A stretch of DNA of 25,735 nt from a virus (Duplodnaviria > Heunggongvirae > Uroviricota > Caudoviricetes): the IMG/VR virus record IMGVR_UViG_2534681655_000008. One strand, 5' to 3'. The notes under the pieces were generated by a model. It did not search any database, was not told where the DNA came from, and worked only from the letters and a program-made list of their open reading frames with translations. Position 1 is the stretch's first letter, and each line of letters opens with the position of its first letter. This document shows, in pieces, positions 1-25,735 of this stretch. The position numbers and the translations under genes were made by a program.

Positions 1-392
1 TACAGGACTTCATGCTGGGAGCGGTGGAACGCCGCTTCGGCAACGATCTTCCGTCGTCTCCAGTGGAGTGGCTGACGGATAATGGTTCATGCTACCGGGC
101 TAATGAAACACGCCAGTTCGCCCGGATGTTGGGACTTGAACCGAAGAACACGGCGGTGCGGAGTCCGGAGAGTAACGGAATAGCAGAGAGCTTCGTGAAA
201 ACGATAAAGCGTGACTACATCAGTATCATGCCCAAACCAGACGGGTTAACGGCAGCAAAGAACCTTGCAGAGGCGTTCGAGCATTATAACGAATGGCATC
301 CGCATAGTGCGCTGGGTTATCGCTCGCCACGGGAATATCTGCGGCAGCGGGCTTGTAATGGGTTAAGTGATAACAGATGTCTGGAAATATAG
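1..392 (+). CDS. insD: IS2 transposase OrfB (InsD) C-terminal fragment, 5' truncated by window edge
   Basis: Translation ...[28 protein letters not shown]...[24 protein letters not shown] matches the integrase-core (rve) C-terminus of IS2 OrfB; stop TAG at 390-392. Confidence 0.85.
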
Positions 393-403
393 GGGCAAAT
401 CCA
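1..403 (+). mobile_element. IS2 (IS3 family), 3' portion only; element continues beyond window start; right terminal repeat ends at GGGGCAAATCCA (392-403)
   Basis: Sequence matches recalled IS2 right end, including the orfB C-terminus and the terminal TAGGGGCAAATCCA; an adjacent phage ORF reads into the IS. Confidence 0.85.
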
Positions 404-829
404 CCAGTCTTCAATCCATTCTGCCAGTGACTTCTGGGAGTTACGCTCACCGTTAACAGACAACAGAGCAGAGAACGGTGCTGTCTTTTTCAGTTTGAGA
501 GTGGCGGTGTTATCTGCGTGACCTGGTTCATCAATAGTACCCAGATTAAGCACACTGACGGCACGCATATTATCAGCATCGATAAAGCAGCGGGTGCCTT
601 CATCTGCAAGATCTTTAGAATAACGGGTAAAGTCATCGATGCTGGCAGTGGAAAGCGCACCACGGAAACGTAAGCGATTTAAATTAAATTTTTCCAGATC
701 ATGAATGCGGAAATTCTCGGGCAATGCCACAGCATCGGCACCAATCTTACTGATAATTTCATTAACACCCTGAGCAGAAATAAGGGCATGGATTTGATTA
801 ATTGCGGTTGCGTCTAAGTTCTGAGACAT
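404..829 (-). pseudogene. Phage early protein of unknown function, N-terminal 142 codons only; 3' end replaced by IS2
   Basis: ATG at 829 with GAGGA Shine-Dalgarno 7 nt upstream; reading frame runs into IS2 at 403/404 and ends in IS-derived residues. Confidence 0.6.
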
Positions 830-894
830 AATAAGTCCTCACTATATAAAGATATTCAGTGATGAGATAAATAATCAGTTAATTAAGAACGATA

Positions 895-1257
895 TTAATG
901 ACCTGCTGCGCGGAGTTTTCCGTCAGGTTCACCGGCAAGAGTCAGTAATTGTCCCTGGTCTTCCTGCAGAATAGTCAGGCGACCACCGCGATTGACATAC
1001 ATCGGCGTTTCGGTGGTGTCTTCTTCGGAAATTTTCCCGCGGTTAGTCGGGCGGACATATGAGAGTTTATGTTTGATTTTCACACGGCTCTCATCAAACG
1101 GTTCGATTTCCAGGTTGAGTGAGACCTTACCTTTGGTTTTCGTGTTCATCACACCGGAAGCGACTTCACTGAGAACTGCGCCGATTTTGGTTTCAAATAC
1201 GCCGCCGTCCAGCTCCCCGATAAATGCCTGTACATCAGTACTGCGTTCGCTAGCCAT
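895..1257 (-). CDS. Hypothetical phage early protein (120 aa), first gene of the leftward operon
   Basis: ATG at 1257 preceded by GAGGAG Shine-Dalgarno; protein-like composition; the 182-aa upstream extension in the ORF track lacks a ribosome-binding site. Confidence 0.6.
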   Translation of the reverse strand: MASERSTDVQAFIGELDGGVFETKIGAVLSEVASGVMNTKTKGKVSLNLEIEPFDESRVKIKHKLSYVRPTNRGKISEEDTTETPMYVNRGGRLTILQEDQGQLLTLAGEPDGKLRAAGH

Positions 1258-1305
1258 TTTGCTGCTCCTCATCATATCGACCCTGCAAGGTCGGTTGGTT
1301 TCTCC

Positions 1306-1394
1306 ACAAAACAGAGAAGAACACCTGCGGTGGCAGCCGCCCGGATGGATTGGGTTATGAGCCCGTCGTCCGGTGATGCTCTTCTCTGTTTTGT
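1306..1394 (-). repeat. Perfect 15-bp inverted repeat ACAAAACAGAGAAGA (1306-1320) / TCTTCTCTGTTTTGT (1380-1394) enclosing a 59-nt GC-rich spacer with internal short stems
   Basis: Direct reverse-complement comparison; lies in the untranslated leader of the leftward operon. Confidence 0.7.
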
Positions 1395-1440
1395 AAAAAG
1401 AGCGGTACCAGCCGGAAGCAAGTGTACAAACTGGTACCGC
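1391..1440 (-). terminator. Terminator-like hairpin: 10-bp perfect stem GCGGTACCAG (1402-1411) / CTGGTACCGC (1431-1440), 19-nt loop, followed on the minus strand by UCUUUUUACAA; overlaps a boxA-like motif CGCTCTTTTTACAA
   Basis: Inverted repeat and U-tract read from sequence; GCUCUUU core resembles the recalled boxA consensus. Confidence 0.45.
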
Positions 1441-1885
1441 CAAAGCAGTGGCTGTTGTGGTGACCGGTGCTGATCTCCGGCTTGCGGTTATTTCAGACTC
1501 TCACGGGCGTTTAATTGCCCCGCCGAACAGCTCTTTTCCGCAATAGCTGCAATGTCTTTCGCGCATCAGCCTGCGCATTCACCACAACGCTGAGAGCACT
1601 TAGCCAGTTACGGCACCACACTTTGTCGCGGTTCCATAAATGCCCTCATCGTTGCACCCTGGTCTCTTCCCAGGCGTCAAACCGAATCGCCACGCTGGTT
1701 AGGCGTCTTATCAGCATCATCATTGACTTGCACATTCCGGCTACCTGGTTTGTTTGCTCGAGCAAGGAGTGGATTGTCCCCTTTAACGTCACCAGACCGC
1801 TAACGACGCATGTGCCATACGCCGTATTACAACCAAATTTTGTTAGTACCTTGTTTGTTGGTCTGGAAAGAAAGATAAAATGAAG

Positions 1886-1923
1886 TTGCGCATTATGCAA
1901 GTGTTTTATTGCGAGATGTGCAA
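1886..1923 (-). promoter_or_regulatory. Putative left operator / leftward promoter: two 15-bp imperfect palindromes TTGCGCATTATGCAA (1886-1900) and TTGCGAGATGTGCAA (1909-1923)
   Basis: Same TTGCG-N5-(A/T)GCAA pattern recurs beside the repressor start at 2692-2706; positioned just downstream of the repressor terminator. Confidence 0.45.
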
Positions 1924-1930
1924 TTTTATG

Positions 1931-1958
1931 GGAAATGAAAAGCCACCTTTGGGTGGCT
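1931..1958 (-). terminator. Rho-independent terminator of the repressor transcript
   Basis: 7-bp stem AGCCACC (1941-1947) / GGTGGCT (1952-1958) with TTTG loop, followed on the minus strand by UUUCAUUUCC; 21 nt downstream of the repressor stop. Confidence 0.65.
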
Positions 1959-1978
1959 AATTGATGAGGAGGTAAGGG

Positions 1979-2671
1979 TTAATTGTGTCGCTTAAGGGTT
2001 TGTGACTGGCTGATTAAGACCTTTCCAAAGACCATAAACCGGTGTTCATTTTCGCTGGTAATTCCCCATTCACGGTAAATCTGGTTATCAGAAATCACCA
2101 GTAGTTTGTCAGGTATCATTTGCAGTCGTTTGACATAAATTTTATCATCAAAACCAAATACATAGATACCATCTCCATCAAACTGATTGATACTGACATC
2201 AACGAAGATGAGATCTCCTGGCTCAATGGTTGGACACATACTGTCCCCACGAACGTTGATAACTTTAATGTGATTGGCTGGTCGTCCGCCAAACATCGAT
2301 ACAGCATTATCAGTTCTGTATTCAATGGCATGAATCACATCAATGACATCACCGCCCTGGATAAGGCCATTTCCCGCACTGGCACTGACATCCAGCATTT
2401 CAATACGGAATACATCCTTCACCTGCGCAACATCCTCACTAATACTGTTTTTACATACAGTATTACTTTTGAAGTCTGAGGTAAAGAGATCAGCAATATC
2501 AACACCTAAACTCCTGGCAATATTACTCAGGGCTTGTTCAGTGAATTGTTTCTGCTTACCTGTTTCCAGGCGCGAGATATTCGCCGCATCCACTCCTATT
2601 GCTTCAGCGAGATCGGCGATTTTCATGTTCTTCGCCTGGCGAAGTTGTCTGACTCGATTTCCTATGTTCAT
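1979..2671 (-). CDS. CI-like prophage repressor (N-terminal HTH_XRE domain, C-terminal S24 LexA-like autopeptidase domain)
   Basis: 230 aa; N-terminus IGNRVRQLRQAKNMKIADLAEAIGVDAANISRLETGK is a typical XRE HTH; C-terminal GDSM serine motif and downstream Lys; divergent from a cro-like gene; no Shine-Dalgarno before the ATG. Confidence 0.85.
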   Translation of the reverse strand: MNIGNRVRQLRQAKNMKIADLAEAIGVDAANISRLETGKQKQFTEQALSNIARSLGVDIADLFTSDFKSNTVCKNSISEDVAQVKDVFRIEMLDVSASAGNGLIQGGDVIDVIHAIEYRTDNAVSMFGGRPANHIKVINVRGDSMCPTIEPGDLIFVDVSINQFDGDGIYVFGFDDKIYVKRLQMIPDKLLVISDNQIYREWGITSENEHRFMVFGKVLISQSQTLKRHN

Positions 2672-2768
2672 GCGTTTATTACATTTCTTTATTGCGCGTT
2701 AAGCAAATCAACTTGCGCAAAATATTTGCGTGAAATAACATGCTCATCACGCAATATGTGGAGGTTAT
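2672..2768. promoter_or_regulatory. Immunity-region intergenic (right operator with divergent promoters)
   Basis: 97 bp between divergent repressor and cro starts; TTGCG/CGCAA half-sites at 2692-2706, 2713-2720, 2716-2730 (palindrome CGCAAAATATTTGCG) and 2726-2754. Confidence 0.6.
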
Positions 2769-3029
2769 ATGCAATCACCATTACGAAATGTGCGTAAGGC
2801 GCACGGGCTTACTTTGCAGCATGTTGCTGCGGGCGTTCAGGTTAATCCAGCAACGCTGAGTCGTATTGAGAGACTGGAACAAATTCCATCTATCGATCTT
2901 GCAGAGCGTCTGGCCAATTTTTTTAAGGGAGAAATCAGCGAAATGCAGATTCTCTATCCTGCACGCTTTCAATCTAGTCAAAACCGGAATGAGTTAAAAC
3001 CACAGGAACAGGAGGTAAGCCGTGGGTAA
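2769..3029 (+). CDS. Cro-like HTH regulator (86 aa)
   Basis: GGAGG Shine-Dalgarno 4 nt before ATG 2769; HTH motif LTLQHVAAGVQVNPATLSRIE; divergent from repressor. Confidence 0.75.
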   Translation: MQSPLRNVRKAHGLTLQHVAAGVQVNPATLSRIERLEQIPSIDLAERLANFFKGEISEMQILYPARFQSSQNRNELKPQEQEVSRG

Positions 3030-3566
3030 GCATCACTGGAAAGTGGAAAAACAACCTGAGTGGTACGTGAAAGCTATCAGAAAAACTATCGCGGCATTGC
3101 CAGGTGGTTACGCTGAAGCTGCTGACTGGCTGGATGTAACAGAGAACGCATTATTTAACCGGCCGATGGCGATCAGTTTTTTCCGTTGGGATGGGCAATG
3201 GTTTTACAGCGTGCGGCTGGTACTCACCACATTGCGGATGCTGTCGCACAGTCTGCTGGTGGGGTGTTTGTATCACTTCCTGAAATTGAGGAAGTAGAGA
3301 ACGCCGATATAAACCAGCGCCTGCTGGAAGTCATCGAACAGATCGGGAGTTACTCAAAGCAGATTCGTTCGGCAATCGAAGACGGGGTAGTGGAGCCACA
3401 TGAGCAGACAGCAATTAATGATGAGTTGTATCTGTCGATTTCGAAGCTCCAGGAACATGCGGCACTGGTCTACAAAATTTTCTGCGTTCCAGAAAAGAGT
3501 GACGCCCGCGAGTGTGCAGCTCCGGGCGTCGTGGCGTTTTGTGTCTGTGGAGAAACTAACGCATGA
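3022..3566 (+). pseudogene. Early gene downstream of cro with an apparent -1 frameshift at a T6 tract (3177-3182); function unknown
   Basis: Strong AGGAGGT Shine-Dalgarno before GTG 3022; 5' part protein-like to about 3180 then degenerates, while the other frame opens at 3159 and runs protein-like to a stop overlapping the next start (ATGA at 3563). Confidence 0.45.
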
Positions 3567-3891
3567 ACAGTTTAACGGCAAATAACCGTTGGTCGCAACA
3601 GCTGGTGGTCCGCGTGGCTGAACACCTGTTGTTACGGCATGAATGCAGATTACCAAATCACCTGGCTGTAAGTAACCACAGAGAACTTTACCTGACTGTG
3701 GGGGGCGAGTTGTGCAGGAACTTAACCGCTGGTTTCGTGACGGAAGAGGACTTTATGTTCATGTTATTCGTTGGGAGCCAGAAACACAGCGCGTTATCTA
3801 TCTTCGCAAAGACTACCCGCATGAGTGCTTTAGTCCTTTGTGGAAATTCAGGCGTGATTTTGTTGAGTGTGAAGGACCACCAGCACATTGA
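3563..3891 (+). pseudogene. Hypothetical early protein; start-coupled frame (3563 onward) and a better-looking frame (GTG 3712 to stop 3891) joinable at a G6 tract (3700-3705)
   Basis: ATG 3563 overlaps the upstream stop; the 3712-3891 frame encodes ...LYVHVIRWEPETQRVIYLRKDYPHECFSPLWKF..., more protein-like than the overlapping long-ORF frame. Confidence 0.3.
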
Positions 3892-4168
3892 TTCTGCCAT
3901 TCCGGGACGTTACACTGTTCAGGCACCTTATAAAGCGGGTGCCGGGCGTGGAAACCCGGAATTCACCAAAGCGCACAACCGCGCTCTTGCGGTTTTTTTG
4001 TGTCATGAGCAGCATTACGCCCAAATTATGGTGGGGCGTGCAGGGCCAACTTCGGTTGGGCCGGGTTCTTTGGTGACCGGTATTTCCACCCCTGTACGTC
4101 TCACCACCAATAAGGTCGTGGAAAGCCTTGGTGGTGAGTTATTTAAAATCACCAAAGAGGCTGCCATC

Positions 4169-4714
4169 ATGGCTACGATCCCAACCCTCACTCAACCTGA
4201 AATTGCCATCGTTGATGGTCAGGCTGTTACTTCATCCCTGGCTGTTGCCAACTTCTTCTCCAAACGTCATGACGATGTACTGAAAAAGATCCGCACGCTT
4301 GAATGCTCCGCATCATTCACTGCCCGCAATTTTTCGGTGAGTGATTACACCGATTGCACAGGCCGCAAACTACCTTGCTATCAAATAACCCGCGACGGCT
4401 TTGCGTTTCTTGCTATGGGTTTCACGGGTAAACGTGCTGCCCAGTTCAAAGAGGCATACATCAATGCCTTTAACCAGATGGAGAAACAGCTTTCAAGGCC
4501 CGCTGTACCGAGCGACGTTGCACATAACGCCAGCGTTCTCTGTTCCTACATTTCATCAATTCATCAGGTCTGGCTGCAGCAGCTTTATCCTATGTTGGCA
4601 AAAGCCGAATCTCCGCTGGCTGTTAGCTTATATGACTATATTAATGATGCTTCGGCGCTGGCCTGCCTCATAAATTTGTCGCTGAACCCTTCAGAGGTAA
4701 GGGGGCGCAAATGA
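4169..4714 (+). CDS. Phage regulatory protein Rha (antirepressor-like)
   Basis: ATG 4169 with AAGAGG Shine-Dalgarno; N-terminus MATIPTLTQPEIAIVDGQAVTSSLAVANFFSKRHDDVLKKIRTL...ITRDGFAFLAMGFTGKRAAQFKEAYINAFNQME is typical of the Rha family; the ORF track fuses it to 600 nt of dubious upstream frame. Confidence 0.7.
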   Translation: MATIPTLTQPEIAIVDGQAVTSSLAVANFFSKRHDDVLKKIRTLECSASFTARNFSVSDYTDCTGRKLPCYQITRDGFAFLAMGFTGKRAAQFKEAYINAFNQMEKQLSRPAVPSDVAHNASVLCSYISSIHQVWLQQLYPMLAKAESPLAVSLYDYINDASALACLINLSLNPSEVRGRK

Positions 4715-4935
4715 TCCGGAATATTTTCAAACGTTTTACCAATCAGACTTTCCGTTGTCCTCGTCCGGGTCAGTGGTACACCACGCCTGCAGGGCATGTT
4801 CTACGTGTTAGCCTGGTTGACCGTGAATGTCAGAAGGTGGTTTGTGAACCGCTGGGCCGTAATTACCGCGTCAGTATGCCGCTTATAGCCTTTCGCTCCA
4901 GAAAAAACATGAAGCATCTCGGAGGTGCAGCATGA
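4711..4935 (+). CDS. Small hypothetical protein (74 aa), start and stop overlap neighbouring genes
   Basis: ATGA overlap with rha stop and with the next start; several Cys residues; no recognisable family. Confidence 0.4.
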   Translation: MIRNIFKRFTNQTFRCPRPGQWYTTPAGHVLRVSLVDRECQKVVCEPLGRNYRVSMPLIAFRSRKNMKHLGGAA

Positions 4936-5750
4936 GTATGGAGCTGATGGTTAAAGCGATGAAAATTCGAGTGGGTAATCCATTGCGAAAACTGGTTCTG
5001 ATCAAGCTGGCTGATAATGCCAGCGATCAGGGTGAGTGCTGGCCCAGCTACCAGCATATTGCTGACCAGTGCGAGATTAGCAAACGTTCTGTGATGAATC
5101 ATATTGCGGCCCTTTGTGAGTCCGGGCTGGTAAAAAAAGTCACCCGGAAAGGTGAAAAAGGTAACTCAAGTAATATCTATCTCCTTCATCTGGATGGTGC
5201 AGGAGATTCACTAGGGGGTAGTGCAAATAATTCACTATCTGGTGCAGCAAATTCACCAGGTAGTGCAGGAGTTGCACCAGGGGGTAGTGCAGGAGATTCA
5301 CCCAGAACCAGTCACTCTTTTGAACCAGTCAAAGAACCAGTCAATGAACCAATAGCTGTTGGTGCATCAGTTGATGAGTCCGTGCGAGTTCGTTCAAACC
5401 GACCGGAATATTCTCCGGAGTTTGAGCAGGCATGGCTGGCATATCCCAAACGTGCTGGTGGCAATTCAAAATCTGCAGCCTTCAAAGCCTGGAAAGCCCG
5501 TTTGAATGAGGGGGTAAACCCCGAAACCATGCTGGAAGGTGTGAAACGCTATGCGGGCTGGGTATCTGCAATGGGTAACAGCGGCACACAATTTGTGAAA
5601 CAGGCTGTCACGTTCTTTGGTCCGGATCGTCATTTCGAAGAATCCTGGGAAGTTCCTGCGGTATCTGCAGCCAGACGTGAGGACCCGTACTTCAAATCCA
5701 GTTACGACAACGTGGACTACAGCCAGATCCCGGCAGGATTCAGGGGGTGA
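4932..5750 (+). CDS. Putative replication initiation / replisome organiser protein (N-terminal winged-helix domain, Gly/Ser-rich linker, C-terminal domain)
   Basis: GGAGGTG Shine-Dalgarno; N-terminus NPLRKLVLIKLADNASDQGECWPSYQHIADQCEISKRSVMNHIAALCESGLVKK resembles phage replication-protein HTH domains; position after the immunity region. Confidence 0.55.
   Translation: MSMELMVKAMKIRVGNPLRKLVLIKLADNASDQGECWPSYQHIADQCEISKRSVMNHIAALCESGLVKKVTRKGEKGNSSNIYLLHLDGAGDSLGGSANNSLSGAANSPGSAGVAPGGSAGDSPRTSHSFEPVKEPVNEPIAVGASVDESVRVRSNRPEYSPEFEQAWLAYPKRAGGNSKSAAFKAWKARLNEGVNPETMLEGVKRYAGWVSAMGNSGTQFVKQAVTFFGPDRHFEESWEVPAVSAARREDPYFKSSYDNVDYSQIPAGFRG
5196..5301 (+). repeat. Five iteron-like 16-bp direct repeats, consensus (A/G)GTGCAGGAGATTCAC, at 21-24 bp spacing (starts 5196, 5220, 5241, 5262, 5286); candidate replication origin inside the replication gene
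   Basis: Repeats read from sequence; followed by GAACCAGTCA direct repeats at 5305, 5322, 5334. Confidence 0.5.
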
Positions 5751-5752
5751 TC

Positions 5753-6241
5753 ATGAGTCTTTTGAATGACGTTCAGAAATTCATTGAAGCCCATCCGGGG
5801 TGTACTTCCGGAGACATTGCGGATGCTTTTGCAGGTTACTCACGGCAGCGCGTACTGCAGTCAGCAAGCAAGTTACGTCAGAGTGGGCGTGTGGCTCACC
5901 GTTGTGAAGGGGATACACGCAGACATTTCCCGCGCCTGACTGAGAGAGCGCAGGAGCCGGAACCACAACCAGTTCGTGAAACCAGACCTGTGCGCAATTT
6001 CTATGTCGGCACTAACGATCCCCGGGTGATTTTGTGCCTGACCCGCCAGGCTGAAGAACTGGAGTCAAGAGGCTTATACCGTCGTGCTGCAACCGTGTGG
6101 ATGGCGGCATTCCGTGAAAGCCACTCCCAGCCAGAACGAAACAATTTTCTGGCGCGTCGTGAGCGGTGCTTACGGAAAAGCAGCAAGCGCGCTGCATCGG
6201 GTGAAGAGTGGTATCTGTCAGGGAATTACGTGGGGGCTTAA
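5753..6241 (+). CDS. PerC-family-like transcriptional regulator (putative)
   Basis: C-terminal motif LTRQAEELESRGLYRRAATVWMAAF resembles the recalled PerC/Pch signature; ATG 5753 after a GGGGG ribosome-binding site. Confidence 0.4.
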   Translation: MSLLNDVQKFIEAHPGCTSGDIADAFAGYSRQRVLQSASKLRQSGRVAHRCEGDTRRHFPRLTERAQEPEPQPVRETRPVRNFYVGTNDPRVILCLTRQAEELESRGLYRRAATVWMAAFRESHSQPERNNFLARRERCLRKSSKRAASGEEWYLSGNYVGA

Positions 6242-6894
6242 TGAGTAATAAATATTGCCAGGCGCTGGTGGAACTGCGGAACAAACCAGCCCATGAACTG
6301 AAGGACGTGGGCGATCAGTGGCGCACGCCGGACAACATTTTCTGGGGAATTAACACCCTGTTTGGCCCGTTTGTTCTGGATCTGTTCACTGACGGTGATA
6401 ACGCCAAATGTGCTGCGTATTACACGGCGGAAGACAACGCGCTGGCGCATGACTGGTCAGAACGTCTTGCGGAGCTTAAAGGTGCTGCCTTTGGTAATCC
6501 CCCATACAGCCGCGCCAGTCAGCATGAGGGGCAATACATCACCGGCATGCGTTACATCATGAAGCATGCCAGTGCCATGCGTGATAAGGGCGGGCGCTAT
6601 GTTTTCCTGATCAAAGCTGCCACCAGCGAAGTTTGGTGGCCGGAAGATGCAGACCATATTGCTTTTATTCGCGGGCGTATTGGTTTTGAACTGCCTGCCT
6701 GGTTTATCCCGAAGGATGAGAAGCAGGTGCCGACAGGAGCGTTCTTCGCTGGTGCTATTGCTGTTTTCGACAAGACCTGGAAGGGACCGGCAATCAGCTA
6801 CATCGGGCGCGATGAACTTGAGGCATGTGGTGAGGCCTTTCTGGCGCAGGTTCGCCAGCAGGCGGAAAAACTGGTCAGGGAGATGGCGGCATGA
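6241..6894 (+). CDS. Phage DNA N-6-adenine methyltransferase (Dam-like)
   Basis: Catalytic NPPY motif (AFGNPPYS); ATG 6241 overlaps upstream stop (TAATG); typical phage Dam_MT family composition. Confidence 0.75.
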   Translation: MSNKYCQALVELRNKPAHELKDVGDQWRTPDNIFWGINTLFGPFVLDLFTDGDNAKCAAYYTAEDNALAHDWSERLAELKGAAFGNPPYSRASQHEGQYITGMRYIMKHASAMRDKGGRYVFLIKAATSEVWWPEDADHIAFIRGRIGFELPAWFIPKDEKQVPTGAFFAGAIAVFDKTWKGPAISYIGRDELEACGEAFLAQVRQQAEKLVREMAA

Positions 6895-7217
6895 CGACGT
6901 TAACTCAATGCCAGCAGCAGGTGCTGGATATGCTGATTTCTTACCAGAAAGAACGTGGCTTCCCGCCAACCAATCAGGAGGTGGCAACCATGCTGGGATA
7001 CCGTTCAGTGAATGCAGCGGTGGAGCATCTTCGCGCACTGGAGAAAAAAGGCGTCATCACGATAAAGCGTGGCGTGGCCCGGGGGATCACGCTTCATACC
7101 GCAGTGAAGGACGACGACAGCGAAGCGGTCGGGATTATCCGCTCACTGCTTGCCGGTGAGGAAAACGCAAGGCTGCGTGCAACCCACTGGTTACATGAGA
7201 GGGGCCTGAAAGCATGA
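6891..7217 (+). CDS. LexA N-terminal DNA-binding domain-like protein (winged HTH only, no peptidase domain)
   Basis: 108 aa; QQQVLDMLISYQKERGFPPTNQEVATMLGYRSVNAAVEHLRALEKKGVI resembles the LexA DNA-binding domain; ATGA overlap with dam stop. Confidence 0.6.
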   Translation: MTTLTQCQQQVLDMLISYQKERGFPPTNQEVATMLGYRSVNAAVEHLRALEKKGVITIKRGVARGITLHTAVKDDDSEAVGIIRSLLAGEENARLRATHWLHERGLKA

Positions 7218-7603
7218 AGCTGATCCTGCCTTTTCCGCCCAGCGTGAACACGTACTGGCGACACCCCAACAAAGGGGTGTTTGCAGGTAAGAGCCTGATA
7301 AGCGCGGCGGGGCGCAAATTCCAGAGCGCGGCGTGCGCAGCAATAGTTGAGCAGTTACGTCGTCTACCAAAACCAACGTCGGCACCTGCTTCAGTGGAGA
7401 TCGTGTTGTTTCCTCCGGATAACCGGATCCGCGATCTGGACAACTATAACAAGGCGCTGTTTGACGCGTTGACCCACGCGGGTGTGTGGGAAGACGACAG
7501 ACAGGTGAAAAGAATGCTGGTGGAGTGGGGACCGGTTATCCCGAAAGGGAAGGTCGAGATCACCATCAGTAAGTACGAGAAAACGGCGGGTGCAGCCGCC
7601 TGA
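7214..7603 (+). CDS. rusA: Holliday junction resolvase RusA
   Basis: 129 aa; motifs LPFPPSVNTYWRH and DLDNYNKALFDALTHAGVWEDD match the RusA family; ATGA overlap with upstream stop. Confidence 0.8.
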   Translation: MKLILPFPPSVNTYWRHPNKGVFAGKSLISAAGRKFQSAACAAIVEQLRRLPKPTSAPASVEIVLFPPDNRIRDLDNYNKALFDALTHAGVWEDDRQVKRMLVEWGPVIPKGKVEITISKYEKTAGAAA

Positions 7604-7622
7604 TCAAGAGGAGAAACGAAGT

Positions 7623-8420
7623 ATGAATAATCTGATGGTCATTGATGGTATTGAAGTTCGTCGTGATGCTTATGGTCGTTACAGCCTGAACGATCTGCAC
7701 AGGGCTGCCGGTTCTCTGGATAAGCATAAGCCTGCATTCTGGCTCCGCAATGAGCAAACTGAACGTTTAATAAGCGAGTTGCAGATTTGCAACTCGGTCA
7801 ATATAGAGCCAGTTAACGTTATTCGTGGCGGAAATAACCAGGGGACGTATGTCTGCAAAGAACTGGTGTATGCCTATGCAATGTGGATAAGCCCGTCATT
7901 CCATCTGAAGGTGATCCGTACTTTCGACATGGTAACCAGCGCACCGGAAAAATTATCCGGACAGGCTGCTGACAAGATGCAGGCTGGTGTGATTCTGCTG
8001 GACTTTATGCGCCGGGAATTAAACCTGTCTAACTCTTCAGTGCTTGGGGCCTGTCAGAAACTCCAGGAGGCTGTTGGCTTACCGAATCTGGCACCGCGCT
8101 ATGCCATTGATGCTCCTGCTGACGCGCCTGATGGCTCAAGCCGCCCCACGCTGTCACTGAGTGCACTGCTGAAGCAGTATGGTATCCGCCTGACAGCTAA
8201 TCAGGCATATCACCAGATGGCGAAGCTGGGGATCGTTGAACAACGTGAACGATACAGCCGCACTGCGATTAACAACATCAAAAAATTCTGGTCGCTGACG
8301 GCGAAAGGCTGCATGTTCGGCAAGAACATCACCAGTCCCGCAAATCCGCGCGAGACGCAGCCGCATTTCTTCGAATCCCGGTTCCCTGAGCTGTTAAAGC
8401 TGCTCGATACCGTTCATTGA
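7623..8420 (+). CDS. KilA-N domain protein (antirepressor-like)
   Basis: ATG 7623 after GAGGAG; N-terminal LMVIDGIEVRRDAYGRYSLNDLHRAAG...KPAFWLRNEQTERLI typical of KilA-N. Confidence 0.7.
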   Translation: MNNLMVIDGIEVRRDAYGRYSLNDLHRAAGSLDKHKPAFWLRNEQTERLISELQICNSVNIEPVNVIRGGNNQGTYVCKELVYAYAMWISPSFHLKVIRTFDMVTSAPEKLSGQAADKMQAGVILLDFMRRELNLSNSSVLGACQKLQEAVGLPNLAPRYAIDAPADAPDGSSRPTLSLSALLKQYGIRLTANQAYHQMAKLGIVEQRERYSRTAINNIKKFWSLTAKGCMFGKNITSPANPRETQPHFFESRFPELLKLLDTVH

Positions 8421-8421
8421 G

Positions 8422-9417
8422 GTGACCGTGAGAGCGCTACTGACCCCTGAAATTGCCCCGCGTATGGGGATCGTATTGTTCAGGCCAGGTTCAGAGCTGA
8501 TGCCCCTGTTTATGCAGGGGCGTGTCCTGCTGGAGCCTGAGCCGGAACGTTATTCATCTTTCGCCAGTGGTGCCGTTCCGGCTGCATCACAACCGCTGGC
8601 GGATGATCCTGCCGTTTGGGCCGTGTTCCGCAATGAGGCAGTGATTCGTCGTGCTGGTGGAGTGGAATGTCTTGAACGCTGGTTACTTCGTGAAAAAGGT
8701 TGCCAGTGGCCTCATTCCGACTGGCACAGCGAGAACATGACCACAATGCGACACACGCCGGGCGCAATCCGTCTGTGCTGGCACTGCGATAACCAGCTGC
8801 GCGATCAGTTCACGGAACGGCTGGAATCAATGGCAACGGATAACTGTACCCGCTGGGTGTTGTCTGTTGTGCGTCGGGATCTCGGTTTTGATGACAGTCA
8901 CGTTGTGACAATGCCGGAACTGTGCTGGTGGCTGATTCGTAATGACCTGGCGGATGCCTTACCGGAAAGTGCAGCCCGTAAGGCACTGAGATTACCGAAG
9001 CCTGTTGTGCCGTCTGTCACCCGGGAAAGTGACCTTGTGCCTTCGGTTCCTGCCACCAGCATCATCCAGGATAAAGCGAAAAAGGTGCTGGCGCTGAAAG
9101 TGGATCCGGAGTCGCCGGAGTCTTTTATGTTACGCCCAAAACGTCGCCGCTGGGTTAATGAAAAGTACACGCGCTGGGTTAAGACACAGCCGTGTGCATG
9201 TTGTGGAAAGCCTGCTGATGATCCCCACCACCTGATAGGTCACGGTCAGGGAGGAATGGGAACAAAAGCGCATGACCTTTTTGTGTTGCCTTTGTGCAGA
9301 AAGCATCACGACGAGCTGCATGCGGATACCGTGGCATTTGAAGAGAAGTATGGCTCCCAGCTGGAGCTGATATTTCGTTTTATCGATCGTGCGCTGGCAA
9401 TTGGCGTGCTGGCCTGA
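8422..9417 (+). CDS. DUF968-family nin-region protein with C-terminal HNH-like Cys/His motif
   Basis: C-terminal [43 protein letters not shown]; start ambiguous (GTG 8422 or 8428). Confidence 0.6.
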
Positions 9418-9434
9418 TTTTGTGGAGAAAGTTG

Positions 9435-9800
9435 ATGCGTGATATTCAAATGGTTCTTGAACGTTGGGGGGCATGGGTGGCAAATAATCACGAGGATGTC
9501 ACCTGGTCGTCTATTGCTGCAGGATTTAAAGGACTAATCCCTTCAAAAGTAAAATCCCGCCCGCAATGTTGTGACGATGACGCGATGATCATTTGTGGGT
9601 GCATGGCTCGCCTGAAAAAGAACAACAGCGATTTGCACGATTTATTAGTGGATTATTATGTAGGTGGTATGACGTTTATGGCGCTTGCCCGTAAACATGG
9701 GCGTTCTGATTGCTGGGTTGGGCGTTTATTGCAAAAGGCTGAAGGTGTAGTTGATGGCATGTTAATGATGTTAGAAATTGAGCTAGAGATGGATCGTTAG
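9435..9800 (+). CDS. Q: Late-gene antiterminator Q (phage 82 / 21-type)
   Basis: [35 protein letters not shown]...[19 protein letters not shown] matches recalled 82-type Q proteins; GGAG Shine-Dalgarno before ATG 9435. Confidence 0.8.
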
Positions 9801-9842
9801 AAGACCTCTTATTGAGGGGGTAATTGAATCAGTTTAATGTGT

Positions 9843-9864
9843 GGGGAGTCGATTTATTCTCCCC
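9843..9864. other. Hairpin GGGGAG-N10-CTCCCC between Q and the convergent lipoprotein gene, followed on the + strand by an AT-rich run
   Basis: Perfect 6-bp GC stem read from sequence; could terminate either convergent transcript. Confidence 0.4.
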
Positions 9865-9883
9865 ATTTATTTAATTAATTTAC

Positions 9884-10330
9884 TTAAGGTTTTAATTCAT
9901 CAAGACGTTGTTGGATAGTGTTTTTGCTTGCGTTGTCTGTTATAGCCATTTGTTGTACTTGCCCCATTGCCATTTGAGTTTCCATCCACATATCGGCCCA
10001 CACTTTTGTATCGTTATTAACTTGAGCGATAGTAAATCTGACTTTTGATACCGGGGTTGTTGAATAGGCATTTCCGATTAACATTTGTCCAAAAACAGCA
10101 GAGCCGCCTTCCAGTTCTTTACCACATATAACACTGCTGTTATCCGCGTTGTAAATTATCAACCCTCTACTATTGCAGTAATTCACAAGGGCATCTTTGA
10201 CTTTATCTTTTGTCGTATTTTGATAAACCCCCTCAGGTTTTCCTGATTGAGTTTTCTTTATCAATGGTACGGAAGAAGTACAACCTGAAATGATAGTTGC
10301 GCTAAGTAATAGTACAGTCATTTTATTCAT
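9884..10330 (-). CDS. Lipoprotein of unknown function (148 aa), AT-rich moron on the opposite strand
   Basis: Signal peptide MNKMTVLLLSATIISGC with lipobox-like ISGC; visibly AT-rich relative to flanking phage genes; own promoter-like and Shine-Dalgarno-like sequences upstream. Confidence 0.65.
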   Translation of the reverse strand: MNKMTVLLLSATIISGCTSSVPLIKKTQSGKPEGVYQNTTKDKVKDALVNYCNSRGLIIYNADNSSVICGKELEGGSAVFGQMLIGNAYSTTPVSKVRFTIAQVNNDTKVWADMWMETQMAMGQVQQMAITDNASKNTIQQRLDELKP

Positions 10331-10460
10331 GTTTCTTATCCATTGTTAAGGGTATACCCACACAATTATTTTTATTGGAGATGAATAATCAACCGTTTAC
10401 AATCGTAAAAAATCAAATATGCTGTTAAGAGTGGTTACTTCGCCACACAACTTAAACCCG

Positions 10461-10479
10461 CCGCTGAGCGGTTTTTTTT
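10461..10479 (+). terminator. Weak terminator-like hairpin CCGC-TGA-GCGG followed by T8
   Basis: Short stem and T-run read from sequence; upstream of the tRNA promoter. Confidence 0.35.
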
Positions 10480-10560
10480 GTACCTGTAAACTTGGTGCAG
10501 TACAGTAAACACGCTGGTGGACAAGTGAAAAACAGCATTTAATCAGGCCTTCTGAAGATA

Positions 10561-10589
10561 TTGCAGTATTAATTCTGTAACGTTATTAT
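10561..10589 (+). promoter_or_regulatory. Sigma70-like promoter for the tRNA cluster (candidate late promoter): -35 TTGCAG (10561-10566), 17-bp spacer, -10 TATTAT (10584-10589), GC-rich discriminator
   Basis: Hexamers and spacing read from sequence; GCGCGC discriminator immediately before tRNA +1 is typical of stable-RNA promoters. Confidence 0.45.
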
Positions 10590-10598
10590 TCTGCGCGC

Positions 10599-10674
10599 GG
10601 CCCTTTAGCTCAGTGGTGAGAGCGAGCGACTCATAATCGCCAGGTCGCTGGTTCAAATCCAGCAAGGGCCACCA
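10599..10674 (+). tRNA. tRNA with CAU anticodon, tRNA-Ile2 (lysidine type)-like
   Basis: Full cloverleaf folded by hand (7-bp acceptor, D stem GCTC/GAGC, anticodon stem, T stem GCTGG/CCAGC, encoded CCA); near-identical to recalled E. coli ileX. Confidence 0.8.
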
Positions 10675-10675
10675 A

Positions 10676-10752
10676 CTGCCACTAGCTCATCAGGAAAGAG
10701 CGTCAACCCTTTAAGTTGAGAGTGCGAGGTTCGAGTCCCCGGTGGCGGTCCA
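10676..10752 (+). tRNA. Atypical tRNA-like gene, anticodon loop CCUUUAA (nominal anticodon UUU)
   Basis: Cloverleaf folds (acceptor CTGCCAC/GTGGCGG with one G-U, D stem GCTC/GAGC, anticodon stem TCAAC/GTTGA, T loop TTCGAGT, CCA) but C at position 33, C1-G72 and one T-stem mismatch are unusual. Confidence 0.5.
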
Positions 10753-10754
10753 GT

Positions 10755-10830
<76 letters not shown>

Positions 10831-10833
10831 TGT

Positions 10834-10908
<75 letters not shown>

Positions 10909-10913
10909 GTTAG

Positions 10914-11092
10914 AGTCTTTCAGTCTGCGATGATGGGAAATCCCGGAGTGACTGAAAGACGTTTAAGTTATGAATGATCGCTTTTTTTGCAAAATTGCTG
11001 TGCAGAAATACTAACCTTCGGGCAGGCGATCATTCATAAGCACTCTGCTTTTATTCCGATTAACTGTGGGTGGTTTGTTGGATAGAGTGCTT
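10914..11092 (+). other. Highly structured non-coding segment downstream of the tRNAs (three nested inverted repeats); candidate small RNA or processing element
   Basis: Perfect inverted repeats 10915-10925/10950-10960 (11 bp), 10968-10981/11026-11039 (14 bp), 11038-11046/11084-11092 (9 bp); no plausible ORF. Confidence 0.5.
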
Positions 11093-11114
11093 CCCTTACT
11101 GTATATATCGTTTC

Positions 11115-11140
11115 GCCCGCTTTTGCGGGTTTTTCTTTTC
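11115..11140 (+). terminator. Rho-independent terminator (GCCCGC-TTTT-GCGGGT followed by TTTTCTTTTC) upstream of the lysis genes
   Basis: GC stem plus T-rich tail read from sequence. Confidence 0.6.
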
Positions 11141-11199
11141 AAATCCCTTTCATTTCTCAGTGTAAAACTACGCCATCCGTTATTTGCGGAGGTGAGGCT

Positions 11200-11415
11200 A
11201 TGAAATCCATGGACAAAATTTCAACGGGCATTGCCTACGGCACCTCCGCAGGCAGTGCTGGCTACTGGTTTTTACAGTGGCTTGATCAGGTCAGTCCGTC
11301 ACAGTGGGCTGCGATTGGTGTACTGGGGAGTCTGGTGCTGGGCTTCCTGACTTATCTGACAAATCTGTACTTCAAAATAAGAGAAGATAAGCGTAAGGCT
11401 GCACGGGGAGAGTAA
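11200..11415 (+). CDS. Pinholin / antiholin, phage 21 S21-type, dual start motif MKSM
   Basis: [71 protein letters not shown] closely matches recalled S21 (two TMDs, Met1/Met4 dual start). Confidence 0.85.
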
Positions 11416-11419
11416 TTCA

Positions 11420-11764
11420 ATGACACAAAAATATGAACTGATTGTGAAAGGGATCCGCAATTTTGAGAATAAAGTTACGGTAACTTTAGCATTACGGGAC
11501 AAAAAACGCTTTGACGGTGAAATTTTAGACCTGGACATCTCGCTGGACCGTGTTGAAGGTGCCGCGCTGGAGTTTTATGAGGCAGCAGCCAGAAGGAGCA
11601 TCAGACAGGTCTTCCTGGATGTTGCTGCCGGGTTATGTGAAGGGGATGAGCAGTCACCGGAAAAGCGCCCCATAATTTTAGAGGCGCAGGGTGTGTGGAT
11701 AACCTACAAAGGAAAACTGCCGGGAAGAATTACTGGTTCACTGAAGACTCCGCCGAAATGGTAA
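11420..11764 (+). CDS. DUF1327-like (YdfR-like) protein located between holin and endolysin
   Basis: 114 aa, protein-like; same position as ydfR in the E. coli Qin lysis region (recalled); GGGGAGAG ribosome-binding site. Confidence 0.5.
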   Translation: MTQKYELIVKGIRNFENKVTVTLALRDKKRFDGEILDLDISLDRVEGAALEFYEAAARRSIRQVFLDVAAGLCEGDEQSPEKRPIILEAQGVWITYKGKLPGRITGSLKTPPKW

Positions 11765-12002
11765 TTTCACCAGCATATTTTTCTTCCAGTAATACCGCCA
11801 GCCACTTGAAAGAATTTTGTTGTTGCTGGGACCATTTGGGGTTGAGTGATTCAAGCTGGAGCGATGCCAGTGTTGGTTGCATTTGTTCCTTGGGAATTGA
11901 GAATGCCAGATATGAAAATGCGACAGTAAGGGCATTTACATCATCCCGAAGCTTGGAAATGCAGTCGAGCAACTCCTGTAGAGAAATGGTGCTATTGTCC
12001 AT
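11730..12002 (-). CDS. Candidate small protein (90 aa) encoded antisense within the lysis cassette, convergent with and overlapping the DUF1327 gene 3' end by 35 bp
   Basis: ATG 12002 preceded by GAGAGGA Shine-Dalgarno at 6-nt spacing; non-repetitive protein-like composition; local GC lower than neighbours. Confidence 0.4.
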   Translation of the reverse strand: MDNSTISLQELLDCISKLRDDVNALTVAFSYLAFSIPKEQMQPTLASLQLESLNPKWSQQQQNSFKWLAVLLEEKYAGEITISAESSVNQ

Positions 12003-12107
12003 AAACAATCCTCTCTATTGTATTTAACTATTCCTTGCCTGATTCAACAGGCCGGGACAGATAAACATATCCAGGGTTCAGAAACCGATAAATCCTGATA
12101 AATATCC

Positions 12108-12641
12108 ATGAGCGCAAAAATCAAATACGGCCTGTCAGCTGCTGTTCTGGCGCTGATTGCTGCAGGCGCGTCTGCTCCTCAAATACTTGACCAGTTTCTG
12201 GATGAAAAAGAGGGTAACCACACTACGGCATACCGCGATGGTTCCGGTATATGGACCATCTGTCGTGGTGCCACAATGGTGGATGGTAAGCCCGTCATAC
12301 CGGGAATGAAGCTGTCGAAGGAAAAATGCGACCAGGTTAACGCTATTGAACGTGATAAGGCGCTGGCATGGGTGGAGCGCAATATTAAAGTACCACTGAC
12401 CGAACCACAGAAAGCGGGTATAGCGTCATTTTGTCCCTATAACATTGGCCCCGGTAAGTGTTTCCCGTCGACGTTTTATAAGCGGCTGAATGCCGGTGAT
12501 CGTAAGAGTGCATACGAGGCGATTCGCTGGTGGATAAAAGATGGTGGGCGCGATTGCCGCATACGTTCAAATAACTGCTATGGACAGGTTATTCGTCGTG
12601 ACCAGGAAAGCGCATTAGCCTGTTGGGGGATAGATCAGTGA
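12108..12641 (+). CDS. SAR endolysin (T4-lysozyme-like muramidase with N-terminal signal-anchor-release domain)
   Basis: N-terminal Gly/Ala-rich weakly hydrophobic segment [16 protein letters not shown] followed by the catalytic E...D...T region ([22 protein letters not shown]); pairs with pinholin. Confidence 0.8.
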
Positions 12642-13105
12642 GCAGAGTCGCCGCGATTATTTATGCTCTGGTTATCTGCATCATCGTCTGCCTGTCGTGG
12701 GCGGTCAATCATTGCCGTGATAACGCCATCGCCTACAAAGAACAGCGTGATAAAAAAGTCAGTGAGCTGAAGCAGGCGACCGCCACCATTACTGACATGC
12801 AGCAACGCCAGCGTGCTGCTGATGTACTCGATGCTAAATACACGAAGGAGTTGGCTGATGCGAAAGCTGAAAATGATGCTCTTCGGCGCAAGCTTGATAA
12901 TGGTGGTCGGGTGCTCGTCAAAGGAAAATGCTCTGTGCCATCCTCAGCCGAAACCTCCAGCGCCTCCGGCATGGGCAATGATGCCACCGTCGAACTCTCT
13001 CCAGTTGCTGGACGAAACGTTCTCGGTATCCGGGACGGAATCATCAGAGACCAGACAGCACTGAGAACGCTTCAGGAATATATCAGGACGCAATGCCTTC
13101 GATGA
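12638..13105 (+). CDS. Rz-like inner-membrane spanin (i-spanin)
   Basis: GTG 12638 overlapping endolysin stop; N-terminal [18 protein letters not shown] followed by charged coiled-coil-like region; contains an embedded +1-frame lipoprotein ORF. Confidence 0.7.
12858..13064 (+). CDS. Rz1-like outer-membrane lipoprotein spanin (o-spanin) embedded in the +1 frame of Rz
   Basis: AAGGAG Shine-Dalgarno 9 nt before ATG 12858; signal peptide [19 protein letters not shown] with lipobox, then Pro-rich [11 protein letters not shown]. Confidence 0.7.
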
Positions 13106-13734
13106 TAGCGATAATTTTACTCATCATCCTTCACATCTGGCTCTGTAGACAGGGTGGTGATCACTTCTGGAGTGAATCCAGATTAAACATCTCATTGCTG
13201 ATGCTTGAAGTTGAGCATCTGGCGCGCGGTAAGGGGCTGCGTTGAAATAAGAGCCAGTCATTACAAATACCAGGATTTAGCCTCGTATTCGCGGGGCTTT
13301 TTATTGCCATTACAAAAGCCACTCCCTACAGAGTGGCTTTGATAATGGCTTATACCCTACACGGGATAACTTAACTGATATCCCTTTTAACGGATAAAGG
13401 TATTCAAGCCTGACACATCATGCGCTGTATCGTCGCCGTATTCCCGTATTAACAGAGACCGTAGCCCGACGGGGAACTCCTTCTGCGAGAGTGTGCGGGA
13501 ATAATCAAAAACGATGCACACCGGGTTTTTACCGCGTTTATGGTTCGCGGGTTTGTCCCTCATGCTCGCCAGTCCTGTGCGGGGGTGGAAGAAACAGGAT
13601 ACTCACACAGATTCTTGTGGGCACGATGCTATTCCTTTCTGGATTATCCCGATGCCATTCATGCAAGGCGCTGTATCAGACGTTCGTCATGGCTGTCAGG
13701 CTGACGGGTCCTCCCGGTGGGGTGGCCTGCCACG

Positions 13735-13746
13735 GGGCGGGAGCGT
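13735..13746 (+). other. Putative cosN cohesive-end site (GGGCGGGAGCGT) with cosB-like AT-rich repeats downstream
   Basis: ACG|GGGCGGGAGCGT|CGCGG parallels recalled lambda cosN ACG|GGGCGGCGACCT|CGCGG; about 175 bp upstream of the Nu1-like gene start, as in lambda. Confidence 0.45.
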
Positions 13747-13919
13747 CGCGGAAAAAGGCTAGTTTTTGCATTTTTATCGGCCACCATCATCTTTGCATCT
13801 TATTGATTATTAATGTTATTTGTTTTTTGTATGTCGAATTGAGTGTTTTTTGTTCGACATCGAACGCGTTTTCTTAAAGTTGTTCGCACGATGCATGTTT
13901 AAAGCTCTCCGGAGGAAAT

Positions 13920-14411
13920 ATGGATCATGAGTTGAAAAACCTGGTGCTGAATATTAATCAACTGGCGGCTTTATCTGGTCTGCACCGCCAGACTGTCGTG
14001 GCAAGACTGAAAAACATTCGTCCCGCTGGTGGACATGACAAACTCAAGCTATACCGGTTGACCGATATTCTGACTGAATTTATGGGGTTACCACCGCCGG
14101 TTGCTGAGGGCGAAATGGATCCACATGAACGCAAAGCCTGGTATCAGTCTGAACGTGAGCGTCTTAAGTTCGAACAGGAAACGGCACAACTCATTCCGGC
14201 CAGTGATGTCAGACGGGAGTTTGCCATCTGGGCAAAAGCGGTCGTGCAGGTGCTGGAGACATTACCGGATATTCTGGAACGTGACTGCGGCCTGCAGCCT
14301 GTCGCTGTGAGCCGTGTTCAGTCCATTATTGATGATCTGCGCGATCAGATAGCCCTGCGGGTGACCGAAGCAGGTGCGGATGATGAGGAGGAATTACAGC
14401 AGGAGGAGTAA
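13920..14411 (+). CDS. Terminase small subunit (lambda Nu1-like)
   Basis: GGAGG Shine-Dalgarno; N-terminal HTH-like LNINQLAALSGLHRQTVVARLKN; directly upstream of and overlapping terminase large subunit start. Confidence 0.75.
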   Translation: MDHELKNLVLNINQLAALSGLHRQTVVARLKNIRPAGGHDKLKLYRLTDILTEFMGLPPPVAEGEMDPHERKAWYQSERERLKFEQETAQLIPASDVRREFAIWAKAVVQVLETLPDILERDCGLQPVAVSRVQSIIDDLRDQIALRVTEAGADDEEELQQEE

Positions 14412-16513
14412 TGCTGAATCAGGAAACCGCAAAGGCAGCACGAACCGATTCAGGTTATATCCTTCGCGCACCGAGACGAATGCGGGTTGCTGATGCCGTT
14501 GCTCAGTATATGCGAGTGCCCATGGGGGCCGGGAACTCAGTCCCGTGGGATCCGCTGGTGGCACCGTATGTTCTTGAGCCGATGAACTGCCTGGCCTCGC
14601 GTGAATACGACGCAGTGATATTTGTTGGTCCGGCACGAACCGGCAAGACTATCGGCCTGATTGACGGCTGGGTGATTTACAACGTGATTTGCGATCCTGC
14701 GGATATGCTGATCATTCAGATGACGGAGGAAAAAGCCCGCGAACACTCCAAAAAACGACTTGCCAGAACGTTTCGCGTCAGCCCGGAAGTGGTCAGTCGC
14801 CTGAGTCCGAACAAAAATGACAACAACGTTTATGACAGAACATTCCTTGCTGGCAACTACCTGAAAATCGGCTGGCCGTCAGTCAATATCATGTCCTCAT
14901 CAGATTATAAATGCGTGGCGCTGACGGATTATGACCGTTTTCCGGAAGATATTGATGGCGAGGGGGATGCCTTCTCTCTTGCCTCAAAACGTACCACCAC
15001 ATTTATGTCCAGTGGTATGACGCTGGTGGAGAGTTCCCCCGGCAGGGATGTGAAGGATGTGAAATGGCGACGGACTTCACCGCATGAGGCTCCACCAACC
15101 ACGGGGATACTGTCGCTCTATAACCGTGGCGATCGCCGTCGCTGGTACTGGCCCTGTCCACACTGTGGTGAGTATTTTCAGCCCTGCGGCGATGTGGTTG
15201 CTGGTTTCCGTGATATTGCCGATCCCGTGCTGGCAAGTGAGGCGGCTTATATTCAGTGTCCTTCCTGTTCAGGACGGATTATGCCTGAACAAAAACGTGA
15301 GCTGAACGGACGTGGGGTCTGGTTGCGGGATGGTGAATCCATCAATGCGGATGGCAGTCGTTATGGTGATCCCCGACGCTCACGTATTGCGTCATTCTGG
15401 ATGGAGGGTCCGGCAGCTGCTTACCAGACACTCTCGCAACTCGTTTACAAACTGCTTACTGCAGAACAGGAATACGAGACAACCGGAAGTGAAGAAACAC
15501 TCAAGACGGTTATCAATACCGACTGGGGATTACCTTATCTTCCCCGTGCCAGCATGGAGCAACGAAAAAGTGAACTGCTTGAGCAGCGGGCAGAGCCAGT
15601 TCCTTCCCGCAGTGTGCCGGATGGCGTTAATTTCCTGGTGGCGACAGTTGATGTGCAGGCGGGACGTCATCGCCGTTTTGTGGTTCAGGTAACGGGCTAT
15701 GGCAGCCGTGGCGAACGCTGGATTATTGATCGTTACAACATCACGCAGTCATTGCGCGGTGACAGCGACGGGGAGAGCCAGCGAATTGATCCGGCCAGCT
15801 ATCCGGAAGACTGGGATGTCCTGCTGACGGATGTTTTTCATAAAAGCTGGCCGCTGGCCTCCGATCCTTCTCAACAAATGCGACTGATGGCAATGGCGGT
15901 GGACTCCGGCGGTGAAGACGGGGTCACCGATAATGCCTATAAATTCTGGCGTCGTTGCCGTCGTGATGGCCTTGGTAAACGTATTTACCTGTTTAAGGGC
16001 GACAGCATCCGGCGCGCAAAACTGATCACCCGTACATTCCCTGATAACACCGGACGAACGGGCCGACGGGCGCAGGCCGCAGGTGATGTGCCGCTCTGGC
16101 TTCTTCAGACGGATGCCCTGAAAGACCGGGTGAATAACGCGTTATGGCGTGACTCGCCAGGTCCCGGCTATGTGCATTTCCCTGACTGGCTGGGGAGCTG
16201 GTTTTACGACGAACTGACGTATGAAGAGCGGAGTAGTGACGGGAAATGGAGTAAGCCGGGTCGCGGTGCCAACGAAGCTTTTGACCTGATGGTGTATGCC
16301 GAGGCTCTGGTCATTCTGCATGGATACGAAAAGATCCGCTGGCCGGATGCACCGGAGTGGGCGAGCCGGGAAACCTGGCTGGAGTGTGTCCCGGACAGTA
16401 CCGAACCGTCACCCTCACCGGAACCGGTATCCACGCCTGTTAAAAAACAAAAACGGAAGAAAACAGTAACTGACGATGTTAACCCCTGGCTGACTTCCGG
16501 AGGATGGTTATGA
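14411..16513 (+). CDS. Terminase large subunit (lambda gpA-like)
   Basis: 700 aa; Walker A-like VGPARTGKT; CPHCGEYF...CPSCSG segment parallels lambda gpA CPHCGEEQ... Confidence 0.9.
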   Translation: MLNQETAKAARTDSGYILRAPRRMRVADAVAQYMRVPMGAGNSVPWDPLVAPYVLEPMNCLASREYDAVIFVGPARTGKTIGLIDGWVIYNVICDPADMLIIQMTEEKAREHSKKRLARTFRVSPEVVSRLSPNKNDNNVYDRTFLAGNYLKIGWPSVNIMSSSDYKCVALTDYDRFPEDIDGEGDAFSLASKRTTTFMSSGMTLVESSPGRDVKDVKWRRTSPHEAPPTTGILSLYNRGDRRRWYWPCPHCGEYFQPCGDVVAGFRDIADPVLASEAAYIQCPSCSGRIMPEQKRELNGRGVWLRDGESINADGSRYGDPRRSRIASFWMEGPAAAYQTLSQLVYKLLTAEQEYETTGSEETLKTVINTDWGLPYLPRASMEQRKSELLEQRAEPVPSRSVPDGVNFLVATVDVQAGRHRRFVVQVTGYGSRGERWIIDRYNITQSLRGDSDGESQRIDPASYPEDWDVLLTDVFHKSWPLASDPSQQMRLMAMAVDSGGEDGVTDNAYKFWRRCRRDGLGKRIYLFKGDSIRRAKLITRTFPDNTGRTGRRAQAAGDVPLWLLQTDALKDRVNNALWRDSPGPGYVHFPDWLGSWFYDELTYEERSSDGKWSKPGRGANEAFDLMVYAEALVILHGYEKIRWPDAPEWASRETWLECVPDSTEPSPSPEPVSTPVKKQKRKKTVTDDVNPWLTSGGWL

Positions 16514-16722
16514 ACCAGAATGATATCGAAGCCATGATTCAGCGTTATACGGAAGCTGAAATGGCGGTGCTGGACGGAAAATCCGTCACCTTTAATGGTC
16601 AGCAGATGACCATGGAAAACTTATCTGAGATCCGGCAGGGACGGCAGGAGTGGGAGCGCCGCCTTGCGGCTCTGATTACACGACGACGGGGGCATCCCGG
16701 GTATCGGCTGGCGAGGTTCTGA
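16510..16722 (+). CDS. Head-tail joining protein (lambda gpW-like)
   Basis: 70 aa; ends ...RRRGHPGY resembling gpW (...RRRGPAGF); ATGA overlap with terminase stop; GGAGG Shine-Dalgarno. Confidence 0.7.
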   Translation: MNQNDIEAMIQRYTEAEMAVLDGKSVTFNGQQMTMENLSEIRQGRQEWERRLAALITRRRGHPGYRLARF

Positions 16723-18230
16723 TGGCTATTCTTGATGATGTGATTGGCGTTTTTTCACCAGGATGGAAAGCGGCAAGGCTGCGTTCCCGTGCGGTGATCC
16801 AGGCTTATGAGGCCGTAAAAACGACGCGGACACACAAAGCCCGGCGGGAAAACCGAACTGCCGACCAGTTAAGCCAGTACGGGGCCGTGTCGTTACGTGA
16901 GCAGGCCCGTTACCTTGATAACAACCACGATCTGGTTATTGGTGTATTTGACAAGCTGGAAGAACGGGTGGTGGGGAAAAACGGGATTATTGTCGAGCCA
17001 CATCCGGTATTACGCAATGGGGCCATTGCCCGTGACCTGGCTGCGGAGATTCGCACCCGATGGAGTGAATGGTCTGTCAGTCCGGAAGTCACCGGGCAGT
17101 TTACCCGTCCGATGCTGGAACGTCTGATGCTGCGTACCTGGCTGCGCGATGGTGAGGTGTTTGCCCAGATGGTTTCCGGGCGCATAAACAGCCTGACGCC
17201 TTCTGCCGGTGTTAATTTCTGGCTGGAGGCGCTCGAGCCGGACTTTATTCCCATGACCAGTGATGATAGCAACAGGCTGAATCAGGGCGTGTTTGTTGAT
17301 GACTGGGGGCGTCCCGAAAAATATCTGGTGTATAAAAGCCGTCCCGTATCCGGGCGGCAGATGGAAACCAAAGAAGTGGATGCAGAGCGAATGCTGCATC
17401 TTAAATTTGTTCGCCGTCTGCACCAGATGCGCGGGACGTCTTTGTTGTCCGGTGTGCTGATCCGCCTCAGTGCCCTGAAAGAGTATGAAGATTCTGAGCT
17501 GACTGCAGCAAGGATCGCCGCTGCTCTGGGGATGTACATCCGGAAAGGCGACGGGCAGAGCTATGAACCGGATGGTAATGGCAGCAAGGAGAATGAACGC
17601 GAGCTTACCATTCAGCCAGGCATTATTTACGACGATCTGAAACCCGGCGAAGAAATCGGAATGGTGAAGTCGGATCGTCCCAATCCTAACCTTGAAACTT
17701 TTCGTAATGGTCAGTTGCGTGCCGTGGCGGCGGGCAGTCGTCTGAGTTTTTCCAGTACGGCACGCAACTATAACGGCACTTACAGCGCCCAGCGTCAGGA
17801 ACTGGTTGAGTCTACTGATGGCTACCTGATCCTGCAGGACTGGTTTATTGGTGCCGTCACCCGCCCGATGTATCGTGCCTGGCTGAAACAGGCTGTGGCA
17901 TCCGGTGTTATCAGGCTACCCCGCGATCTTGACCGTTCTTCACTGTATACCGCGGTGTATTCCGGACCGGTGATGCCGTGGATTGACCCTGTTAAGGAGG
18001 CTGAGGCCTGGAAAATCCAGATTCGTGGTGGAGCGGCGACAGAATCAGACTGGGTACGTGCAGGTGGTCGTAATCCGGATGATGTCAAACGTCGGCGCAA
18101 GGCCGAAATTGATGAAAACCGCAAGCTGGATCTGGTATTTGATACCGATCCGGCCAGTGATAAAGGAGGCAGCAGTGCCGCAACGAAACGACAGGAGCCG
18201 CAGCACACCGACGACCAGTCCGAAGAATAA
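16722..18230 (+). CDS. Portal protein (lambda gpB-like)
   Basis: 502 aa; position after gpW; TGATG start overlap; composition and size typical of lambda-family portals. Confidence 0.8.
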   Translation: MAILDDVIGVFSPGWKAARLRSRAVIQAYEAVKTTRTHKARRENRTADQLSQYGAVSLREQARYLDNNHDLVIGVFDKLEERVVGKNGIIVEPHPVLRNGAIARDLAAEIRTRWSEWSVSPEVTGQFTRPMLERLMLRTWLRDGEVFAQMVSGRINSLTPSAGVNFWLEALEPDFIPMTSDDSNRLNQGVFVDDWGRPEKYLVYKSRPVSGRQMETKEVDAERMLHLKFVRRLHQMRGTSLLSGVLIRLSALKEYEDSELTAARIAAALGMYIRKGDGQSYEPDGNGSKENERELTIQPGIIYDDLKPGEEIGMVKSDRPNPNLETFRNGQLRAVAAGSRLSFSSTARNYNGTYSAQRQELVESTDGYLILQDWFIGAVTRPMYRAWLKQAVASGVIRLPRDLDRSSLYTAVYSGPVMPWIDPVKEAEAWKIQIRGGAATESDWVRAGGRNPDDVKRRRKAEIDENRKLDLVFDTDPASDKGGSSAATKRQEPQHTDDQSEE

Positions 18231-20202
18231 TTCCTGGTTCAGGATGCAGGCTGGTCACCAGAGTGACGCGGATATTTATATTTATGACGAGATTGGTTTC
18301 TGGGGTGTTACAGCGAAGCAGTTTATCAGTGATCTGAATGCACTGGGCGATATCACCCACATTAATCTCCATATTAATTCACCGGGTGGCGATGTCTTTG
18401 AAGGCATCGCCATTTTTAATGCGCTGAAAACACATGGTGCGTCCATTACCGTTTATGTCGACGGTGTGGCGGCGTCAATGGCGTCGGTCATTGCGATGGT
18501 GGGAAACCCGGTCATTATGCCGGAAAACACTTTCATGATGATTCATAAACCATTTGGCTTTACGGGCGGTGATGCGGAGGACATGCGCACCTATGCCGAC
18601 CTGCTCGATAAAGTTGAGGCGGTTCTGTTACCCGCTTATGCACAGAAAACCGGGAAAACCACCGATGAAATTGCTGCCATGCTGGCGGATGAGACCTGGA
18701 TGTCCGGTGCCGAATGTCTGGCACATGGATTTGCTGATCAGGTAACGCCAGCCGTTAAGGCAATGGCATGTATTCAGTCAAAACGTACAGAGGAATTTAA
18801 AAAGATGCCGGAATCCATTCGAAACATGATTACTCCGCCACGCAACAGTGCTCCACGCGTACAGGATGATGAACCTGCAGCCTCCCGGACGCCAGTGCAG
18901 GCAGCAGCACCCGTGGTGGATGAAAACAGTATCCGTGCGCAGGTACTGGCAGAGCAAAAAGCGCGTGTAAACGGTATTAATGATCTGTTTGCCATGTTTG
19001 GCGGGCGTTATCAGACGCTGCAGGCTCAGTGTCTTGCCGATCCTGAATGTTCGCTGGAGCAGGCCCGCGAAAAGCTGTTGAACGAGATGGGGCGCGAGTC
19101 CACGCCATCCAATAAAAATACCCCGGCTCATATTTATGCCGGTAACGGTAATTTTGTGGGGGACGGGATCCGCCAGGCGCTGATGGCGCGTGCCGGATTT
19201 GAAAAAACCGAACGTGATAATGTCTACAACGGGATGACCCTGCGTGAATATGCCCGTATGTCACTGACTGAACGGGGTATTGGGGTTTCCAGTTATAACC
19301 CGATGCAGATGGTCGGTGCGGCGTTCACACACAGTACGTCTGACTTCGGTAATATTCTGCTGGATGTTGCGAACAAAGCCATTCTGCAGGGCTGGGAAGA
19401 TGCTCCTGAAACCTATGAACAGTGGACGCGGAAAGGTCAGTTGTCTGATTTTAAAATTGCCCATCGTGTGGGTATGGGGGGCTTCAGTGCTCTGCGTCAG
19501 GTGCGTGAAGGGGCGGAATATAAATACGTCACCACCGGAGATAAACAGGCCACTATTGCACTGGCGACCTATGGCGAGCTGTTCAGTATCACCCGTCAGG
19601 CCATTATCAATGATGATCTGAATATGCTGACCGATGTCCCGATGAAGCTGGGCCGTGCGGCGAAATCCACCATTGCCGATCTGGTTTATGCCATTCTGAC
19701 GTCTAACCCGAAAATCTCCACAGATAATGTAAGTCTGTTCGATAAAGCGAAACATGCAAACGTACTGGAGAGCGCTGCAATGGACGTGGCATCGCTGGAT
19801 AAAGCCCGCCAGTTGATGCGCGTTCAGAAAGAGGGGGAGCGTCATCTGAATATTCGTCCTGCGTTCGTACTGGTACCGACGGCGATGGAGTCTGTTGCTA
19901 ACCAGGTCATTCGCTCCTCAAGTGTCAAGGGGGCTGACATTAACGCCGGTATTATTAACCCGGTGAAAGATTTTGCGACCGTTATTGCAGAGCCTCGTCT
20001 TGATGATAACAGCCAGACCACCTTCTACCTGGCTGCGTCCAAAGGCTCCGATACGATTGAAGTGGCTTATCTCAACGGTGTGGATACGCCATATATTGAT
20101 CAGATGGAGGGCTTCAGTGTGGATGGCGTGACAACGAAAGTGCGTATTGACGCCGGTGTCGCGCCAGTTGATCACCGCGGTCTGGTGAAATGTACGGCGT
20201 AA
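18175..20202 (+). CDS. Prohead protease (ClpP/S49-like) fused to major capsid protein
   Basis: GTG 18175 with AAGGAGG Shine-Dalgarno at 5-nt spacing (overlaps portal 3' end); N-terminal part SDADIYIYDEIGFWG...INSPGGDVFEGIAIFNAL is ClpP-like; C-terminal 400 aa capsid-like. Confidence 0.7.
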   Translation: MPQRNDRSRSTPTTSPKNNSWFRMQAGHQSDADIYIYDEIGFWGVTAKQFISDLNALGDITHINLHINSPGGDVFEGIAIFNALKTHGASITVYVDGVAASMASVIAMVGNPVIMPENTFMMIHKPFGFTGGDAEDMRTYADLLDKVEAVLLPAYAQKTGKTTDEIAAMLADETWMSGAECLAHGFADQVTPAVKAMACIQSKRTEEFKKMPESIRNMITPPRNSAPRVQDDEPAASRTPVQAAAPVVDENSIRAQVLAEQKARVNGINDLFAMFGGRYQTLQAQCLADPECSLEQAREKLLNEMGRESTPSNKNTPAHIYAGNGNFVGDGIRQALMARAGFEKTERDNVYNGMTLREYARMSLTERGIGVSSYNPMQMVGAAFTHSTSDFGNILLDVANKAILQGWEDAPETYEQWTRKGQLSDFKIAHRVGMGGFSALRQVREGAEYKYVTTGDKQATIALATYGELFSITRQAIINDDLNMLTDVPMKLGRAAKSTIADLVYAILTSNPKISTDNVSLFDKAKHANVLESAAMDVASLDKARQLMRVQKEGERHLNIRPAFVLVPTAMESVANQVIRSSSVKGADINAGIINPVKDFATVIAEPRLDDNSQTTFYLAASKGSDTIEVAYLNGVDTPYIDQMEGFSVDGVTTKVRIDAGVAPVDHRGLVKCTA

Positions 20203-20225
20203 ACGTCGCAGACAACAACTCTGAT

Positions 20226-20245
20226 GGCCCGTAAGGGCTTTTTTT
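20226..20245 (+). terminator. Rho-independent terminator after the capsid gene (GCCC-GTAA-GGGC followed by T7)
   Basis: Stem-loop plus T-run read from sequence. Confidence 0.55.
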
Positions 20246-20288
20246 GTACCTGAAATCAGCCTCTGAACGGGGCTGTGCGGAGACAGTT

Positions 20289-20612
20289 ATGGCAAAGAAT
20301 TTTGTAGAAGAAGGAAAAACGGTGGCGATTGTTGCCAGTGCAGCCATCAGCAGCGGAGATCTGGTGCAGGTGGGTGATGTTTTTGCGGTGGCGCTGACCG
20401 ATATTCCACAGGGTGAAACAGGCGACGGCATGACCGAAGGTGTGTTTATCCTGCCTAAACTGAAAACGGATGACATGAAAACGGGTAAGAAGGTTTATCT
20501 GAAGTCCGGAAAAGTTCAGCTGACTAACAGCGGCTCTGATCCGCTGGTCGGGGTTGTCTGGGCAGATGCCGGAACCAGTGCAGAAGAAGTGCAGGTAAAA
20601 CTCAATGTCTGA
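20289..20612 (+). CDS. DUF2190-like head protein (possible decoration / head-completion protein)
   Basis: ATG 20289 after GGAGA; 107 aa; position immediately after the capsid gene. Confidence 0.5.
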   Translation: MAKNFVEEGKTVAIVASAAISSGDLVQVGDVFAVALTDIPQGETGDGMTEGVFILPKLKTDDMKTGKKVYLKSGKVQLTNSGSDPLVGVVWADAGTSAEEVQVKLNV

Positions 20613-20880
20613 TCCCTTTTCCCGGCTGGCAGCGCGTATGGATGCGATCACGGTCAGAAAGATGGGAAAGACAGCCTCGATTAATGATGTCGATATGGCT
20701 GTGATCCCGGGCGAAACACTGGCAGAGCTGAATGCTCTGTCCGGACCTGCGGTCTCTCTGGTGGTGTTTTCTTCGGGATACCGCCCACGGCGCGGGGATC
20801 GCGTTGTTTATGACGGACAACAATGGACGGTCACACGGCATGAACGTTTTAACGGTAAGCCAATGATCTTTATTGAGTAA
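20605..20880 (+). CDS. Head-tail connector protein (lambda gpFII-like)
   Basis: 91 aa; RPRRGDRV motif and position before gpZ; start overlaps upstream stop. Confidence 0.5.
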   Translation: MSDPFSRLAARMDAITVRKMGKTASINDVDMAVIPGETLAELNALSGPAVSLVVFSSGYRPRRGDRVVYDGQQWTVTRHERFNGKPMIFIE

Positions 20881-20891
20881 AGAGGTGTGGG

Positions 20892-21470
20892 ATGAAGGGG
20901 CTTGAGAATGCCATCCGCAATCTGAACAGCCTTGATACCCGTATGGTGCCACAGGCCAGCGCATGGGCGATAAACCGTGTGGCACAGAAAGCGGTCTCGG
21001 TTGCCACCCGGCAGGTTGCCGGGAATACCGTTGCGGGAGATAACCAGGTGAAAGGGATCCCCCTGAAACTGGTACGTCAGCGTGTCCGGGTGTTTAAAGC
21101 CAGTCCGTCAGGAAAAATGACGGCCAGGATCCGCGTTAACCGGGGCAATCTTCCCGCCATTAAGCTGGGGACAGCCCGGGTCAGACTAGCCCGGCGTGGT
21201 GGAAAACTGCAGTACCGTGGCAGTGTGCTGAAGGTGGGTAAATATCTTTTCCGGGATGCGTTTATTCAGCAACTGGCGAATGGTCGCTGGCATGTGATGC
21301 GGCGTATTGATGGCAAAAATCGTTACCCCATTGATGTGGTGAAAATCCCGCTTTCCGGACCGCTGACACAGGCATTTGAAGATGCCCGCGACCGCATCAT
21401 TGCTGCGGAAATGCCGAAACAGCTGGGGTATGCACTGAAACAACAACTGAGGTTATGGCTGACCCGATGA
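20892..21470 (+). CDS. Tail completion protein (lambda gpZ-like)
   Basis: MKGLENAIRNLN...AINRVAQKA...IRVNRGNLPAIKLG...NGRWHVMRRIDGKNRYPIDVVKIP...ELGYALKQQLR aligns closely with recalled lambda Z. Confidence 0.85.
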   Translation: MKGLENAIRNLNSLDTRMVPQASAWAINRVAQKAVSVATRQVAGNTVAGDNQVKGIPLKLVRQRVRVFKASPSGKMTARIRVNRGNLPAIKLGTARVRLARRGGKLQYRGSVLKVGKYLFRDAFIQQLANGRWHVMRRIDGKNRYPIDVVKIPLSGPLTQAFEDARDRIIAAEMPKQLGYALKQQLRLWLTR

Positions 21471-21868
21471 ACCGACATACACAAATCCGCCAGGCCGTAC
21501 TGGCACGCCTTCGGGAACAGTGTGGAGACAGCGCCACGTTTTTTGACGGGCTTCCGGCATTTATTGATGCGCAGGAACTGCCTGCCGTGGCGGTGTGGCT
21601 GAGTGATGCTCAGTACACCGGAAAAATGACGGATGAAGATGACTGGCAGGCTGTTCTGCATATTGCTGTCTTCATCCGGGCACAGGCACCGGATTCAGAG
21701 CTGGATATGTGGATGGAGAGCACCATTTTCCCGGCCCTGAATGATATACCGGCACTTTCCGGACTCATCGACCCCCTGATCCCTCTCGGTTTTAACTATC
21801 AACGTGATAATGAGATGGCCACCTGGGCGATGGCGGAAATCACGTACCAGATCACGTACACGAATTAA
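21467..21868 (+). CDS. Tail terminator protein (lambda gpU-like)
   Basis: ATFFDG...PAVAVWL...AQYTG...DWQAVLHIAVF...PDSELDMWMES...DIPALS...ITYQITY aligns with recalled lambda U; ATGA overlap with Z stop. Confidence 0.85.
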   Translation: MNRHTQIRQAVLARLREQCGDSATFFDGLPAFIDAQELPAVAVWLSDAQYTGKMTDEDDWQAVLHIAVFIRAQAPDSELDMWMESTIFPALNDIPALSGLIDPLIPLGFNYQRDNEMATWAMAEITYQITYTN

Positions 21869-21879
21869 AGGAGGTGGCA

Positions 21880-22623
21880 ATGACCACACCAAATCCACTG
21901 GCAAAAACGAAAGGTGCGGGAACGACGTTCTGGATGTACACCGGCAAGGGCGATGCGTTTGCGAACCCTTTATCGGACACTGACTGGCTGCGTCTTGCGA
22001 TGGTGAAGGATCTGCAACCTGGCGAAATGACCGCTGATGCAGAAGATGACTCTTATCTCGATGATGAAGATGCAGACTGGAAAACGACAACCCAGGGGCA
22101 GAAATCCGTCGGTGATACTTCGGCGACGCTGGCCTGGCGTCCGGGTGACAGCGGGCAGAAAAAACTGGTTCAGTTGTTCGACTCCGGTGAAGTCTGCGCG
22201 TTTCGTATCAAATATCCCAACGGCACTGTTGATGTTTTCCGTGGCTGGCTGAGCTCACTGGGTAAAACCATTGCCTCAAAAGACGTGATGACCCGTACAG
22301 TGAAAATCAGCGGTGTGGGGCGTCCGTATCTGGCAGAGGAAGGCACTGAAACAGTGAGCGTTACCGGGCTGACGGTGGCACCGGCATCTGCCAGTGTAAA
22401 AGTGGGAGCAACCACCACGCTGACCTTTACAGTAAAACCTGACGGAGCCAGTGACAAAGCGATCAGTGTGCATTCGACAGATCCACAGACTGCCACGGTG
22501 ACCCTGAACGGGCTTGTGGCCACGGTGAAAGGCGTGAAGCAGGGCAGTGTCAGCATTGTGGGCATGACTTCTGACGGCGATTTTGTGGCAGTGGCTGCGG
22601 TGGCTGTCAGCGCCGCAGGTTAA
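21880..22623 (+). CDS. Major tail protein (lambda gpV-like) with C-terminal Ig-like domain
   Basis: AAGGAGG Shine-Dalgarno 5 nt before ATG 21880; KGAGTT.W.Y.G.GD..ANPLSD.DW...YLDDEDADW...GTVDVFRGW shared with recalled lambda V. Confidence 0.9.
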   Translation: MTTPNPLAKTKGAGTTFWMYTGKGDAFANPLSDTDWLRLAMVKDLQPGEMTADAEDDSYLDDEDADWKTTTQGQKSVGDTSATLAWRPGDSGQKKLVQLFDSGEVCAFRIKYPNGTVDVFRGWLSSLGKTIASKDVMTRTVKISGVGRPYLAEEGTETVSVTGLTVAPASASVKVGATTTLTFTVKPDGASDKAISVHSTDPQTATVTLNGLVATVKGVKQGSVSIVGMTSDGDFVAVAAVAVSAAG

Positions 22624-22643
22624 CAGGACGATACTCATCATTT

Positions 22644-22667
22644 GCCCCGGTTATCCGGGGCTTTTTT
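22644..22667 (+). terminator. Rho-independent terminator after the major tail gene (GCCCCGG-TTAT-CCGGGGC followed by T6)
   Basis: Perfect 7-bp GC stem and T-run read from sequence. Confidence 0.75.
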
Positions 22668-22680
22668 GCAGGTGGAGAAC

Positions 22681-23070
22681 ATGATGTTTCTGAAACAGGG
22701 CACGTTTAATTATGAAAAGCAGTCCGTGGTGCTCAGTGAGCTGTCCGGGCTGCAGAGAATTGAATATCTGGCGTTTGTTCAGCAGCGAACGGCAAAGTTT
22801 GATGCCGAAGAGGGAGAACTGCCGGAGGCTGAACGACAGATTGCTTTTCTGCGGATGGGGATGGATATCAATGCCTGGCTGGTTTCCCGCTCACTGTGGA
22901 ATGCGGAACAGTCTCAGGATGTTGAGACGCTTTGCGCATCCGTTATTACAACATGGTCGTATGATGCCCTGGGAGCGGGGGCGGAGATGGTTCTGTCGCT
23001 GAGCGGTATGGGAGCCATTGAGAATGCCGGGGATTTGGAGCATGAGGTGCTGACGCCGGAAAAGTCCTGA
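22681..23070 (+). CDS. Tail assembly chaperone (lambda gpG-like)
   Basis: MMFLKQGTF...VVLSELSGLQRIEYLAF parallels lambda G (MFLKTESFE...VTLSELSALQRIEHLAL); GGTGGAG ribosome-binding site. Confidence 0.8.
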   Translation: MMFLKQGTFNYEKQSVVLSELSGLQRIEYLAFVQQRTAKFDAEEGELPEAERQIAFLRMGMDINAWLVSRSLWNAEQSQDVETLCASVITTWSYDALGAGAEMVLSLSGMGAIENAGDLEHEVLTPEKS

Positions 23071-23306
23071 CGCGGGAAATGCAGTTTGTCATGCGGCTTG
23101 CCCGGGAGTTCCGGCGGGCAGACTGGCGGCGGATGCTGTCGGAAATGTCAGCCACTGAGCTTGGTGAGTGGGGCGATTATTTCCGGATGCAGAGCTTCAG
23201 TGATGTGTGGATGGATGCGCAGTTTGCCTCGCTGAAGGCATTGATCGTGAGAATGGTGTCCGGCAGCAGTGATGCTGCGGTGGCTGATTTCAGCCTTTTA
23301 CCGTAA
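23046..23306 (+). CDS. gpT-like -1 frame (expected to be expressed as a G-T fusion by programmed frameshift), 3' truncated by the IS66-family insertion
   Basis: -1 frame opens at 23046 and overlaps the G 3' end; putative slip site GGAAAAG at 23058-23064; stop TAA 23304-23306 is supplied by the IS terminal GTAAGCG. Confidence 0.55.
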   Translation, partial: GADAGKVLTREMQFVMRLAREFRRADWRRMLSEMSATELGEWGDYFRMQSFSDVWMDAQFASLKALIVRMVSGSSDAAVADFSLLP

Positions 23307-23339
23307 GCGTGCAGCAAGAACCGTATTGACGGGGATGTG

Positions 23340-24877
23340 TTATTCAGTCGGCAGTGCTACGCGCCAGGGGAGCAGTTCGCCGACCCGGTTTATCGGCCAG
23401 TCGGCTATGACGTCAAGGACATAGCGGAGGTAGCTTTCTGGCTCCACTCCGTTCAGTTTGCACGTCCCGATCAGGCTGTACAGCAGCGCTCCCCGCTCTC
23501 CTCCATGATCCGAACCGAAGAACAGGTAGTTTTTGCGGCCCAGACTGACCATCCGCAACGCATTTTCAGCGATGTTATTGTCCGCCTCAGCCCAGCCATC
23601 ATCTGCATAGTACGTCAGCGCCAGCCACTGGTTCAGGGCGTATGCGAACGCTTTCGCCAGTTCTGAGTGTCGCGACAGGGTTTTCATCTTTTCACGCAGC
23701 CAGCTTTCCAGGGATTTCAGCAGCGGTTTCGTTTTCAACTGACGTTCGGCAAGGCGCTGCTCCGCCGTCATTCCCCTTATCTCTGCCTCGATGGCGTACA
23801 GTTCGCCGATCCGTTCAGCGCTTCCTCCGTCAGGGCTGACGGGGTGCGAACGTGCACATCGTGGATTTTACGGCGGGCGTGAGCCCAACAGGCGGCTTCC
23901 GTTATCCGGCCATCCCGGTACAGCTCGTTGAACCCGGCGTATGCATCCGCCTGCAGTACACCACTGAACCCCGCAAGATGGGTCTGCGGATGGATGCCTT
24001 TTCTGTCCGGGCTGTAAGCGAACCACACCGCCGGCGCCAGCGTTGACCCGGCGTTACGGTCGTCACGAACGTAGGTCCATAACCGCCCGGTCTTCGTTTT
24101 CTTATTGCCTGGCAACAGCACCGGGACAGGCGTGTCATCAGCATGGAGCTTACCGTCAGTCAGCACATAGTCCTGAAGCGCTTCTTCCAGCGGTGACAGT
24201 AGCCGGCAGCATGCATCCACCCAGCCCGACAGCAGTGAACGACTCAGCTCCACGCCCTGGCGGCCGTACATTTCAGACTGGCGGTACAGCGGGGTGTGCT
24301 CTGCATACTTTGAGATCAGCACGCGGGCCAGCAGCCCCGGTCCTGCGATACCCCGCTCGATGGGCCGTGAAGGCGCGGGGGCCTGCACGATGGCATCGCA
24401 CTGAGTACAGGCATGCTTTTCACGTACAGTCCGGATAACCCGGAAGGCGCTGCGCATCAACTCCAGCTGTTCGGCGGCATCCTCACCCAGATAGCTCAGC
24501 GAGCCTCCACATTCCGGGCAGCATGACGCTGCCGGCAGCAGCCGTTTTTCATCGCGGGGGAGTGATTCGGGGAACGGTTTGCGGGTGCGGGTTTGACGCA
24601 GCGGGCGCTGCACGGCCGGGTCGTCAACCCGACCGGTAAGGGTATCACTTTCTTTCTGAAGTGCCTTCAGGTCAGCTTCCATCTGTGCGATACGACGGGA
24701 GACTTTTTCCGAGCGGCTGCCGAAGTTCATCCGGCGCAGCTTATCCAGCTGTGCCTGCAGATGGTCTATTTCGCGTTCACGCTCGTTCAGCTTTTCCAGC
24801 AGGGCACGGTTCAGCGCCTCCTGTTCGGCAAGGAGACGTTTCAGTGCATTGATATCGTCAGGAAGTGAGCTGCTCAT
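23340..24877 (-). pseudogene. tnpC: IS66-family transposase TnpC, split into two frames by an apparent 1-nt deletion near 23814-23818
   Basis: N-terminal ORF (24877-23777) and C-terminal ORF (23771-23340) both match IS66 TnpC; the C-terminal frame is open upstream and would read ...[22 protein letters not shown]... as recalled for intact homologues. Confidence 0.7.
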
Positions 24878-24936
24878 ACCGGGTATATTACCAGGCTCAT
24901 TCAGCGTCGACCAGGATAAAGAGGCTTACAACATAG

Positions 24937-25272
24937 TCAGGACGTAAGTAGTCTTTTAGGCTGCCGCCAGTCGATACCTTCCAGCAGCATCGCCAGCTGT
25001 GCCGGTGTGAGGAACACTTTGCCATCCCGGGCTGACGGCCAGGCGAAGCGGCCGCGCTCCAGCCGTTTGGTCAGCAGACACAGTCCATCGCCGGTAGACC
25101 AGAGGAGCTTTACCTGACTGCCATTACGCCCACGGAAGATAAAAACGTGACCTGACATCGGATCGTCTTTCAGCGTCGTCTGCACCTTTGCCGCCAGGCC
25201 GTTGAAGCCGTTTCTCATATCGGTGATGCCAGCGACCAGCCAGATCTTTGTCCCTGATGGTAATGGGATCAA
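24937..25272 (-). CDS. tnpB: IS66-family accessory protein TnpB (Orf2)
   Basis: 111 aa MIPLPSGTKIWLVAGITDMRNGFNGLAAKVQ... matches recalled IS66 Orf2. Confidence 0.85.
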   Translation of the reverse strand: MIPLPSGTKIWLVAGITDMRNGFNGLAAKVQTTLKDDPMSGHVFIFRGRNGSQVKLLWSTGDGLCLLTKRLERGRFAWPSARDGKVFLTPAQLAMLLEGIDWRQPKRLLTS

Positions 25273-25673
25273 CGTTTGAGCTCCCGTATCAGCAGGTTCA
25301 GGATATTTTCGCTGATGGCACCATTCAGACGGAGTGATCCGTGCCGGAACGTCACTTCACAGCTGATATTGAGTGATTCAGGTGTCGCAGCAGCTACAGG
25401 TTGTGACCGGGGGGAGGTTGTAGGGACAACATCTTCGGCATCAAGTGTTATCGGGAGCAGCTCAGGCACGTTGTTTTCTGTTGTTGAAGGAGGACGTAGT
25501 TTTCCTTCGCGCCAGTACTGGCGCCACTTGAACAGCAAATTATCGTTGATCCCATGCTCACGAGCGAGTTGCGCTACGGAGATCTCTGGTCGATGCGAGA
25601 GTTCCACCATTTTGATTTTGAACTCAACGGGATAATTAGGGCTTTTTTTACGCACTGCGGTTAATGATTTCAT
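25269..25673 (-). CDS. tnpA: IS66-family accessory protein TnpA (Orf1)
   Basis: ELSHRPEISVAQLAREHGINDNLLFKWRQ... HTH-like Orf1 signature; start may be at an internal Met (25610). Confidence 0.7.
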   Translation of the reverse strand: MKSLTAVRKKSPNYPVEFKIKMVELSHRPEISVAQLAREHGINDNLLFKWRQYWREGKLRPPSTTENNVPELLPITLDAEDVVPTTSPRSQPVAAATPESLNISCEVTFRHGSLRLNGAISENILNLLIRELKR

Positions 25674-25735
25674 GAATAGCGTCCACCATATTTGGTGTCC
25701 ACTATTCTCTCAGGAATTTCAGGATCTGCCAGACG

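Follow-up and report, generated by a model that had tools for sequence, protein, structure and literature searches.

The tail module of a lambdoid prophage in E. coli breaks off at an insertion sequence (IS) that lies in gene T, and the question is whether DNA was lost at this site or whether the module is only interrupted there. The window that we analyzed, 25,735 nucleotides (nt) long, is the entire draft contig APXH01000118.1 of assembly GCA_000356465.2 and carries a prophage with an HK97-type head and a lambda-type tail. Only the IS follows T within the window, and a second IS borders the phage DNA on its other side. Both observations fit the reading of the initial annotation, in which an IS-mediated deletion ended at this IS and took away the 3' end of T together with the tape-measure gene and tail module, leaving a defective remnant. 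The second IS, also reported at the left edge by that annotation, is the right end of IS2 and was confirmed at 1-403 (plus strand). It abuts the prophage inside a yfdQ-like gene, window position 404 corresponding to position 12001 of the relative L033, within yfdQ, and is context rather than part of the insertion in T. It is also correct that the window holds no tape-measure gene, because it ends inside the IS.

The element in gene T is ISEc22

An IS66-family element beginning at 23303 with GTAAGCG had been proposed, and the terminus was indeed found at 23303-23309. The element (23303-25735, minus strand) is 99.4-99.9% identical over about 2.45 kb to copies of ISEc22 labelled as such by PGAP, rather than to the ISfinder entry itself. 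Under the ISfinder convention, copies above about 90% nucleotide identity are regarded as the same IS. Of its 2452 nt, the window contains the first 2433; an intact reference copy has 2454 bp. The region matches 6,190 E. coli records with identities up to 99.9%, and, judged by sequence similarity, the match is not a product of chance.

The features of the IS66 family were present as well. The terminal inverted repeats are imperfect and start with GTAAGCG: the tnpC-proximal repeat, GTAAGCGTGCAGCAAGAACCGT (23303-23324), and its counterpart at the other end, GTAAGCGTCGTCTCAGCACCGT, agree in 15 of 22 positions, without a mismatch in the first 8. This far end was seen in a second contig of the assembly (see below) and in strain D4. 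Furthermore, an 8-bp target-site duplication, CTTTTACC, lies on both sides of the IS. The gene order, assigned with Pfam, is tnpA, tnpB, tnpC. The tnpA gene (25269-25673, minus strand; 134 aa) matches HTH_Tnp_1 (E-value 9e-12) and overlaps the start of tnpB by 4 nt (TTGA); tnpB (24937-25272, minus strand; PF05717, TnpB_IS66, 1.5e-38) encodes 111 aa versus 115 in the complete protein. As the initial annotation had noted, tnpC is split into two frames. Its N-terminal fragment (23777-24877, minus strand; 366 aa, of which 354 are native and 12 out of frame) carries the leucine-zipper LZ_Tnp_IS66, the zinc-finger zf-IS66 and positions 1-177 of DDE_Tnp_IS66; its C-terminal fragment (23340-23771, minus strand; 143 aa), which starts at the equivalent of Met370, carries DDE_Tnp_IS66 positions 194-283 and IS66_C. 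The two DDE_Tnp_IS66 matches have E-values of 2e-64 and 7e-29.

The intact ISEc22 of strain D4 has the same three genes, the termini GTAAGCG...CGCTTAC, a length of 2454 bp and an 8-bp duplication; relatives of ISEc22 within the family include IS66, IS679 and ISEc8. As assembled, the element in the window has two 1-nt deletions, which affect tnpC (codon 355) and the 3' end of tnpB. One alignment to D4 reached 19 nt upstream of the IS and was considered as a sign of target preference, but proved to be a spurious gapped extension. The target duplication in D4 is GCCTGATC, which is unrelated to CTTTTACC.

The element supplies the stop codon of gene T

Immediately upstream of the element lies a G/T tail chaperone region of the lambda type. 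Gene G (22684-23070, plus strand) is intact, encodes 128 aa with a PF06894 domain (E-value 2e-39) and is annotated as gpG in the two relatives examined, L001 and L033. It is followed by a PF06223 T domain in the -1 frame, a relation read directly from the coordinates, which are 1 mod 3 for G and 0 mod 3 for T. On its two sides the pair is flanked by the genes for the major tail protein and the tape measure: a Phage_TTP/Big_2 gene lies upstream of it, and H was found directly past the IS on the second contig. The intact order in relatives is G, T, H, M, L, K, I, J. The region thus resembles lambda gpG/gpGT in both Pfam families, in the -1 position of T over the end of G and in its place between major tail protein and tape measure, and it differs in that T is cut by the IS past residue 75 of 109. 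A second difference concerns the putative slip site. Lambda requires both gpG and gpGT, and its slip site is GGGAAAG (PMC3296357). In the window, the T frame does not open before 23046, and G ends with its stop codon at 23068-23070; the sole candidate in this 25-nt overlap is GGAAAAG (23058-23064, plus strand). As this site is one base off the lambda heptamer and is not a canonical XXXYYYZ motif, we infer the gpGT mechanism itself by homology.

The truncated T (23079-23306, plus strand) encodes 75 aa from its ATG at 23079 compared to 109 aa in both relatives and in most members of the T 90% cluster, the last 34 residues being missing. Counted from 23046, the open T frame has 86 codons, in agreement with the approximate length given earlier for the T-specific part, and T is indeed shorter than expected: only positions 1-47 of the 73 in the PF06223 profile are matched, so that the domain is not full length. 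The frame reads CCG (23301-23303) followed by TAA (23304-23306), and in the alignment the phage identity to intact T genes extends through the G at 23303 and no further; the stop codon is therefore supplied by the IS, as had been proposed. With a slash marking the breakpoint, strain 510016 reads CCTTTTACCG/GAAGAG, whereas the window reads CCTTTTACCG/TAAGCG.

Many Qin-like defective prophages encode a T protein of 75 aa that is identical to that of the window, ending in SLLP. One could read this as a T frame that is naturally short in this phage lineage. However, the Qin-like prophages bear an independent deletion, without any IS, which joins T to an internal fragment of the tape-measure gene H at a TACC microhomology, CCTTTTACC/ATAAATCAG, and they have lost much of the tail module. 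Together with the 1,842 E. coli records that cover the stretch from G through T as far as the IS, and with the length of 109 aa in both relatives and most cluster members, this makes natural shortness barely conceivable. The same microhomology deletion into H rules out that the 75-aa T of the Qin-like prophages goes back to an IS event in a shared ancestor.

T and the downstream tail genes continue beyond the element

Contig APXH01000118.1 ends 19 nt short of the far, tnpA-proximal end of ISEc22. The other end is carried by contig APXH01000063.1 (L027) of the same assembly, where CTTTTACC comes next, and then the last 34 codons of T, an intact H of 1018 aa, M and the start of L. The junction reads ...GACGACGCTTAC/CTTTTACC/GGAAGAG.... 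The same far-end junction was found in contig L022 of a sister assembly, which runs on through L, K and I. The left copy of the duplication occupies 23295-23302, the position suggested for it in the initial annotation, and its second copy lies past the far IS end in both contigs. When T was rebuilt without the IS and one of the duplicates, as an alignment with intact homologues had been suggested, 330 of 330 nt were identical to strain 510016, and the product of 109 aa was identical to WP_001161009.1. The H frame is open over all 1018 aa, 993 of which are identical to the H of one relative.

These data speak directly to the proposed deletion. A deletion adjacent to the IS would have destroyed both the duplication and the contiguity of T, and both are present in the two assemblies, the far IS end being joined to the very next nucleotide of T with an intact H behind it. 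An IS-mediated deletion is therefore refuted at the T junction and has become a very improbable account of the locus. The initial annotation had itself named an intact 3' portion of T and a tape-measure gene beyond the IS, with a matching duplication, as evidence against its reading, and this is the arrangement that we found.

The two contigs are separate because the assembler broke inside a multi-copy IS, and we infer their adjacency from the matching half-junctions, no read or contig spanning the IS. At least five copies of ISEc22 are present in this genome. Hence a second alternative has to be weighed, in which a simple insertion was followed by recombination between identical ISEc22 copies that inverted or translocated DNA, so that the head genes, G and the 5' part of T now lie apart from the 3' part of T, H, M and L. 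Such a later event would leave both half-junctions unchanged. Moreover, one plasmid-borne pair of ISEc22 junctions lacks a matching duplication (AGGAAATA versus GTTTTTAT), so that some rearrangement or an unsampled ISEc22 copy must exist. Against this, there is no positive evidence for recombination at T, and four of the five junction pairs in the assembly match neatly: besides the pair in T, three more show perfect 8-bp duplications, and one of the pairs, at glpQ/inaA, agrees with the K-12 gene order. We thus consider recombination improbable, if somewhat less so than a deletion.

Since a matching duplication and the continuation of T and H beyond the far IS end identify the junction as one of simple insertion, we favor, with a probability of roughly 90%, a simple insertion of ISEc22 into prophage gene T with an 8-bp duplication and no loss of DNA, which probably left the prophage tail-defective. 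ISEc22 would have transposed into codon 75/76 of T in a lambda-like prophage, generating the usual duplication of the 8-bp target CTTTTACC. No DNA would have been lost at the site, the remainder of T as well as H, M and L lying directly past the other IS end.

We also searched for this junction elsewhere. An exact scan of the genome_contigs collection gave 0 matches, because that collection holds one genome per species. Among 5,426 complete E. coli genomes, none had the phage/IS junction, homologues aligning only up to 23307. A longer query was covered to 80% or more by two records, which we assumed to reflect joined phage and IS pieces. A literature search for the assembly accession found no papers.

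Frameshifts in tnpC and tnpB as assembled

In an alignment with the intact ISEc22 of D4, tnpC has lost 1 nt at 23814-23815 (TTT to TT, which is AAA to AA in the coding direction), and the loss splits it at codon 355 of 512. Similarly, a 1-nt deletion at 24940-24941 (GGG to GG) removes the last four residues, LTML, of TnpB. As assembled, the element therefore lacks the uninterrupted tnpC that is required for autonomy, though not for family membership, and the allele of the physical copy may differ. Indeed, of the contig ends in the assembly that bear ISEc22, all 10 that were checked had one and the same ISEc22 body, with the split tnpC and the 111-aa tnpB; between the window and its partner contig, the identity of the body was 100%. 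Judged from these ends, the shared body looks like a collapsed repeat consensus. One identical body at all 10 ends means that the frameshifts are not attributable to the copy inserted in T; the 1-nt deletions may truly exist in all copies or in some of them, but may also be consensus errors. In a comparison over 12,655 nt, the tnpB indel was the sole difference between the window and the sister contig L006, which has GGG.

Neither allele was found as an exact, full-length match in complete E. coli genomes. None of the 4,148 matching sites agreed exactly with the AA allele of tnpC, the undeleted AAA being the best match in all 2,582 complete-genome records with this tnpC segment, and the GG allele of tnpB had no full-length exact match. 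The corresponding protein fragments are recorded only for strains P0298942.x and 2862600. A 111-aa TnpB does occur in 76 index blocks, and a widespread allele was considered. However, the naming sources call it 'partial', so that the majority probably represent proteins truncated where a contig stops. Programmed frameshifting was likewise rejected for the split tnpC: a slippery motif is absent from the site, CTG AAC GGA, and AAA is the best match in each of the 2,582 records.

There is also the possibility that the tnpC frameshift is real in all of the at least five copies of the clone, each with its own 8-bp duplication, and that a transposase-dead element multiplied after its inactivation. 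We regard this as unlikely. If true, it would require an IS66-family transposase acting in trans, or a split DDE transposase reassembling from its N- and C-terminal fragments. This possible amplification of a frameshifted ISEc22 is the only thread here of even mild further interest.

Consequences for the prophage

With the insertion of ISEc22 in T, the -1 frameshift product gpGT would end in SLLP at the TAA of the IS, without about a third of the T domain. In addition, the 2.45-kb IS, 77 nt ahead of the start codon of H, would place 2.45 kb of antisense IS between the late promoter and H and the distal tail genes. By analogy with lambda genetics, the loss of the last 34 residues from gpGT means that the prophage is probably tail-defective; given both this truncation and the IS between the late promoter and H, heads would probably still be packaged with DNA while tails would not be built. 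The description of the locus as a defective prophage remnant hence survives in part: a defect is likely, through the truncated gpGT and the IS ahead of H, but the loss of the tape-measure gene is not supported.

The insertion of ISEc22 into a prophage T gene is an ordinary event of an already known kind. IS-inactivated lambdoid prophages are familiar from E. coli and Shigella, IS629 in O157 prophages being one example, and a resident IS in a late structural gene probably fixes such a prophage in the chromosome. Nothing of substance sets the present case apart, which adds another example with ISEc22. It does carry a lesson of method: a contig end inside a multi-copy IS is not readable as a deletion, and as the IS body at such ends is a shared consensus, pseudogene calls within it are unreliable. 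Beyond annotation the significance is small. In the P0298942.x/2862600 clone of E. coli, the lambdoid prophage is interrupted, not truncated, at its tail module.

An ISEc22 element interrupts gene T

The prophage encodes gene G at 22684-23070 (plus strand, PF06894), followed by the T frame, which lies in the -1 frame relative to G, is open from position 23046 and has an ATG at 23079. T covers positions 1-47 of the 73 in the PF06223 profile and ends with ...CTT TTA CCG TAA, the stop codon (23304-23306) lying within an insertion sequence. In an alignment to strain 510016, whose G-T-H region is intact, identity was perfect through G 23303, and no identity was found beyond it. Because this G is common to phage and IS, the boundary can be placed on either side of it. 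Since intact T has 109 residues, 34 C-terminal residues are missing from the T of the window.

The window from 23303 onwards is taken up by an IS66-family element with three genes, reverse-complemented on the plus strand. On the minus strand we found tnpA (25673-25269, 134 aa, HTH_Tnp_1), tnpB (25272-24937, 111 aa, PF05717), which shares 4 nt (TTGA) at its start with the tnpA stop, and a split tnpC (one ORF of 366 aa at 24877-23777, another of 143 aa at 23771-23340); the terminus GTAAGCG occupies 23303-23309. A BLAST search of 5,426 complete E. coli genomes yielded 6,190 records that match the IS part, with up to 99.9% identity, and PGAP labels the matching copies "IS66-like element ISEc22 family". 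The initial annotation was thus right about the family, and on re-reading the sequence all its coordinates proved correct. The intact ISEc22 of strain D4 is 2454 bp long and has the ends GTAAGCGTGCAGCAAGAACCGT ... ACGGTGCTGAGACGACGCTTAC; its terminal repeats agree in 15 of 22 positions. The 8-bp duplication GCCTGATC lies on either side of it, and it encodes a TnpC of 512 aa and a TnpB of 115 aa. The element in the window differs from this copy by nine substitutions and by the loss of a single nucleotide at two sites.

The rest of T and an intact tape-measure gene lie on a partner contig

An exact look-up with the 366-aa TnpC fragment identified the window as the entire draft contig APXH01000118.1 of GCA_000356465.2 (25,735 bp). 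It starts inside an IS2 and stops 19 nt short of the far ISEc22 end, so that both ends are assembly breaks in repeats rather than biological boundaries. At the left edge, the right end of IS2 (1-403) adjoins phage DNA inside a yfdQ-like early gene, window position 404 corresponding to position 12001 of the relative L033, inside yfdQ at 11602-12426. An ORF on the minus strand (829-317) runs from phage DNA into IS2.

Ten contigs of GCA_000356465.2 were found by look-up with the 111-aa TnpB to end in ISEc22. In one of them, APXH01000063.1 (L027, 6191 bp), the tnpA-proximal IS end is joined to phage DNA, with the junction ...GACGACGCTTAC / CTTTTACC / GGAAGAGAACGGG... Here, CTTTTACC is the 8-bp duplication of 23295-23302, as the initial annotation had proposed for these positions, and T resumes after it with its next nucleotide. 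Rebuilt without the IS and one duplicate, T was identical to that of strain 510016 at 330/330 nt. It is followed on L027 by a tape-measure gene open over 1018 aa (with 993/1018 identity to a relative), by M and by the first part of L. The same right junction was present in the sister assembly GCA_000356525.2, where the sequence continues through L, K and I, and the same left junction in the sister assemblies L006 and L007.

As the half-junctions share the duplication and are accompanied by a contiguous T and an intact H, they indicate that the ISEc22 insertion in T is simple, with no phage DNA lost at the site. The initial annotation had proposed a remnant shaped by IS-mediated deletion, and had named a T 3' portion and tape-measure gene beyond the IS, with a matching duplication, as evidence to the contrary; exactly this arrangement was found on L027, which refutes the deletion at the T junction.

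The two half-junctions sit on separate contigs of a genome with at least five ISEc22 copies, and later recombination between copies may have occurred, in which case both half-junctions would be preserved. Pairing the ten contig ends (L023-L032) gave five junction pairs, four with perfect 8-bp target duplications: T of the lambda-like prophage (CTTTTACC), gemA of a Mu-like prophage (CTGCGTGC), the glpQ-inaA intergenic region (GGTTGGTT) and an island next to yqgA/speC (GGGGAGCA). At the fifth, on a plasmid near finO/traX, the flanks differ (AGGAAATA versus GTTTTTAT). For T, a simple insertion remains our reading.

Qin-like prophages share the short T by an independent deletion

An identical 75-aa T occurs in many Qin-like defective prophages (L002-L005 and L008-L011, e.g., L003, 10150-10400; compare the relative L001, 7905-7941). 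Their junction DNA reads CCTTTTACC/ATAAATCAG..., the right part being mid-H sequence, which in its intact form reads ...GATACC ATAAATCAG. Judged from these junctions, the short Qin-like T is an independent deletion over a TACC microhomology that fused T with the tape-measure gene at its middle; beyond the fusion lie a C-terminal fragment of J, lom and stf. The deletion endpoint and the IS insertion point are no more than one base apart, and TAA follows directly in the Qin-like sequence as well. Comparing the junction sequences revealed no mechanistic link between the two events, and we consider the shared endpoint a coincidence.

Predicted consequence for tail assembly

The G-T fusion protein of this prophage would lack the last 34 T residues. 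The T domain reportedly recruits the major tail protein (Xu, Hendrix and Duda, J Mol Biol 2014). Within the 25-nt G/T overlap, GGAAAAG (23058-23064) is the sole candidate for a -1 slip site; it departs from the XXXYYYZ form, unlike the GGGAAAG of lambda; the intact relative strain 510016 carries the same GGAAAAG sequence. In lambda, slippage by -1 at GGGAAAG, close to where G ends, yields gpGT, and phage production needs both gpG and gpGT (PMC3296357). H starts 77 nt beyond the 2.45-kb IS, whose genes are antisense to late transcription. The genes for terminase, portal and the protease-capsid fusion all have open frames, so heads are still possible. By analogy with lambda, the prophage would most likely still be able to make heads and be unable to make tails. 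Overall, the initial observation is confirmed and its interpretation partly supported: a defective prophage is plausible, while a deletion-shaped remnant was not borne out at the T end.

Four tRNA genes cluster at 10599-10908, with the Q antiterminator region on one side and the lysis genes on the other; one is CAT (Ile in a relative's annotation), and the others are Lys-UUU, Thr-UGU and Gly-UCC. The AAG/AAA of the putative slip site would be read by the tRNA-Lys(UUU).

Frameshifts in the IS body

Relative to the D4 copy, a 1-nt deletion (TTT to TT, 23814-23815) shifts the tnpC frame at codon 355. The first ORF thus consists of 354 native and 12 out-of-frame residues, and the second restarts at the residue equivalent to Met370. 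A second deletion (GGG to GG, 24940-24941) shortens TnpB from 115 to 111 aa, removing the last four residues. Gene calls were identical at all ten ISEc22 contig ends of GCA_000356465.2, and the IS body was 100% identical between the window and APXH01000063.1, a uniformity that would be expected of a collapsed repeat consensus.

Sister contig L006 equals the window over 12,655 nt, the sole difference being the tnpB G-run (about 11863 in L006). The GG allele was present at every ISEc22 contig end checked in GCA_000356465.2 and absent from sister assemblies that otherwise match it over 12.6 kb, and a probe over it had no full-length exact match in complete genomes. Because a strain-specific mutation in all copies at once is implausible, the tnpB indel probably arose as an artefact of the repeat consensus or else represents a variant of one copy. 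The tnpC deletion is common to the assemblies labelled P0298942.x and 2862600, the fragments being recorded only there (32 contigs), and none of 4,148 places in 2,582 complete-genome records matched a 61-nt probe over it exactly. The tnpC split does exist in the sequence as assembled and is not assignable to the copy in T. By our rough estimate, the odds slightly favor its presence in at least one ISEc22 copy of the clone; its presence in all of them seems improbable.

Taken together, the data describe a routine insertion of ISEc22 in a late gene of a prophage, viewed across a contig break, and as such known biology. The only non-trivial reading left is that of a tnpC split in all copies, in which case a dead IS would have multiplied.
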